From assembly GCF_902459465.1 (NCBI RefSeq), contig NC_047080.1:11470001-11534000 (forward strand): a stretch of 64,000 nucleotides of DNA, read 5' to 3'. The translations under genes were made by a program, and so were the position numbers. Shown here piece by piece: positions 1-64,000 of this stretch (position 1 is the stretch's first letter; the number at the start of each line of letters is the position of its first letter). Under the pieces are notes generated by a model. It worked only from the letters and a program-made list of their open reading frames with translations, was not told the DNA's origin and made no database searches. Source of the stretch: Asterias rubens. Lineage: Eukaryota.

Positions 1-1240
1 CCTTATGATTTTTTGTCAAAATTTGAAAAGTTCACAAGGCTATAGCCTTATGATTTTTTGTCAAAATTTGAAAAGTTCACAAGGCTATAGCCTTATGATT
101 TTTTGTCAAAATTTGAAAAGTTCACAAGGCTATAGCCTTGCGATTTTTTGTCAAAATTTGAAAAGTTCACAAGGCCTTATGATTTTTTTGTCAAAATTTG
201 AAAAGTTCACAAGGCTATAGCCTTATGATTTTTTGTCAAAATGTGAAAAGTTCACAAGGCTATATTCCTTATGATTTTTTTGTCAAAATTTGAAAAGTTC
301 ACAAGGCTATAGCCTTATGATTTTTTGTCAAAATTTGAAAAGTTCACAAGGCTATAGCCTTGCGATTTTTTTGTCAAAATTTGAAAAGTTCACAAGGCTA
401 TATAGCCTTGCGACTTTTTCGTCAAAATTTGAAAAGTTCACAAGGCTATAGCCTTATGATTTTTTGTCAAAATTTGAAAGTTCACAAGGCTATAGCCTTA
501 TGATTTTTTTGTCAAAATTTGAAAAGTTCACAAGGCTATAGCCTTATGATTTTTTGTCAAAATTTGAAAAGTTCACAAGCCTTATGATTTTTTTGTCAAA
601 ATTTGAAAAGTTCACAAGCCTTATGATTTTTTTGTCAAAATTTGAAAAGTTCACAAGGCTATAGCCTTATGATTTTTTTGTCAAAATTTGAAAAGTTCAC
701 AAGGCTATAGCCTTATGATTTTTTGTCAAAATTTGAAAAGTTCACAAGCCTTATGATTTTTTTGTCAAAATTTGAAAAGTTCACAAGGCTATAGCCTTAT
801 GATTTTTTTGTCAAAATTTAAAAAGTTCACAAGGCTATAGCCTTATGATTTTTTGTCAAAATTTGAAAAGTTCACAAGCCTTGCGATTTTTTTGTCAAAA
901 TTTGAAAAGTTCACAAGGCTATAGCCTTGCGACTTTTTCGTCAAAATTTGAAAAGTTCACAAGGCTATAAGCCTTGCGATTTTGTCGTCAAAATTTGAAA
1001 AGTTCATAAGGCTATATAGCCTTATGATTTTTTGTCAAAATTTAAAAATTTCACAAGCCTTGTGACTTTGTCGTCAAAATTTGAAAAGTTCACAAGGCTA
1101 TAGCCTTGTGGCTTTTTCGTTAAAATTTGAAAAGTTCAAAAGCCTTGTGCCTTTTGTGAAAAATTTGAAAAGTTCACAAGGAACTTTGTCGGAAAAACTT
1201 GAAAAACTTGACTTTTTCACCAAAATTTGAAAAGTTCACA
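1..1240. repeat. About 45-bp tandem satellite (CCTTATGATTTTTTGTCAAAATTTGAAAAGTTCACAAGGCTATAG) with about 38-bp deletion variants
   Basis: Directly visible array running off the window start and degenerating after about 1000. Confidence 0.97.
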
Positions 1241-1390
1241 AGGCTTATTATTATTATAGCCTGTACACTTTTGTCAATTGTGTTCTAATCCAGTTTGGCT
1301 TATAAAAGTGTACTTTTGTCTGAAAAACTTATCAAATTTTGCCTGAAACTTTGTCGAAGCATAATATAAAATTACTACACCTTTCATGTC

Positions 1391-4300
1391 TTATAACAGC
1401 AACTGGCTTGGTTGTTCATTCCGGATCCTTAGCCAAACTGCTGAATGTCTTGACAATACTGATGTTGGGTGTTGCTCTCCTTTATACCCTGCAGCCTTCA
1501 AGATGTCAGTAGAGGAGATTCCATCCCAACTTGATAACAAGCAATTGTTATTTAAATCTCTGGCCCTGAAACAGTGAGAAAAAAAGTGCAAAGTTTATTG
1601 CAGGTAATTAAAAACAGGTGAAGACCCCCTCCTAAATGCAATAAATTTTTTCCATAGAAACCAGTGTGTGCGAAGTCATAGATTATTTTCAGACCAACAC
1701 TTTTTATTCATTTTGGGGTTTAAGGCCAACCATAGCACTCTGTGAGAAACTTTACAAACTTCTTTCTCATATCTTTTCAGGGGAAGCGTTTGGGTGGAAT
1801 ATTTTGAGCTGACAATGATTTTTGATAACCCTAGTAAATAACATGTTGTTGGTGTTTTTTCTTCTTAAACCACTTATTACTGTAAAACAAAAAACATTGA
1901 TTTATACTCATCTTCAAAGCTCAAAATGAGGGAGGGGGCATGTGGTTGACGAAGGGCGTCTTGTTGGTTCCACCATGTCTTTCAATTTTCAACGTTTCTT
2001 CTAGTTTAAAAGGCAGTGGACACTATTGGTAATTGCTCAAAATAATGTTAGCATAAAAACTTAATTGATGACAAGCAATGGAGAGCTGTTGGTAGTGTAA
2101 AACATTGTGAGAAACGGCTCCCTCTGAAGTATAATTTTTGAGAAAGAAATAATTTCTCACTTAAATATTTGAATTTGATTATGAGACCTCAGAACTAGAG
2201 ATTGAGGTCCTGAAATAAAGCATCTGAAAGCACACAATTTCGTGTGACAAGGGTATTTTTTCTTCCATTATTATCTCGCAACTTCGACTCCCAATTGAGT
2301 TCAAATTCTTACAACTTTGTTACTTTGTATGTTGAGATACACAAAGTGAGAAGACTGGTCTTTGACAGTTACCAAAGGTGTCCAGTGTGTTTAAACTGCT
2401 TATCCCGCTTAGTTACCTTACTAGGCAGACCTTCTGCAGTGACAATAACCAAATTAAGTACATTATAACAAATAACTGCAAGTTATGTCATCATAATTAA
2501 TGAGAAATATTTTGACTATTGTAAGATTACATAATGTCATCCAGCAATGGTCAAATTATTTCCGAATTATCGTAAGATTACATGAATAATGTAATTTGAC
2601 ATTGGTTAAATTATTTCACAATAATTGTGACCGTCCACCACAAATGGGCTGTAAAGTCGCACTTGCACATTGCAGAGCCTATTAAATTGTTTGGGTTATC
2701 AAGAAAACTTTGAGAAATCTGAATAAAAAAATATGTGGCTTTGAGAAATCATAACTTTGTCAAGAAATATCTGATTTAAATGTGGATGGTATCATTTTGA
2801 AGCTGATTACACACTCTCTCAAAAAATGCATTAATCCCATAACAGTGAAAGTGTCAACTTTACAGCCCATTGGTGGTGGATGATCACAATTATGATTGCG
2901 TAACTTGCACAAAATACATACAAAGGGGAGTGCAGCTCCAATAGCTCAGGCAAGTCTTGGACACGTCTTGAAGGGTAAATCTGTTTGAGATAGAAGGCTC
3001 TCTGCAAAACAGTCAAACAAACAAACTTCAAAGTTAAACTTTGTCTAAACTTTCCAAATAAAAGAATTAAACCCAAAAATGTCTTTGTGAACAATTAAGT
3101 TGGTTTGAAGAACTCAAGCACATCATATTTTGAAAATGAGAATGGTATCTTGGCAAAGGCAGTGAGTTGAAATCCAGTCTAAATATGGCTTCAAGTGTTT
3201 TTCTCACAGGTTTCAGGGAAAGCACAGAGTATAGTTAACCCACCTTGTTGAGCTGTTAATGGGGAGTTCAGACAACTCGTCTGTCGGACAACTCGACCTT
3301 TCAGACAACTCGAAGGTTGAGACCGCTCAACTGTTCAGACAACTCGACAGATGTTTTTTTGTCAGACAACTCTACTTAGGACCTAGACAAGTCGACGGCC
3401 GGATGGCAGTGATGGGGGCCTCGGCACGGGCCCCTACAGGGCCGGGAAAGGTGGGGGGATAGGGTAAGGGTTAGGGTTAGGGTTTATTTACAAGAAAATT
3501 GAGTAAACATGTCAGTGACAAGTCGATCGTTCAACTGTCGACTTGTCGCGGCCATTTGTCGAGTTGTCTCAAAGTCGAGTTGTCTGAACCGCCGAGTTGT
3601 CCAAACGCTCGAGCTGTCTCAACCGTCGAGTTGTCCGATGGACGAGTTGTCTGACTTCTGTTAATGGCTCTTTTCTTCCATCGGTCTCGTCACAGTTGCT
3701 GAGACCGATGTTAAAACTATAATCAAAGAGAGCCATTAACAGCTCAATGAGGTGTGCTAAGAGTATAGTATACAGTGCAAAAGCCATAATACACATTATT
3801 ATTATTATTAAGAGCAAATCAAAATCTTACCATGCTAGAGCAGGTGGCTATAGCGACAGCTAAAGTATCTTATTTAATCATCATTTTTCCAAAAATACCA
3901 CTAGCCTATACGTTGAAAATTGAACCCCATCCCCGCAGTTTGGACTGCGTGAGGGTGCTCTCAATAATATTTGTATCACTTCCAGGAGTATAGGCGATTC
4001 GTGTGCAGTTTTATCAATTTGCAATTCTGTCACTTCTGTGCGCCGCAGTTTTACATTGAAAGAGGCTATATTTATAAAGGTTCCTTTAAAAATCTTATTG
4101 TCCATGGATATAATGCCTGGGGTGGTAATGTGTTCCTGTCTTCAATAAATTTTGTTGTGTTGAATGAAATTACCCTGGAAGTGACAACGATATGTTTTGA
4201 GAGCGCCCTCACGCAGTAAAAATTACAGGGCATTGAGCTGAACTCGCCACGATGTGCCTTGGACCGCCAATCCAAATGTGGGGCATACAACTACAAACTT

Positions 4301-5340
4301 AAGAAACCCAAAGAATCTTAACCCAGTGTTGCTGTTAGTGTTAATTCCCGCATTAAAAAGTATAATTGACTACCAGAGATAAAATTATGTAAATATGTTG
4401 TTTTATCTGCTATTGCCTTTCAAAATCAAACATACGTAAGGGATGGATATAAAGTACAAAATTGAGGCAAGCCACCATATAGCTAGCCCTGGTAGGACGC
4501 CCAGTCGGTGCCAAGGCATTGCATGCAACCATCGGACGAGAGTCCAACCTGAGCTATATAATAGCGGATACACGTGTGTTCAAAATGACCGCCAGCCAAC
4601 TTACGTGTACAGTGAAACCCAAAAATTGTTCATTTGGACTCTTTTAAATCATCACATTCACGAGAAGAGGTCTTCACCAGAAGGTATATGTATAAATGTC
4701 AACTCACCTTGTGTTTGAAGAGATCTTGGCCGATGAATTACACATAAAGTGTAAAAGAATTGCCGAGTAAACAAACATTTCCGGGGGTCAGTCATTTCCT
4801 TTCTTGAGGGCGCTCGAGTGATCACACTAGACTCGTTCCCAGTCCTTGCATAATTTATGAGCCTTGAAGTGTGACGTTAGAATATTCAGGCTAGATCACC
4901 CACCTATGTATAATTTGCATATAAAAAAAGAACCGTCCTTGCAAAGAAACAATGGTATTTTTTATTTCTCGAATGTTTTAAAAATGTAGGACTCAAATCC
5001 CTTGTGATTTCTTTCAGTAGGCCAATTTGACAAAAATTGATAAAATTGATGGACTTATTTTGATTTTTAAAATTTTTTTTGATTAAAATGCAGGACTTAC
5101 CAACTGTGATTTTTCATTTTTTTTTAAAATTGTATTTTTAGGCAAAGCATTTATCAAATTTTGGTAATATTTTTTTTTTTAAAGGGGGTGAGTCTAGCCA
5201 TTTTTATCACTTATGCCAATTCATTTGACTTGACCTATTGCACCTTTTAAAAAGTCCTCACTCCAAATGTGTTCCTTTAGCATGCAGTGAAGTTGGTTGC
5301 CTTTAAAGTGCCTGGGAAAAGTGTCTGGTACGGCATTGCC
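1391..5340 (-). CDS. Unidentified spliced gene, candidate minus-strand exon chain 5235-5340, 3831-3859, 2922-3001, 1391-1565
   Basis: Four GC-elevated islands with acceptor/donor signals, phases 0-1, 1-0, 0-2, 2-stop, giving one open peptide. No recognisable family and no clear 5' exon. Confidence 0.42.
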
Positions 5341-5818
5341 CTATAATGAAGACACATGAAAACAAATATGTAGTTTTGATTTGTGTTGTACAGATCGTGT
5401 ATTAAAAACATAATTTCCTCTAAAAGACAAACAAGTAATTGACAATGAGTGTCTTCATTATCATTCACACAATTGTTACAAGTGCAGCATTTTTTACAAA
5501 AAATGGCTGCGAATGTTTACATGTACAAACCAAGTCTGTCAAAATACCTTAGAGATATTCAGCATATCTTTGTCTTGCCCCTGGTACCTAGAACCAATCT
5601 TCATACTAACAATCGGTTTATCAAAAAGAGAGCCAGACTATTTTCCCTTCCAGCCTCGGTTTGGCTACATTGATTTGAATAGGACAGGACCAAGATGGCT
5701 GACACATGTTCAAAGTCTTTTACATTCAGAAGAAAACACATTTGAGTCCATTGCTCCAGTCAAATCCGATCGACCCAACCAATCATCCCCAGCGTTAACA
5801 TCACACAGAGATCAGTGA
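1400..5818 (+). CDS. Alternative candidate plus-strand exon chain 1400-1573, 1781-1833, 5592-5818
   Basis: Good acceptors, phases 2-2, 2-1, 1-stop, AATAAA at 6091-6096; overlaps the minus chain at 1400-1565; unrecognised product. Confidence 0.3.
2007..2394 (+). mobile_element. MITE family A (TIR AAAGGCAGTGGACACTATTGGTAATT)
   Basis: Imperfect TIRs, TA-rich flanks, internal sequence shared with five other copies in the window. Confidence 0.85.
3263..3658. mobile_element. Foldback-type non-autonomous element with 9-bp TSD (TGTTAATGG), nested in a smaller MITE (3248-3747)
   Basis: TIR (G)GAGTTCAGACAACTCGTC / GACGAGTTGTCTGACTTC; many AGACAACTCG subrepeats mirrored between halves; TSD at 3254-3262 and 3659-3667. 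Confidence 0.85.
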
Positions 5819-6159
5819 TTGTAACTTGGATTCAGTCTATAACAAGCTAGCTCCCTTTTTTGTGGTATCACAGTACTGGAATTTCATCTTAAAGAGGGCA
5901 AAGCCATTTTCATTTAGCAAACGGCACATCTAAAGTCTCTTGGAAACTTTTAAAGGGGCACCAAGGCCAAGAGTCCAGGGCCACCATTGCCCCCATAACA
6001 ATTGTGCAATTACAGGCTTGGTGTCATATCAAAACGAACTCCATACAAATAACTTGATTAAAGTTACCTTTTTATACAACCATTTGTAACAATAAAAGAA
6101 ATATTTCAATTGTACATCTTACAAATTTTGTTTGACCTGCAAAATATCAACCCCTTTTT

Positions 6160-9100
6160 ACATACACATAAAATCATTTATTAAACGCGTACAATAATAA
6201 CAATGATCACTTCATAAAGTGCATGTATCTGTCAAAAATTATGCTCCCGGTGCATAAAATACAAAAAACTAAATTGACATACAAAAATGATGGGAAAACA
6301 GATGGCTTCTTATAGTACTATTCAAAACATTACACTGCAGACAAATGCACACAAATCTGTGTTTTTCTTCATTTGCAGACATAAAAAACTCTTAGCATTT
6401 TGATGGATATGATTTGAAAGCAAATAAAACTTGATTTACAAACAGCCAACTGGTGTGTAATATGTAGTTTGTATCCTCTCTTAGCAGTTTGAAAGACCTT
6501 TCTTTATATTTACCAGTAAATATCTAATTAACACTATACAATCTCAATATTCTTATTTCATACAGTTACATGTAAAGATATTCACTCAATAACAGTAATC
6601 GTTGTTGTCTGAATAGAACATGGCGATGGGTTTAGAGTAAGTTGTCTTCTTCGACTGTTGCTAAAAGAATAACTTCTTAAAATAAGTGAGTTAAAGAAAG
6701 TCAAGGTATTAATAAATGATGTGCTGGAAATTATCAGATCTTTAATTTGATCCTCGTGAAAATACTGAAATACAAAACAAATTTGAAAATATGAAAACCT
6801 TTTGTTACTTCCCTCACCACATGATTCATTTTTTCTTTTAAATTCCTCGTCTCTGAGACGAGAGACGTTGCTATACAATTATTTCCATCTATCATTGGGC
6901 AGCGATTTTGAACTTTGTCCATGTAAACCCATGCATCCAAAAAGACCAAAAACCAGGCTGGTCCCTTTTGGTGTATAACTATCAGCACTATTACTACATA
7001 ACGTAATACAGGGAACCTAACAGAGATACCTAAAGCATGGAGAAGAATTCACATTTCAGAATGTAGCCAAGACCTACATATTAGATAAGAACTCCAATGA
7101 GGATTATATTATTGAGAATTGAATTGAAACACACTTCCATCTCAATTAACAGTGATATTATTTCACACTAAAATTGTGCACCTTTTTGAAATATCATTAA
7201 ATAGAAAATCCACTGATTACTCACTTGAAATATATATATATATATTTATAATCCTTTGGATTTGGGTATATCAGTGCATTCCATATACTGGAATACTTAG
7301 TTATATATACAACGACAACAGGTGGAAGGTAGCGTGGTACCAGCCCACCACAGATATAACAAATGAATAGTGGTTAGGAAGGATGATAAGTGAGTAGGAC
7401 ACCAGTGATAACATCAAGACTCAAGAAGCACCCCCATCCCCAAACACACAAACTTTCACTGTCTAAACTTTTTAGTAATTGATCACAATCCTTAAAATAT
7501 GTTACAAGGTTTGGCTTATTATAAAGTACATTGATTAAATTGAATTCAAATTCCTCTGAGGGGGCTACTTGGTGTGAAGTTGTACTCATAGTGAGAGGTG
7601 CATATAGTAAATGGTAAAGAAAGTCACTCAAGGTGTTTGTCTTTAGTTAGGTCTTTCCACTCTTATCCTCCACCCCACACCCAAAAAATCCATTACTGAA
7701 TAAAAAAAAACATACTTCTTCTATTTTTGCAATGACTAAACCATGTGGCAGAGTGAGTCCTCCGTGTTCTTCCCCTCTTGTAACAGAAGTGTCCCCCAGT
7801 GACATTCTCCAACATTCTCCAAAGATTTCCTTAGATTTCCTTAGATTCTCGGCACACAATGAAACACAATGGGAGGAGGGCACACACCCTGTCACATATC
7901 AAACACCAAATGAACGACGCAGTCTTACAGTAAACCTTTGAGACCAGAACCCACACGAAAATATAGATAGTCTATAACCATCAAATACAAGTTCTATGAG
8001 CAATGCAATTTAAACATCTTTGTAATACTTTTCCAACACTTAGTGGCAAGAAGTGGCATCTCTAAGAAACGGACACAATAAGTGATTTTATGATCATGAT
8101 CACATATATTGTAGTCAAAAGATGCTTTTGCATTGAAAAACACGTTTTAAAAATGTTACGGTTTTGGGCAAAGTATTTTATAGCATTGCCAATATGAGCT
8201 ACTAGAAATCCAAATGAAAGAATTGGTGGATTGGAAACTTGCATTAAAACATTAAAAAAAATGAGCTGCTATATACAACAACAGAAATGACTGCAATAAA
8301 AATATCTTTGAATGACAGACTAAATTTGCATTGCAAATAACTTGCACAAAATCGAGGGCCACCATGCAATGTGAGTGATTTTTTAAATATAAAACAAAAA
8401 ATATTATTTTACAAAATTTGGTGAACAGGGAAACTCAACTTGCATTGCACATAAAAATAAAATAAATAATCAGTTGCATTAATAATAATTGAAATGTTTC
8501 ACATAAATCGGCAAGATTATTTGTTTTAATAGAGGGCAAAGTTTTGTCTTCAATGATTTGTGTTTCGACACAATCAAGTTAATGTAAACGAATCACCAAC
8601 TCTATTGTCAACTGGTACACTGGTACTTAAACAAGGTTGATGTTGTCAGTACAGTACCATCAAATGGTAGAAGCGTTTAAATTTTGTAATGTCTGTTAAA
8701 AACTTTGAAGCTTAATTTGGCAAGAGATATTCAAGTAACAAGGTGTTGCAGACCAGCAGAGACTGATGTCTGGCTAAAGAGATGTTTCAAAGCGGTTTTG
8801 TGAAACCACTGGGGGTTCCTACGCCTGTGCCTATTCCAATTTTAATTTTTTCTTAACTGTTCAAAAGTATGGAGAACTTTAAACATGGCACGTGTTATGA
8901 AAAACTCTCCTAAAAAAAAAAAAAAAATCATTGCACTTTTCAAAAGAAAAAAAAAACACAAAAAAAACACAGCTGCAGCTGGTAGCTAATTCTCCATCAC
9001 AAATCAGCCTTTCTATGTGTTTTTATGACGACACAGGGAAAGTTTTCTTACAACTGTCTCATATAAAATCATCTTGACTGGTCCAAAACCACGTAGATTT

Positions 9101-10275
9101 CTGAACAAGACTTTTAGTTTGTGCTTTACATGTTTTGTGCTTGATATTGTTTAAAAAAAATTAATACAAAAAAACATAATGAATTTTTTTAAAGGAAATC
9201 TCTTCCACAAGAGATAAAGGTCATTGTGTCTAGTAAGATAATAAACAAAAAATTTAGTTTTTTTTATGCATCTATGGTTTCCTACGTCTACTCTATCAAG
9301 GGCCAGCCCTGTCCTAATACTAGTCGACACGTTATCATCATAACACAGTGCTTCAGCCATTGTTATTATTTATCATTATACACTTTGAGCAAGGTGCAGG
9401 AAGCGTTCAACAACCGACCAGTTCCTCTTGAACATGGTTCTAACATTTTGACCCTCAGACTTGGTACTTCTTTGGACTCAACATAATCATGACAGAACCA
9501 AGTTATGTTCTCAGCACATGCTTCCAAGGGTTGTCCAATTTGTTGTTGATTTACTTGTATAAATAAGTTTTATACCTTAGTTACACCAGTGACAATTGGT
9601 GTACCAATTTTGAACACTAACCAAATCAATGACCCTGTTGATCGAAACCCCCTCTAGGACGTGTGGCATGGTCCAGCTTAGGGTATCAGCGCATTTGGCT
9701 GACTAGTGTGTACAATGTGGTCAACACAATACAAATAATCAAACATGTCAGAAAGTACTGACCGTGGCCCTCGTTTGAGGGTCTCGTTTTAGCTTTGGAA
9801 CATTCCAGTTCTTGTCCCAGTGAATGTCTGCCACCTTCTTGTCCTTCCGACCATTTCAACATCATATCTATTTTACCTTACATGTGTGTAAATTTACCCA
9901 GATGCAAAACGCCAGCCTGTCTCGTTCTCCATCATTATTCAACTTAATTCAAGTTGATTTCCCTTGAACATTTTTCTTATGCCAGTAAACACAATCCTAC
10001 ATATAAGTGAATAATAATTGTCATTACTCAACCTTCTGATATGTGTTGCCAACCGGACTTCTTTCTGCTACTAAAAATTTCCATTTATTCTTCAATGGCA
10101 GTACCAAATCCTCTTTTTGACGACCTTTCCTCCTAACCTTCCCCTAGAAAATCTCATCGTAGGCTCTCCGAGTCGAGTCTTCCAACAAAAGTTTCTTTAA
10201 GTTGATGGACCATTCGTCAGATTTTGGACACGATAAATTCGTCAAGATTTCATCACGTTGTCTGCAGCGACTTGC
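6160..10275 (-). other. Possible extended Slo2 3' UTR
   Basis: AATAAA on the minus strand at 10084-10089 (proximal) and 6177-6182 (distal); no recognisable MITE or SINE copies in between. Confidence 0.4.
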
Positions 10276-10414
10276 TTATAGCTTGGTGTCGACGTTGCTA
10301 CCCTGTGGTTCTACTCTAGGCTCAGCCTTCCTTGGCTTTCGTCGGCTGCTGAATTTACGGCGTGGTGGCATCGGGGACGGTGTCTTAGGACCTCCTGCAG
10401 GCTTGATAATGAAG
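10276..10414 (-). CDS. KCNT: Slo2 terminal coding exon (FIIKPAGG...GSNVDTKL*)
   Basis: ctctgattctaccctcag acceptor, phase fits, ends in the PDZ-type motif DTKL then TAA. Confidence 0.88.
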
Positions 10415-13400
10415 CTGAGGGTAGAATCAGAGGGGAATAATCAAACATTGCTCCATACTGACCCAAATGCACATTTGTGGGTTGGTATACTGCTTTATAA
10501 TGAATATAACGTTCCTTCCTATTTCAAATTTTTTTGACAATTTTTTTAAAGAATTTGAATGAAAATTTTGAAGAGAAAAAAAAATGAAAAGGGAAAAAAA
10601 TAAATAGTGATAATAAAAATGTTGATGTAAACAATAGTTGGTCGGTCGCTCAGGAGAAAAAGGCAAACAATTTGTTTCCCGCCTTATCAATCGCTGCATT
10701 CAGAGTAGTAGCAGCCAGTTTGGACATCTAGTTTACCCCCAGTGTTTCAAATCCCACTAAATCTTGTATTTCTACTCACATTATATCATCCATCTCTAGT
10801 TTGAGATCAAAGCTAGGGTTGATCAACACGTAGGATAGTTTGTGTCTCTTATCGCTTACTTCACTGTCTGTATGGGGGAGCAGAATAAACAAAATGATTA
10901 TTTTAAATAAGAAAGCTCAGTCATAAACACGGCAGGGAGTTTATGCGATCTGATTGGTTGAAGAATGAAACCAAGGTAATGCCAAGCAAGCGTCTTAAAA
11001 AACAACAACAATTTTGGTGGCTTAATTTGTAAAGTGCATAGTCTGGTTTCTTCAAAGTATGCACAAATGATAATTATGTGATAAGAATCTAAAACAAATA
11101 TATAGAACGGGGGCCTACAGTATATCACATTTTTAGGGTCACACCGGCAAAACATCTGACCTGGCAACTTTAAACTAAGTAAAACATATTTGTTAAATAA
11201 CAAATATTTTTTTGAATTTATTTCTTACCATATTCTTCTGGAGGGAGGTCTATTTTCTTCATCTTCATTCTGATGATGCTGGCAATCTCTTTCCTCTCAT
11301 CAGACTGGCCCAAGGAAGAATTATCGTCATCTTCTATGGTCACAGACAACTATAGAAAACAACAAACCACAATAATAGTAAGCATTTCTATGGCACTCTA
11401 CGATTAACAAAGCAAGAAAAAAGGAAAAGAAAAACAACTTTACTCCATAAAGTTAAATACCTCTGACTTCCAATGTGAGTACACACATAAAACACTACAT
11501 TTCCCAACACTTATGTAAATGGCAATGTTCCATACCTCTGACTTGTTATCGGCGTGACTGTGTGTCCTGTAAACACCAATGGGTATTTCATGCGTGGTAG
11601 AGCAGAGTTTTTGGTAGAGGCGGCCGTAGGTTCGAATCCACATGTCCTCGGCTATTATTCTCAGCTCACAGAGGTACCCTGAGCCAGGAGCTTGGTCCAA
11701 CCCAAGAAGCAGACGGGTGAAACTGATCATGTAACTTTTTACATATGACTGAATGACGGAAAAGATTAACAATTAATTTGTATAATAATAACAATTCTGC
11801 ATCTGTACTCAGCGATTATTCACAATATTTTTCAAAGCAATTTGATTTTAAATTTTTTTATTTTAAGCTGGATTTATTCACAAATTGTTGTTATAAATGA
11901 TAGGTAGGCAGATAGATAAAATGGCTCATAGTCAAAAGAAAAGGCTCAAGATTGAGTTTGGTAAAACAAACTAAAGAGAGATTGTGTCAAACGACCATTG
12001 CAGGTACCCTTTTACTCCTGGGTGGTTAGTAGCAATTGTAGTACAATAAGACTCACCTGATAGAGTAGTGTATCCAACATGCTTGCACTGAAAACATTGC
12101 CAGCAGAGAAAGGCAATCTGAACATGTAGGCAATATTAGAACCTTTCTGTTTCTCAATCTGTTATCAGAAAATAACAATAATATTAATCAACTCGTTACT
12201 TAAATGTTTTAACACAAACAACCGTTGCTGGTGACCAACTTGTTGGACCACTCTTAGTGTGAAGCACATACATATTCTTACACAACAGAAGTTTTTGTTC
12301 AAAGGCCAATTTGTGCACATTCTGTTTTCATGTTGGTTAACAGCAGAATAAAGCAAAGGCCAAGCGAGTTTTTTGTGTTACAGTTCTCGAAAATTCAAAG
12401 TTCGCATTTGCTTAAAAAATGTCTTTTGACCCGGGAGATTTTATAATGATACCTTTTCCCTGCTTTCTTGTACAATTCTTGTTGGTATTAGGGCGAGAGA
12501 CGAATCTAGTTTACCTTTTGTTTGTCGGCCATTTTGAGTGCGTAGGTGTCCTTTGCTCTGAACTGCATAAATCTCATGTTTGATGGATGTGTTAGCTCGG
12601 TGATGATGCTCACATGTGGGAACAACCTTGAAGAAAATCATCAGAAATTATTGCATCTTTTTCTACTGATTTAAACAGAATTGTGCTAAGTAATATCATT
12701 TTGGACCTGATTTCGTAGAGCTGCTTAAGCACAAACAGCAGCTAAGCACAACAATGTTATGCTTACCAGAATAAGGTTACCAGCCAAACTACCATGTCAG
12801 ATGTGCCATCTATGACTGGAATCCTGCTCAATATTGCTCAGCAACATAATTTAGGCAACATTTTATGCTTAAGGTATGAGTTTAGGCACAGCTTTATAGA
12901 ACTTGGATCGATTTCAAAAGGTGCTTAGATTTGTTTTTAGATGAGTTGTCAATATTACCATAATGATTAGTGTTGTGACACCACACTTTGATACTCATGT
13001 GTTTCTGTAGATAAGATAAATCTTAGCTTTTAGTGAAATCCGCCCCATGGTTGTCACTTACTTGAATAGTGTTTGTACAGCAACAATTTGATTAGCGTCG
13101 GCCATGTAGTCTTCATCGGCTAGTTTGGAACTCTCCTTGTCAACGACGACCACTGTATCAGCTTGAAGGATACCAGCCCTCAAGACATCATCGTAACTAT
13201 AGGCAACCAAATAAATCAATCAAATTATTCAATGTGTTCTTCTCTTCTAGCAGTCGGCTCAAAAATAATTGTTGATGGAAGTTTTTTATTGACTTACTTT
13301 TCAATTGTTCCAATCATGTAGTAGACCATGGGGAAGGATAAGATGCAATCCAAGAAGGAGGAATCTGGCCTGAAAGACAGGAAAGGCGCAGAATGGTAAT

Positions 13401-16400
13401 AACATCATATCAAAGTTGAAATTGTATGTATGTTTATCAAATTAATATCATTACACGACTGACTGTTAATGTACAATCGAATTAACTTCATTTATTATGA
13501 GTTGGGGTTGAACAAGGACCAATTTACAAAAGCGGGATTTGAACCAATGACCTTTCACATTAAAATGCCGGTGCTCTACCAACCAATAAGGCCAATAGAT
13601 TGTAACAAAAAAGTCAAAAGGTAGCGGTTGATAGATTCTCTACATCATTTCAAATAGACATCTGAAGGATTGGTCACTTCATGGGCTGAAAATCAATGAA
13701 AAATCCTGAAATCAATAGAAATCCTAATTAATCACATACCTGCTTCCAATAGATTGTCAAAACATTACTAAGTAGGCCTACTATCACAACATGTCTGCGT
13801 GAAACATCTAAACAAACGACCAACTTTGGCAAAAAAACATTGCCCCAAATACGACAAGATTGTTACCTCTTTTCTAGAAGAACAACAATTGGCTTGAGGG
13901 TGTGTTTGGGTCGCCAGTGAGCCCTCAGTGGTACTACAAAGTTGATCATAGCTAAGGCAGCATACTCAGCAGCGATAATGATGTTATTATTTGGCCAGTT
14001 ATACTCGGCTGCATGTCTGTAGCTGCAGTGCTCACACGGCTGGAAAAAACAACAACAATAACAAATAACATTTTAAAGTGAAACATTGTCTGGCAAACTT
14101 TTTAAGCTTAGATAAATTACTGGAGAAAGGGCATAAGCAATTGATGTGCAAAATTGTGTTTCAAGACAACTCGGTGTGAAAGTTTGATCAGTTTTGTTGC
14201 ATATCATTTAAGCCTGGTTCATACTTCCTGCAAATGCGAATGCCAAGTGAATTATGGACACGCAACTATCGGTACACGCTCAACTTCCTTTTGAGACGCA
14301 ATGAAACTCGCTCCGCTCGAAGCATTCGCAGGAAGTATGAACTGGTCTTAAGTCATCACAGGAAAGTTAAACTCTGCATGAGTATGGGAAAACATCTCTT
14401 CAGGGTAATTCTAGCAACAAAAATGTAACAGTAGTGTCACATGATTTGTTTGTGTCAAGAGCCATTTTATAGCAATATAACGATACATCATTCTGTTTTA
14501 GAACATTGCACTCCCATTTGAACAAGTAATAATAAATATTATGTTTGTGAAAACAAATAGTTTACCTGATCCAGTTCCAAGCAGCAGAACTGTTTAGGTT
14601 TGGTGAGCAGATGGCAGAGGGCAGGGGTGTAACCAATGTAAGGTAAGAAGGGCGGAGTTCCTTTAGTCCACCTGAGTCAATAATGTCACATCAGTTTTAA
14701 TTAAAAAGTCAACAAGGTCGCTAATGGAATTCTAGAAATAACACTCACAAACAGAAGCAAAGACAAAATTAAGTTTCGATAAATACATGAATCAAGTTGT
14801 ACAGCTAGTGATGTATGTATGATGTTTATGTATGAGTTGAAGTTTTGCATGGTATGACATGGTTTTAACGATTCAATTAGAAATCATTGTGATAGACAGA
14901 TTCAATTAACTACCAGTGCACTATAGCATGTCATAAGCAATTTCTGACATTTTTATTTCTAGCCTAAACGTAAAGTCTAAAATACACCAACAAGAGCCAT
15001 TAAAAATAAAACAAATACAAATTTTAAATACAGACAACAATATGTGCAAGTGAAGACTGAATATATTTGATAAAACAAAATGTGCGCTCAATGTGAGAGA
15101 AGGTGAGAGAAGGTGTTTAAATGACACTGATTTGACATCTTGGGTCAGAAATAACCTAAGTTGCAAGAATTTGCTCTTGTGCAGCCAACTTTGATTTCTT
15201 GGATTCAAAATGATGTGATGAAAGAGAGGCTGGATGGCAAAATAGTCTGGTATCTTGTGATGTAGTACTTGTTTTAATCATTGTTGTTTACAGGGAACAA
15301 CTCAAAAGGTGGACCTATCACATAAAAAGATCTTGCGGTTAAATTTCAACACGGTTTGTGCTGGAGGTAGAATTTGGCAAAATGCATACATGCTACTTGC
15401 ATGCTTCATGTTATTTAATTATTGCATACATTGTTCTATCTAATCCTTATCTGATAGCAATGTTAGCTAACTTTATCCTGCAACCCAAAGGGAAGGCATA
15501 AGGAAACGGTCGTTACAAAAGCCTTTAAACTAATGCAATGATGCAATGATACTTGACCAGATACAAACATTAGCTAGATACATTGTAACAGTGTTTTATG
15601 CCACATACATTGTTCAGCATTAGTTATTCAACAAAATGAGAGTAACTGGGCCTATCATGATCAGCATTATAACAATTGGAAAGGTTTGACTTTTGCTGAA
15701 AATTCATGGCTGCTGTCAACAGCAATAACTGAAATTAACTTCAAGTTATCAGAAAGGATGATCCAATAAGACAACTCTGATCCCAATCACTTCGAGCGAG
15801 GAAAAGTTTTTTTCTTCACCACATTGGAAAAGTGAAAGTGCCTCAATTTGCTCTCAAGCTCTCTTGCACAAAACTAATGATTAAGTGACTTTGGATAGGT
15901 TACCAGCCCAGTTACTGACATTTATATCTGCTTAAGCAGTCTAGGTCCCATCCAGAATGTGCCAGCCATTGAAACATTAGTCACATCTTGCATTCGAGAC
16001 AAAGAGTTAAATGGCAAATTTAGACCTTTAAAACAAATGCCACTTTTAACTGTTTCTACAGTCAATCACCAATTTGAAAAACAAAATTTGGAAAACTTGC
16101 GACTGGCACATTTCTTTAGGGTCAAGCTCACCAAAAATATGAATAAAAAACAAGCGACATTGCGATATTAACTCCTTACGCTTTTGCTTGGATCATGCTG
16201 GCATCCAGGGTTTGGCTGGAAAAGGGTATGCGTGGGAATGGGAAATGGAACAGCCAAGGGGAATATATGAATATATGAATATTAATGAACACAGAGCAAT
16301 CCAAAATGCAAAATGTCTGATTAGTAGTGTGTGACTCAAGCAAAATGTTGAACCCTTACATTCTGACTCCACTCATGCTGGCTGCCAGCTGGTCGCTGAT

Positions 16401-19400
16401 TAAGTATGCACAGAAAATGGAATAGCCCAGAATATATGAATATGTAATTTAGCAGAAGTTTCTAAAATCCCAATTTTTCTCATGCGGGTTTCGTGTTTAT
16501 GAATTACACAAATCAACATAAAGAATCCACAAATTTTATTTCCCACAGAATCCATTCTGACATTGGATGGAATCATGCTTTCTGAAAGTTAGAAACTGCC
16601 ACAAAATTAAGAGGAAGTATAATAATGTGTTTTTTTCTCCCAAATTTAATTTACACACCAAGTGATGATGCAGGACAAAACAAACGTTCATCAGGTGCAA
16701 AGTATTATATGATCTTTAAGAGTATTACCTAGAAAGTTAAAGAAAGCTATTTATGGGGTAAACAAAGAATGATCTCACTATAGAGTGTGAGGGGACCGTA
16801 AGAGGGCATTGGAGGTCAATTAATAAAATCTTGCACAAAAATAAATTCAAGGTTTATCAAGTTATACTACAGGACTTCCCATAAGCCTTTTGGAGGTATG
16901 GCGAGTGATAGGGGTGTACTGCTTGGTTTGGGTGTATACACTCAAATTTACCCAAACCTTATAGTGTTGTAACATTGTGTCCGCCATGAGGTATGGCGGA
17001 CGTGATAGGAGTGCACTGTTTGGTGTGGGTGTATACACACAAATTTACCCAAACCTTATAGTGTTGTAACATTGTGTCTGCCATATCTCATAAAAGGCTT
17101 ATGGAACAGGCCTTCGTGAAGAATATGACTGTTTCCAAATTGGTCGCTACAGCCTCTAACTGGGTGAGCCAGAACTAGCCACCAATTTGGCCACAACCTA
17201 ACTATCTAAAACATGAGCAAAATTGCCTCTAAAGTGTCTCCGGAAATAAAACCTCAAATGATGGATCAGGAAATAAAAGTACTTACGGATCCTCCTCATC
17301 CCAGAGCTGTACATCTTCAGTGTCAACAAGATCAACTTGCTTCTGAGCATGAAGCAACTTCTCATCCCGTGGCTGCTCATCCTCTGGATCCGATGACATC
17401 ATCTCCAACACTGGCATGATGGATGGCCGGCGCCCTCTGTTGGCAGCGGCTGGCATCAGGAAGCCGTTGTCACCGTCCTCGCCCGCTGGGGGCATGAGGT
17501 GGTTGCGATCCATGGAGGAGGTGCCTGCCATCATCTCCAGGGAGGTACCTGAGGGGGAATGGAGTGGAGAGGAACGAAGGAGATATGGGTACTCTAAAGG
17601 GAGGCGGAGGAAGACGTGATGTTTGAGACGGAGAGAAACAAATATAGAGACGTTTGACGAGGAAGGACAACTAGACTTACAAAGACAGTACACTACACTA
17701 AGGTCCACTACACACACTGCTCTGAGCTGAAAACACATCCACAAATAAGTAAGCCTTACACAGTGAAGAAAGTAACTAGCTAACTAATTTAGCTAGAAAG
17801 TAAGAATTTTAAACGATGTTCTGAGGTAAACAAGAGACTTTGAAGCAACACGTTCACTCTCATTTGGGACTGGTTATGCTATTGGGAAAGCTAGAAGTCT
17901 GAACATGTCTATGCACGATTGACTCTTGGACTAAATTGCGAGGTTACGACGTCTGACCTCCTCCACGATGATTGGGTCAGGTGCGTCAAATCTGAACCAA
18001 TATATCCCCTCTCTTCGGACACATGAATGTGATGCTTGATGTACGTTAACTAGCACAAACCAAAATGACAGGTGTTTAGTAAACAGGTGCTAATTAATAC
18101 CTGACGATTCTCTACCTTCAGGGGACATGTAACTCTCTCTTGCTTTGGCTGGCCTGGTGGTTGCTGATGCCGTAGGGGATCCTGGTTTCCCACCGATGTG
18201 ATGCAACTCCAGTGCCAGTGTCCCTACGCTAGCGATGGCACTCTCAACCTTGGTCATCCCGCCGTTCTCAGGCGGCACATAATTCGATGTCTTACTGCTG
18301 TCTGTCTTCTCCTTCTGCTGATCCTCACGAGGATGGCGTAAGATGAAGGCGGAGTTCTCCTCCTTAGAGATGTTCATGTAGAAGCAGATGTCTGTACTGC
18401 GCATGATGTGACGGGGGCCGGGATTGAGCTGGATGGTGGCTCCCTCGTCAGTCTTCTGGATACCTATAAGGGCCACTCCGAATCTGAAACAAGTACATAA
18501 CAGACTTAGTGTGTGAGAAGCGCTTAAGTTATTATGTGATGTGTGTGTGGGCAAGTTTAACATAAGACTTTAGGCTATGTATTGTGGAAACAAACTAAAT
18601 ATTAAGTAAGGTTTGCGGTGACACCATGTAAAATCTACTATGTGAGTAGTGGTGGCTCTGAGAAGAGCCAGTTTGTTCTGCTCTAACAGACAAACTTGTT
18701 CTGGAGCACAACAAACTGGGTCTTAGCATAATGATGTACTTACTTTTTGTGAGCGTGGAATGATGCATAAGTAAAGCTCTTGCTCTCATATTCTCCAAAG
18801 AATCTACTGTCACCAAGCTTGATGTGGTACACCTCGTTGCCTGAACATCGTCCGTATGTACGCTGCCACTGAGAATTGGAATCACTGCCTTCCCTGGGTA
18901 GCAGAAAATCATAAAATTGTTATCTTCACAAATTTGTTTGTTATGAAACTAACAACTTCAATTTTGAGACTTCAAATATCAACAAAAGGATTAAATGGAA
19001 TTATAGTAGCACAGGACACCCTGAAGCTTACTCAGGGTGAGATTTGCATTCTTAAATTTTTAAACCAAAGATGTAGAGGCAGAGAAGCTTTTTATCTTGG
19101 TGATAATGTCCAAAACTGTACCGCTGGTCCTTAGAACATTTTTCAGCAAATTTACACTTTTTTCTTCTTCATCAACTCAGTGAATAAGGGACCAACATAT
19201 AGTATTGACATTTAGATGTTTAAAAACAATTATCTGATAACTATCTGAAGACTTCTAGTGGCAATAAATGAGATTAAAAGGCAGAATATCGTGGCTGTAC
19301 TTACTGTCCCCTTGAAGTGTGTATGAGTAGGGTGACGAATGTTGAGGTGGCAGGACAAAGACAGTTGTTGGCCAATAAAGCATATTTGAATTCATCCTCA

Positions 19401-22400
19401 CACACCACATGGTCTGGAAATAGACATCAACCGTAGTTAACAAGACAGATTACGTAGCAACATAACCTGATACTATTGAATTTATTTGTTACTTTCTTGT
19501 ACTGGAACAAATTTAGCAATCCTATAAAAACATTGTGCCTTATAGTGTTAGATTCCACCTAAAAGAAATGCATTTTAAAACAGGCGATAATATGTTTTCA
19601 CATAGGCCTACTATTTGTTTTTTCTTCCAACCACGCTTGATCCATATCAAAACCAGGTACCTCTTGCCAAACTCAATAGCAGGTGTATTTGCAGATCAAA
19701 TAGATGAGACAAAGAAATTAAACAATGCCGCCTAATTAGGGTATATTTAAGGGCATATCAGAATTGGCAGCTACATCTATAAATATTGCTAAAGGTGGTT
19801 CCTAAGGTAATCCTATACTTCATGAATGATGGCATGGCAATAAGCCTTTTTGAGGTATGCCGGACGTGATACACAGCGTCTCGTCACACGCCGCGACTGA
19901 TGCCACGCTCACCATGTTGGTGGTCATTATGTTTGCGTGTAAACGCCGCATCGCCTAAAATGCACACTTCACTGAATAACATACGTTCTATTTCTATGGT
20001 CAATGCGCACAAATTTACCACAACTTTACAGTGTTGTAGCATTGTGTCCGCCATACCTCAAAAAGGCTTATGCATTCATAGCCATAGCTGTAACCGCAAA
20101 TTCCTACAGATAACAAAAGATAAGTGTTTCTAAAAATATTAAAATGTTAATGTGGAGTGAAATTTACTGAGAGTTCAAAGTTACCTGCAAACTGCACATG
20201 GAATCTATTCTCAGGCTTGAGAATCTGGACATACAACGACACATTGGGGGCAAAATCCTTGACTGACCATGTTCTTAGAATTGTCTGCTGATCCTGCAAA
20301 AATAAAGAGCCAAGAAAGCTTATTCATCTCTTAACTTATAACTTCTCTAAACAAGATTTGAAAACATTGGTTTCTCTCCCCGACTTTCACCTCTGTGTCC
20401 CTGCTTCAAATCCCAGCTCAAACAAGAGCTTTTCTTATGGCTTCAACCAGAGATAAATTTGGGTAAAGGAACATGAAACCTGCATTTCTAATTTAAGAAT
20501 AAGTTGAAAAGTGATTTGGAAATAACAGGGTGCTTATTTGAAGGTTCCCTGTGAAGCTAAATTACCGCAATTTGAAATACTCAACAGAAGTTTTAACAGT
20601 TTTCCTACAAATTATACCAATCTGTACCAGTTATCTTCATATCGTGTGAGTAATTAAGGTTTAGTAGAAATGAAAATGAAATCAATCCGCATGCAGACCA
20701 CAGTTCAACTTATAACATTGATTGTTTTAAACACAATTTTAGTAGAAGAGTTTATCAAGCCCTTCTAAAACACTTTAAAAAAACTAACATAATTGCATTC
20801 AGTACATTCCACGTTTAGATAGCAGACAGATAATCTTTTAGGTATTACGTACATTTTTTAACTTTTATTCTACATGCATGCAAATCATCATTTCTGGATA
20901 TATGTTTTCCAAGGCTTATTAAAAAATCGCCGTAAATAATCAGGAAAAAAGAAGAAAAAAAGAACTACAATGCATATGCCTGACACTAACTAGCTACTGA
21001 ATAAGTTCAGGGTAGAATGTTTAATGAGTCAATAAGCAACATTTTAAAAATTAAAATGGGTGCAATTATTATAATTTTGCCCTTTGAGTCAAAGAGTTAA
21101 AAACCCTTGTTGGTTAAGATTAGGTAACAACAAAACCGAGAAAAAAAGAAAGAAAACAATCTAAATAAACAGAATCTAAAGAAAATGCACACAAGGTTTT
21201 AAGGAACACGTTGCCTTAGATCGGTCAAGTTGGTCTTTGAAAAGCATTTGTAACCGTTTGTTAAAAAATGCATATGGTTAGAAAGATAATTTAAAAGTAG
21301 AATACAATGATCCACACAAATTTGCCTCGAAATTGCGTGGTTTTCCTTTTACTTTGCGAACTTACATGATCGGCCATTTATGGAAGTCAAAGATTTGACT
21401 CCCAAAAATGGCCGACCGTGTTAGTCGACGAGGTAAAAGGAAAACTACACAATTTTGAGTGATACTTGTGTGGATCATTATATTCTACTTTTAAAATATC
21501 TTTCTAACCATATGCATTTTATAACAAACAGTTACAAACGCTTTTCAAAGACCAACTCGACTGATCCAAGGCAACGTGTTCCTTTAACTTCAAAAGATAT
21601 ACTATTGTTTGAAACACATTTTCAAATTATCATTCAAATGTTTCAGGATTTGGTGTAAGATGCACTTATTGAACAGTGAGGGTACTCAAAAGATTGTGTA
21701 CTTTCAATGGCAAGCAGCTCAGCTCTTACAGCCAAATATTACTGTTAAGTTTCGGCATAGCAAAAGAACCAATTCAAAATGTGAACATTTTCATGGGGGA
21801 ATATAAGCTGTAACTACTTGATGAAGTGTACCATTGTATTAATCAATTATTGTCAAATCATAAACACCTTTAATTAGTTTCCCACTTTGCTACAAATTTG
21901 TCCCAAAACACCATTGAAAATTGTGCAGAAAAACTTAATTGTTGTAAATGAAAAATATGTCATTTATGATAGTAAAAAACATTTGATCCGCTCTAACAAA
22001 ATAGTTCCAAAGTCACAAGTCATCTTAAGTCGTATTGTGTCAGTAAGAAAGTTATGATTGTTTAAGAAGCCAGAACTAAGAAAGTATGAACTTTGGACCT
22101 TAAAAAGTGAGAGTGCATTGACTGATCACATTTCACCTGAGTGTACAAGGATTGTGATTGTATCAAATCAAACAAAAATAAAAGAACAAAAATTAAAAGA
22201 AAAGATCTGAGATTCATCTTCCTCCTTGCTCTCTCCTGACCAGAGAAGGAATCAACCTTGAGCCTAGCAACCAAACTTAACACATGAAGAGAAAAGAGAT
22301 TTTGGAAGGGGAGTCTGAATAGAGAGTGGTTGAATACTATAACCAATGTCGCAGTCATGAAAAACACCACCAAAATTGAGTACCCCCAAAGAATGCACAC

Positions 22401-25400
22401 CAAGATAGAAAGAAAGACACAGGGGCCCATTTCATAGAGCTGCTAACGACAAGGAAGGATGGTTAAGCGACATAATCCAGGGGTTAACACAAGTGTCCAT
22501 TTTACCTGGCAGATCTTAGCAAAGTTTTTGAAAGCAATGAATTGGGCAATGGTTAGACAGCTGTCCATGGCTCAATTTGTTATAAAGCTGTTCAGCAAAA
22601 AATTATGCTTAGCAAAATTTTAAGCAAAACTTTGTAGGGAACCAGTCACAAACAATGTACATAAGATATTTTGGCTGGTTACCTGTTTCTGCCCAACAGC
22701 ATTTTTCCTGCTTAAAAACCACATATGAAATTGGGGTTATATGGATAAAGCAACCAAGTATTGCTAAGAAGGGGAAATGCTTAGCAAACCCTAGGTACCA
22801 GTTGCTGGGAATAACAGGTAGTCTCGCACTGAAAGTAGGTAACTAGGGACCACCGTGTTTAATACAACACCACGATCCAATTTCATATAGCTGTTTGAGC
22901 AGAGAACAATAGCCCAAGAGTAGCAAAATTTCCTCTTTTCTTTCACTAGTATAACTACTTCTTTTAAGCAAGTTTTGATGATGCTAACCAGCTTTGGGAA
23001 ATTGGACCTGTATGCGGCCAGGATGATCCCAAATCAGGTCAAGTTGACTTTACTGGTTAACTGAAACGCTTTAAGCAGGAATATTTGTCTTAGCAGCTCT
23101 ATGCAATATGGCTCCAATCACAAGGCACACAGAGTGCTTACTATTCTGTCTCTGATCGTATTGGTAGTGGACGCGCCAAGACTTGGGTGTGGGGGTTTGC
23201 TAGGCTCCTGGTGGAAGAGAGAGAGCAGGGAACGAGAAAAATCAACACAGGACAGAGAGCATGCTTAGTCAATCTTTCATATAGACTTTAAAAGCGTTTT
23301 AAATGCACGTTACTTATGCAACTATGCCCCCCGCTCAGACCACTTGCCCCACTGCTCCCGCACAAACGACTAGTTTGATACATTAATTATCCCCGAATAT
23401 ATGTCTTTGCCCTTGCTTGTCCCCTCCCCTCCCCAAAAGAAAATGTCTGCATGGTTACACGACTGAAATGCATTGTATGACACAAAACTATTTCACACCT
23501 AAAACACATGCATGTAAATAATGCATCTACGGCTGTACTACTAAAATGACAATAGACCTTATGCATTGACGTCATTCAGCCGCTATCTTTGAGGTCAAAG
23601 GGTGACGAAACAATCGAAACGCACATAGATTGGCCAATGAACAACCTCCATTTGACCTCAATGCGGGGGCGCCGTACTGAAATGACGTCATGTGCATAAG
23701 GTCTATTCTACAGCTACATGACAGTACAATGACACTAGTTATTAGTTTAACCAATGAATGTTGTCCTTTCTGAGTCTTGTGAAAAACTCCACAGGCCTAT
23801 CACTCATAATACATCTGTGATTTTGTTCCACAAGACTCACAAAGTACCTGCCGTTGATTTCACAAAGAGTTAGGACTCGTCTTATCTCGAGTTTTAGGAA
23901 GAATAATTCATCCTAACTAAGGATTCATCCTAACTAAGGATTAATCCTTATGCTACAAGTCTGCATGCTACAGTGCAGGGCTGGGACTCGTCCTAAGTCC
24001 TAAGATTAATCCTAAGTTATAAAAAGAGTTTTGTGAAATCAACGGCAGGTATATAGTGCTTGACACAAGTAAAACACAAACATTACTCTTTATCCCCATG
24101 CAAATGTAATATCTATTAAAAGTATAAGTCACATCTCCTGGACCCCCTGCTAGACATGCTTACAACAGTTATCTCAACACTTCTCGCATAAATTAACAAT
24201 AGTTGAAAAACAACCAAACCCTCTAACTTCTCAAAACATTTTCATTACATGGTTTGCTCAAACATTTAACTTCAAAAATTTATCTTAATTTTTTTTTTAA
24301 AATCAGGTCTACGTCAAGAAAGGGAAAAGGGCAATGGAGGAAAAATGCCTAGGCCTAATTTTTTTTTGAAATGAACAAGACAGGTGTGAATATAAATCCT
24401 GGAATTTTACCCAAAAGGGGAAAATAATATGAAATTAATTCCTCTCTGGGTAGAAAAGTACACATCAACCCTAGGCCAGCACGTACACCAATAAACGGAC
24501 CATAAAACAACAAAAACCAAGAAAGAAAAAAAATGTGAGGAGAAAAGGTGGGTAAGTAAATACTGATTTATCTACTCCACAGACTAACAAATTTTCTGTC
24601 GGAAGAGCTCTTTGCAATAAGTGGGACATTTATTGGACATTTCCACCCCCGAAGGACGGATTGAAACAAATTAAGTCGAAGAAGAGTGGCAGTTCATATT
24701 GACTTCATAAGATGGACATAGCCCCCTCTTCCTACGTTCAAATTAAAGAGGCTGAGTCGTCTTTGATTTCAAATTGTCTAGTTTTTAAATGACAACTTTT
24801 GGATGAAAATTGGATGAAATCACGAATTTGAGCATCCGAGGCATTGAGAATCTATCTAAAGAGTTGATTTGCCAACAGAAGGTAAGGGTGATATTTTCAA
24901 AAACAAACAGACACACCGTCAAACATTTTGGGTTGTAGCTTGGTGCTTCTAATGAAGTTTTTTTCACAGAATGAGGGCAGAAATGAAGGCACAGCAAACA
25001 TTGAGCAAAGTGCTGCCCCAGATTCCATCCCTTTGTCTGCTAATTTCTTGTCCCAGATCTCGCAGGGTTGGGGTGCCTCAAGCAACAAACACAGGGAGGG
25101 AATTGATTGCGCCGTTTCTGACGGCATCTCAAAGTCTACATTGGAAGAATGAAGGCTGTGAAAAACTTCCCTGTGCATTCTGGATGGTCTTGCTCTTTCA
25201 GGACAATGGTGACCACAACTGTGGTTTTGGTAAAGATGACAATTTTCACCTAAAAATGTAACAATTTATGTCTCTCACCAACAGGCCAAATTACATCTAA
25301 ACACTGTCCTTTTGAGAGTCAAACTTTGAATGAAGATAACAAAAACCAAACTGTGTTCAAACGTTTCTTGCTTTGATGTACAGTTTGATTTTTTTATTTT

Positions 25401-28400
25401 TTTATTTGGAATGGAATCCATACCATTTAAATCATGCGGTATATGAATTCTAAAAATACAGTTTTCAAAAGATAGTGAACGAGGATTATGATTTACATGG
25501 TGATTGATCAGAAACTAAAAATACGATGGAAACGGTCAGCTTGTAGTGAGCTAAAGTGAACTATTGTAAGTTACAAACCGAATCATTTTTGAAAATAACA
25601 AGCCTCAAGCTAGAATCCTCAAGGCATTAATTATGAGCAAAAGTTTCACAGCGCTGTTTTTATTCAAAGCATGGAGCTGTCTTGCTGATGTACTTCAGGA
25701 TATGCAATGCTGAGGGCCGAGATGGTTCTTGAGATCGATTAAGCTTGATGCGCTACATATTTATAAGCACAGGCTGTATAAACTCTCACTGATGGTTTAA
25801 GATGGTTTAAGGAATGAAGTTAATGGCCCAGTGACCAGGGGTGATAATGTCGGAGCGCCATAAGCGTCACTGAGTGACAGATAAGAAGCAGCTAGAACTG
25901 TTATTATTATCATGACTGCCTTTCATACCGAAAAAACTAATTATCGATGCTTAGCAAAAATATTTTAAGCAATTCTTTTTTTGCAAAAGCAGCTCTATGA
26001 AATTGGGCTCTGCTAATAAGCATGCAAACTTTCACAAAGGGTTTATCCAACTATAAAATGGCATATGGAATATTCCCCTGCAACAAGTTCCCCACTAAAC
26101 TGTTTTCTTAATTTCTAAGCACATAAAAGTTCTTCTAATTTTCAGCTCATTTGTGTCATTCTATCCAAGTCTAAATTTGTAAGTTAAATTTAAAGGTGTA
26201 CATGTTTACTTACTGCATCAGATCTATCCATGACATTCCGCGGTGACAAAATAAAACACGCCTGAGCAACATTGATCCTGTGAAAATAAAAAATTTCCAA
26301 AAATGCATGAAAGAAAGAATAACTTAAATACTTCAAAGATAGAGCAAATACCTGTAGAAATTTGTTTTATTAGGATTGGAGCAGGCAATCAGCGGGCTGC
26401 AAACAATCTTTACTGCAACCAAACTGAAATTGTTTTGTTTTGTTGTATTTTCGTCTTTTGAAATTTGTCTTCCTTTTTCAGTATTGTTTTATATTAATAT
26501 ATTGTTTGTTGTGTTCAAGGCATTCCGTTTATAACCTTTGGCTTATTGTGTAATGCAACCACTTAGTAGTTTTCTTGTAACAATTGTTTTGTTTTAAGTA
26601 CGTTATTCATGTGGAAATTAATAATTCTGAAAAGTGAAGAAAAGAAAAGAAGAAAAAAAATGGTTCCAGAGTAAAGCACTGCCAGCTAGAAGAGTGTTGG
26701 AGCTTCCAACCTCTCTCAGAACAAATCGGCAACCGGTAAACACCCTGACAGCATAAACACAAACCACACATGAAATAGCAGCCCATCCTCTCCTGAACAG
26801 CCTTTTAGGAGAGTTCAAGATTCAAAATAAGAAACAAGATTCGGAAAGGAAGCTGTACCTGCATCTGATGAGGTCTTGATCTTTTAGGACCGATCCTTGT
26901 ATGTAGACGACTCTCTGAGCCCACAGGGGTACCTGAAGGAGGGCTCTAAGCGCATTGTCCAGCTCACATGGGGACACCAAGACGACTGAGTAACCCTGAA
27001 ACACACAAAACACATTACAAAAGTCATCATAGTGGATGAAAATAGAGGTGCTCTTGATAATCCTGCATATAGTCAACCTTGGTTTTAATAGTTCAAATTA
27101 AAAGTATTCTTTTAAATAATTTAAATTTTACCCTTTCAGTTTACCTTTAAGTTCATAATTCTCATTAGTCTTCCTGTAACAGCACTATGCATTTTTTATA
27201 TATATTTTTTATCATCTATTTTTTTTTTTTTTTTTGCGGGGTGGGGGGGGGGGTAGAGTCATTCAGATCTTCAGGTTTTAAATAAGTAACAATTCCGCCC
27301 AACCTGTGTCAATATTTTCAAGAAAAGCTGAAAACATGTTTTGAAAATCAACGAGATTTCTATGTAGGTCGCAGTAGTATAAGGCTTTTGCCACTTTCTT
27401 ATTGAAAAGCCATCAGAAATTGGTTGATAGTAGCCTTATGAAAACATTTAATTGTATTGTGTCTGACAGCACACATCCTCTAAATTTATTGGCTGTATTA
27501 TTAGTTTGCGTGGGCGAACTTGCTCCATTTTCAGTAAAAGAAATCTGTACAAATTTAATCTGTAAAAGCGTTAATTTTTTTGTGATAGATCATTTAGCTG
27601 ACACAAAAAGCCCACTTCCAATAACATGTTATTATCACAAAGAAATATAAGAACGATAACAAATAAAGGCAAATTGCAACAACGACATAAGTAATAAGTA
27701 GAAATTCAAAGGCTGCAGAAATAGTTCATTAAATAAACGAACACAAAAACCAGCCCCCTCGTAATTTGTCATCGTTTTCACAAAGGGGCAAGTATGATTT
27801 TTTAATGCCTGTCCCATTGTATAAATGTTGACGAATTTAACCGTCATAAAAGTATTCATTGCCTTTTCCAAATTATTTCGAATATTTTCTAGGAGTAGTT
27901 AAAGGCAGTGGACACTATTGGTAATTACTCAAAATAATTATTGGCATAAAACCTTTTTTGATGACGAGTAATGGGGAGAGGTTGATGGTATAAAACATTG
28001 TGAGACACGGTTCCCTCTGAAGTGCCATAGTTTTCAAGAAAGAAGTAATTTTCCACGAATTTGATTTCAAGACCTCAGATTTAGAACTTGAGGTCTCGAA
28101 ATCAACCATCTAAACGCACACAACTTTGTGTGACAAGGGTTTGTTATTTTATGCATATGTTGAGATACACCAACTGTGAAGGCTAGTCTTTGACAATTAC
28201 CAACAGTGTCCACTGCCTTTAAGGAAAAATGATTACAAATTGATTTTCTTCATATGGTTGACTTACATTCAGAAGGTTGTGTGCATAGAACTCATTGAGG
28301 AAATCTGTTATGAGATCATACTGTAGGATTGTAGCACAGACTACAACATGTTTCCCGGACTCAGCTCGATGCTGGCTGTATGTACCTCCTTGTTTCTGGC

Positions 28401-29142
28401 GCTCAACCAGTAAGAACCCAAACCTTTCCAGCTAGTCAAGAATAAATAACAAGTTTTAGAATAGGTTTGAATCATGGGTTCGAATCCCACCCGAGTAATG
28501 TGCCTGTGATTTTTTTTAATTTACAAAGCTCGAAATACAGTCCTACATCAGTGTATTTAGGTAAAACCCAAATACATATTAGTTTTAGAATGTGGCCTTC
28601 AGCTTGGGCATTTTGAGGCTATTAACATCATTGTTTTAAAAAGGTAACGGGTTAAAAGAATCTTTTAGAAGTAGAATATAATCTGGTTCCTATGAGGCAT
28701 TGCTTTGCTCTTCAGTGTATAATTTAGCCTATATTATGAAACCATTCAAAATTAAAAAACTTAAATTTAAGGTGGGCAGGTGGGTATGCCAACATTGACT
28801 TTTCTTAATGGCCCTTGTGACGTCTTCCAGAGGGGCATCTAGGGTTTCAACGGGTAGACACACTCAGACACAAACTTCACTTAGATCTCCTGATGATGAC
28901 TAGAGCAAGCTAGTCAAAACGTTGAGACCAATTCAGAACTGACTCCGCGGCAGTAGTCTATTTTCTATACCATCCACCCTGGTAATAGTTAAAAAGCAGG
29001 ACAGTTCTTTTCAGAACTGAGGAGTCTCCCGCACCTCCGATTATCTACTCCGCGGCAGTAGAATATAGCAAGTTCTCTAAGAACAAACTCTACCTGGCAA
29101 GTAGATACACACATGGTGTTACCGCAAACCAAATATACATCA

Positions 29143-29175
<33 letters not shown>

Positions 29176-32100
29176 TGATCAATCATTCTCACCACCTGCA
29201 TATAGAATCCTTGTATAACATTGCTGGAACTGTTTACTTAATAAGTGTTCAGTCATTCTGTTTTTAGTGTATATCACTTTTTCTAACTCGCCCCTGTGCT
29301 GTCTTAGAGGGGTATACAGCCTACACTCACGGGAACAAGGTTGGGTTGTACTTACTTGAACTGGCAAGACAACCAGAGCAGCGGAGATCATGATCATAAT
29401 ATAAAGCTGTGACGGCCAAATATCAACTTGAATATCACCATAGCCCACCGTAGAGAATGTAACAAAAGTAAAGTACAATGCATGGAATACTGACATTCCC
29501 TTTTCCGCCGCTCTCTCCAAATGTTGGATTCCCATCCAGCTGTGGGATTGTGATTGGAAGACAATTAACAATCAACTACAAGTCAGTTTAAGAGATTAGT
29601 AAATAAAATAAAAAAATGTTGGTTGGCAGCAAGTCAGAATCTAAGTTTCCATATGCACTTTCCTGAAGCAAATGCCAATTGTTACTATTGGATGTAGAGT
29701 CGTTTTGTAAAACACTTTTTATTTCCAAAAAAACCCAACTGCAAAACGCTCTTTCTTGATCTCTAAAACACTATATATTATATAGATGAGTTTGCATAAT
29801 GTCAGATAACAACAAAATCTAATCAAATCAAATTCCTGTGCAAAACTTGCAAAGACAAAACAACTTTCACAAGCTGCCAGAGAAAGCGCCTACACCTTGC
29901 CACTTTATAATATCAATTTTTCTAAAGAAACTTTCTAGAGCACACATAAAAATAATAAAATAGATGCAGCATCAATGGAGATAATATAAGTGACAAGAAA
30001 GATGCTGTCACATGAGGTGCTTTAAAGAAAATAACTAAGTGTCTAATATTAACAGAATCTTTTGACTGATGAGGATGTAAGATTGTTTGTACAGGTGGAC
30101 AGACAGTTTGAAGTTTCTTGATATTGTTATTTGAGATGGATTGGTTTAGGATGGAGATGAAATATGAGAGGAGAACGTGTTGGCAAGCGGGATGGGTAGA
30201 TTGGAAAGAAAAGGAAAGTGTCTGCGCAACTTCAAGACATAAATGCCGATAGGCTGATTGGTATGCATGGTGCTTATTTTCATTCCACACATATTTAGAG
30301 GTGAGGACATACTTTGGTAATGACTCCGAAAATAAAAGGTGCAATTTCTGAAACCATTCCAACTCCTTAAGAGTATGCAGCAACGGCAACCAAATTGGCG
30401 ACAGGTTGCTAACCATTGAAATCAACAATCTCTATCCCAACAGGTACCTGATACATTATACTCTTGGGTGATGCGAGGCAATTAAAGTTATGTGTCTTGC
30501 CCAAGAACACAAGTGTCACGGGCAGGGTTCGAACCCACATTCCGCTGACTCAGCCATCAGAACATGAATTCAATGCTCTAGACTGCTTGGCCAACAAAAC
30601 TCATTTAATTTATAATTTCAAAACCTGCCCACAAACTGTGCCCCAGGTGGAATACGTGCTCCATGTGTTATTGGCAACATCAATGAACAATTTCAAACGA
30701 TGGAAAAAAGATGGGGAGATTTATCGAGCGTAATTAAAAAGCTGCAATCAAGCACAATCAAATGCCAGTTTGTGTGGACCACTGCTTCAGGAAATTAATG
30801 ATTTATTGGTTACAAAAATTAAGTTCGATGCTTTTTCAGATTTTATGCATGTCTGACTTCTAAATGAAAATAGTTTCAGAAGTTGGGGTGCATGTTCACA
30901 GAGACTGAATAATTCAATAGGAGTTACATGTCGATATCTCTGCTGTAAAATTCAACAGAAATGATTGGGAAAAAAAGCTCAACATTATGTTTTTTAAAAA
31001 CTAATTTCTGAAAAACTACAGCATTTCAAGCAAAAATATCTCAACAAGATCATCAACATAGATCTGACCATCTTTACCGTGTAGGTTATGTACAAATCTA
31101 TAACATAACACTTAAAATTGATGCATGTTTACATATGTTTGTTTCAATCTTCAAATGTTGGGGGGGGGGGGTCGGAATAAGGGAGAAGTGTGACAGACTC
31201 TTAGGAGATGAAATGAAGCTCTGCAAAAACAGTGCACGCATGCTAGTGAATATACACCACGATACACCACAATCATTTGATAACCAGTGATTTGATACAG
31301 AACATAAAATGCATACAAACACAATACATCCACCACCAGTAGCAAACACTGAGCACCACCTATACAGTACTATGTACATGCTCTCTAGCTATATAGTGTG
31401 CAGTAACATTGACTTCATGCTCATGAGAAACGTCTGCTGGAAAAAAGGAGAAAAATATACAAATCACAAGACTGGAAAAGCAATTCAAGACAGCAGCAAC
31501 ATAATTAAGTATTTTAGGGTTGTCATTGCTCTTCACTATAAAGATTTTGGGGACTTTGAAAGATCAAATGAACCCGACTGATTATTTTGTTCTTTGGATT
31601 TAGATTGTCTGGTGGCTTACACCTCAAGAGTTGTAACGACCAGGGATGTGAAGGTGTGGTTTCCATTTGTAGAATAAACAAAACCTCTTTTAGCTCTCTT
31701 ACTATACCATTTACTTTTTGTTTAAAATTAAAACTCATAGAATGTCAAATAAATCCATTGTCTGCCTTTGTCACAATTTTATTCTAAAAATTATTTGTAC
31801 TAATTGGTGAAGAGGCTTTCCTCCTGCAGTAGAGTGAAAGAGGCTAGACATCATGACATGATAATCTCAAAGGGCAAGATTTCAAAAGGGGGCATTGACA
31901 TCAAATGGGGCGCACATCCCCCCACCCCCAACCCTGTCCCCTTAATTATGCCATGTTCTAATTACTATGTGATGTGATTAGCCATGGGTAAACTCATTCC
32001 ATGAAACACTTTTCATTTATTAAAAAACCCACCATTAACTAACCTCCTTTTTGGGATGGTTTTTCAGGATGTAACTTACAATCAAATCTAACAATTGAAC

Positions 32101-35100
32101 TATATGCTTAACTAACTCTATTATATTGGCTCGCCGAGTTCAATTAAATTGGTCCCGTTTCAGAATCTAGAATATTGTCCGAGCTCGTTATTGGGTTTAA
32201 TTAAACGTACCTGACACAATGTACAATGAGACAATATGCTTTTGTTAGAGGCAGGACTTAGTGATTGGATACATAATGACACCTTTGTAAAAACAGCAAC
32301 TGTATAGTGACAGGTGGTTGGCCTGCATTTCATTACGGGACAATGGGTTGGTTGAGTTGTATCTGTCTTCGCTGAGCACCTCTAGGACCCCAGTTTTAAA
32401 CACGCCATGGATTGGGTTGTCAAACCATACCTGATTGCATGGGTTTTCCTTGGAATAATCTGGGTCCCTAGGCATCCAGTCACACTGGGCGATAATGACT
32501 CTGGAGCACAGCCAGAGTTCAAAAGTGTTATTTTTGGGGGGGGAGAGGGGAAAACTGATAGGCCCAGAGAGAAATTAGTTTTCTGGCAAAGGAGGCACAA
32601 CTCTGTTCACATATTATGGCCTCTAGGCAGGAATCAAACCAGGGTAACATTGGTGAGCACATCACTCACTAGCCACCTATGCCGCCCTTCGCAACTGAAG
32701 AGAAACTTGTCACCAAAAGGAGAATTTAAGTTCTTGAAGGAGGGATATTAGCGCAAACCTCCCATTTTGGTAGCGTCTCATTTTGCGCTCAACTTGCTTG
32801 AGCACCTCTCTGTATAAAAAATATAACAAACAATTTTGCAAAGACGCTTTGTGATCGTTTTAAACTTGCGGATTGGAATGAGCGCAAATGCAAGTGGTAG
32901 CGAATCTTCCCTTCTTCAACCTCGGTGCCTGACTAACACAACCTCAGGGAAGATGTGTGATCGTCACGAACAGAGACACAGGGCAGATATATTGATTAGA
33001 AGGATGAATCAGTATGCAGTACCAACCTCTGCACTTACAGCCAAACCACCATCAAAACAAAGCTTGCACATCTACTAATAGAGGCATCCTGTGTGTTTGC
33101 CTGCAGACCATGGATAGGGTCTTGCAGTTGGGCTATCTGGAACAGTGACCCACTTAAGTCACTGATAGTTATATCACTACAACTCATCTGTCTTCTGGTC
33201 TTGTTTGAATAAAGGCAAGGAAGACATGGCTATTACACTTATACACAATTCTGAATGAATGTGTACGACAAAATGCCACCAGGGTTTTGCCCATTTGTTG
33301 GTAAACACCCATACACAATTCTGAATGAATGTGTATGGCAAAAATGGTACCAGACTTTACCCATCTGGAGGTTGCTATGATTTATTTACATTTGGCCATT
33401 CCATAAACATTCGGCCATTCCATAAAATGTACACGAGTCCAAAACAATCAAATAATATGACATAGAAAACATAGTAAAGTAACTTAGTCACAAATAACAA
33501 CTCAAAAGGATAAAAGAAGTTGCTAACACATAAAAATGTAACCGAAAATAACATAACTCATGCCTAAGCAGACAAATACTAAACAAGAACACAACAAAGA
33601 AGTTTCTTTCATAAGTTTCTCAAGTCTTTAACATAGAACCCCAGGCTTTGATTTATGTATAAGATTTGAGGAACAAACAGTTCCATGTCTTGCTTGAGTT
33701 CTTGTGTTCAACACCGACACAAATAGACCAAAGAGCAGGATTGGGGACAAAAATCGTGGGAAAAATTAAGGCAAATTTTCTTCATACGGCTGACTTAAAA
33801 AGTCTGAATTCAGATACAAGTCGGAAAACTCTCATCCCTGCTGGGGCAGGGGAGAGAATATTTATTGTCAGGGGGAAGTGGACAGGGAATCTTTTATGTT
33901 ACGTTGGGAATGGGTGGCCCAAGCATTTTGGCCGGGATTGTAGATGTAAAAAAGCTTACCTTGTGAATATGAGGCACAGGAGAGTACAGAGTAAGATCAT
34001 TAACTGCTGTGATAAGGCTGAATGAGGCTTTTGCATCACGCGGTGAAGGTCATTCTGGAAATAAAAAAACAATCACAGTTTGCCATGAAAGGCACTGGGC
34101 ACCTTTGGTAATTGTCAAAGAGCAGTCTTCTCACTTGGTGTTAAAGACACTGGACACTATTAGTAATTGTCAAAGACCAGTCTTCTCACTTGGTGTTAAA
34201 GACACTGGACACTATAAGTAATTGTCAAAGACCAGTATTCTCACTTGGTGTATCCCAACATACGCATAAAATAACAAACATGCAAAGATTTGGACTCAAT
34301 TGGTCATCGAAGTTGCAAGAGAATAATGAAAGAAAAAACACCCTTGTGGTTGACTTTGCATAATAAAAAGGCTTCAGCTGAAGCCTTTTTTTTAATTGAG
34401 TGAGAAATTACCTCTTTCTCAAAAACTACAGTTTCGAAAAGATTGGAGATAACAAAATACAGAAAGTAGAATCACAGAAAAAAAATTAAAATTATGTTCA
34501 AATAAATATTTTTTTTTTTAATATTTTTTTTTAAGAGTACTTACAAACAAATTTTCCAGGAGCATTTTGGCAAGCCAGCAGTTGAAAAAGACAGGGATGA
34601 AGAGGCGCCGTAAATCCTCTGAAAATATCTGCGGAAAAAATGATTGAAAGGGTCATTTGTGGATTCCTAAAGTTTGTGCAGATTGCTTCCCTATGTGACT
34701 GGATAAACAAACTTTCAAGCTACAGTGTTTAATTATACTTTTGTTGATCCTGGCCATCACATTTGGGTTGTTTTATAATTTCCTGTGCCCTTATTGTTTT
34801 TCTTGCTTTGTATTTACTTTTGTACATGTACTTATATTATCTATTTGACATACTGTCTGCTTGTATTTGTAATTGTTTATTGGCCAAATAAAGAATAAGA
34901 ATAAGAATCCCCGTCCCCGCCCACACCCTTCCCGGAGAAGGTCAATCTTCCTCTGCCATCCTGCAGCATAGAAACACAGCAACAACATTTATCTCCAAAA
35001 GACGATCAGAGCATACTGATCGAAACATCAAGTTGAAATCATTGGTTCTTTTCAGAACTACCCCCAACTCATTTAGCGATAGTCACTACATGGTGTTACC

Positions 35101-38100
35101 GCAAACCTTTCCATATTGTATTTCCACCATGCAAAGTTTCAAATCCTACTTTACTTAACAACAATTATGGTGGTTTGGGTGGCTGGTGCGTAAAGCATTT
35201 ACCTCTCACCGCTGGGTTCAATTTCTGGCCAAGTCAACTGCGAGTAGAGAGTTGTTTCATCGGAAATTTATTGGGTTGATAATTTATAGGATTCGAACTA
35301 CCACAGGGCAAACTCGGTGGTCTAGTTGGTATTACACTGCTCTAGAATTGCAAGGGTCGTGGGTTCGAATCCCACCCGAGTAATATGCCTGGGTTTTTTT
35401 CCACAGAACTCGGGTAAGTAATGAGTATACAATGCTAACACACATCAGTGTATATGGGAAAAACCCAAATTAATATTCTTTATCCCCGGTGCAATTTTTA
35501 CATTTATTAAGTTGATAATTTAATATACCAGATTTCTAAAAAGTTTTTAAAATTAATTCCCGACTTACTGTGATTAAAAACGGCACTGTGGTGACAAGTT
35601 CCAAGAAAAAGTAGATGTTAAGAATTTGTTGCAAGATGTTCCCCTAGAACAAAAAACAGAAATAGAAGTGAGAAAATTACATGCCAGACATTGGGGGAAA
35701 AAACAACACTTAAGATACTAAATGCTAAAGCCAGGCACTTCCAGCTCAAACTAAAATAGGGGTTGTTTCTAATCAAATAGATGAGAATAACATATTTCAA
35801 GTATCACTTATTTAAAGCCTTTAAAGTGTTTCTCGTGTTCATAACATATTGAAATAATGAGTTATGTTTTGGTTGTCCTCAGTTATAAACCATTTCACTA
35901 TTTCTAAGAAGTCTTTGATTTTGGGCATGGGGCGTCATACAAGATGTCAAAATCAACAATGTTTGAAATGAATTCCAATGCATTAAACAGAAAAACAACA
36001 TTTTCTTGTTGTTCTTGTTCTTTATTCCCTGGATAAACAACAATTTATTAAGTAAGTTTGTGGTGACACCTTTGCGAGTAGTGGTGGCTCTTAAAAGAGC
36101 CGGTTTCTCCTCATTTATTTTTTCGTCTCTGCATTCTGGGAAAACCAATCCACCCAGGTCACTCAATGCAGTACCTGCAATACAGCTGAACCCGACGAAC
36201 ATAGGCATTCAACTTGCCAGCATAATTCAACCTCAGATAATTCCAAACTAATTCCTGTTGCAGGGTTTACAGCAAGGACCATCCATGAACGTAGTCAGTC
36301 AAAGACTACGTGTCTAATTTCATTTAAGATGGAAGCGGAGAAGTTCCCCCGTCAGCAACGCGTAAGACCTGAACCGCAGCACTCAGTGAAATTCAATCAT
36401 GACTGTACAGCGGATAGCGCAGGCTACCTCTAAAATCGCTCAGGCTTTCCTCATTTCCTGTTATATTTTGAAGAGGGGATTCTCAGTGTTTTGAGGCAGG
36501 AATATGTTGCAATCTTTGGACATACTTTCTTCAAGCCGGGCGGCATGATCAAACAGTAAGACTTGTATCATTGGAAACACTTTAGCTGAGAGGTATTCGA
36601 AATGAAGAAAAATGGAATCTCTTCAACCAAGAAGACTGTTTTTGAACAAAACAACAACTTAGGATATAGGTCCCAGTTTAGATTCACAACGAGAAATCTT
36701 ATTTAACTATTTTAATGGGGGGGGGGGGGGGGGAGGGGATAATGATATGATCTGTGCTCTATAATTTCTGACAATACACTAATATACCAAAACAGGTACT
36801 GCCCTTGACAAAATACAAAACTTGATTTATTTGCTCATGATATAGAAGAGATGAAGAGGTTTCAATGCACACCCAATATCGGCTTGTAAGGTTAAGAATT
36901 TCTCAACAAATACATGTAGAATGTTACAAACTAAATATCATAGATGCTGTTTTGGTTGTCTTCATATACACAGAGAAATGCTTGAATTTTGCTGGGGGCT
37001 TCACATAAACAGTTAAAATTGTTTTTGGTTTTCTGCTTGTGCATATTTTTTTTTAAACTATTATAAATCGGAAATTGAAAGCTTACAAACATTATTAGGA
37101 ATTGGCCATTAAGCAACATAAGATGAAGCCATACGTTTTGGTAAAATAAAAACGAGAACCCATAAGGGACATTAGAGTAGAGTGCCCTCATAAGCACGCA
37201 GATGTACCCAAACCATCTTCTGTAAAAGCTGTTATTGACATCTCCATCACAGTGCGATGGCGACGGCAGGGAGGGGGGGGGGGATGAGACTAAATGCAAT
37301 AAATCTGACACTTCTTATCGGGATGCCCTCAGCAGGTGCATCCTTGGCTCCATACTGCATGACCACATCTTAACCTTCTCCTTATTATTGATTGGATGTG
37401 ACCCAATGCTGAGGCGTTCATTATACTTGTACATCCATAGATAAATGAACTGTCCCTGACTTCAAACCCATGCTTAGAATTGGTAGTGCAATTAAAACGT
37501 TCCTTTAGCTTAAGTAGAATTCCCAGCCGATTTGTCTACGTTCTGCCAAGCTCGTAGTTAAAAAGCAGGATAGTTCTTTTCAGAACTGAGAAGTCTCCTG
37601 AAAAAATCTGAAAAATCTACTCCGCGGTAGTAGCATTTAATTGCAAGACAGTTCTCTAAAAAAAAAAAAAAAAAAAACTATACCTGGCAAGTTGATACAC
37701 ACATGGTGTTTACCACAAACCAAATGTATAAACCTTACATTTGTTATCAAAATTAAATTCTATGGTGCACAGTGAACGATTTCCCTTGTGCAGAGCAAAA
37801 CACTACGCAAAATGTATAGTTGCTCCTCAAATAGCATTTGCTTCTCAATATCGGCATTCACTGTGCACAAAATCTGTTCAGTCGAAATATTTTGCTTTGC
37901 AAAATTGATGGATGAAATCGCTCCCTGGTGCACATAAATAGAGGAGAAAAGTCTTCGATGCACATTGAGAAAAAAAATGTAACGGCTAACAAGGTGCTGT
38001 ACAAATGGGTCTCATAACTCAAACATAGCTCAGCATTCTAAAAAATAACAGCGCCTTGATGCCCCTCAGGGCATCCAAGGCCCCATAAGACTGGCATAAT

Positions 38101-41100
38101 CATTCTTATTATTAACATTTAGATTGAGATGGTAAATCACAGCAGGAAGAGGTGAATGACATGAAAGATAAACTCAACTAATGATAAGGTCTTTTGCCTA
38201 ATAGTTTAAAGGCAGTGGACACTATTGGTTAACACTAATATTTACTAGCATAAAACCTTTCTTGGTGACGAGTAATGGGGTGAGGTTGATGGTATAAAAC
38301 ATTGTGAGAAACGGCTCCCTCTGAAGCAATGTAGTTTTCGAGAAAGAAGTAATTTTCCACGAATTTGGCTCCCTCTGAAGCAATGTAGTTTTCGAGAAAG
38401 AAGTAATTTTCCACGAATTTGATTTCAAGACCTCAGCTTTAGAACTTGAGGTCTCGAAATCAACCATCTAAACGCACACAAGTTCGTGTGACAAGGGTGT
38501 TTTTTTCTTTCATTATTATCTCGCAAGTTCGATGACCGATTGAGCTCAAATTTTCACAGGTTTGTTATTTTATGCATATGTTGAGATACACCAACTGTGA
38601 AGGTTAGTCTTTGACAATTACCAATAGTGTCCACTGCCTTTAAGGAGATGGTTTAGATTGATTTTAGGACGAGTCGAGTTTCGATCTTTCCGACTGCCTA
38701 GCTTTGATTTAAACCCATGAGATTCCAAGATGCTTGGCTTGAAATTCCCATTGGACCACTGGCCAGAGGTAAATCATTTGTAGCATTTAGCCAGTTGTCT
38801 TATAACCAAACAAAACCTAGTGGTTTTAAATCATGCCGTAATAAGCCAGCATGCAGTGAACGTACAGGTACAGGCCTAGCTTAGCATTTCCCTGAAAAAC
38901 TCATGATAATTGGTTCATGATAATTGGTTCTTGGAAAAAAGTGGGAGTTTTCATTTTGAGTACAAGGGCTTGCATACATAAATATGTATATTACATGTTC
39001 AAGTAAATATGGAAAAGCCTTTAATAGAATGCTACTCGCATAACATTTTTCCAGATACTTCTGAGAGAAACAAAAATATAAAAAAATACTGGAAATCAGA
39101 CGACTAAAAAGAATATCATGTCTGTAAGTAGTAGTTTAGCAGCTATGAAAAGAAAAAGAAATATTGAGAGTCTTGGTAAACTATTTCTAGTTTAGTGGAT
39201 GTTTTGAGCTGCAAAGTCTGTGATCAAGTGGAAGTTTCTTGGAAATTCGAGCACTGGCAATCTTTTAAAATTATGTCTTGAGAAAAGAAGTTGGATGTCC
39301 AGTGAAATTTTGTCACTACAAGAACCGTGACCAAGTGGAGATGTTCTCTCATTTGGAGTCCCTCGATTAAAATTTGTTCCCTTATTTGCATCAAACTATT
39401 CAAAAGGCCAAAAGAAAACATGGTTTGCCTAACATGAGGTCTTCTTATTTATTTTAACACGGTATTTGATAAAGGGCAAACCACTTGCGATCAATATTCT
39501 TAAAGATAAATTTTCCATAGAAGGTGAGAATAAAAAAGGAACTCAGCGTAATAAACTATTCATGAACACAATCAGCATTTGACAAGCTTTAGCAAGCAAA
39601 CCTTCGGTTGTATATTTTGTTGTCCTTGCCACATCCAGGAATTTCTACATAATGCGTAATTTCTAGAGGATTAAATTTCAAGCTTTCATTAAGGCTTGGG
39701 ATTAGTTACAATGGATCGTTTTTCGCATGATGCTTCATATCCGAGACTTTGCGTCGCTTTGCATTGTGTTTCTCAAGGTTTCAAATTTTTCTTTAAAAAA
39801 AAAGCAACAACAACCGGTGATATTAAGCCACAAGGGAAGGAAGTATTCATGCGTCTTCATGCAAACATTTGAAAATTAAATGCCAAGCTCCATAAAGTTG
39901 TATTGTGTTTTTTCTTAGTATTTATCTGCGCAAAAAATAAATAATGAGTAAGCCGTCCAAAACAATTAATCAAATACAAACAAAAGGTTCTAACTACGGA
40001 AATTCCTCCAAGACTGAGTAAAAATGCAATGCCTGATTTTGTAAAAAAAATTATGGTAAAAACAAATATTGCAGATATGTGTCTATGTGTTATCAAGGAA
40101 GTTATAAACTTTAATTTGAGACGATGTACAACAAAAACCAGAACCTGGGCCCAATTTCATAGAGCTGCTTAAGCAAAAAAATCCTTGCTTAGTAAAATCA
40201 GATTATCAGCCAAGACTCCACTCAATTGTTATGCTAAGTAAACAACAGCTAAATACCGGTCAAAAGCAATGTATATGGCATGAAATTTTGGCCAGTAACA
40301 TGTGTAAAAAGCGAGCTATTTTCGTGCTTAAGCAAATTTTATGCTTAAGTAGCTCTATGAAATTGGCCCCGGTTGTTTATTAAAAGGAGCAATGAGTTTG
40401 TTGGCTGCACATAAGTTTGCATGTTGAAGGTATTTTGTGAAATGTGAACAGCAAACCCCCAAAAGTTGTTGCTTTTTGCACATTATGTAGAAATTATGTA
40501 GAAATTCCTTCTTGTGCCATTTACAACAACTAAAAACCCAAAGCTTGGGATATGCTGATTGGACTCTGTACAGGAGCATCTTGTTAAAACTCGTTTGGGA
40601 AAAAAGAGCATATTTTCATCTCCAGATGCAAAATTAGGCCACACAATTGTTAATGCCTGCTCTTTTAATTTGCCCCTCTTTACAGCTTAGTTCTGATGAT
40701 CGCATTTGCAAAACATTAAAGAAATTAATATAAAAAAAACTATAAAAAAAACCCAGCAGAACACAGTATACAGCTTGCAATTACAGTCCCTATAGCAACA
40801 TTATAGAAATATTAGATGCAGTGGATAAGTAGATTGTTAAGACTTAAAATGTCCGCTCTTTTAATTTAATGGGGGGAAAAAAACCAGTTTGAAAACCACT
40901 GGTGAAGCATGTTACCACTGATGTAACAATGTTATTTGTATGTCAGTTAACAATCGCTGTACCAATTATGAACAAAAAAAGTGAATGAGTTTACCCAATT
41001 CAAGATCTGCAAAAAGTAACTCAATATACAATATGATTTGAGGAATTGCATGACAATATATATTTGTATCTACTTGCCAGGTAGAAACTATTAAGAAAAG

Positions 41101-44100
41101 GGAAAAAAAACTCTCAAGAACAAACTATACCTGGCAAGTAGATACACACATGGTGTTACCGCAAACCAAACATAATGAATTAATAGTTATAATAAGAGTA
41201 TAAATATACATATGAATAGAAAAGTTGCGGATACAACCATGAGTAAAATCTCTTTTTTTATAATGTTGTTCATTTGATGGCTGTGCACTTTAAGTTTGGT
41301 TCTCACCTTGTACTGCAGGAAAAGGAGCAGCAGTGCCTGAATCAAAGAGATGACTGCTATAGTGAGTTGTATAACCCACAGAATAGGGCTTCTCTCTACC
41401 CAAAGCAAAGCTTCCCTGCAAATGCAAAAAACACACACAAAAATTGCTAATATTATTCGTCAGCATCATTCATTTCTGCACCGTCCCTGACTGGTGAGAA
41501 GCTTCCAAATAGACCAATGCTTAAACCAAGCATGACCTAATTGAGCAACCCCGAAACAACAAAGACTGTTAAGCAGAACAAAAGAAACAGACAAGAGAGC
41601 AGGGGTGGATTTCAAGGCAAGTTACTCGTCCTAACTTAAGACAAGCCTTAAGTTTTTACTATCATCTAGGACTAGTCCTAAGTTAGGACTCGTTTTAACT
41701 CTTTGTGAAATCGACCCCTGGATTTGACCAACATGATTAACCAATGTGATAAACTTTACTGGCTTCTGAATGCACAGTATTCCTCAGACAACTATGCACT
41801 TTATTACTGTCAAACAATAATAGATTCTGAGAGGGCAAAATAATACTTTTGGTCCTCTCAGCTATGGGGTTGAGTACAGAATGTGTTCCTTCATATGACA
41901 AATAATGACAGATACAATTTCCCTGTACCATGATGTGGCTGAATGGTTAAGAGCACTGGACTCAAGCTCTGGTGTTTCTGATCAGCAGAGTGTGAGTTTG
42001 AGTCCAGGTCAGGGCAGTGTTGTCCTTCAAAAAGATACTTTACCATATGACTTGCGTTGTCCTTTGATGATCGGAAGTGCACGTTAAAGAACACAGAACA
42101 ATGATTGCGGAAGGGTAGGTGTCAAACCCCGTGTTTCTGATCACAAAGCAAGTACCCTTGTGTACAGGTTTCTTCACGCTTGCCAGCTACTTAAATTCAC
42201 TTGTGAGCTTCCTTGGGTTTTTTTTTACGAAAATTATCTGAAATCAGCTATTGTTGTTTATTGACCTTTTATCGATTGCGATACGTGGGTTAATAAGAGA
42301 AAGAACCTGCGTGTCAGTACTCATTTGCTAACACAATGCAAAGGCATCAAATCACATTACTTGCCATCCAATGAAGCAAGGGACCATGTTTGAGCAATTT
42401 GTTTGCCGAGTGAGGTTGTGGGGGGGGGGTGTGTGGGGTTGAATAAGTGTATTGTTGACTTAAGATGATGACGTTTGACCAAGCACAACCCTCATCATGT
42501 CTCTGCTTTCAAGCATACCGTCTTGATGTGAGAGTATTCACATTCAAATCAAGTTCTTACGGTTTTCAAAATTTGCTTGTGAAAGGCTTTATGACTTTTA
42601 AGAAAAATGTTGGTCTCTAAGAAAATTGCTGATCAGAAACACCAGAGCGAGTCCAGTATTTATCTTGAATGCAGTCCCATTTCTTGATTAACCTTTTTAA
42701 TGACAGGCAGAGAGGTTACTTACCATCTGATCGACGGCTCAGCGTTTTCTTTAGTACAGCTAGGAGGAAAAACCAAAATCGGTATCAGTAAATATATATT
42801 TAAAGTTATAATAAAAGACAGCACCAGTTTAGACAGCACCGGCTTTAGATCAGACAATTAAGACACCCCTGGGCTCAATTTTTCGTAGAGCTCTGCTTAG
42901 GCAGAAAATCTTGTTTTAAAATTTTCTGCTAAGCAGTAACAAGCAGAAATGAGCACTGAGCAGGATCGATACCAGTCACAAACTGTACTTGTAACCTGGC
43001 TGGTAACCTTTGTAAGCATAATTTTGTTATGCTTAGCTACTTTTTGTGCTTAGCAGCTCTATGTAATTTGGCCCTGGATCTACCCATGTACATTGGACAG
43101 ACACTTTTACTTACCACTGTTTAGGCATAGGGGTTGCTGCCATTGTCGTGACACCAGTCCCTGAGCTGTAACTACCAGAACTACAACAACAAAAACAAAT
43201 ATTTTCAAAAATTTGTTTTTACATTGCTCCCCAAAACAGATGGTTTTTATAATATAACATTAACAAATTATTGTTAATGAGGGAGCCGTTCTGGTTGAGG
43301 AAACAAACCTCTAATGATGATTGTCTTTGAAAGAGGAAACTATAAAAAGAACAAGAGACTTTCTCTCCATTTATTTACTAAGAACGATGATTGTATTCTA
43401 TGGGATGGCACAGTCTAGTTCCTGCACTCTCGACTGCATTACAATCCAAGCAGTGAAATCACTATGGAGACCTGCCTCTTGGTATTAATGACTTTTGTAA
43501 AAAAGGTGCTGCTTAAAGTTACATAGTCTTCGTTTGTTTCTGTTTATCATCTTTAAGAAAAACTAATTTTATTTCACTACAATGCAAACCTCTTACAATG
43601 CAAACTAATATTGCGTTGCATTTGTCAAGAAACAGTTTTTTAATCAAGGTAAAATAATTATGCCTTCAGGTCATCCCCTGTGCCATGCAAGAGAAGAATT
43701 CATGTAAAAATGATGATCAAATTCCTCTACCCGACAAAGTATTCTTGAAATATCTCATTATGACTTTTTCTACTTTTGTATTCCTGAAAAAAAAAAAAGA
43801 CAATGTTAGGAACAGAGGTGTTTATAAACGAATGATGTGCAATTCCGTTAATGCATTTTGCCGCTTGATGATAGAGTCAAGGTTATGAAATTGCATTAGG
43901 TCAGCATGGGTGATTACAATGGACATGATGAAGAGAACAGACAAGGGCATGCAATCCTCTGTAGTTCCAGGGTTATTATGCAAAACAGTCGAGTAGAACG
44001 TCGGTCTATTTCATCAGGAAACAGGTTAAAACAAGCTTCTTGAGATTGTTCTCAAGGATTGGTTGAGGCAGAAGGATGATGCCTCTATTTGAAAGAGGTA

Positions 44101-47100
44101 CATGATTAAAATCCGAGACAAAACATGGTTTTATAAAATATAAAAAAATCAAATATCATTGCCAAAAGATGATGTAGGAAATAAACTCATCAAGATAGCA
44201 TTTTCTAAGTTTCTAGTAGAAAATTGTTAGGACAATTGTCTGCTTAAGCAGCCCTTTAAAATTGGGCTCATATCTACAAAATAAACAAGAAAGATTTGTT
44301 ATCAAACAAATTCCATATAGAGCAAATCTAAAATAATTTAGGAAATCACCGAGAAATAGCTATGCAATTTATCAAGATTTATCATGGCTTGAATTTTTGT
44401 TAACTCCTCAAGACCACAGGCCTTGTAGTTGACAATATTTACTGGACCAGGAATTGATTTTACAAGACCATAACCCAACTTTAAAAAAAAAAAAATTCTA
44501 CAAAGTTAGTAACATATAAACTGCTTTATTTGACCCAATACTAAGGGATAATTTATCTTAGTCTTATAGGTAAGTGCACTTTGGTACTCGACAGAATCAA
44601 ACGATTTTTAACAGACTCAAAGTCAACACTTGAACATCAGGGGAGGTTAATATTATTCAATAAAAGAGCACACGACAGTCCAACTTGTTCGATATTGAGT
44701 TTATTGGCCCAAAGGTAAAATCACTGGGCTTGGGTCTGCAGTCTCGCGTAACATTCAAGCGCTGGATAGTATGATTGAATATAACCTCAACCATGCACAT
44801 CTTCTCATTTGTTGAAAGTGTTTACACTGAAATATTATTCTTAGGGCTTTCCAGGGATATTCCCCCTCCATCATTCTATTCATTGAAATGGAATTAGTTT
44901 TAGATTATGATATGAAAGCCTCGAAGAAATCAGGGACAGGTTTGCCATTGTGTTCTTAAGATCAGAGCCACTATCTCCCTCGGCCTGACGGTAAAATCGT
45001 TTCAGACTCTACTAAGATTGAAAGCTTGTTATTGGCTCGGCTTGGCAAGATCGTGTTACGCACTACTCGGTTTAATACGCTACATGATCAGGAACTCGAG
45101 TAAAGTGGAACTTGGGAACATAATCTGAAGAGTTCACATCATTGTCAAGTTGTTCTCATTTCTTATACATGTAGCTGATTATAGTTTATCTCCAGGACCT
45201 AGTTCACAAATATATTCCTTATAGAAAATTTACGTTCCAAACTGTAGAGTTGATCCTGTTTAAATTTAAAACGAGTACAGTAACTATTTGGAATGAATCA
45301 ACCTTTGTAACTGCTTTTGCCGACTCATAGAGCATCTTGGATTATTTCCACAGAACTTGGCAAAGCAACGAGTAAACATGTACAGTGTTCATCACAGATT
45401 GGTGCAATAATCAGTTGATCTCCGGACAAATTCCGTCTAGAAATTGACACGACTTATCAAAGTCACTTCTTGTCACTTCCAACCCTCTTACAAAATCGCA
45501 TGGTCATTCACATTAGCTGCAGCTGAACTGTGGAACGGCATATAATACCTGAGTCTGTTAAGAAAGCAGTCACAGTTGAGCAATTCAAAAATTGCCTTTA
45601 AACTCAACTATTCACCGTTTATCAGTAATTGTTCTTATGCTTGGTATTTATTTGTTTCTTGTTGTTTTCTTTTTACCGTATAACAGGATAGGGACTTGAT
45701 AGTGACATGCGCTATACAAATGCGGTTTATTAACGTTACTAGTATTAACTATTATTCTAATGTCGAATACATATGTTTTCAGATAATTCACATTTGAGTA
45801 TTGGATGTCCAAAACATGAATTACTCTGTTGCTAATACTTATAATTATTACATACGTCTCCTTGTTCATGTAGAATTTACGCTAAAGGTGTTAAAAGAAA
45901 TGTTGACAACACACATTACTGGCGGGGAAAAAAGTGAACCTATCTTGTCCCGGTTATCCAGGGGCTTTCAATCCCTTGGACAGTTGGCTATACTGCGTAA
46001 AAAAATGAACTAAAAAAAAAAAAAACGCTCCAGAGGTCACCTTCCAATGGTCCACTTGTTGGAGTCAATATTTGTATAATATGCCTCTATGAATTATGTG
46101 TACATAATGCAAACCTGTGATTTTTTTAGCCTGGAGGTACTTGGTGCTAGATAACACACACGCCGGCTTGTGCCAATATTATGAAAGTTGTGCAGTGCTG
46201 AATTCAACATTGATTTTTCATAATGCATTGTAATTTATGGTTGTCAGAACTAATCTTGTGATTTAATGTGCATGTTCAAACGGAAAGGGATATTCGAGCA
46301 CGACCGTTGCTGAAAACCTGAGAGCGCTGCAGCATCCTCAACTGTTTCAAGAGGCCTAAATGCAACAAGGATAAGCAGCTGAATTAACCCCTTTATTGTC
46401 TATAGCGGCCAACAGCAGCTTGTACACAAATGTCGCAAATGGCTGCAAGGTTTGATCTACTTCCATTCACATAAAGAGATCTAAAAGGTCATATCCAGAT
46501 ATGACATTTTTAAAATGAAGTATTTTAACATTGTAAGAAAATTTCCAAACACAAAACTAAATTGTTTGTTTCATGTAACTTCTGTTGACATTTATTACTG
46601 TCAAAATAAAAAAAATTGATTAAAATAAATGAACAGTTTAGCAATGTCTGTGCTTTTTGTGATAATGAGACAGAAGGGAATGGTCTCTTGAGGTTAAATC
46701 ACTTCTCAGTAAAACACTGACACAAATTCTTCTCTAAATGAGTCACCAAAATCATCTTATGAAACATACTTTCCAAACTGAATATCAATTTATTTCTTTG
46801 AAGATCGCTTAAGCCCAACCATGCCTTTAAACCTCCATGGATATAATATGCAGAGTGCCTAGTTGTCAATAGTCCTATTTATAAAAAGCTGCATAGTAAG
46901 TGGTTGTCAACACTAGAGGCACGTTGTTAGGCAGGTGAACAAAATTGAAGATGTAAATGAGATTCTTGCGGGGGGAATTTATTATTTTCGAATAAGAATG
47001 AAGAAAATCTCCTGGGGTGAAAATCACCATTTAGATGTACCTGTTATTGGGACTGCAAAAGGGGAAATGGAGAGAATGAAATTTGTGTGCAAATCTTTTA

Positions 47101-50100
47101 AATTTGTATGGGTCTATTATCTATCAATCCTTCAATTTTGCCCAACTGCATGTCCGAGTGAGATTTTGATATTGTGCAACAAAAATAAATAATAATTTTC
47201 CAAAAGCGTTTCAGAATTATTCTTTTTCTGTGATAATCTAGAGAAATGCTGAACAGGGTGAAATGAACATCTCAAATTGAAATAAATTTGTTTTAACCTT
47301 TCATGGCTGTTGAATATGATAAATTCAAAAGATAAATAAATGAAACAAAGCGAGCGGGAAACACTGCATTGATCAACAGCTGGAAACAAGCTGTGACATT
47401 CATCATAAAAAGGCTGATAATTGAAACTTCATTTCAATATCAATGCATAATTCATTTTTTTCAATCAGCCAAAACGGCCTTCACCCCAAGTCTATATTTA
47501 TTTTTCCCCATAAATAATGAGACTGAAATAAGATCAGGATTAACATACGGATATAAAGAAAGCTTGGTGAAGAAAACAAGAAGAACCTTTTAGGGATATG
47601 TTTCGACTGATAATTGTCAAAGTGAAAATTATATCGGTTCTTGCTCACGTGCTCAAATTTAGTTTGATGTTTCATCCCAACTCTTCAATATTTCATTGAA
47701 TTGTGAATGTAATATACTATAAATGTAACATGAGTCTGCATCTACCTGTACAAGTTGACATCAGCCCCATATACATGGTGCTAACATAAATCATTTATGA
47801 ATCTATGTAATAGTCAGAACTCGGCCATCTGCGATAAAATGCAACAGGACACTGTGGCTCAGGCCGTACAAATATCATCAACATATCATTTTTTTTTTTT
47901 TTTTTTTTACACAGCGCAGCCTGCGCGCAGTTTCCTCGGCTAGTATGACAAAAGAGGGGAACAATAGCAAGTAATAAAAGCTAAGGTTGTGTGTACCACC
48001 ATACACGCAACTAAAAATATAAACATTTGAAATGAAAAAGCAAAAGAGAGAAATGGCAGCCAGGCTCACAAAACTGTGTTGTGTTTTCTAGTTTTCTATG
48101 ACTCTAGTCGATTTAAAAAAAATTGAATTTAGTCATAATTTGCGATGAGAATAACCAACAAACAATGTTTGAGGAATGCCCTTTTCAATAATTATTTAAA
48201 AAGAAAAAAAAGAGTTGAGTGAGGTATTTTTTTCATACAGACTCACCTGATTGGATCCTCTGCTCCTGAAAGGTCATTGTTGTCTAAAGAAACGCGAATG
48301 ACGTATAGAACACAGGATAAGAACTTGATCAAAAGATTGAAGAGCCGAATACGGACACCTGGTGTTTAGGAGACAAAAGGGAAACAATTGTTAAACCATT
48401 GTTAATGATAAAAAACAATACAGAGGCACTAGGTACAATCAAGTTGCATGGACCATTGGACAACAAGCCTACCAAGTTGCATGGACCATTGGACAACAAG
48501 CCTACCAAGTTGCATGGACCATTGGACAACAAGCCTACCAAGTTGCATGGACCATTGGACAACAAGCCTACCAAGTTGCATGGACCATTGGACAACAAGC
48601 CTACCAAGTTGCATGGACCATTGGACAACAAGCCTACCAAGTTGCATGGACCATTGGACAACAAGCCTACCAAGTTGCATGGACCATTGGACAACAAGCC
48701 TACCAAGTTGCATGGACCATTGGACAACAAGCCTACCAAGTTGCATGGACCATTGGACAACAAGCCTACCAAGTTGCATGGACCATTGGACAACAACTAA
48801 TAGTACATTGTATTACCCCCACTTCCCCAAGCTACCCACCCTCCATCCCCAAGGTGTAATTGCTTCAGGAATTTCAGGGAAATCTATTAGGCATATAAAA
48901 TGCATTTCCATCTCGGATTGGACCAAACGGTCCCATGACACTTCTTAGTCAATTAGCTGAATCCTTTCCTCACCAAAATGGCAATAAAAATAGTTCTTTC
49001 CCGTACTTTCAGTCTGTTATCATTTATTGGACAATTGGTGTCCTGGCCATCTCAAAGAGTTGCCCAGAAATAAATCTGTCAGACAACTAGTACTTAATTT
49101 GATTTTGGAGATGAAGAGAGGCAACATGTATAGCTCATTCAACCTGCTTTCTGGTTGCCGAGCTCAAAGGAAATCTACCAGAAGTGTGAACGTGTTTATA
49201 CGCAAGATGATGCTGGAGATAACTAGTCTATCTTTCAAACCCAAAGGGAGCCTCTTTTGGGATTTCAAGTCTTACTGAAAATATTTGAGTTTATTCAATA
49301 CTAAGAGTGTTTGCCTGTTTAAATAAAGTCTGAAATTGGTGATTTCCTCTACTCATACAAACAAACAAGATTTAATCAGGAACAAAACAGCATTTGTGCA
49401 TTATTTAAACAATTGACACATATGATTTTGGCCAGAGTAAATTGCATGCAGTGCTAATTCGAAAATAAATTAAATTTTAATGGGTTCATCAGACCAAGGA
49501 AACACTGACTGCCTTTGATCACTTTAAATTCTACGCATTCTATAAAATGATGGGGTTAGTCAGGCTAGGTCTAGTAAAATAGGCACGTCTCAAGTGCATA
49601 AATACAGACTTCGCTAGGGAATTCATGCACTTACATAAACTGACTCGTAAGTCTGTTCGCTAAAGATTCATTGTGTAAGTCAAACAATATGAGCCAAGGG
49701 AACAGTGGCTTAAAAGCATCGTTGTCTCTAAAATGGTTTTCATTGTTAGAACTTTATGAAAGACTTTCTGAGAAATTCATTTTCTATTTTTAAACAGGTC
49801 TTGAAATTGGTTTTGAAATTGGTATAATAATAGGATTTTAAGACATGGCTTTAAATATTTCTTACTGAACCTCTGAAATATGCATATATATAGAAGAGAG
49901 TTGAGTTTTCAGATAGTTCAAGCTTAGATTTGTTCATTTATGGTAGAGCTATGGCACGTTATTCCGGAGGTCACAAACCCCCCCAAAAATCAAGAAATAT
50001 CCAAACCACAGCATGAGTTTGGATTCAACATTGATGGAATGTTACCACCCACTTTATCTCCTCTCCCCTGCACTTCATAAGCATCTACAAGATGCATCCC

Positions 50101-53100
50101 TTTTTCACTACACATGAGCAAATAACAATCTTGAGCCAAGATGATTGACAATCAGAACACTGTGCTAACATTCATAATTTCATCCAAGGAAATGTGCTCA
50201 TAATTGCGGTAAACCATTCGCGCGACGTGAACCAAATGTTCAATAAACATCTGGAGACAGCATGGGTGGAGAGTGAAATAAATCAAAACAACAAACAGGC
50301 AATTTGAATCCAATCTCACTCCAAAACCCCAAGAGACAATTTATTTAATTGCAGTAGAAGGCAATAATCACTTCCTTTCGATGATTCTAGGTGCATAATA
50401 TAACAAGTTACAGGGCCAGTAGAGCGATGTGGATGATTGTTATCAAACGTTTGGGACTCATTGCTTTTAAAAGACAGTGGACACTATTGGTAATTGTCAA
50501 AGACCAGTCTTCTCACTTGGTGTATCTCAACATATACATAAAATAACAAACCTGTGAAAAGTTGAGCTCAATCAATCGTCGAAGTTGCGAGATAATAATG
50601 AAAGAAAAAACACCTTTGTCACACGAAGTTGTGTGCTTTTAGATGGTTGATTGCAAGACCTCAAATTCTAAACTTGAGGTCTCGAAATCAAATTTGTGGA
50701 AAAATACTTCTTTCTCGAAAACTACGTCACTTCAGAGGGAGCCGTTTCTCACAATGTTTTATACCATCAACCTCTCCCCATTACTCATTACCAAGTAAGG
50801 TTTTATGCTTATTTTGAGTAATTACCACTAGTGTCCACTGCCTTTAACAGGATTCATCCAAATGCAAGGGAAGGCGCCCAACCTAAGTGGGATTGCATGC
50901 TTGGAAATAAATCAAGAAAACAAGTTGTTATTTTCGCAGGTAGATGTTGTTGGCTCCATGACAAGCCCTGCAGGGCACACACATAATGCAAAGCTGTGGT
51001 TCGATGGCTCAATGTACATCTACAATGTGACTCGTCTGTTTCTACATTATTAATTGTGTTTTATTGACATGTGGGATATTCTGTGCTCATAGTGCAGGTC
51101 TTACACGGCAATGAAAATACGCTGACTGAGTATTTTGAACATCAGATATTTCTTGATTCTGTCAAATCTTGAAATTTGTTTGATAAATTTATTGCTATGT
51201 TGAATTTAAAGGGGGCTACATGTAGTTGCGAGATGGCAAGATGACATTTTGGTTTTTGTCATGAATTTTGTTGATGAAACCTTTATTGACTAACATATTT
51301 TTACATGCTATTTTAGGTTAGTGTTTCTTTTGGTGTAGTTAGTTTAGTGTCTGACTAGGAGGTGACCATAGAATTGTTGCTAGGGGCCGCTGGTCATCTT
51401 CTTTAAGTTTTTCAATCAGATCCCTGAATCCAAGTTTAACAAAGAAACAAATTATTAAAAGAATAAAGTTTGTAAATCTATGAAAGGTGACTTACTTGAT
51501 CGTTTATTCTTGATGAAGTAAAGCTGTAGGCGCTCCTTGAAAGACTGCTCATCCACGAAGAATTCCACACGCACTCTGTGTAAACAAAAAGGTAAAATAA
51601 AAAGGAGAATTAAAGAAATGGTAACTAGTAACCATAGGACAGAAAGAAATTTCAAAATTGATAAATTATTAAGTTTTGTTTTTAAGATTGTGGTTAGCAG
51701 ATTATCAAACGTGATTGCAACAATCAGTTAATGGCCTGACGTTTTCAAGAAAGGATCAGGCCATCTACTATTTTTTGCATTTGTACAGTTCATGTCCTTT
51801 TGGTTGGAAGCAGTATGCAAAAGCTAATCGTATTTTCTCAACATCTTGAGAGTTTACTGAAATTGGTTGAGCAGGGTAATATTAATTTGAATGAGTATTT
51901 GTTGAATGGGAAAATTTAAAACAAAATAGCAGTTTATAATATACCATGTAAGACTCTATGCCAATCTTACGTGCTAAAACACGAAGAAGTATTTAATGTC
52001 ACACTCTAGGTTGTACATAATTCATGTCGACCTATCTTCATATTATCTTCTAAAGAAAATTTATTGTTATTGAATAAAACAAAACCATCAAAGCAGAAAG
52101 GTTAAGTCAACCTGTTATGTGCATTATAATTTGTCCATGAACACCATACACACACTCCCTGTAGTTGCTCCCACTGTACTCAAGATCTGTCATTAGAATG
52201 AGTCACTGGCAAGATCTTAACATTACATCCAAGCTAAAATTCATCTTTAATTAGGCTCAAGAGTTCATCTTTAATAAGGCTCAGAATCACTCCTTAATTT
52301 TCAGCCAGACATGCTATACTTTAAATTTAAAATAAAAGGAAATGGCCAATCTCACTTAACTGTTTTTTTGGTTGTCTATGTCTCTGTAAATTAAAGTAAG
52401 GCAATCAGCTGAAAAGATGTATGTCTGTGATACAGGTTGCTGACAAAATTCCAATTGTCCAAATAAAAGGAGTTTGTAAAGAGACTAAAACAAAGTATAA
52501 CTCTGTTCATAAATGAAAACTAATCTGGCGTGTTGTGGCTGAGTGGTTAAGAGCACCACACTCAAGCTCTTGTGTTTCGAATCAAGGTATGGGTTCGAAT
52601 CCCGGTCACAGTGATTATAGGTTTACTAATGAGGCATCCTATAGACAAAGCTGTAAGTGGATTGGCCTCCGATATTCTGGCAATTTTGTCATTTTTTCAG
52701 AGCGATCCAAGTTGCTGAGATGAATACATCAGCTACTGTTTGAAAACTTGCGCATCAAAACAACTTAACTACTCAGTGCTCAATGAAGCATGTAAATCTA
52801 GCCAACAATGTAGTAGTAATCATCCTTCGGTAATGGTTATATTCACCCTACTACATGTGGTAATGGTTATATTCACCCTATTACATGTGGACATCTAATT
52901 TCAGCCTTCAGAATTGCTTTCTGTTTTAGACGAGAACATTTTCCTCCTAAGAAATCAATAGTTCCTGTATGAGCAGTCTTCATACGCAAACAAAGTCACC
53001 TTGTTTCTGGAGATAACAATATTTGTCCGTAGCAACTACCTTATGTGACACAGCTTGGATCTGCAGGTTGAATCTGTTGGTTGACACTAAAGTTACATGT

Positions 53101-56100
53101 TAAGAGAGGAGGCGGGGAGTAAGGAAGTGAATGGGGATGATGGGTTCTGATCCCACCTGTGTATGTAGCCAATGTCTAACCACTATAACATCGAGCTAAC
53201 CCAGTGGCTTGATTCCTTTGTGTTAGCAGCAAGTGTCGCATATAGAGCACCGTATTTGACCTATGTGTCAGTGTTGTCAGTTTATTACATGGTGTCAGAA
53301 GTGGGATTTAACAGCAACGATTTAAAAGATTTTGCATTCTTTATCCCCGATGCAAAAATAACATATTATGTGCAACGTTTCGTGTACAGGGTTAGATCTA
53401 ATCACTGCTGCTACTGAAATTTCAGTGTTGGTGTGTAGTAAATCACACATTCCTAGCAGTTCATAAACTGCATGTGACGTTTTGATTATTTTAGGTCAAC
53501 ATCTGCGAATGTCATTGAAGCGATTCTCTCATATCGCTGAAAAGAAGCTGCTGCTTTAAAGCCGAAGGTCGTACATGTATGATCCATTTTATGTATTCCG
53601 AAAGGCATCATTATCGTACATGTACAGCCTTTTGTATGAAATCACTAAAGATTTGTTTTATATATATTTCTTGAAAGGATTTTGTTCAAAACTTTTTTTC
53701 TTCAAAAACTTAAACGGAATTATCAACACACTGTAAAACAAAAACAAAATAAAACAATGTCCAAACTAACAGAATTACTTCTTCAGGCAAACAAAACTTA
53801 ACTACAGTAATTTAATTGTGATTTCTTTTGCAAACATTTCTACATCAGAAGCCTTCAACTTACAGGCGTATGGCTAGCAGACGCCATCATAAGATACTTT
53901 TGTCTACAGTCATATAAATAAAGACTTCAGAAGCTAGACCTCAAGGGACAGACTTTTTCTTAAATTTCAATCACGACAGAGTGGATACAAGAATTCAACA
54001 GACTCCTTACAAATCTTGAGAAATAAGTAGGTATTACGGAGACAGGTTTACCATTTCATCCCCTGTGGTTTGATCATGCATAAAATGACAAGTTCGCAAA
54101 GGGGTTTATCCGGATTATGCGCTGGCTGTAAAAACATTGTTTGTTCAGCTCCTGTGCCCATTGTGCCGAGTTCGTCATGGGCAAGAAAAATAACAAAATC
54201 TGAACGGAAAGTACATCTGAAAGGGCATCAAGTTTAAAAAAGCAACAGGGCGAATTCCACCATTTTTTAGGGGGAAGGGGCATTGCCCTGCTGCATCATT
54301 TATCATTGTTCGACTGGGATGATGGTTCTAAAAATTTTGACTCAGTGAACCACACATTTTGTTACCCATTTAAAGTGAGACAATGATAGACACTAAAACG
54401 CATAGTATGCAACAAGGTCTTTAGGTATCATTTACAATTTATTATCAATCCAACTGTTACAAGCTAAACAGCCAACAAATCAAAGCATACCTACATACAT
54501 AATTCTCCTTGTATCTTCGGATTTCAGTAATCTATGGATCCTGAAAATGTCCACATTAACCCATCATACTACTCACCTAGATAACGTTGATGGTGCACGT
54601 TCTCTGCTCATTTTTCTGCCACTTACAAAAACAACGATAACGAGGTAATTAAATTGCCTATAAAATGCTGTAAGTTTCAGTCAATGCAATGGACAGCAGC
54701 TGCAGGTCGATAGACTGAAGAGAAATATTCCAATAATGTTTTCCTATGTGAAGTAATGTGGGCCTACAGTGGCAGCGTCAACCCATGGCTCTCAACGTTT
54801 ATGTGCGTCTCAATGTCGGTGAAGTCAGTAAATGTACTGGTACCATCCGTCTCCTTTGATGTCCACATTGTTTCTGTTACCGAACTGTATTTCCATTGTA
54901 CAGTATGTCACATAATTCAGGACTAATCATTCGCTATTACCTTGCAGGCAGGCATGGTTGACTTCCAAATGAGGAGACTTCTCTGAATTTTAATGAGCCA
55001 TAACTGCAAAGAAATTGCGTGACGACAACACCAGGGATTAAAGAAAGAGAAGTGCGACCGACCTCATTATTAAACCAGGTTTGATGATGGAAAGATCAGA
55101 CAATGGTGGCTGCCGAGCGAGGTTTCAGGTTTCTGCCTCGTAGAATGCATCCTCTCAGCATACATCTTTGTTGGATTTCCTGTATCTCCATTGATATTAA
55201 ATAGTGCTAGATCTTGGTGTGTTGAAAAGGGTGGCAGACTAAATTTCCCTGGGGCCTCAATATGATAACAGTACTCCCTTGAATGGTAGAAACAAAACAA
55301 GATGTACGTGACCAAGAAATTTGCCTACTGTGCAATCTTGGGTCAAGATCTACCATGCCCTGAAGAAGAGTTCTTAAGAAATGTATAAACACTGGCTCTA
55401 TGGCATCAGCTTCGCTATGACTTAAACTGACTGAGGTAGCTATTACTTAAACCTTACTCACTGAAACCAACTTTACATAATGTCGCATGTACATCTGCCA
55501 ATCAGAAAACCAAGACAGTTTCTCCTTCCCTAATACAATTAGCCTATAAACTTAATAAGATTACAAAGACAATTTCTGCATTGAAGAATTTTTCGAAGAC
55601 ACATGTCAGGAAGAATCCTTGTAGAACTATCAAGAAGAAGAATCAGAAAATGATCTTAGATTCTTCAGATTATCATCATCGCTCTGTTCTTAGTATAGCG
55701 CTATATAATGGCTCCGTATTATTTATTATCACAGTTTCAAAACATTGTTTTTATCTGCAATTACATTGCAATTATAAATATTGCAATTGTAGTAGAAAGC
55801 TTTCATCATAACGCTCCTTTCACACCTCTTAACCTCATCCCAAGGTGAACTGGATGAAAATACACCTGCCCATTAGTAAATTAATCTTTTACAGTTAAGT
55901 TCTTACAGAGGCAAACCACCAAGGCTAGTCTCTGTGTACATAAATTATCATGTAAATCTTTTTGGAAGACTGGCACATAGTATGAAAAATTTAACCATGT
56001 GTTAAAACACAGCGACAGATGCTGTTAGTAGGAAAAACCTCTCCAACCTCCCTAAGTCCAAGTGGAAAGAACGCAAACAAGTAGGCTTGTTGTTTATTTC

Positions 56101-58369
56101 TACACCAATGAGCAAGCAAATCAACAATCACTAGCCTCCATACTGCAAGGTGCACAAAGCACTTGTCAACAACCTTAGCATGACAGGGCCAATCTATCAT
56201 GAGATTTTGCTTCAGTACACTGAGCAGAGACAATCAATGCAAATTCCGACAGTCCACAAATTCTCTACATGAAACTGCCAAGCTTCACACTCGTCAGTCG
56301 CACTGAAATTCGTCAGAGCATTCTTCTCAGAACTTTTTCACTTGACTGAACATGCTCCAGAGAACAGAGGATCTGTGTTGTTACACTTCAGTGCATCAGA
56401 CCAATCGCATCATGTCATCCATCCAAGCAGGATCTTGGAGAATTTCCAGAACTTTCAACAGTTTCACCAAATAGGAATAACACCCGTTGTTCTTAGAAAG
56501 AAGTCGGTTCGTCCCCCATAAAATAACGAACAATTTGTAAGGCAGTAGGAAATTACCCTGTATGATTATTATAGAAGCTTGCCCCAAACCATGTCATAGT
56601 AACAATCTCCGTAGTCTGAAGAATTAAAAGTTAAGTGGTAATTTGTGACTAAACAAGTAAATGTACTAAGCATTATTCAAATCTAACTCCAGATGGCACA
56701 TCTCAAAATATTGTTTAGCTGTTACTTTAAACAACTATTGATGGTTACATGGTCTAGGCCTGTATGCTTCGCTTTTTGAAAGGGCAAGGGCACAGCGCCA
56801 TTGAGTAATGGGCATCCTAAGAGGAAATTGTTGATTTCTACTGGAGCATTTCAAGGGCACCAACATTTAAGTCATGGGGGCATGGAGGCAATTGCCTTCA
56901 TTGCATTCGTGACATATAAGGCCTAGGGTAAATTTCAAAAAGGATTCAGTCCTAAATTAGGACAAGTTACTCATCCTAACTCGAGATAAGATAAGTCTAT
57001 ATTAACTCTTTGTGAAATCCACCCCTGATGGTCTTTACGTTTAAGCCCATCCAATCTTGCAAGGACTCATTACATTAGTCACGCGTTTGAAGAACGCCTT
57101 GACATTGAACACTTAAGTGCTTTGCAATGCCAGCATCTCAGACAGCGGAATACATTAAGGCAAGTTTGTCTCCTTTTCTACACATCAGATCCTGGGTCAC
57201 AGCTGGAGGTTGTCACGGTACTGAGAGCAGATCAAATCAAGGTGAACCCTAAATGCAGCCATCCAACTCCTTTGATTATTAAATATTTTATAACTTTTAT
57301 CTCAGTTGAATTTTAGGTACATTTATTTACAATAAAGACATACATGGTGGAAAACTTCAAGCATAATATATTTGGTTGCCTATAATCACTTTTGAGAAAT
57401 GAGTAAAAAAACATTTGTTCTGATCTTGCTAGTCCAAACCGGATCTTTGAAAACAGTGATGGGTTTTTCACTCTTTTTGTGTGTGATTCTGATGATGGAT
57501 TGAGCTTGAACTTTTTTATTTCACAAAATTTGATGCTCACCATTAAAGGGAAAGCAATTTTGTGCATCCCTTCTTTGTCTGTTGTGAAAACTAGTTCTGG
57601 TCATGCATGTGAGCTATTGTACAAAATGAACTAAACCATTCAGAAATGTTTCCTTTCCAAAATTAAAAAGGGTGGATACATTTAAATGTAGGCCTAGTTA
57701 TTTGATTATGTTTGCATACATTTTTAAGAAAATAATTTTACAAATATAATACCATTCCTAGAAACATTTAGGAATCCACATAATGGATTGGTCACCCTCA
57801 TAAAATATGGTTTTATATACATAAATAAATAAATAAATAAATAAGTTGCTTTTATAGACAAAAAGCTTTACTGGTTATGTGGATAGATTTTTAAAACATT
57901 TTAAAATATTTTTCCATGAAAAAGATCGACAATGTAACTATGGAGTAGATCAAAATTAACATTAAATAGGAGTGCGAATGTAATAAATAAGAGTATGGTG
58001 CTGTTTTGATAATCAGCAGCTGGTTAAAAAAACAGCCAGACAGAAAAAAACACACACAAAAAACAAAAACAGACAGACATTGTAACTAAAGGACAGACGA
58101 TGTATGAAGTCTACCCACAGCATCATAGTGCTGAACCCTGGAAACATAATCCCACAAGACATGCCTGACAAACAACAAGGGTCACTGTAATCACATCGTT
58201 AATAGCTAAAAACAAAAGCCATGTCTCATGACCTGACCTGCAATAACCGATCAATAATTAAAATTCTGACTTACTCCTGCTCCGACTTCTGGCGGTTATA
58301 GTCAGCAGAGCCTTTATGCAGCGGAGATACTTCCTTCATCATCTTGGCGTACCTAGAATCTGTAGCCAT
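10276..58369 (-). CDS. KCNT: Slo2/KCNT-family (Slack/Slick-like) potassium channel; spliced CDS span, 27 core exons, about 1184 aa
   Basis: Exon peptides match KCNT hallmarks ([78 protein letters not shown]). All 26 junctions are GT-AG and phase-consistent; total 3555 nt is divisible by 3. Confidence 0.96.
10780..10867 (-). CDS. KCNT: Slo2 exon ([28 protein letters not shown])
   Basis: LSYVLINP motif. Confidence 0.94.
11229..11349 (-). CDS. KCNT: Slo2 exon ([40 protein letters not shown])
   Basis: Resembles KCNT ERQELSELVKNRMKHLGLP; tag acceptor, gtaaga donor; phase fits. Confidence 0.88.
11536..11748 (-). CDS. KCNT: Slo2 exon ([26 protein letters not shown]...[14 protein letters not shown]...EIPIGVYRT...KSE)
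   Basis: RLLLGLD..PGSGYL and [13 protein letters not shown] motifs; second in-frame donor at 11461. Confidence 0.95.
12057..12158 (-). CDS. KCNT: Slo2 exon ([34 protein letters not shown])
   Basis: [24 protein letters not shown] motif. Confidence 0.97.
12515..12626 (-). CDS. KCNT: Slo2 exon ([37 protein letters not shown])
   Basis: [18 protein letters not shown] motif. Confidence 0.97.
12703..12908. mobile_element. MITE family B (GGGCCCAATTTCATAGAGCTGCTTAAGC-type TIR), diverged copy
   Basis: Similar to the 40147-40370 copy. Confidence 0.7.
13062..13196 (-). CDS. KCNT: Slo2 exon ([44 protein letters not shown])
   Basis: VVVDKES...A.EDYMADA motif. Confidence 0.96.
13298..13369 (-). CDS. KCNT: Slo2 exon ([23 protein letters not shown])
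   Basis: PD..FL..I..FPMVYYM.G motif. Confidence 0.95.
13867..14039 (-). CDS. KCNT: Slo2 exon, RCK2 ([15 protein letters not shown]...[25 protein letters not shown])
   Basis: NF.VPLRA and PIV.LL motifs. Confidence 0.96.
14211..14348. mobile_element. Small MITE, possibly PIF/Harbinger-like
   Basis: TIR agcctggttcatacttcctgc.aatgc / gcattcgcaggaagtatgaactggtct, TTA/TAA flanks. Confidence 0.8.
14566..14671 (-). CDS. KCNT: Slo2 exon ([35 protein letters not shown])
   Basis: KG.PP..PYIG..P.LCHLL....FCCL.LD motif. Confidence 0.96.
16180..16215 (-). CDS. KCNT: Candidate 36-nt microexon A ([11 protein letters not shown])
   Basis: cccttttccag acceptor, gtaagg donor, phase 2-2, paralogous to 16360-16395. 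Confidence 0.72.
16360..16395 (-). CDS. KCNT: Candidate 36-nt microexon B ([11 protein letters not shown])
   Basis: cttaatcag acceptor, gtaagg donor, phase 2-2, paralogous to 16180-16215. Confidence 0.7.
16879..17104. mobile_element. MITE family C (ATAAGCCTTTT.GAGGTATGGCG TIR) with an internal duplication of about 95 bp
   Basis: TIRs; the unit at 16893 is repeated at 16988; sister copy at 19840-20071. Confidence 0.82.
17287..17593 (-). CDS. KCNT: Slo2 exon, RCK1-RCK2 linker (...[12 protein letters not shown]...DEEDP); alternative in-frame acceptor at 17548
   Basis: RRPSI.PVLE motif, gtaagt donor; the choice between the two acceptors is uncertain. Confidence 0.9.
18101..18483 (-). CDS. KCNT: Slo2 exon (FGVALIGI...LNPGPRHIM...[14 protein letters not shown]...[13 protein letters not shown]...); alternative in-frame donor at 18116
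   Basis: LNPGPRHI and KEENSAF motifs; the choice between the two donors is uncertain. Confidence 0.92.
18744..18893 (-). CDS. KCNT: Slo2 exon (EG...[41 protein letters not shown])
   Basis: [12 protein letters not shown] and SFTYA.FHAHK motifs. Confidence 0.97.
19305..19413 (-). CDS. KCNT: Slo2 exon ([35 protein letters not shown])
   Basis: HVVCE.E.KYA.LA.NC.CPATST motif. Confidence 0.97.
19840..20071. mobile_element. MITE family C copy
   Basis: ataagcctttttgaggtatg...catacctcaaaaaggcttat. Confidence 0.85.
20185..20293 (-). CDS. KCNT: Slo2 exon ([36 protein letters not shown])
   Basis: [22 protein letters not shown] motif. Confidence 0.97.
21199..21587. mobile_element. About 390-bp near-complete palindrome (foldback MITE)
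   Basis: Arms are reverse complements along about 190 bp, centre near 21392. Confidence 0.9.
22423..23115. mobile_element. Cluster of family B MITE copies and fragments
   Basis: Repeated cc(a)atttcatagagctg and cagctctatg(a)aattgg ends; boundaries approximate. Confidence 0.65.
23142..23207 (-). CDS. KCNT: Candidate 66-nt phase 0-0 cassette exon in RCK1 ([22 protein letters not shown])
   Basis: Very long polypyrimidine tract ending in cag, gtaagc donor, 22 open codons, matches the phase-0 host intron. Confidence 0.7.
23551..23707. mobile_element. AATAGACC-terminated MITE carrying two TGACGTCA palindromes
   Basis: aatagaccttatgca.tgacgtcatt...aatgacgtcatgtgcataaggtctatt. Confidence 0.85.
23845..24051. 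mobile_element. MITE family D (GATTTCACAAAGAGT...CCTAA-rich); related copies near 41601-41720, 56925-57027 and 60755-60872
   Basis: TIR tacctgccgttgatttcacaaagagt / agagttttgtgaaatcaacggcaggta. Confidence 0.85.
26214..26277 (-). CDS. KCNT: Slo2 exon, RCK1 ([21 protein letters not shown])
   Basis: ACFILS.RN..DR motif; canonical sites. Confidence 0.95.
26859..26995 (-). CDS. KCNT: Slo2 exon, RCK1 ([13 protein letters not shown]...[23 protein letters not shown])
   Basis: PLW.QRV.Y.QGS.LKDQDL motif. Confidence 0.97.
27899..28222 (+). mobile_element. MITE family A copy (internally deleted)
   Basis: TIRs ttaaaggcagtggacact...agtgtccactgcctttaa. Confidence 0.9.
28267..28431 (-). CDS. KCNT: Slo2 exon, S6-RCK1 ([32 protein letters not shown]...[13 protein letters not shown])
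   Basis: ERQK.GG.YS.HRA, KHVV.C and DFLNEFYAH motifs. Confidence 0.97.
28812..29135 (+). mobile_element. Penelope-like/retrozyme-type short repeat with a minimal hammerhead relic at 28886-28927; tail-related copies near 35050, 37560 and 41075
   Basis: TCTC-CTGATGA-T-GACTAG(AGCAAG)CTAGTC-AAAAC-GTT-GAGA; shared tail ...catggtgttaccgcaaacc. Confidence 0.7.
29356..29539 (-). CDS. KCNT: Slo2 exon, pore and S6 (GIQHLERA...[11 protein letters not shown]...WPSQL...LVVLPVQ)
   Basis: K+ selectivity filter TVGYGD; canonical sites. Confidence 0.98.
30427..30592 (-). mobile_element. tRNA-derived SINE, reverse orientation
   Basis: Reverse complement of the same head/body (gtgtcttgcccaagaacacaagtgtcacg...gttcgaaccc). 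Confidence 0.7.
33960..34054 (-). CDS. KCNT: Slo2 exon, S4-S5 linker/S5 ([31 protein letters not shown])
   Basis: ND.HR...SA..Q..IL.CTLLCL.FT motif; canonical sites. Confidence 0.95.
34088..34430 (-). mobile_element. MITE family A partial copy, opposite orientation, with the terminal 55-bp unit triplicated
   Basis: Three tandem copies of (g)gacact...gtaattgtcaaagaccagtcttctcacttggtg. Confidence 0.8.
34545..34628 (-). CDS. KCNT: Slo2 exon, S4 ([28 protein letters not shown])
   Basis: LFIPVF.NCWLAK motif; canonical sites. Confidence 0.95.
34992..35150 (+). mobile_element. Second Penelope-like repeat with a degenerate hammerhead relic
   Basis: TCTC-CAAAAGA-C-GATCAG(AGCATA)CTGATC-GAAAC-ATC-AAG followed by the shared tail. 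Confidence 0.55.
35313..35500 (+). mobile_element. Second tRNA-derived SINE family (partial copy also at about 28470-28580)
   Basis: ggtggtctagttgg A-box, gggttcgaatcccacccgagtaat B-box, shared body. Confidence 0.75.
35569..35643 (-). CDS. KCNT: Slo2 exon, S3 ([25 protein letters not shown])
   Basis: Matches KCNT GNIWEQ...LEMINTLPFIIT; canonical sites. Confidence 0.93.
38206..38643 (+). mobile_element. MITE family A copy with a 54-bp internal tandem duplication
   Basis: Intact TIRs; 38313-38366 is repeated at 38367-38420. Confidence 0.92.
40147..40370. mobile_element. MITE family B copy
   Basis: TIR gggcccaatttcatagagctgcttaagca...tgcttaagtagctctatgaaattggcccc. Confidence 0.9.
41307..41415 (-). 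CDS. KCNT: Slo2 exon, S2 ([36 protein letters not shown])
   Basis: KCNT WVER motif; canonical splice sites. Confidence 0.95.
41932..42160 (+). mobile_element. tRNA-derived SINE
   Basis: A-box-like TGGCTGAATGG, degenerate B-box; head shared with the 52527 and 62447 copies. Confidence 0.75.
42724..42759 (-). CDS. KCNT: Slo2 36-nt microexon, S1-S2 loop ([12 protein letters not shown])
   Basis: ttttcctcctag acceptor, gtaagt donor, phase 2-2, supplies the conserved W preceding ALLWVER. Confidence 0.85.
42870..43075. mobile_element. MITE family B copy
   Basis: gggctcaatt...agagctctgctta and tgcttagcagctctatgtaatttggccc ends. Confidence 0.8.
48247..48358 (-). CDS. KCNT: Slo2 exon, S1 ([25 protein letters not shown]...)
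   Basis: Matches KCNT [22 protein letters not shown]; cag acceptor, gtgagt donor. Confidence 0.95.
48440..48796. repeat. Perfect 33-bp VNTR, about 10.8 copies (AAGTTGCATGGACCATTGGACAACAAGCCTACC)
   Basis: Identical units directly visible; explains the repetitive ORFs. Confidence 0.98.
50467..50847 (-). mobile_element. MITE family A copy, opposite orientation
   Basis: TIRs present; internal sequence is the reverse complement of the 38206 copy. Confidence 0.9.
51496..51575 (-). CDS. KCNT: Slo2 exon [26 protein letters not shown]
   Basis: Conserved KCNT N-terminal motif; cag acceptor, gtaagt donor. Confidence 0.95.
52527..52610 (+). mobile_element. tRNA-derived SINE head
   Basis: gtggctgagtggttaagagcacc...gggttcgaatcccggtc. 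Confidence 0.75.
53097..53156 (-). CDS. KCNT: Weak candidate 60-nt phase 2-2 exon ([19 protein letters not shown])
   Basis: catacacag acceptor, AT|gtaact donor, open frame; signals are only moderate. Confidence 0.25.
54577..54615 (-). CDS. KCNT: Candidate 39-nt phase 2-2 N-terminal exon ([12 protein letters not shown]), contains an in-frame ATG
   Basis: Donor AG|gtgagt, acceptor gtttttgtaagtggcag, frame-preserving. Confidence 0.55.
   Translation of the reverse strand, partial: KNEQRTCTINVI
54941..55003 (-). CDS. KCNT: Candidate 63-nt phase 2-2 N-terminal exon ([20 protein letters not shown])
   Basis: Acceptor aatttctttgcag, donor AG|gtaata, open and frame-preserving. Confidence 0.5.
56754..56927. 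mobile_element. Small MITE (ctaggcctgtatg...catataaggcctag); related fragment at about 5890-6020
   Basis: Imperfect TIRs, shared gggcaa/ttgccc motifs. Confidence 0.55.
58275..58369 (-). CDS. KCNT: Slo2 putative first coding exon ([31 protein letters not shown]); acceptor at 58395
   Basis: ATG at 58369, open frame, strong GA|gtaagt donor in phase 2 matching the exon at 51575. No homology support for this N-terminus. Confidence 0.65.
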
Positions 58370-59774
58370 TGTGTTGTTCCTCACGCTGTAGCTACCTGTT
58401 TATACGCTGTATCCTTGGTGATGGACAATAATATGCTAATGAGTCTCTACGGTTTTTTTCTTTTCAAAAAGCACTTCAGGCACACTTAATCACCTGACCT
58501 TCCAATGTTGCAGAAAATTTCCCGATGATCGATGGTGGAGACTCCCTCTATCATAGCCATTTATTATTTCCTGTGCAAAGGTTTAATAATGTAGCGTTGA
58601 AGTCTTCATCCATAACCGTTTTCCTCTCACTTTATCAATCCCCTGACACCTTTAATCACAAAGTCATGAATAAGAAATTTGGGTCAAGACTTTTCTTAAC
58701 AGGCAACAACATTGTTTCTTGATGACGTAATTGCTTTTAAAGTAATCCCCCAATGGATGCCAAAAATGCATCTGACAAGATACCTACAAAATGAATGAAG
58801 ATAATCTCGGACTGGCAAAACATGACAACGGTCCAAAGGTTGAAGTATTTTCCAGAGCTATCTGATGATCATCTTGAATACGTAAAGAAGAAAAGTCCAA
58901 TGCATAAGGAGTTTCAAAACTCTCTCCCAGTTGTTACATAACAGTTAGATCAAAATGGCTCCTCCTGTCCCTAAATAATCATCAACCAGCAAGAATCAGG
59001 AAGAAGAACAAGTGTGACAGTACAGGTGCAGGCAACTTATCTTGCAAATTCTTCGAACCAGCGTTTTACAAAACCTCATCGGTGCTACTTATTTATCATC
59101 CAGGTAGACATTCATTGTGAAAGCTCTTGTCTATATCACCTGTGCCTTCACATCATCTCTCATCCCCGTTATCGATCATTAATGAGTGAATGCAAGCGTG
59201 TTTTCATGTGAAATGCCTCCTGCTCCAACAGACATAACGACACCTCTCCCTCTTTCAAAACCTCTAACGGGGGAGAAATATTCTCAAATGGCACATCACA
59301 GCTGAAACCACATTGGTATATAAAGAAACTTTCTGCTGTGCTTACAACTAAGCTCTGTACAGTTGTTCAAGTTTAGGGCAAGATGAGCTGTCAAAGTATC
59401 CAACCATAAGAAAAAAGGTTGTGAAAGCCAATTCAAAAAAGGTGTGCGTAGAATAACTGTTTTCCATGGAGATGTTATATTTCCATACTATGAGCGGTGT
59501 GAATCACAGCGAAGCTGAGGGTCTCATGCCTTGAGACAGATCACCTGTAGTCCTTCTGCTGTAAGACGGTAGACTAGTTTACATCCAGATCACGCACACA
59601 GCCATCCACAAGTGAGTAATAGTGTTAAATGCAAATGTGCAAGCCCCATCTTCCCATTGTCTCTGTCAGTGCCCGTGAGGCACTGAGCGTCGTCACTGCA
59701 GCACCGTGGTTGGCTGCTGTTGTCAGGCTCAGCAATTGGCAGGAAATCGGAACACACCTCATTGCCAATTTTAC

Positions 59775-59880
59775 CTTCCAGAGGTGAGGAGATAGCGAAA
59801 AAACAGCACGAGGCACTTGTAGAATTGTTCTCGGACGGGCCCTGCGGGAGGCTAACAGGAAGTGGGGAAACGTCCTAAAA
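59775..59880 (-). promoter_or_regulatory. Putative non-coding first exon / promoter of Slo2 (5' boundary approximate)
   Basis: Locally CpG/GC-rich, GGAAG|gtaaaa donor at 59774, ETS-like CACTTCCTG; in-frame stop and no ATG ahead of the 58369 ATG if joined. Confidence 0.4.
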
Positions 59881-60229
59881 AATGAATTTGATGACGAGAC
59901 AGTCCAGCATTACTGACCCACTGGCAAAAGAACTGCCATTATGTCCCAGCAGTTATATTGACTGACAAATGCTAATCTAACTTTTATTAAAACAAAATTA
60001 TTCTGTTTTATTAGCAGTTTAAAATATTTATGCATTCAGTATATGGAAGGGCTGGTACATAAAACTTATAGAATTTTTTTTATGGATGGTAAGTTAATAT
60101 ATAACAATATCGCTATGCGCAATAAATTATTCTAGGCAGTTAACCGACTGTTTGTTTTAGTAGGATGTCGATAATACACTGCAGAAAGTACAAATGGTGA
60201 ACAAGTCAGCATGTATGTAACCTTTGGGT

Positions 60230-60430
60230 AAAGAATACCTTTATAAAGACAAAAACATACTATTTTATAAAGAATACTTCTTTATAAAGAATACCACTCT
60301 ATAAAGATAAGAATACTAAGTTATAAAGATAAATAATACTATTCTTTTTAAAGATAAAGCATAGGCCTGCTACCTTAGTTTATAAAGATAAAGAATACTA
60401 CTCTATAAAGTTAAAGAATATTACTTAAGA
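60230..60430. repeat. Degenerate AT-rich minisatellite (ataaaga(t)aagaatact units)
   Basis: Recurrent 20-25 bp units. Confidence 0.7.
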
Positions 60431-61459
60431 TAATGTGGGTTTTCGCCCCAGAATCAAAGTGCATGTCACACATCAGTGTAATTTTATATTTTGTTTGATT
60501 CATATTCAACATCACAATTAGCGCCACTGACAGGATGACAGAAAAGAAGAAGAAATGCTCAGATTTAGATGTGGGAGGAAAAACCCCATTGGGGAAAACC
60601 TGACTGAAAACCCCATCCACATGCAAGGCTTTAGCTTGAGGGATTTGAACATGGGTCCATCCAGGTGAAAGGCAGGTGAAAGGCAGGGATAAAGAGCAGT
60701 CACCGGCTGATGAACTGAGTGAGCTTTCAAAAAACACATTCAAATTGTGAGTTCTGGGATCGCTTTCACATATAGAGAAGATATTAAAAACTTATCGCTA
60801 GTCCTAAGTTAGGATGAGTAACCCATCCTAACTCGAGATGAGACCAGTCTTTACTCTTTTTGAAATCACCCCTATGCATATAGCGTTCAAGGAAAAAAAA
60901 GCGCATTTTGAAATTATTATTATTATTTTTTTACTATCCTCCTTGGCAAATCTTCACAGGTGGTGAAATTGGCAAAAATAAATGGCAGGGAAACAGAAAA
61001 CACTGCTTCAAATAAAAACCTACAGCGGATGATGCATATTGTGGGCGTCCTTGAGCAGTCTTTGTTTACAACAATATTGAGGATGTAACATCGATTTCTG
61101 TCCAGTATGCCAACAACTACTCTCCTTATTTGATGTCAATTATTTCAGTTCAGCGGAGCCTTGACAGATGCTGACTGTTTTATTGTCAGAATATTTGTAT
61201 TGATTTATGATAATGATGGACATGTTTCCTGAAAATGACAGTCTTTAGTCTATATTTACATATTGTAGAACTAAACAAAAAGCATGTATTTATTTTTGAA
61301 TTGGCATATTAAATCTCACCTTTAAGTTTTCAGAAAATACATCATTATACTGTAAACAACCTATGAGTATATATCATAATAAAATTTTATGGAAAATTTA
61401 CAAGACAAACCATATTATGTTTTGTCTGGGATATTGTGTTTGATACAATCAGGCTTATG

Positions 61460-61845
61460 TTAAAGACAGTGGACACTATTGGTTTTTGTCAAAGACCAGT
61501 CTTCTCACTTGGTGTATCTCAACATATACATAAAATAACCAACCTGTGAAAATTTGAGCTCAATCGATCATCAAAGTTGCGAGATAATAATGAAAGAAAA
61601 AACACCCTTGTTACATGAAGTTGTATGCTTTCAGATGCCTGATTTCGAGACCTCAAATTCTAAACTTGAGATGTCGAAATCAAATTCGTCGAAAATTACT
61701 TCTTTCTCGAAAACTACGTCACTTCAGAGGGAGCCGTTTCTCTCAATGTTATATACTATCAACCTCTCCCCATTACTCGTAACCAATTAAGGTTTTATGC
61801 TAATATTTTTTTTGAGTAATTACCAATATTGTCCACTGCCTTTAA
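61460..61845 (-). mobile_element. MITE family A copy, opposite orientation
   Basis: As for the 50467 copy. Confidence 0.9.
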
Positions 61846-62446
61846 CTGCAGCAATTTGCAAGTTATGGTTACCATACTTTAACCTAAATTTTAACAGTAT
61901 CTCAGATACTATTTCTTTGGAGGATTGATACTGATATGAACTTAATCAATGAGCTTTCAGATGGAAACATTTATCAAATTCAGATTCTTGTGGCTCCTTA
62001 TACAAACTAATCACAAATCAGTATGCCTTTCATCTCACAATTCATGGAAAATCTCATCAAGATTTTTAATTTTGTTTCATTCAGAGATTTTTTGTTGGAT
62101 AAACTAACCATGTATCCTTTTCCTGAGCTAAATGAATGAAAGAAGTTACTTGCTAATTGAACAGGAAAAAAACGAAGGCTCCTTGGAAAAAAGTCTTTTG
62201 AAACTGGAGATGACCAAGTCTTAATTCTGCCTCCCTTAATTAAATTACTGCAAGTTACCATGCGATGTGACAAGGTCTACCAATCAGCTACTCGGCAACA
62301 ACGAGCTAAAAAAAGGTAAATTGACAAGGTGACCTGTACCAAGGATGACCGGTTACAAATCTTTATAAATTGTCAAAGTGGTCAGTTTTTTGTTTATGAG
62401 CTTCAAACCTTTCCCCAAGGCCTAGTAAGTAATTTAACTTCTGCCT

Positions 62447-62570
62447 GGCGTGTCATGGCCAAGTGGTTAAGCACAATAAACTCAATCTCTGGTGTTTATG
62501 ATCAGCTGATTGTAGGTTCAAGTCCCGGTCTTGACAGTTGGGTCCTTAAAATAAATCACTAGACAACTGG
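62447..62570 (+). mobile_element. tRNA-derived SINE head
   Basis: atggccaagtggttaag...ggttcaagtcccggtc. Confidence 0.7.
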
Positions 62571-64000
62571 CCACAGATTACACACAATATGCTATAGACA
62601 TAAACCAACCATATAAATTTTGAAATGGGAAGTCCTGGAAAAAAACACCTCCTATTTTTATTCGTACCTTACTGGAAGATATGTGCTCTATATATGAAAA
62701 CCTTGATTAATATGTACTCATCATTTAAACATTTTGCTCTCCACACATTTATAAGTAATTCAAAATGAGCAACCATAATAAAACATATGGCTCATGTTAT
62801 GAAAAATTATATTAAGTAAAGAGATATCAGGTTCTCTCGATGCAATCTCCCAAGGTGTTGCAATCAAAGACACTCCATTAAGTATAAGAAGGAGATGACG
62901 AATATCTCCGCCCCATCCTGCATAGTTTTAATTGACACCTGGTTATCTGTGGTATCCTTCAAGACGACGCTCAAACCACAAATGCACCCAAAGCTATTGA
63001 TTTGTGGAAGTTAATTTAGTTACTACATTGTAGGTTTAGGGACAGAAGATTGCAAGGACGACGTAAGAGCAACCTTCAAATTAAAATTTATTTTGTTTGT
63101 AGCAGCTCTTAGGTTTTGGATTAAAACAAACTTACTCAGCTGGAGGCCTGAGGCTGTATTTATGGACACATTTATGTCAAAGAAACATCTCAGAAATTTT
63201 AAAACAGATAATCAAGCCCTAGCAATGGCAGACAGTTGAATAACTCTGCCTTTGTATATACATCCTGTTTTCCAACCGCACAAGGAATAATCTAAATTAC
63301 AAATGACCTTATGATAATCCATCTCAAAACTCATATGGGAGACAAATAAAAGAAATACAGAAATAAATATGAATAATGCACTCAATCCCAAGACAGTCAT
63401 ACAACTATGCAAACTCAGAAAATATAAATAACAAAAAGAAGTCGCATCTTGGTAATTTCAGACGTTGATGATTCTGAAGTTTGTTATATCATGTAACTTT
63501 ATCCCTTGACAAGAGCATGGTCTGAGATCAAGCTTGTTCAAATTATTAATTATTAATTTGACAGTGATTTATGAAAGCAGATGGGGATGTCATAGGTTAG
63601 TTCCCTAGAGAGATTGGTCAATGGCCGATGTGAATTTAACTGTGAATGTAAAATCAGCGACAATTACACCATTCCAAAATCTGAAGTTTGGTTAAGCTTC
63701 TTATGAGGAGATTTTGATTCTTTTGGGAAGAAATTTGTCTTCAGTGACAAGGAGTATTTAGTCAAAATTTTATAATTTCTTGAAAAGCTGGAAAGTAAAA
63801 AATATTGCTGACAAAATGTTGTTGCTAAATAGACCATTATCATGCTACTATCTTGGTCACGTACTCTGTATCCACTCAGTAATGAATGCTTTTGTATATT
63901 GTGAGTCGCCTACAACTCAGATAAGAATAGTAGGACTATCTCGAAGTACTTGTGTTAAAGCCTTTGAACCCTTTCGGTACAGAAAAAAACCAAAAAGTTT

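Follow-up and report, generated by a model that had tools for sequence, protein, structure and literature searches.

A tandemly duplicated pair of 36-nt microexons, probably used as alternatives, in the RCK1-RCK2 linker of sea-star Slo2

The window analysed here, a stretch of 64,000 nucleotides from the sea star Asterias rubens, carries on its minus strand a Slo2/KCNT-like K+ channel gene. The A. rubens protein "potassium channel subfamily T member 2-like" X1 matched most of the window exons at 100% in tblastn, and the orthologues contain the Pfam domains Ion_trans_2 (PF07885), Slo-like_RCK (PF22614) and BK_channel_a (PF03493). Thus, a pore domain, two Slo-family RCK domains and annotated KCNT orthology place the gene in the Slo2/KCNT class. 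One of its introns, 2615 nt long in A. rubens and ranging from 2.6 to 3.2 kb across the sea stars compared, harbours two short exons, A and B (Table 1). They lie in the RCK1-RCK2 linker, where the preliminary description of this DNA had placed them, and their insertion site is immediately 5' of the conserved PYIGY block of RCK2. The upstream exon terminates in ...WDEEDP (final bases ...GAT CC at 17287) followed by the donor GTAAGT, and the downstream exon begins with G TGG ACT at 14671. In addition to the acceptor at 17593, the upstream exon has an alternative acceptor at 17548; the RNA joints found at these acceptors were 17593|18101 and 17545(+3)|18098.

Table 1. Features of the Slo2 host intron and its flanking exons (window positions).
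Feature	Position	Strand	Evidence
Upstream exon, RCK1-RCK2 linker	17287..17593	-	sequence; tblastn with XP_033642764 100%; RNA joints
Conserved module upstream of exon A	16396..16450	-	three-way Asteriidae identity 29-30 of 30
Exon A, 36-nt cassette microexon, major form	16360..16395	-	RNA joints; RefSeq isoforms; conservation
A-B intron, 144 nt	16216..16359	-	sequence
Exon B, 36-nt paralogue of A, minor alternative	16180..16215	-	A. amurensis/Acanthaster isoforms; five-species conservation
Intronic island, conserved in Asteriidae like exon A	15880..15980	-	30/30 three-way identity at 15966-15937
Downstream exon, RCK2 start	14566..14671	-	sequence; tblastn 100%; RNA joints

The basic properties first ascribed to the pair were all reproduced: two 36-nt segments 180 nt apart, a 144-nt spacer and AG/GTAAGG splice sites. 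The phase of the flanking exons confirmed that both segments are open in the phase of the host intron. Exon A encodes an insert of (P) + 11 residues + (M) and exon B one of (P) + 11 residues + (A); the core L-x-A-S-M is common to both, and the C-terminal halves differ. The reported ungapped identity of 20/36, which includes the common stretch GCCAGCATGA, was also obtained, and random 36-mers drawn from the window attain it at a frequency of 6e-5. Similarly, the claimed homology of the upstream introns held: their local alignment scored 40, whereas 2000 shuffles gave at most 30 and 2952 random genomic segments at most 29. About 60 nt of upstream intron are therefore homologous between the copies beyond chance. 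Moreover, the 2615-nt intron contains 61 open AG...GT candidates, and a GTRAG-type donor is present only in A, B and a nested 18-nt version of each. When the exons were compared across species, the identity was 28-36/36 for A vs A and 22-36/36 for B vs B, but only 15-20/36 for A vs B.

A and B are genuine exons and old duplicates of one another. The opposite reading, that the 36-mers resemble each other by chance and are not exons, could appeal to their small size and to nothing more, and it is already refuted by the shuffle statistics, the exact RNA junctions, the RefSeq isoforms and the conservation across two superorders; its probability is practically nil. The proposed tandem-duplication origin is borne out by the copying of exon and upstream intron together. 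The duplicated unit, which spanned the exon, its donor and about 80 nt of the intron before it, measured roughly 180 nt, and the event preceded the split of Forcipulatacea and Valvatacea. We also considered the neighbouring exons as a source of A and B and rejected them: alignments to 60 nt of the upstream-exon end or the downstream-exon start were no better than shuffles in four species (p 0.22-0.88).

When the A. rubens intron was compared with that of Acanthaster or Patiria, significant blocks appeared only at the two exons with their flanks. The alignment of orthologous introns, suggested earlier as a check, showed that both 36-mers are kept in Forcipulatida and Valvatida. Since both exons and the motif upstream of them (described below) are retained between these orders, the duplication predates crown sea stars, which by sea-star phylogeny would put its age at more than 200 million years. 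Exon A is 36/36 identical in the relative L001 and shows one amino-acid change across Asteroidea. Between Asterias and Valvatida it differs at 4-5 positions in synonymous codons vs one replaced residue, a pattern of strong purifying selection on this exon. Exon B shows 36/36 identity between A. rubens and A. amurensis, against 90% in the surrounding intron. Its changes are mostly non-synonymous and it evolves faster than A; the frame and splice sites are kept in five species and the L-x-A-S-M core is retained. The A-B spacer is 144 nt in A. amurensis, 138 nt in L001, 159 nt in Acanthaster and 155 nt in Patiria. The corresponding intron of the sea cucumbers L002 and L003 measures only about 500-785 nt and contains no A- or B-like sequence. 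No insert was present at this site in annotated sea-urchin, crinoid, hemichordate and mammalian proteins, and mammalian KCNT1 isoforms do not vary there.

The joints 17287|16395 and 16360|14671, which include exon A, were found in the main Slo2 contigs of RNA runs X1 and X6 (A. rubens) and X2 (a relative), and the joint 17287|14671, which skips both exons, in the A. rubens run X7. Thus, the junctions across the flanking exons, whose mapping the preliminary description had called for, comprise inclusion of A as well as skipping of both. Neither an exon-B joint nor an A-to-B joint was among the 15 joints listed, out of 27, for four RNA runs (three of them from A. rubens), and contigs of this kind lose rare forms. 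In the A. rubens RefSeq annotation, exon A is present in all six isoforms read, from a cluster with one further named member, and exon B and the skipped form in none of them. In A. amurensis, A occurs in isoforms X1, X3, X5, X6, X7 and X9, B in X2 and neither in X4 and X8; in Acanthaster planci, A occurs in X1, X3, X4, X6, X7 and X8, B in X2 and neither in X5. In A. amurensis isoform X2 (XP_071802075) the insert has exactly the peptide encoded by A. rubens exon B, and Acanthaster X2 contains the orthologue of this exon. None of the protein models read for A. rubens or Patiria miniata includes exon B. A protein-database search with a 74-residue piece containing B gave nothing new, a search with the upstream exon returned just genomic-style ORFs ending at the TAA of the donor, and the exact 36-mer of exon B had no match in JGI metagenome contigs.

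This distribution raised the question of whether exon B of A. rubens is a decaying or silent relic, with only A or neither used in this species. Its absence from the six RefSeq isoforms and from the joints listed for the three A. rubens runs would fit such a reading, as would its faster evolution and the loss, in A. rubens only, of the UGC upstream of it. However, the exon matches at 36/36 an A. amurensis exon that sits in an annotated isoform, its acceptor with a strong pyrimidine tract, its GTAAGG donor and its frame are all intact, and its upstream module is conserved. We consider decay improbable, and exon B is presumably used in A. rubens as well.

In all likelihood, exons A and B are used as alternatives, a transcript carrying one, the other or neither; this exclusivity is based on automated gene models and not on read counts. 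The A/B switch with "none" and "both" states postulated before stands for the A-only, B-only and neither forms, which appear in RNA contigs or RefSeq models, but not for the combined form. A strict one-of-two rule is already broken by the transcripts that skip both exons, found in the contig of run X7 and in the A. amurensis and Acanthaster RefSeq isoforms. No device that would impose such a rule is evident in the gene structure either. The spacer is 138-159 nt long across species, and we agree with the earlier view that 144 nt, being long enough for splicing, do not sterically force exclusivity; both exons are U2-type GT-AG exons with GTAAGG donors, and A+B (72 nt) and neither are as much in frame as A or B. 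Exclusivity therefore cannot come from steric hindrance, incompatible spliceosomes or NMD. The same features, together with the existence of the skipped form, would suit two independent cassettes, with A+B transcripts that occur rarely and have escaped annotation. However, A predominates and yet is missing from both annotated B isoforms, which come from two species annotated independently, and A+B was found in 0/33 of the RefSeq isoforms read. Independent inclusion is a possible reading but a rather doubtful one, and A and B are probably largely exclusive of each other. Used as alternatives, they would give three variants of the linker, all in frame, between the acidic ...WDEEDP and WTKG..PYIGY: a majority form with the 12 residues of A, a minority form in which the 12 residues of B replace A, and a form with neither.

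The choice between the exons may be set by the duplicated module upstream of each. The exon A module consists, in 5' to 3' order, of UCAU repeats, GGCUAUUCCAUUU (16427-16415), UCUGUGCAUAC, a weak AU-rich stretch and the AG. Its paralogue upstream of exon B (about 16216-16295), which forms the 3' part of the 144-nt intron, contains UCAU repeats, GGCUGUUCCAUUU (16255-16243), CGCAUAC, a strong pyrimidine tract and the AG. The 13-nt motif GGCT[AG]T[TC]CCATTT is present upstream of both exons and kept across sea stars. The preliminary description had counted six YCAY motifs upstream of A and two upstream of B, with a UGC just before the AG of B. These counts fit only if the two labels are swapped: exon A has two YCAY within 60 nt and the UGC, and exon B has four, or six by eye within about 75 nt. 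Four YCAY were reached in 1.8% of background windows (background 0.97), and other sea stars have 3-5 at exon B. The UGC upstream of exon A is at -15 in Asterias, -28 in Acanthaster and -20 in Patiria, and that upstream of exon B at -17 in A. amurensis and at -22 to -27 in Valvatida. In A. rubens no UGC was found within 60 nt upstream of exon B, and a CGC stands instead (window 16232).

In the Nova RNA map, a YCAY cluster upstream of an exon leads to repression, not activation. The cluster upstream of exon B, a candidate site, is shared with Nova-regulated exons, although the tract is no more than a C/U-rich stretch containing CA steps; it would predict silencing of B, opposite to the activation implied earlier. 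In SRRM3/4-dependent (eMIC) microexons, the pyrimidine tract and branch point lie far from the AG, and a UGC occupies the interval before the AG (bioRxiv 10.1101/2024.09.17.613571). Judged by its motifs, the 3' splice site of exon A resembles this layout, with a distal pyrimidine tract, the UGC at -15 and a weak stretch before the AG, and its upstream intron is highly conserved, as in that class; at 36 nt it exceeds the strict class of 3-27 nt and fits the broad one (up to 51 nt). Unlike these microexons, exon B has a conventional strong 3' splice site and, in A. rubens, no UGC. Nova and Srrm4 are candidate regulators proposed from short motifs. The switch might accordingly oppose a microexon-enhancer-like exon A, with its distal tract, UGC and weak 3' splice site, to an exon B whose tract is rich in YCAY and whose 3' splice site is strong. 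The literature searched held nothing specific on Slo2/KCNT microexons or on echinoderm microexon control.

Another way of choosing between A and B would be competing long-range RNA pairing, a route proposed for tandem exon duplications (PMC6071210), in which the duplicated GGCUGUUCCAUUU motifs would be selectors for a docking site. The motif was duplicated with each exon and kept across sea stars. In addition, the Acanthaster and Patiria introns have, about 375 nt in, a site (TTTGGACAGCCA, TTTGAACAGCCA) that is perfectly complementary over 8 bp to the exon-B motif of the same species (GGCUGUCC, GGCUGUUC), with one compensatory change. In Asterias, the exon-A module pairs best with the intronic island (RNAduplex, -21.4 kcal/mol), and the upstream exon holds GAGCAGCC. 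However, the helices are only 8 bp long and each segment has 1-5 such partners, the exonic GAGCAGCC site is accounted for by coding constraint, and the 621-nt region from A through B to the island folds no better than shuffles (z = 0.05). Because several candidates were inspected, one compensatory pair is weak evidence. The Valvatida site is absent in Asterias and the island was not found in the Acanthaster or Patiria introns, so that no docking partner was common to both orders. The island itself had no Rfam match and no special fold, no known RNA family was detected in the host intron at E up to 1, and the island is at best a weak candidate for a long-range partner of the modules. We regard choice by competing pairing as quite improbable. 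The same low probability applies to the fuller claim that the pair has been an exclusive switch under the control of RNA structure for more than 200 million years, in an ion-channel gene of a deuterostome. Its selectors would vie for a docking element or be looped out by it, with TTTG[G/A]ACAGCCA as the candidate in Valvatida and the island or the exonic site in Asterias. If true, it would be a natural example of the model in which duplication generates competing structures.

The Slo2 pair belongs to an ordinary kind of splicing switch and is not a new mechanism. Tandemly duplicated mutually exclusive exons of ion-channel and other genes have been surveyed (PMC5740500), and duplication of exon plus intron is an evolutionary route to them (PMC6071210). 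The starfish exons share the homology of that class, being adjacent, 36 nt each, in the same phase and 20/36 identical, with a co-duplicated intronic flank, and B replaces A in annotated isoforms. They differ from it in being only 36 nt long, in the existence of the neither form and in having no evident enforcing mechanism. The BK (Slo1) channel likewise has alternative in-frame peptides between its RCK domains, such as STREX (PMC4122160, PMC3256903, PMC3840924), but the starfish gene is Slo2, the peptides are unrelated and, unlike STREX, the inserts have no cysteine-rich or palmitoylation motif. By analogy with BK, the inserts are predicted to tune channel gating or regulation. When the gating ring was modelled in AlphaFold with insert A included, the mean pLDDT was 49.5 and the insert fell in a low-confidence stretch, so that the model was too poor for interpretation.

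The genome annotation records the pair only partly, and the homology of A and B was not described in the literature searched. In a medically relevant channel family (KCNT), the pair provides a clean, deeply conserved case in which an exon was duplicated together with its upstream control sequence to yield alternative exons. The three natural variants of the Slo2 gating-ring linker are open to electrophysiological comparison, and the duplicated 13-nt intronic motif gives splicing experiments in echinoderms a defined target.

The A. rubens protein annotated as 'potassium channel subfamily T member 2-like' (isoform X1) was 100% identical on the exons of the window where the A. amurensis orthologue differs, which identifies the window as Asterias rubens; the echinoderm KCNT-like proteins were reached by a representative search and a region search. 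The microexon pair lies in a 2615-nt intron of this gene, at a point flanked by the acidic end of the RCK1-RCK2 linker (...WDEEDP) on one side and by the conserved start of RCK2 on the other. We confirmed on the minus strand what the preliminary description had reported, namely two phase-matched exons with AG/GTAAGG sites. In each of them one base completes a proline codon and two bases remain, the encoded peptides being framed (P)...(M) for A and (P)...(A) for B. Among the 61 open AG...GT candidates of the host intron, a GTRAG-type donor was present only in exons A and B and in a nested 18-nt version of each.

Positions of the channel gene, the microexons and their flanking exons in the window
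Feature	Position	Strand	Characteristics
Slo2/KCNT-like gene	about 58369 to 10279	minus	Ion_trans_2, Slo-like_RCK, BK_channel_a domains
Upstream exon, 3' end	17287	minus	...GAT GAG GAG GAT CC, donor GTAAGT
Exon A	16395-16360	minus	36 nt, AG acceptor, GTAAGG donor, open in required phase
Exon B	16215-16180	minus	36 nt, AG acceptor, GTAAGG donor, open in required phase
Downstream exon, start	14671	minus	G TGG ACT AAA GG

The similarity between the two exons exceeds chance. They were identical at 20 of 36 positions in register, a level that a random 36-mer of the window reaches at a frequency of 6e-5. The 60-80 nt upstream of A and B aligned with a score of 40, while 2000 shuffles gave at most 30 and 2952 random genomic segments at most 29, and the direct-repeat families D2 to D5 repeated the same 172-180-nt register as the exons. 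When RNA contigs from four runs (X1, X6 and X7 from A. rubens, X2 from a close relative) were mapped on positions 13000-18600, the main Slo2 contig of runs X1, X6 and X2 contained the joints 17287|16395 and 16360|14671, and the boundaries of exon A coincided exactly with those predicted; a variant of run X2 at 17367 agreed with A. amurensis. In the main contig of run X7 (7166 nt), both exons are skipped by a direct joint from 17287 to 14671. The joints listed for the four runs included none of exon B, which does not imply the absence of B, since contigs drop minor forms, the list left out 12 joints and the runs are of undisclosed tissue. The proposal that tandem duplication created alternative microexons is supported by homology beyond chance, by RNA joints and by isoform models.

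Use of exons A and B in the annotated isoforms of four sea stars
Species	A	B	Neither	A+B
A. rubens (six isoforms)	6/6	none	none	none
A. amurensis	X1, X3, X5, X6, X7, X9	X2	X4, X8	none
Acanthaster planci	X1, X3, X4, X6, X7, X8	X2	X5	none
Patiria miniata (single model)	yes	none	none	none

The 12-residue insert of the A. amurensis isoform X2 was identical to the exon B peptide of the window, and that of the Acanthaster isoform X2 was PNLEAGMKAAKA. A followed by B occurred in 0 of 33 isoforms, a count that takes in nine isoforms of Amphiura filiformis, a brittle star with a cassette of its own and neither A nor B. The main argument that B would substitute for A is indirect and comes from automated isoform models: B-containing models lack A although A is the majority form, suggesting that B replaces A rather than being added to it. 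Of the A/B (or none/both) switch envisaged in the preliminary description, the A-only, B-only and neither forms exist, and the double form was absent from these 33 isoforms; the form with neither exon breaks strict exclusivity, and 'three-way choice' (A, B or neither) describes the pair better than 'strict mutually exclusive pair'. Automated annotation already includes exon A in A. rubens and exon B in two other species. Three mechanisms that could enforce exclusivity were excluded: steric hindrance by the spacer length of 138-159 nt, spliceosome incompatibility by the U2-type GT-AG sites of A and B alike, and NMD by the frame, which all exon combinations keep.

We compared the loci of Acanthaster, A. 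amurensis, Patiria and a genomic contig of another asteriid (L001). All four contain both exons, 138-159 nt apart, each open in frame between an AG acceptor and a GTAAGG donor; the Patiria exon B, encoding (L)NLDASMKAAK(A), is unannotated. In BLAST comparisons of the A. rubens intron with those of Acanthaster and Patiria, the only significant matches were the two exons with their flanks. Over 36 positions, cross-species identity was 28-36 for A exons and 22-36 for B exons, exceeding the 15-20 between A and B, which indicates that the duplication is older than the split between Forcipulatacea and Valvatacea. Between Asterias and Valvatida, exon A had 4-5 differences in synonymous codons and one replaced residue (A to L); change in exon B was mostly non-synonymous, with an N/T-L-D/E-A-S/G-M...A core kept. 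No A/B homologue was found in two sea cucumbers, whose introns at this position are short, nor any insert at the site in annotated sea-urchin, crinoid, hemichordate, amphioxus and mammalian proteins. In Amphiura (proteins P0164 and P0305) this intron position is occupied by a different cassette of 33 nt (ATLLIWDEEDQ), which RefSeq isoforms include or skip. The cassette peptide is similar to the end of the exon upstream of it in the brittle star (LLWDEED), which suggests that part of an exon was duplicated there separately.

The module duplicated 5' of each exon comprises UCAU repeats, the 13-nt motif GGCU[A/G]U[U/C]CCAUUU (also written GGCU[A/G]UUCCAUUU) and [U/C]GCAUAC. The 13-nt motif precedes both exons in Asterias and Patiria; Acanthaster has it ahead of exon B, its A copy being displaced or degenerate. 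About 0.5 copies within three substitutions are expected per shuffled intron. In Acanthaster the module copy immediately adjoining exon A is missing. Acanthaster (intron position 1281) and Patiria (1134) have a third, degenerate GGCUGUUCCAUUU-plus-GCAUAC module some 130-145 nt ahead of exon A, followed by no recognisable exon in either; this copy may be the remnant of a third repeat unit.

The 3' splice site of exon A has a distal pyrimidine tract, a UGC at -15 and an AU-rich, pyrimidine-poor stretch up to the AG, resembling, in layout only, the published SRRM3/4-dependent microexons (bioRxiv 10.1101/2024.09.17.613571). Exon B has a strong pyrimidine tract directly at the AG, and its upstream 60 nt contain 4 YCAY against a background of 0.97 (at least 4 in 1.8% of windows), which is only a resemblance to Nova-regulated exons. 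The motif labels of the preliminary description were thus inverted, the UGC belonging to the exon at 16395-16360 and the YCAY cluster to that at 16215-16180, and the Nova and Srrm4 assignments are unproven. Position 16232 is C in A. rubens but T in A. amurensis, the L001 species, Acanthaster and Patiria, so that A. rubens alone among the five species reads CGC for UGC 15-17 nt upstream of the exon B acceptor; the C may be either fixed or polymorphic.

An intronic island at 15880-15980 was as conserved as exon A across three asteriid genomes (30/30 three-way identity at 15966-15937). It had no Rfam match, special fold or clean in-frame exon, and was not found in Acanthaster or Patiria. We tested the model in which competing long-range RNA structures would decide between A and B; PMC6071210 proposes that such structures arise naturally when an exon is duplicated together with flanking intron. 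In RNAduplex scans the island ranked first among the partners of the exon-A module (-21.4 kcal/mol, z about -3.4) and second for the exon-B module. In 4/4 species the upstream exon also contains GAGCAGCC, which is complementary to the motif core over 8 bp, but this exonic site is subject to coding constraint. In the Valvatida introns, TTTG[G/A]ACAGCCA, at about 375 nt, perfectly complements the exon-B motif of the respective species, a match that includes one compensatory change, forming perfect 8-bp pairs of TTTGGACAGCCA with GGCUGUCC (Acanthaster, intron 369-380) and of TTTGAACAGCCA with GGCUGUUC (Patiria, intron 375-386); however, Asterias has no counterpart of this site, and no pairing partner was common to both orders. 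Moreover, the candidate helices are short, with 1-5 such partners per segment, and the 621-nt region folded no better than shuffles. We consider this mechanism improbable and keep it as a lead.

The inserts fall where a stretch of roughly 180 residues with AlphaFold pLDDT below 50 reaches its C-terminal end, about ten residues ahead of the first modelled RCK2 strand, in a model whose mean pLDDT of 49.5 is too poor for more. Alternative inserts are also found in the RCK1-RCK2 linker of the paralogous BK channel, where they change gating and supply additional regulatory sites (PMC4122160, PMC3256903, PMC3840924). The A and B inserts occupy the same linker in Slo2 and, by this analogy, would most likely play a modulatory role. 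The upstream linker exon itself has two minus-strand acceptors 45 nt apart, 17593 (contigs of runs X6 and X2) and 17548 (runs X1 and X7), with a common donor near 18101, their choice adding or removing 15 residues of the linker. In each of the four RNA runs, word depth rose into the thousands over the intronic segments 14122-14495 and 16740-17113, which showed numerous loose ends and internal joints and are most likely high-copy repeats or transposon fragments transcribed elsewhere.

What the first reader, a model, noticed from the sequence alone, without database searches (positions are those of the whole stretch)
23142..23270. 66-nt in-frame cassette exon inserted in RCK1 just ahead of the gain-of-function hotspot helix
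Seen: an approximately 45-nt pyrimidine tract ending in CAG, 22 open codons ([22 protein letters not shown]) and a GTAAGC donor, inside the phase-0 intron between ...DRSDA and [15 protein letters not shown] lies just upstream of the tract. Established (recalled human KCNT1 numbering): the junction corresponds to A467/D468, immediately before H469, R474, W476 and A477, where epilepsy gain-of-function variants cluster; GCAUG is the Rbfox motif core. Inference: an alternatively spliced Pro/Ser-rich insert that could modulate gating. I know of no equivalent vertebrate exon.
Basis: partly seen in the sequence, partly recalled or inferred. Interest (0 to 1): 0.75.

Follow-up and report, generated by a model that had tools for sequence, protein, structure and literature searches.

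The report
Annotated optional exon in starfish Slo2
The 66-base stretch is a genuine optional exon of a starfish sodium-activated potassium-channel gene; public gene models already include it, and its counterparts in other echinoderms and an acorn worm show it is ancient, but its effect on the channel is untested.

Summary
On the minus strand, 23207-23142 is a 66-nt open, phase 0-0 exon ([22 protein letters not shown]). It has a pyrimidine-rich CAG acceptor and a GTAAGC donor, and lies in the 5.9-kb intron between ...DRSDA and DQQTILRTW.

The window is the Asterias rubens Slo2/KCNT gene. RefSeq isoforms X1, X2, X4, X5 and X6 already contain exactly this peptide, and X7 lacks it. Asterias amurensis models show the same with/without pattern.

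Homologous optional inserts at the same junction are annotated in a brittle star (14 aa), a feather star (28 aa) and the acorn worm Ptychodera (30 aa). I found intact, unannotated orthologues in Patiria (28 codons) and Acanthaster (29 codons). There the exon is the best-conserved block of the intron.

Between the two Asterias species the exon lies in the longest perfect run of the intron: 271 nt, against 94% identity overall.

The junction equals human KCNT1 A467|D468, seven residues before the R474 hotspot.

Not supported: the Rbfox idea, since the single GCATG is at chance frequency and not conserved. Not obtained: direct junction reads, because intronic repeats swamped my one read-laying run. 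Any effect on gating is inference.

Verdict: real, ancient in Ambulacraria, already annotated, functionally unstudied. Earlier scan notes covered other optional exons of this gene, not this one.

The parts
26214..26277 (-). Upstream constitutive exon (64 nt) encoding ..[21 protein letters not shown]: strand beta-D of RCK1 and the start of the loop. Donor is gtaagt.
   Evidence: sequence; matches A. rubens RefSeq proteins; aligns to human KCNT1 up to A467.
23208..23267 (-). Acceptor flank: about 45-nt polypyrimidine tract ending CAG (23210-23208), and a single GCATG at 23264-23260.
   Evidence: 60/60 nt identical to A. amurensis. The GCATG is not conserved outside Asterias.
23142..23207 (-). 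66-nt phase 0-0 cassette exon encoding [22 protein letters not shown] (residues 435-456 of RefSeq isoforms X1 and X2).
   Evidence: sequence; present in A. rubens X1, X2, X4, X5, X6 and A. amurensis X1-X5, X9; absent in A. rubens X7 and A. amurensis X6-X8; orthologues in Patiria and Acanthaster; contig word depth is raised over this bin only.
22997..23141 (-). Donor GTAAGC (23141-23136) and a 145-nt downstream intron flank, perfectly conserved between the two Asterias species. Candidate splicing-control sequence.
   Evidence: part of the 271-nt perfect run 23267-22997, the longest in the intron (next longest 134 nt; intron 94.3% identical overall). GTAAGCACTC is shared by all four sea stars.
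20185..20293 (-). Downstream constitutive exon (109 nt) encoding [36 protein letters not shown]: helix alpha-D, carrying the equivalent of human R474, then strand beta-E.
   Evidence: sequence. D468 onward of human KCNT1. D, I, R, W and D of this helix are invariant in 57 Slo2 sequences.

Best explanation
This is a genuine, alternatively used cassette exon of the Asterias rubens Slo2 (KCNT-type, Na+-activated K+ channel) gene. The gene's whole coding sequence lies on the minus strand of the window, 58369-10279.

When the exon is included, 22 residues enter the RCK1 domain between strand beta-D (ACFILS) and helix alpha-D (DQQTILRTW...). That is between the residues equivalent to human KCNT1 A467 and D468.

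The exon is old. Homologous optional exons occupy the same phase-0 intron in sea stars, a brittle star, a feather star and an acorn worm. They share a C-terminal motif, (I/L/Y)R(D/N)(R/K/Y)(I/A/Y), and often a basic middle. In Asterias the acceptor seems to have moved about 18 nt downstream, which trims the ancestral ALTLxK start.

Inferred, not shown: the conserved last ten or so residues rebuild the N-terminal turns of helix alpha-D, and the Pro/Ser-rich first half is a flexible spacer. Inclusion would therefore lengthen the beta-D/alpha-D loop right in front of an invariant Asp and the R474-equivalent Arg. This probably shifts the gating equilibrium or ion sensitivity, or adds a regulatory site. 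Inclusion is probably controlled by the strongly conserved intron flanks.
For: Shown:

- Exon anatomy and splice signals.
- The window encodes A. rubens isoform X1 exon by exon.
- RefSeq isoforms with and without exactly this peptide exist in A. rubens and A. amurensis.
- With/without isoforms at the same junction exist in Amphiura filiformis (AYTSNVGQRIRNKI), Anneissia japonica (ALLKNWKRKKRLSEKLESIINRSYRDRA) and Ptychodera flava (30 aa ending SLRNYY).
- Unannotated open orthologues with cag/gtaagc sites exist at Patiria L001:15296-15379 (28 codons) and Acanthaster L002:63007-63093 (29 codons).
- These are the top-scoring conserved blocks of otherwise unalignable introns: Patiria vs Acanthaster 82% over 105 nt, E 4e-22; Asterias vs Patiria 31 nt at 94%, E 7e-8, spanning the exon end and donor.
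- The 271-nt perfect A. rubens/A. amurensis block is centred on the exon.
- In RNA-type contig sets X1 and X3 the exon's 200-nt bin has word depth 24.4 and 7.2, against 0-2.2 in the neighbouring intron bins.

Supporting the inferred mechanism:

- The junction maps to A467|D468 of the solved human KCNT1.
- The Asp after the junction is invariant in 57 Slo2 sequences.
- The same column aligns with BK ...ADPDAE|DASNIMR, and with the RCK2 loop ...EEDYMA|DAKTIV that carries the D884/K885 Na+ switch (PMC11309980).
- AlphaFold2 with the insert gives residues 101-122 below pLDDT 50 and a helix from insert residue 13 (S121) onward, 121-144. Without the insert the helix starts at R105.
- In BK channels an optional exon in RCK1 (SRKR, site 1) reduces activation (PMC13674577).
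Against: - I saw no junction-spanning read or contig. The joints table of my only read-laying run was filled by three intronic repeat families.
- Raw RNA run X10 put a few reads on both flanking exons and none on the cassette. That fits skipping but is too thin to count. Run X11 had no reads on the gene.
- RefSeq isoforms are automatic models, and I could not inspect their evidence.
- Protein conservation inside the exon is modest: Patiria vs Acanthaster about 57% amino-acid identity at 82% nucleotide identity. Part of the constraint may therefore act on RNA rather than on the peptide.
- The AlphaFold confidence over the insert is low (pLDDT about 37-59).
- No functional data exist for any of these isoforms.
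Confidence: 0.85

Rival explanations
1. The exon is real and optional, but its peptide is a tolerated surface spacer with no direct effect on gating. Its value would lie elsewhere, for example a docking or phosphorylation site, trafficking, or conservation driven mainly by RNA-level splicing signals.
For: - The first half is Pro/Ser/Thr-rich and predicted disordered.
- Length and sequence vary widely: 14, 22, 28, 29 and 30 aa.
- Nucleotide conservation exceeds amino-acid conservation between Patiria and Acanthaster.
- Intron flanks are as conserved as the exon in Asterias.
- Several orthologues carry basic-x-Ser motifs (RKNS, RQRAS, KRLS); I only read these by eye.
Against: - The C-terminal motif next to helix alpha-D is kept from crinoid to sea star.
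- The insertion point directly precedes an invariant Asp, at a position homologous to ion-sensing loops in BK RCK1 and Slo2 RCK2.
Confidence: 0.3
2. The exon is constitutive in Asterias, and the models lacking it are annotation artefacts.
For: Most annotated isoforms include it: 5 of the 6 listed for A. rubens and 6 of the 9 listed for A. amurensis. In contig set X1 the exon's depth is at least that of the flanking exons once scaled for covered length.
Against: - Skip isoforms are modelled independently in two Asterias species, Amphiura, Anneissia and Ptychodera.
- All eight Acanthaster models and the single Patiria model skip it although the exon is intact there.
- X10 reads touch both flanking exons but not the cassette.
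Confidence: 0.07
3. It is a chance pseudo-exon or a recently exonised repeat that is not used.
For: A 5.9-kb intron offers many AG...GT pairs, and the intron contains abundant repeats.
Against: - It is annotated in RefSeq.
- It is conserved with an open frame across more than four species and three echinoderm classes.
- It lies in the longest perfect block of the intron.
- There is no repeat-like depth and no repeat family at the exon.
Confidence: 0.01

Closest known systems
RefSeq isoforms of A. rubens 'potassium channel subfamily T member 2-like' (X1 XP_033642764.1 and X2 XP_033642765.1 with the insert; X7 XP_033642770.1 without)
   Same: Identical peptide at the identical junction. The window encodes these proteins.
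   Different: Nothing differs. These are automatic models, and I found no paper describing the exon.
Optional inserts at the same junction in Amphiura filiformis, Anneissia japonica and Ptychodera flava KCNT-like models
   Same: Same phase-0 intron, with-insert and without-insert isoforms, a GTAAGC donor in Anneissia, and the shared C-terminal motif ..R(D/N)(R/K/Y)...
   Different: Lengths are 14, 28 and 30 aa against 22. The middle parts are lysine/arginine-rich rather than proline-rich. Asterias appears to use a downstream-shifted acceptor.
BK channel (KCNMA1) site-1 'SRKR' optional exon in RCK1
   Same: A short optional exon inside RCK1 of a Slo-family channel that changes activation (PMC13674577).
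   Different: Different gene and a 4-aa insert. I did not test whether the position is the same. Its effect depends on phosphorylation of a nearby serine.
Mammalian KCNT1 (Slack) splice variation
   Same: Same channel family.
   Different: From memory, the described mammalian variants (Slack-A and Slack-B) differ at the N-terminus. None of the vertebrate sequences sampled here has an insert at A467|D468. Vertebrates keep the intron at this spot: short-intron read-through ORFs P0001-P0006 show it.

Membership tests
Frame-preserving alternative cassette exon | Canonical acceptor (pyrimidine tract + YAG) and GT donor | tested here: met
   82% pyrimidine over 40 nt, CAG, GTAAGC.
Frame-preserving alternative cassette exon | Length a multiple of three, open in the frame set by the neighbouring exons | tested here: met
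   66 nt, phase 0-0, no stop. Orthologues of 84 and 87 nt are also open.
Frame-preserving alternative cassette exon | Transcripts that include the exon | tested here: inconclusive
   RefSeq models include it, and RNA-type contig depth is raised over the exon bin. No junction-spanning read or contig was seen here.
Frame-preserving alternative cassette exon | Transcripts that skip the exon | tested here: inconclusive
   RefSeq X7 (A. rubens) and X6-X8 (A. amurensis) skip it. X10 reads lie on the flanking exons only, but there are few of them.
Frame-preserving alternative cassette exon | Exon and flanking intron conserved above the intron background | tested here: met
Slo2 / KCNT Na+-activated K+ channel | Pore domain plus two Slo-type RCK domains, and close similarity to solved KCNT1 | tested here: met
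   Precomputed Pfam hits PF07885, PF22614 and PF03493 on the A. rubens protein. E 1e-91 to human KCNT1 8hir over RCK1. Na+ activation itself was not tested.
Rbfox-regulated exon | Conserved (U)GCAUG in the flanking introns | tested here: not met
   One GCATG at -57, none within 300 nt downstream. Background is about 0.5 per kb per strand. It is absent upstream of the exon in Patiria, Acanthaster and Anneissia.
BK site-1 (SRKR) type RCK1 insert | Same structural position and phosphorylation-dependent inhibition | not tested
   Known only from the review PMC13674577; the position was not mapped here.

The most novel reading that the evidence does not exclude
The cassette is a gating module more than 500 million years old and specific to Ambulacraria. 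It is inserted one residue before the invariant Asp that aligns with the BK RCK1 calcium-site aspartate, and it is the RCK1 counterpart of the RCK2 Na+-switch loop. Inclusion would measurably change Na+ sensitivity or open probability, giving a natural handle on why the R474 helix is a gain-of-function hotspot.
Probability: 0.3. Interest if true: 0.55.

Novelty: already known. Interest (0 to 1): 0.3.

Why it matters
For annotation, the exon adds nothing new in Asterias. It does show that the Patiria and Acanthaster gene models miss an intact, conserved optional exon.

For channel biology, it is a natural, evolutionarily retained insertion next to the KCNT1 R474 hotspot helix, at a loop homologous to ion-sensing loops of BK RCK1 and Slo2 RCK2. 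Comparing the two natural isoforms would be a cheap way to ask how the geometry of this loop sets the closed-open balance of Na+-activated K+ channels.

Tried and rejected
- **Read laying on 20254-26253.** Three intronic repeat families (21054-21653, 23454-24053, 25654-26053) drew tens of thousands of reads and filled the joints and loose-ends tables. No splice junction could be read; only bin depths were usable. The cap is one call.
- **Search with the 79-aa spliced peptide.** It returned only vertebrate genomic ORFs that read through the short homologous intron. These show that the intron position is shared, but no starfish transcript fragment came back.
- **The search of protein representatives with exon 18093-18479.** The hits were mostly fragments. 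It served only to reach the sea-cucumber protein P0056.
- **Orthologous DNA.** The Amphiura, Apostichopus, Antedon and Lytechinus genes were too long to fetch, and S. purpuratus was withheld. Whether sea urchins and sea cucumbers keep an unannotated copy is unknown.
- **Rbfox control.** Rejected as unsupported.
- **Exonised repeat.** Rejected (conservation data).
- **Poison or NMD exon.** Rejected: the exon is frame-preserving and has no stop.
- **Literature searches.** No description of this exon was found in the held library.

Full report
**1. Observation.**

On the minus strand the window carries three relevant exons.
- The upstream exon is 26277-26214, ending ...[21 protein letters not shown]|gtaagt.
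- The downstream exon is 20293-20185, starting cag|[14 protein letters not shown]....
- Between them lies a 5,920-nt phase-0 intron.

The candidate is exactly as described.
- The acceptor is a pyrimidine-rich tract ending ccaccag.
- The exon is 66 nt, 23207-23142, encoding [22 protein letters not shown].
- The donor is GTAAGC at 23141-23136.
- A GCATG sits at 23264-23260.

The window contains no N.

A mechanical scan shows the site is unusual. Only 9 YAG sites on the minus strand, and none on the plus strand, have at least 80% pyrimidine in the preceding 40 nt. Several of these are true Slo2 exon acceptors. Only two such acceptors have a GTRAG donor within 200 nt, and this is one of them.

**2. 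Identity of the gene.**

tblastn of fetched proteins shows that the window encodes the complete Asterias rubens 'potassium channel subfamily T member 2-like' protein. Isoform X1 (1240 aa) maps exon by exon from 58369 to 10279 on the minus strand. Earlier scan notes had named the genome as a starfish, A. rubens, and this agrees.

The RCK1 region matches solved human KCNT1 (8hir) at E 1e-91. The alignment places the junction at A467|D468, so the R of TILR is R474. R474C and R474H are recurrent hotspot variants (PMC6878841).

**3. The exon is already in public gene models.**

The 90%-identity cluster of A. rubens and A. amurensis proteins was listed.
- A. rubens X1, X2, X4, X5 and X6 contain exactly [22 protein letters not shown] between DRSDA and [10 protein letters not shown]7 (XP_033642770.1) lacks it.
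- A. amurensis X1-X5 and X9 contain the identical peptide. X6-X8 lack it.

From general knowledge of NCBI's pipeline, alternative isoforms are modelled from transcript alignments. I could not inspect that evidence.

**4. RNA evidence obtained here is indirect.**

My single read-laying run covered 20254-26253. Three intronic repeat families attracted most of the reads and filled the joints table, so no junction was visible.

The depth table still helps.
- In the RNA-type contig sets X1 and X3, the 200-nt bin holding the exon has word depth 24.4 and 7.2. The neighbouring intron bins have 0-2.2.
- The bins holding 40 nt of each flanking exon have about 10-11 in X1.
- Raw RNA run X10 gave about one-fold cover on both flanking-exon bins and none on the cassette bin. 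That is compatible with skipping but rests on only a handful of reads.
- Run X11 had no reads on the gene.

**5. Conservation.**

*a) Annotated homologues at the same junction.*
- The brittle star Amphiura filiformis has isoforms with and without a 14-aa insert, AYTSNVGQRIRNKI.
- The feather star Anneissia japonica has them with and without a 28-aa insert, ALLKNWKRKKRLSEKLESIINRSYRDRA. Its exon is L003:35557-35640, and its donor is also GTAAGC.
- The acorn worm Ptychodera flava has them with and without a 30-aa insert ending SLRNYY.

*b) Unannotated orthologues in other sea stars.* The models of Patiria miniata and Acanthaster planci lack any insert, but the orthologous introns contain intact exons.
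- Patiria L001:15296-15379 has 28 codons, ALTLRKNSKHDPSDKKQGVSSNTIRDRI, with cag and gtaagc sites.
- Acanthaster L002:63007-63093 has 29 codons, ALTLGKDLKTDPSHKRQRASLLSTLRDRI.

These blocks are the top BLAST hits between otherwise unalignable introns.
- Patiria vs Acanthaster: 82% over 105 nt, E 4e-22.
- Asterias vs Patiria: 31 nt at 94%, E 7e-8, spanning the exon's 3' end and the donor.

*c) The two Asterias species.* Their introns are 94.3% identical in aligned columns. The longest perfect run is 271 nt, twice the next longest. It covers window 23267-22997: 60 nt upstream, the exon, and 145 nt downstream.

*d) No insert elsewhere in the sample.* None appears at this junction in the 226 other Slo2 proteins fetched, from vertebrates, protostomes, sea urchins and a sea cucumber. 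Vertebrates do keep an intron at this position.

**6. Evolution of the Asterias version (inference).**

The Valvatida exon begins GCC TTG AC. (ALT...). In Asterias the corresponding bases lie in the pyrimidine tract. The Asterias CAG|GAG aligns with Acanthaster AAG|GAC, 18 nt into the exon. The acceptor has apparently shifted downstream, which removes the ALTLxK start. The (D/E)PS...(S/T)N/T.(I/L)RDRI remainder is kept.

**7. Control elements.**

The single GCATG, 57 nt upstream, is shared only by the two Asterias species. No GCATG lies within 300 nt upstream of the exon in Patiria, Acanthaster or Anneissia. The background is about one GCATG per kb counting both strands. The Rbfox idea is therefore unsupported, though not excluded.

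A different element stands out. The octamer TGTCGTTT occurs only 0-2 times on the gene strand of each whole locus. Yet it lies 26-42 nt after the donor in Acanthaster, Patiria and Anneissia. Asterias lacks it.

**8. Where the insert sits, and how it may work.**

AlphaFold2 models of RCK1 with and without the insert gave mean pLDDT 67.5 and 71.1.
- Without the insert, strand beta-D (ACFIL) is followed by a short loop, and a helix starts at R of DRSDA and runs through [14 protein letters not shown].
- With the insert, residues 101-122 fall below pLDDT 50.
- With the insert, a helix of 24 residues starts at insert residue 13 (S121). The last ten or so insert residues ([10 protein letters not shown]) are predicted to form the new N-terminal turns of the helix, at low-to-moderate confidence (about 59). 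The Pro-rich first half is unstructured.

The Asp right after the junction is invariant in 57 Slo2 sequences.

HMMER alignments put the junction at two informative homologous positions.
- It matches BK ...ADPDAE|DASNIMR. By the BK numbering I recall, that Asp is D367 of the RCK1 Ca2+ site.
- It matches the paralogous RCK2 loop ...DKESTMSAEEDYMA|DAKTIV. That loop contains D884/K885, described as the Na+-dependent activation switch (PMC11309980).

The most likely mechanism, by inference, is that inclusion lengthens and re-caps the beta-D/alpha-D connection in front of the hotspot helix. That would shift the gating equilibrium or ion sensitivity. The BK site-1 SRKR exon in RCK1 does something comparable (PMC13674577). 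A purely regulatory or spacer role is the main rival.

**9. Novelty and verdict.**

The exon exists in the public annotation of this very species, so the feature is already known as a gene model. I found no paper on it.

Four things are added here.
- The exon is ancient, shared across Ambulacraria.
- Two sea-star annotations miss it.
- Its flanks are under strong constraint.
- It maps precisely onto the KCNT1 and BK structures.

Function remains untested, and interest is modest.

Noticed in passing
L001:15296-15379 (Patiria miniata) and L002:63007-63093 (Acanthaster planci): Intact 28- and 29-codon orthologues of the cassette, with good splice sites, are missing from all RefSeq models of these two sea stars. 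This looks like an annotation gap.
   Followed up: yes
L002 about 63135, L001 about 15415, L003 about 35666 (26-42 nt after the cassette donor): The rare octamer TGTCGTTT (0-2 copies per whole locus on the gene strand) sits just downstream of the cassette donor in Acanthaster, Patiria and the crinoid Anneissia, but is absent from both Asterias loci. It is a candidate ancient intronic splicing element.
   Followed up: partly
window 21054-21653, 23454-24053, 25654-26053: Three intronic repeat segments attract hundreds- to thousands-fold RNA read depth on both strands, with many inverted and skipping joints. They are probably abundant transposon-derived repeats. They swamp read-laying on this intron.
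   Followed up: no
window 23208-23230 compared with L002:63007-63024: The Asterias acceptor appears shifted about 18 nt downstream of the valvatid sea-star acceptor. The ancestral first six codons (ALTLxK) have become part of the pyrimidine tract.
   Followed up: partly
L001:16024-16095 and L002:63682-63757: A second conserved intronic block lies about 650 nt downstream of the cassette: 82% over 76 nt between Patiria and Acanthaster. It was not detected in Asterias.
   Followed up: no
window 48332-48812: A long tandem repeat of a 33-nt unit lies in an upstream Slo2 intron. It reads as [11 protein letters not shown] repeated in one minus-strand frame.
   Followed up: no
proteins P0001-P0006, P0008-P0010: The protein database holds many short 'proteins' that are prokaryote-style ORF calls reading through the short vertebrate KCNT1 intron at this same junction. 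They are artefacts, but they show that the intron position is shared with vertebrates.
   Followed up: partly
window 23142-23165 compared with 26214-26237: The cassette's end (NTIRDRI) resembles the end of the upstream exon (NVMDRSDA), and HMMER aligns RDRI onto human RTAA. The cassette may replace the helix N-cap, or descend from a partial duplication.
   Followed up: no
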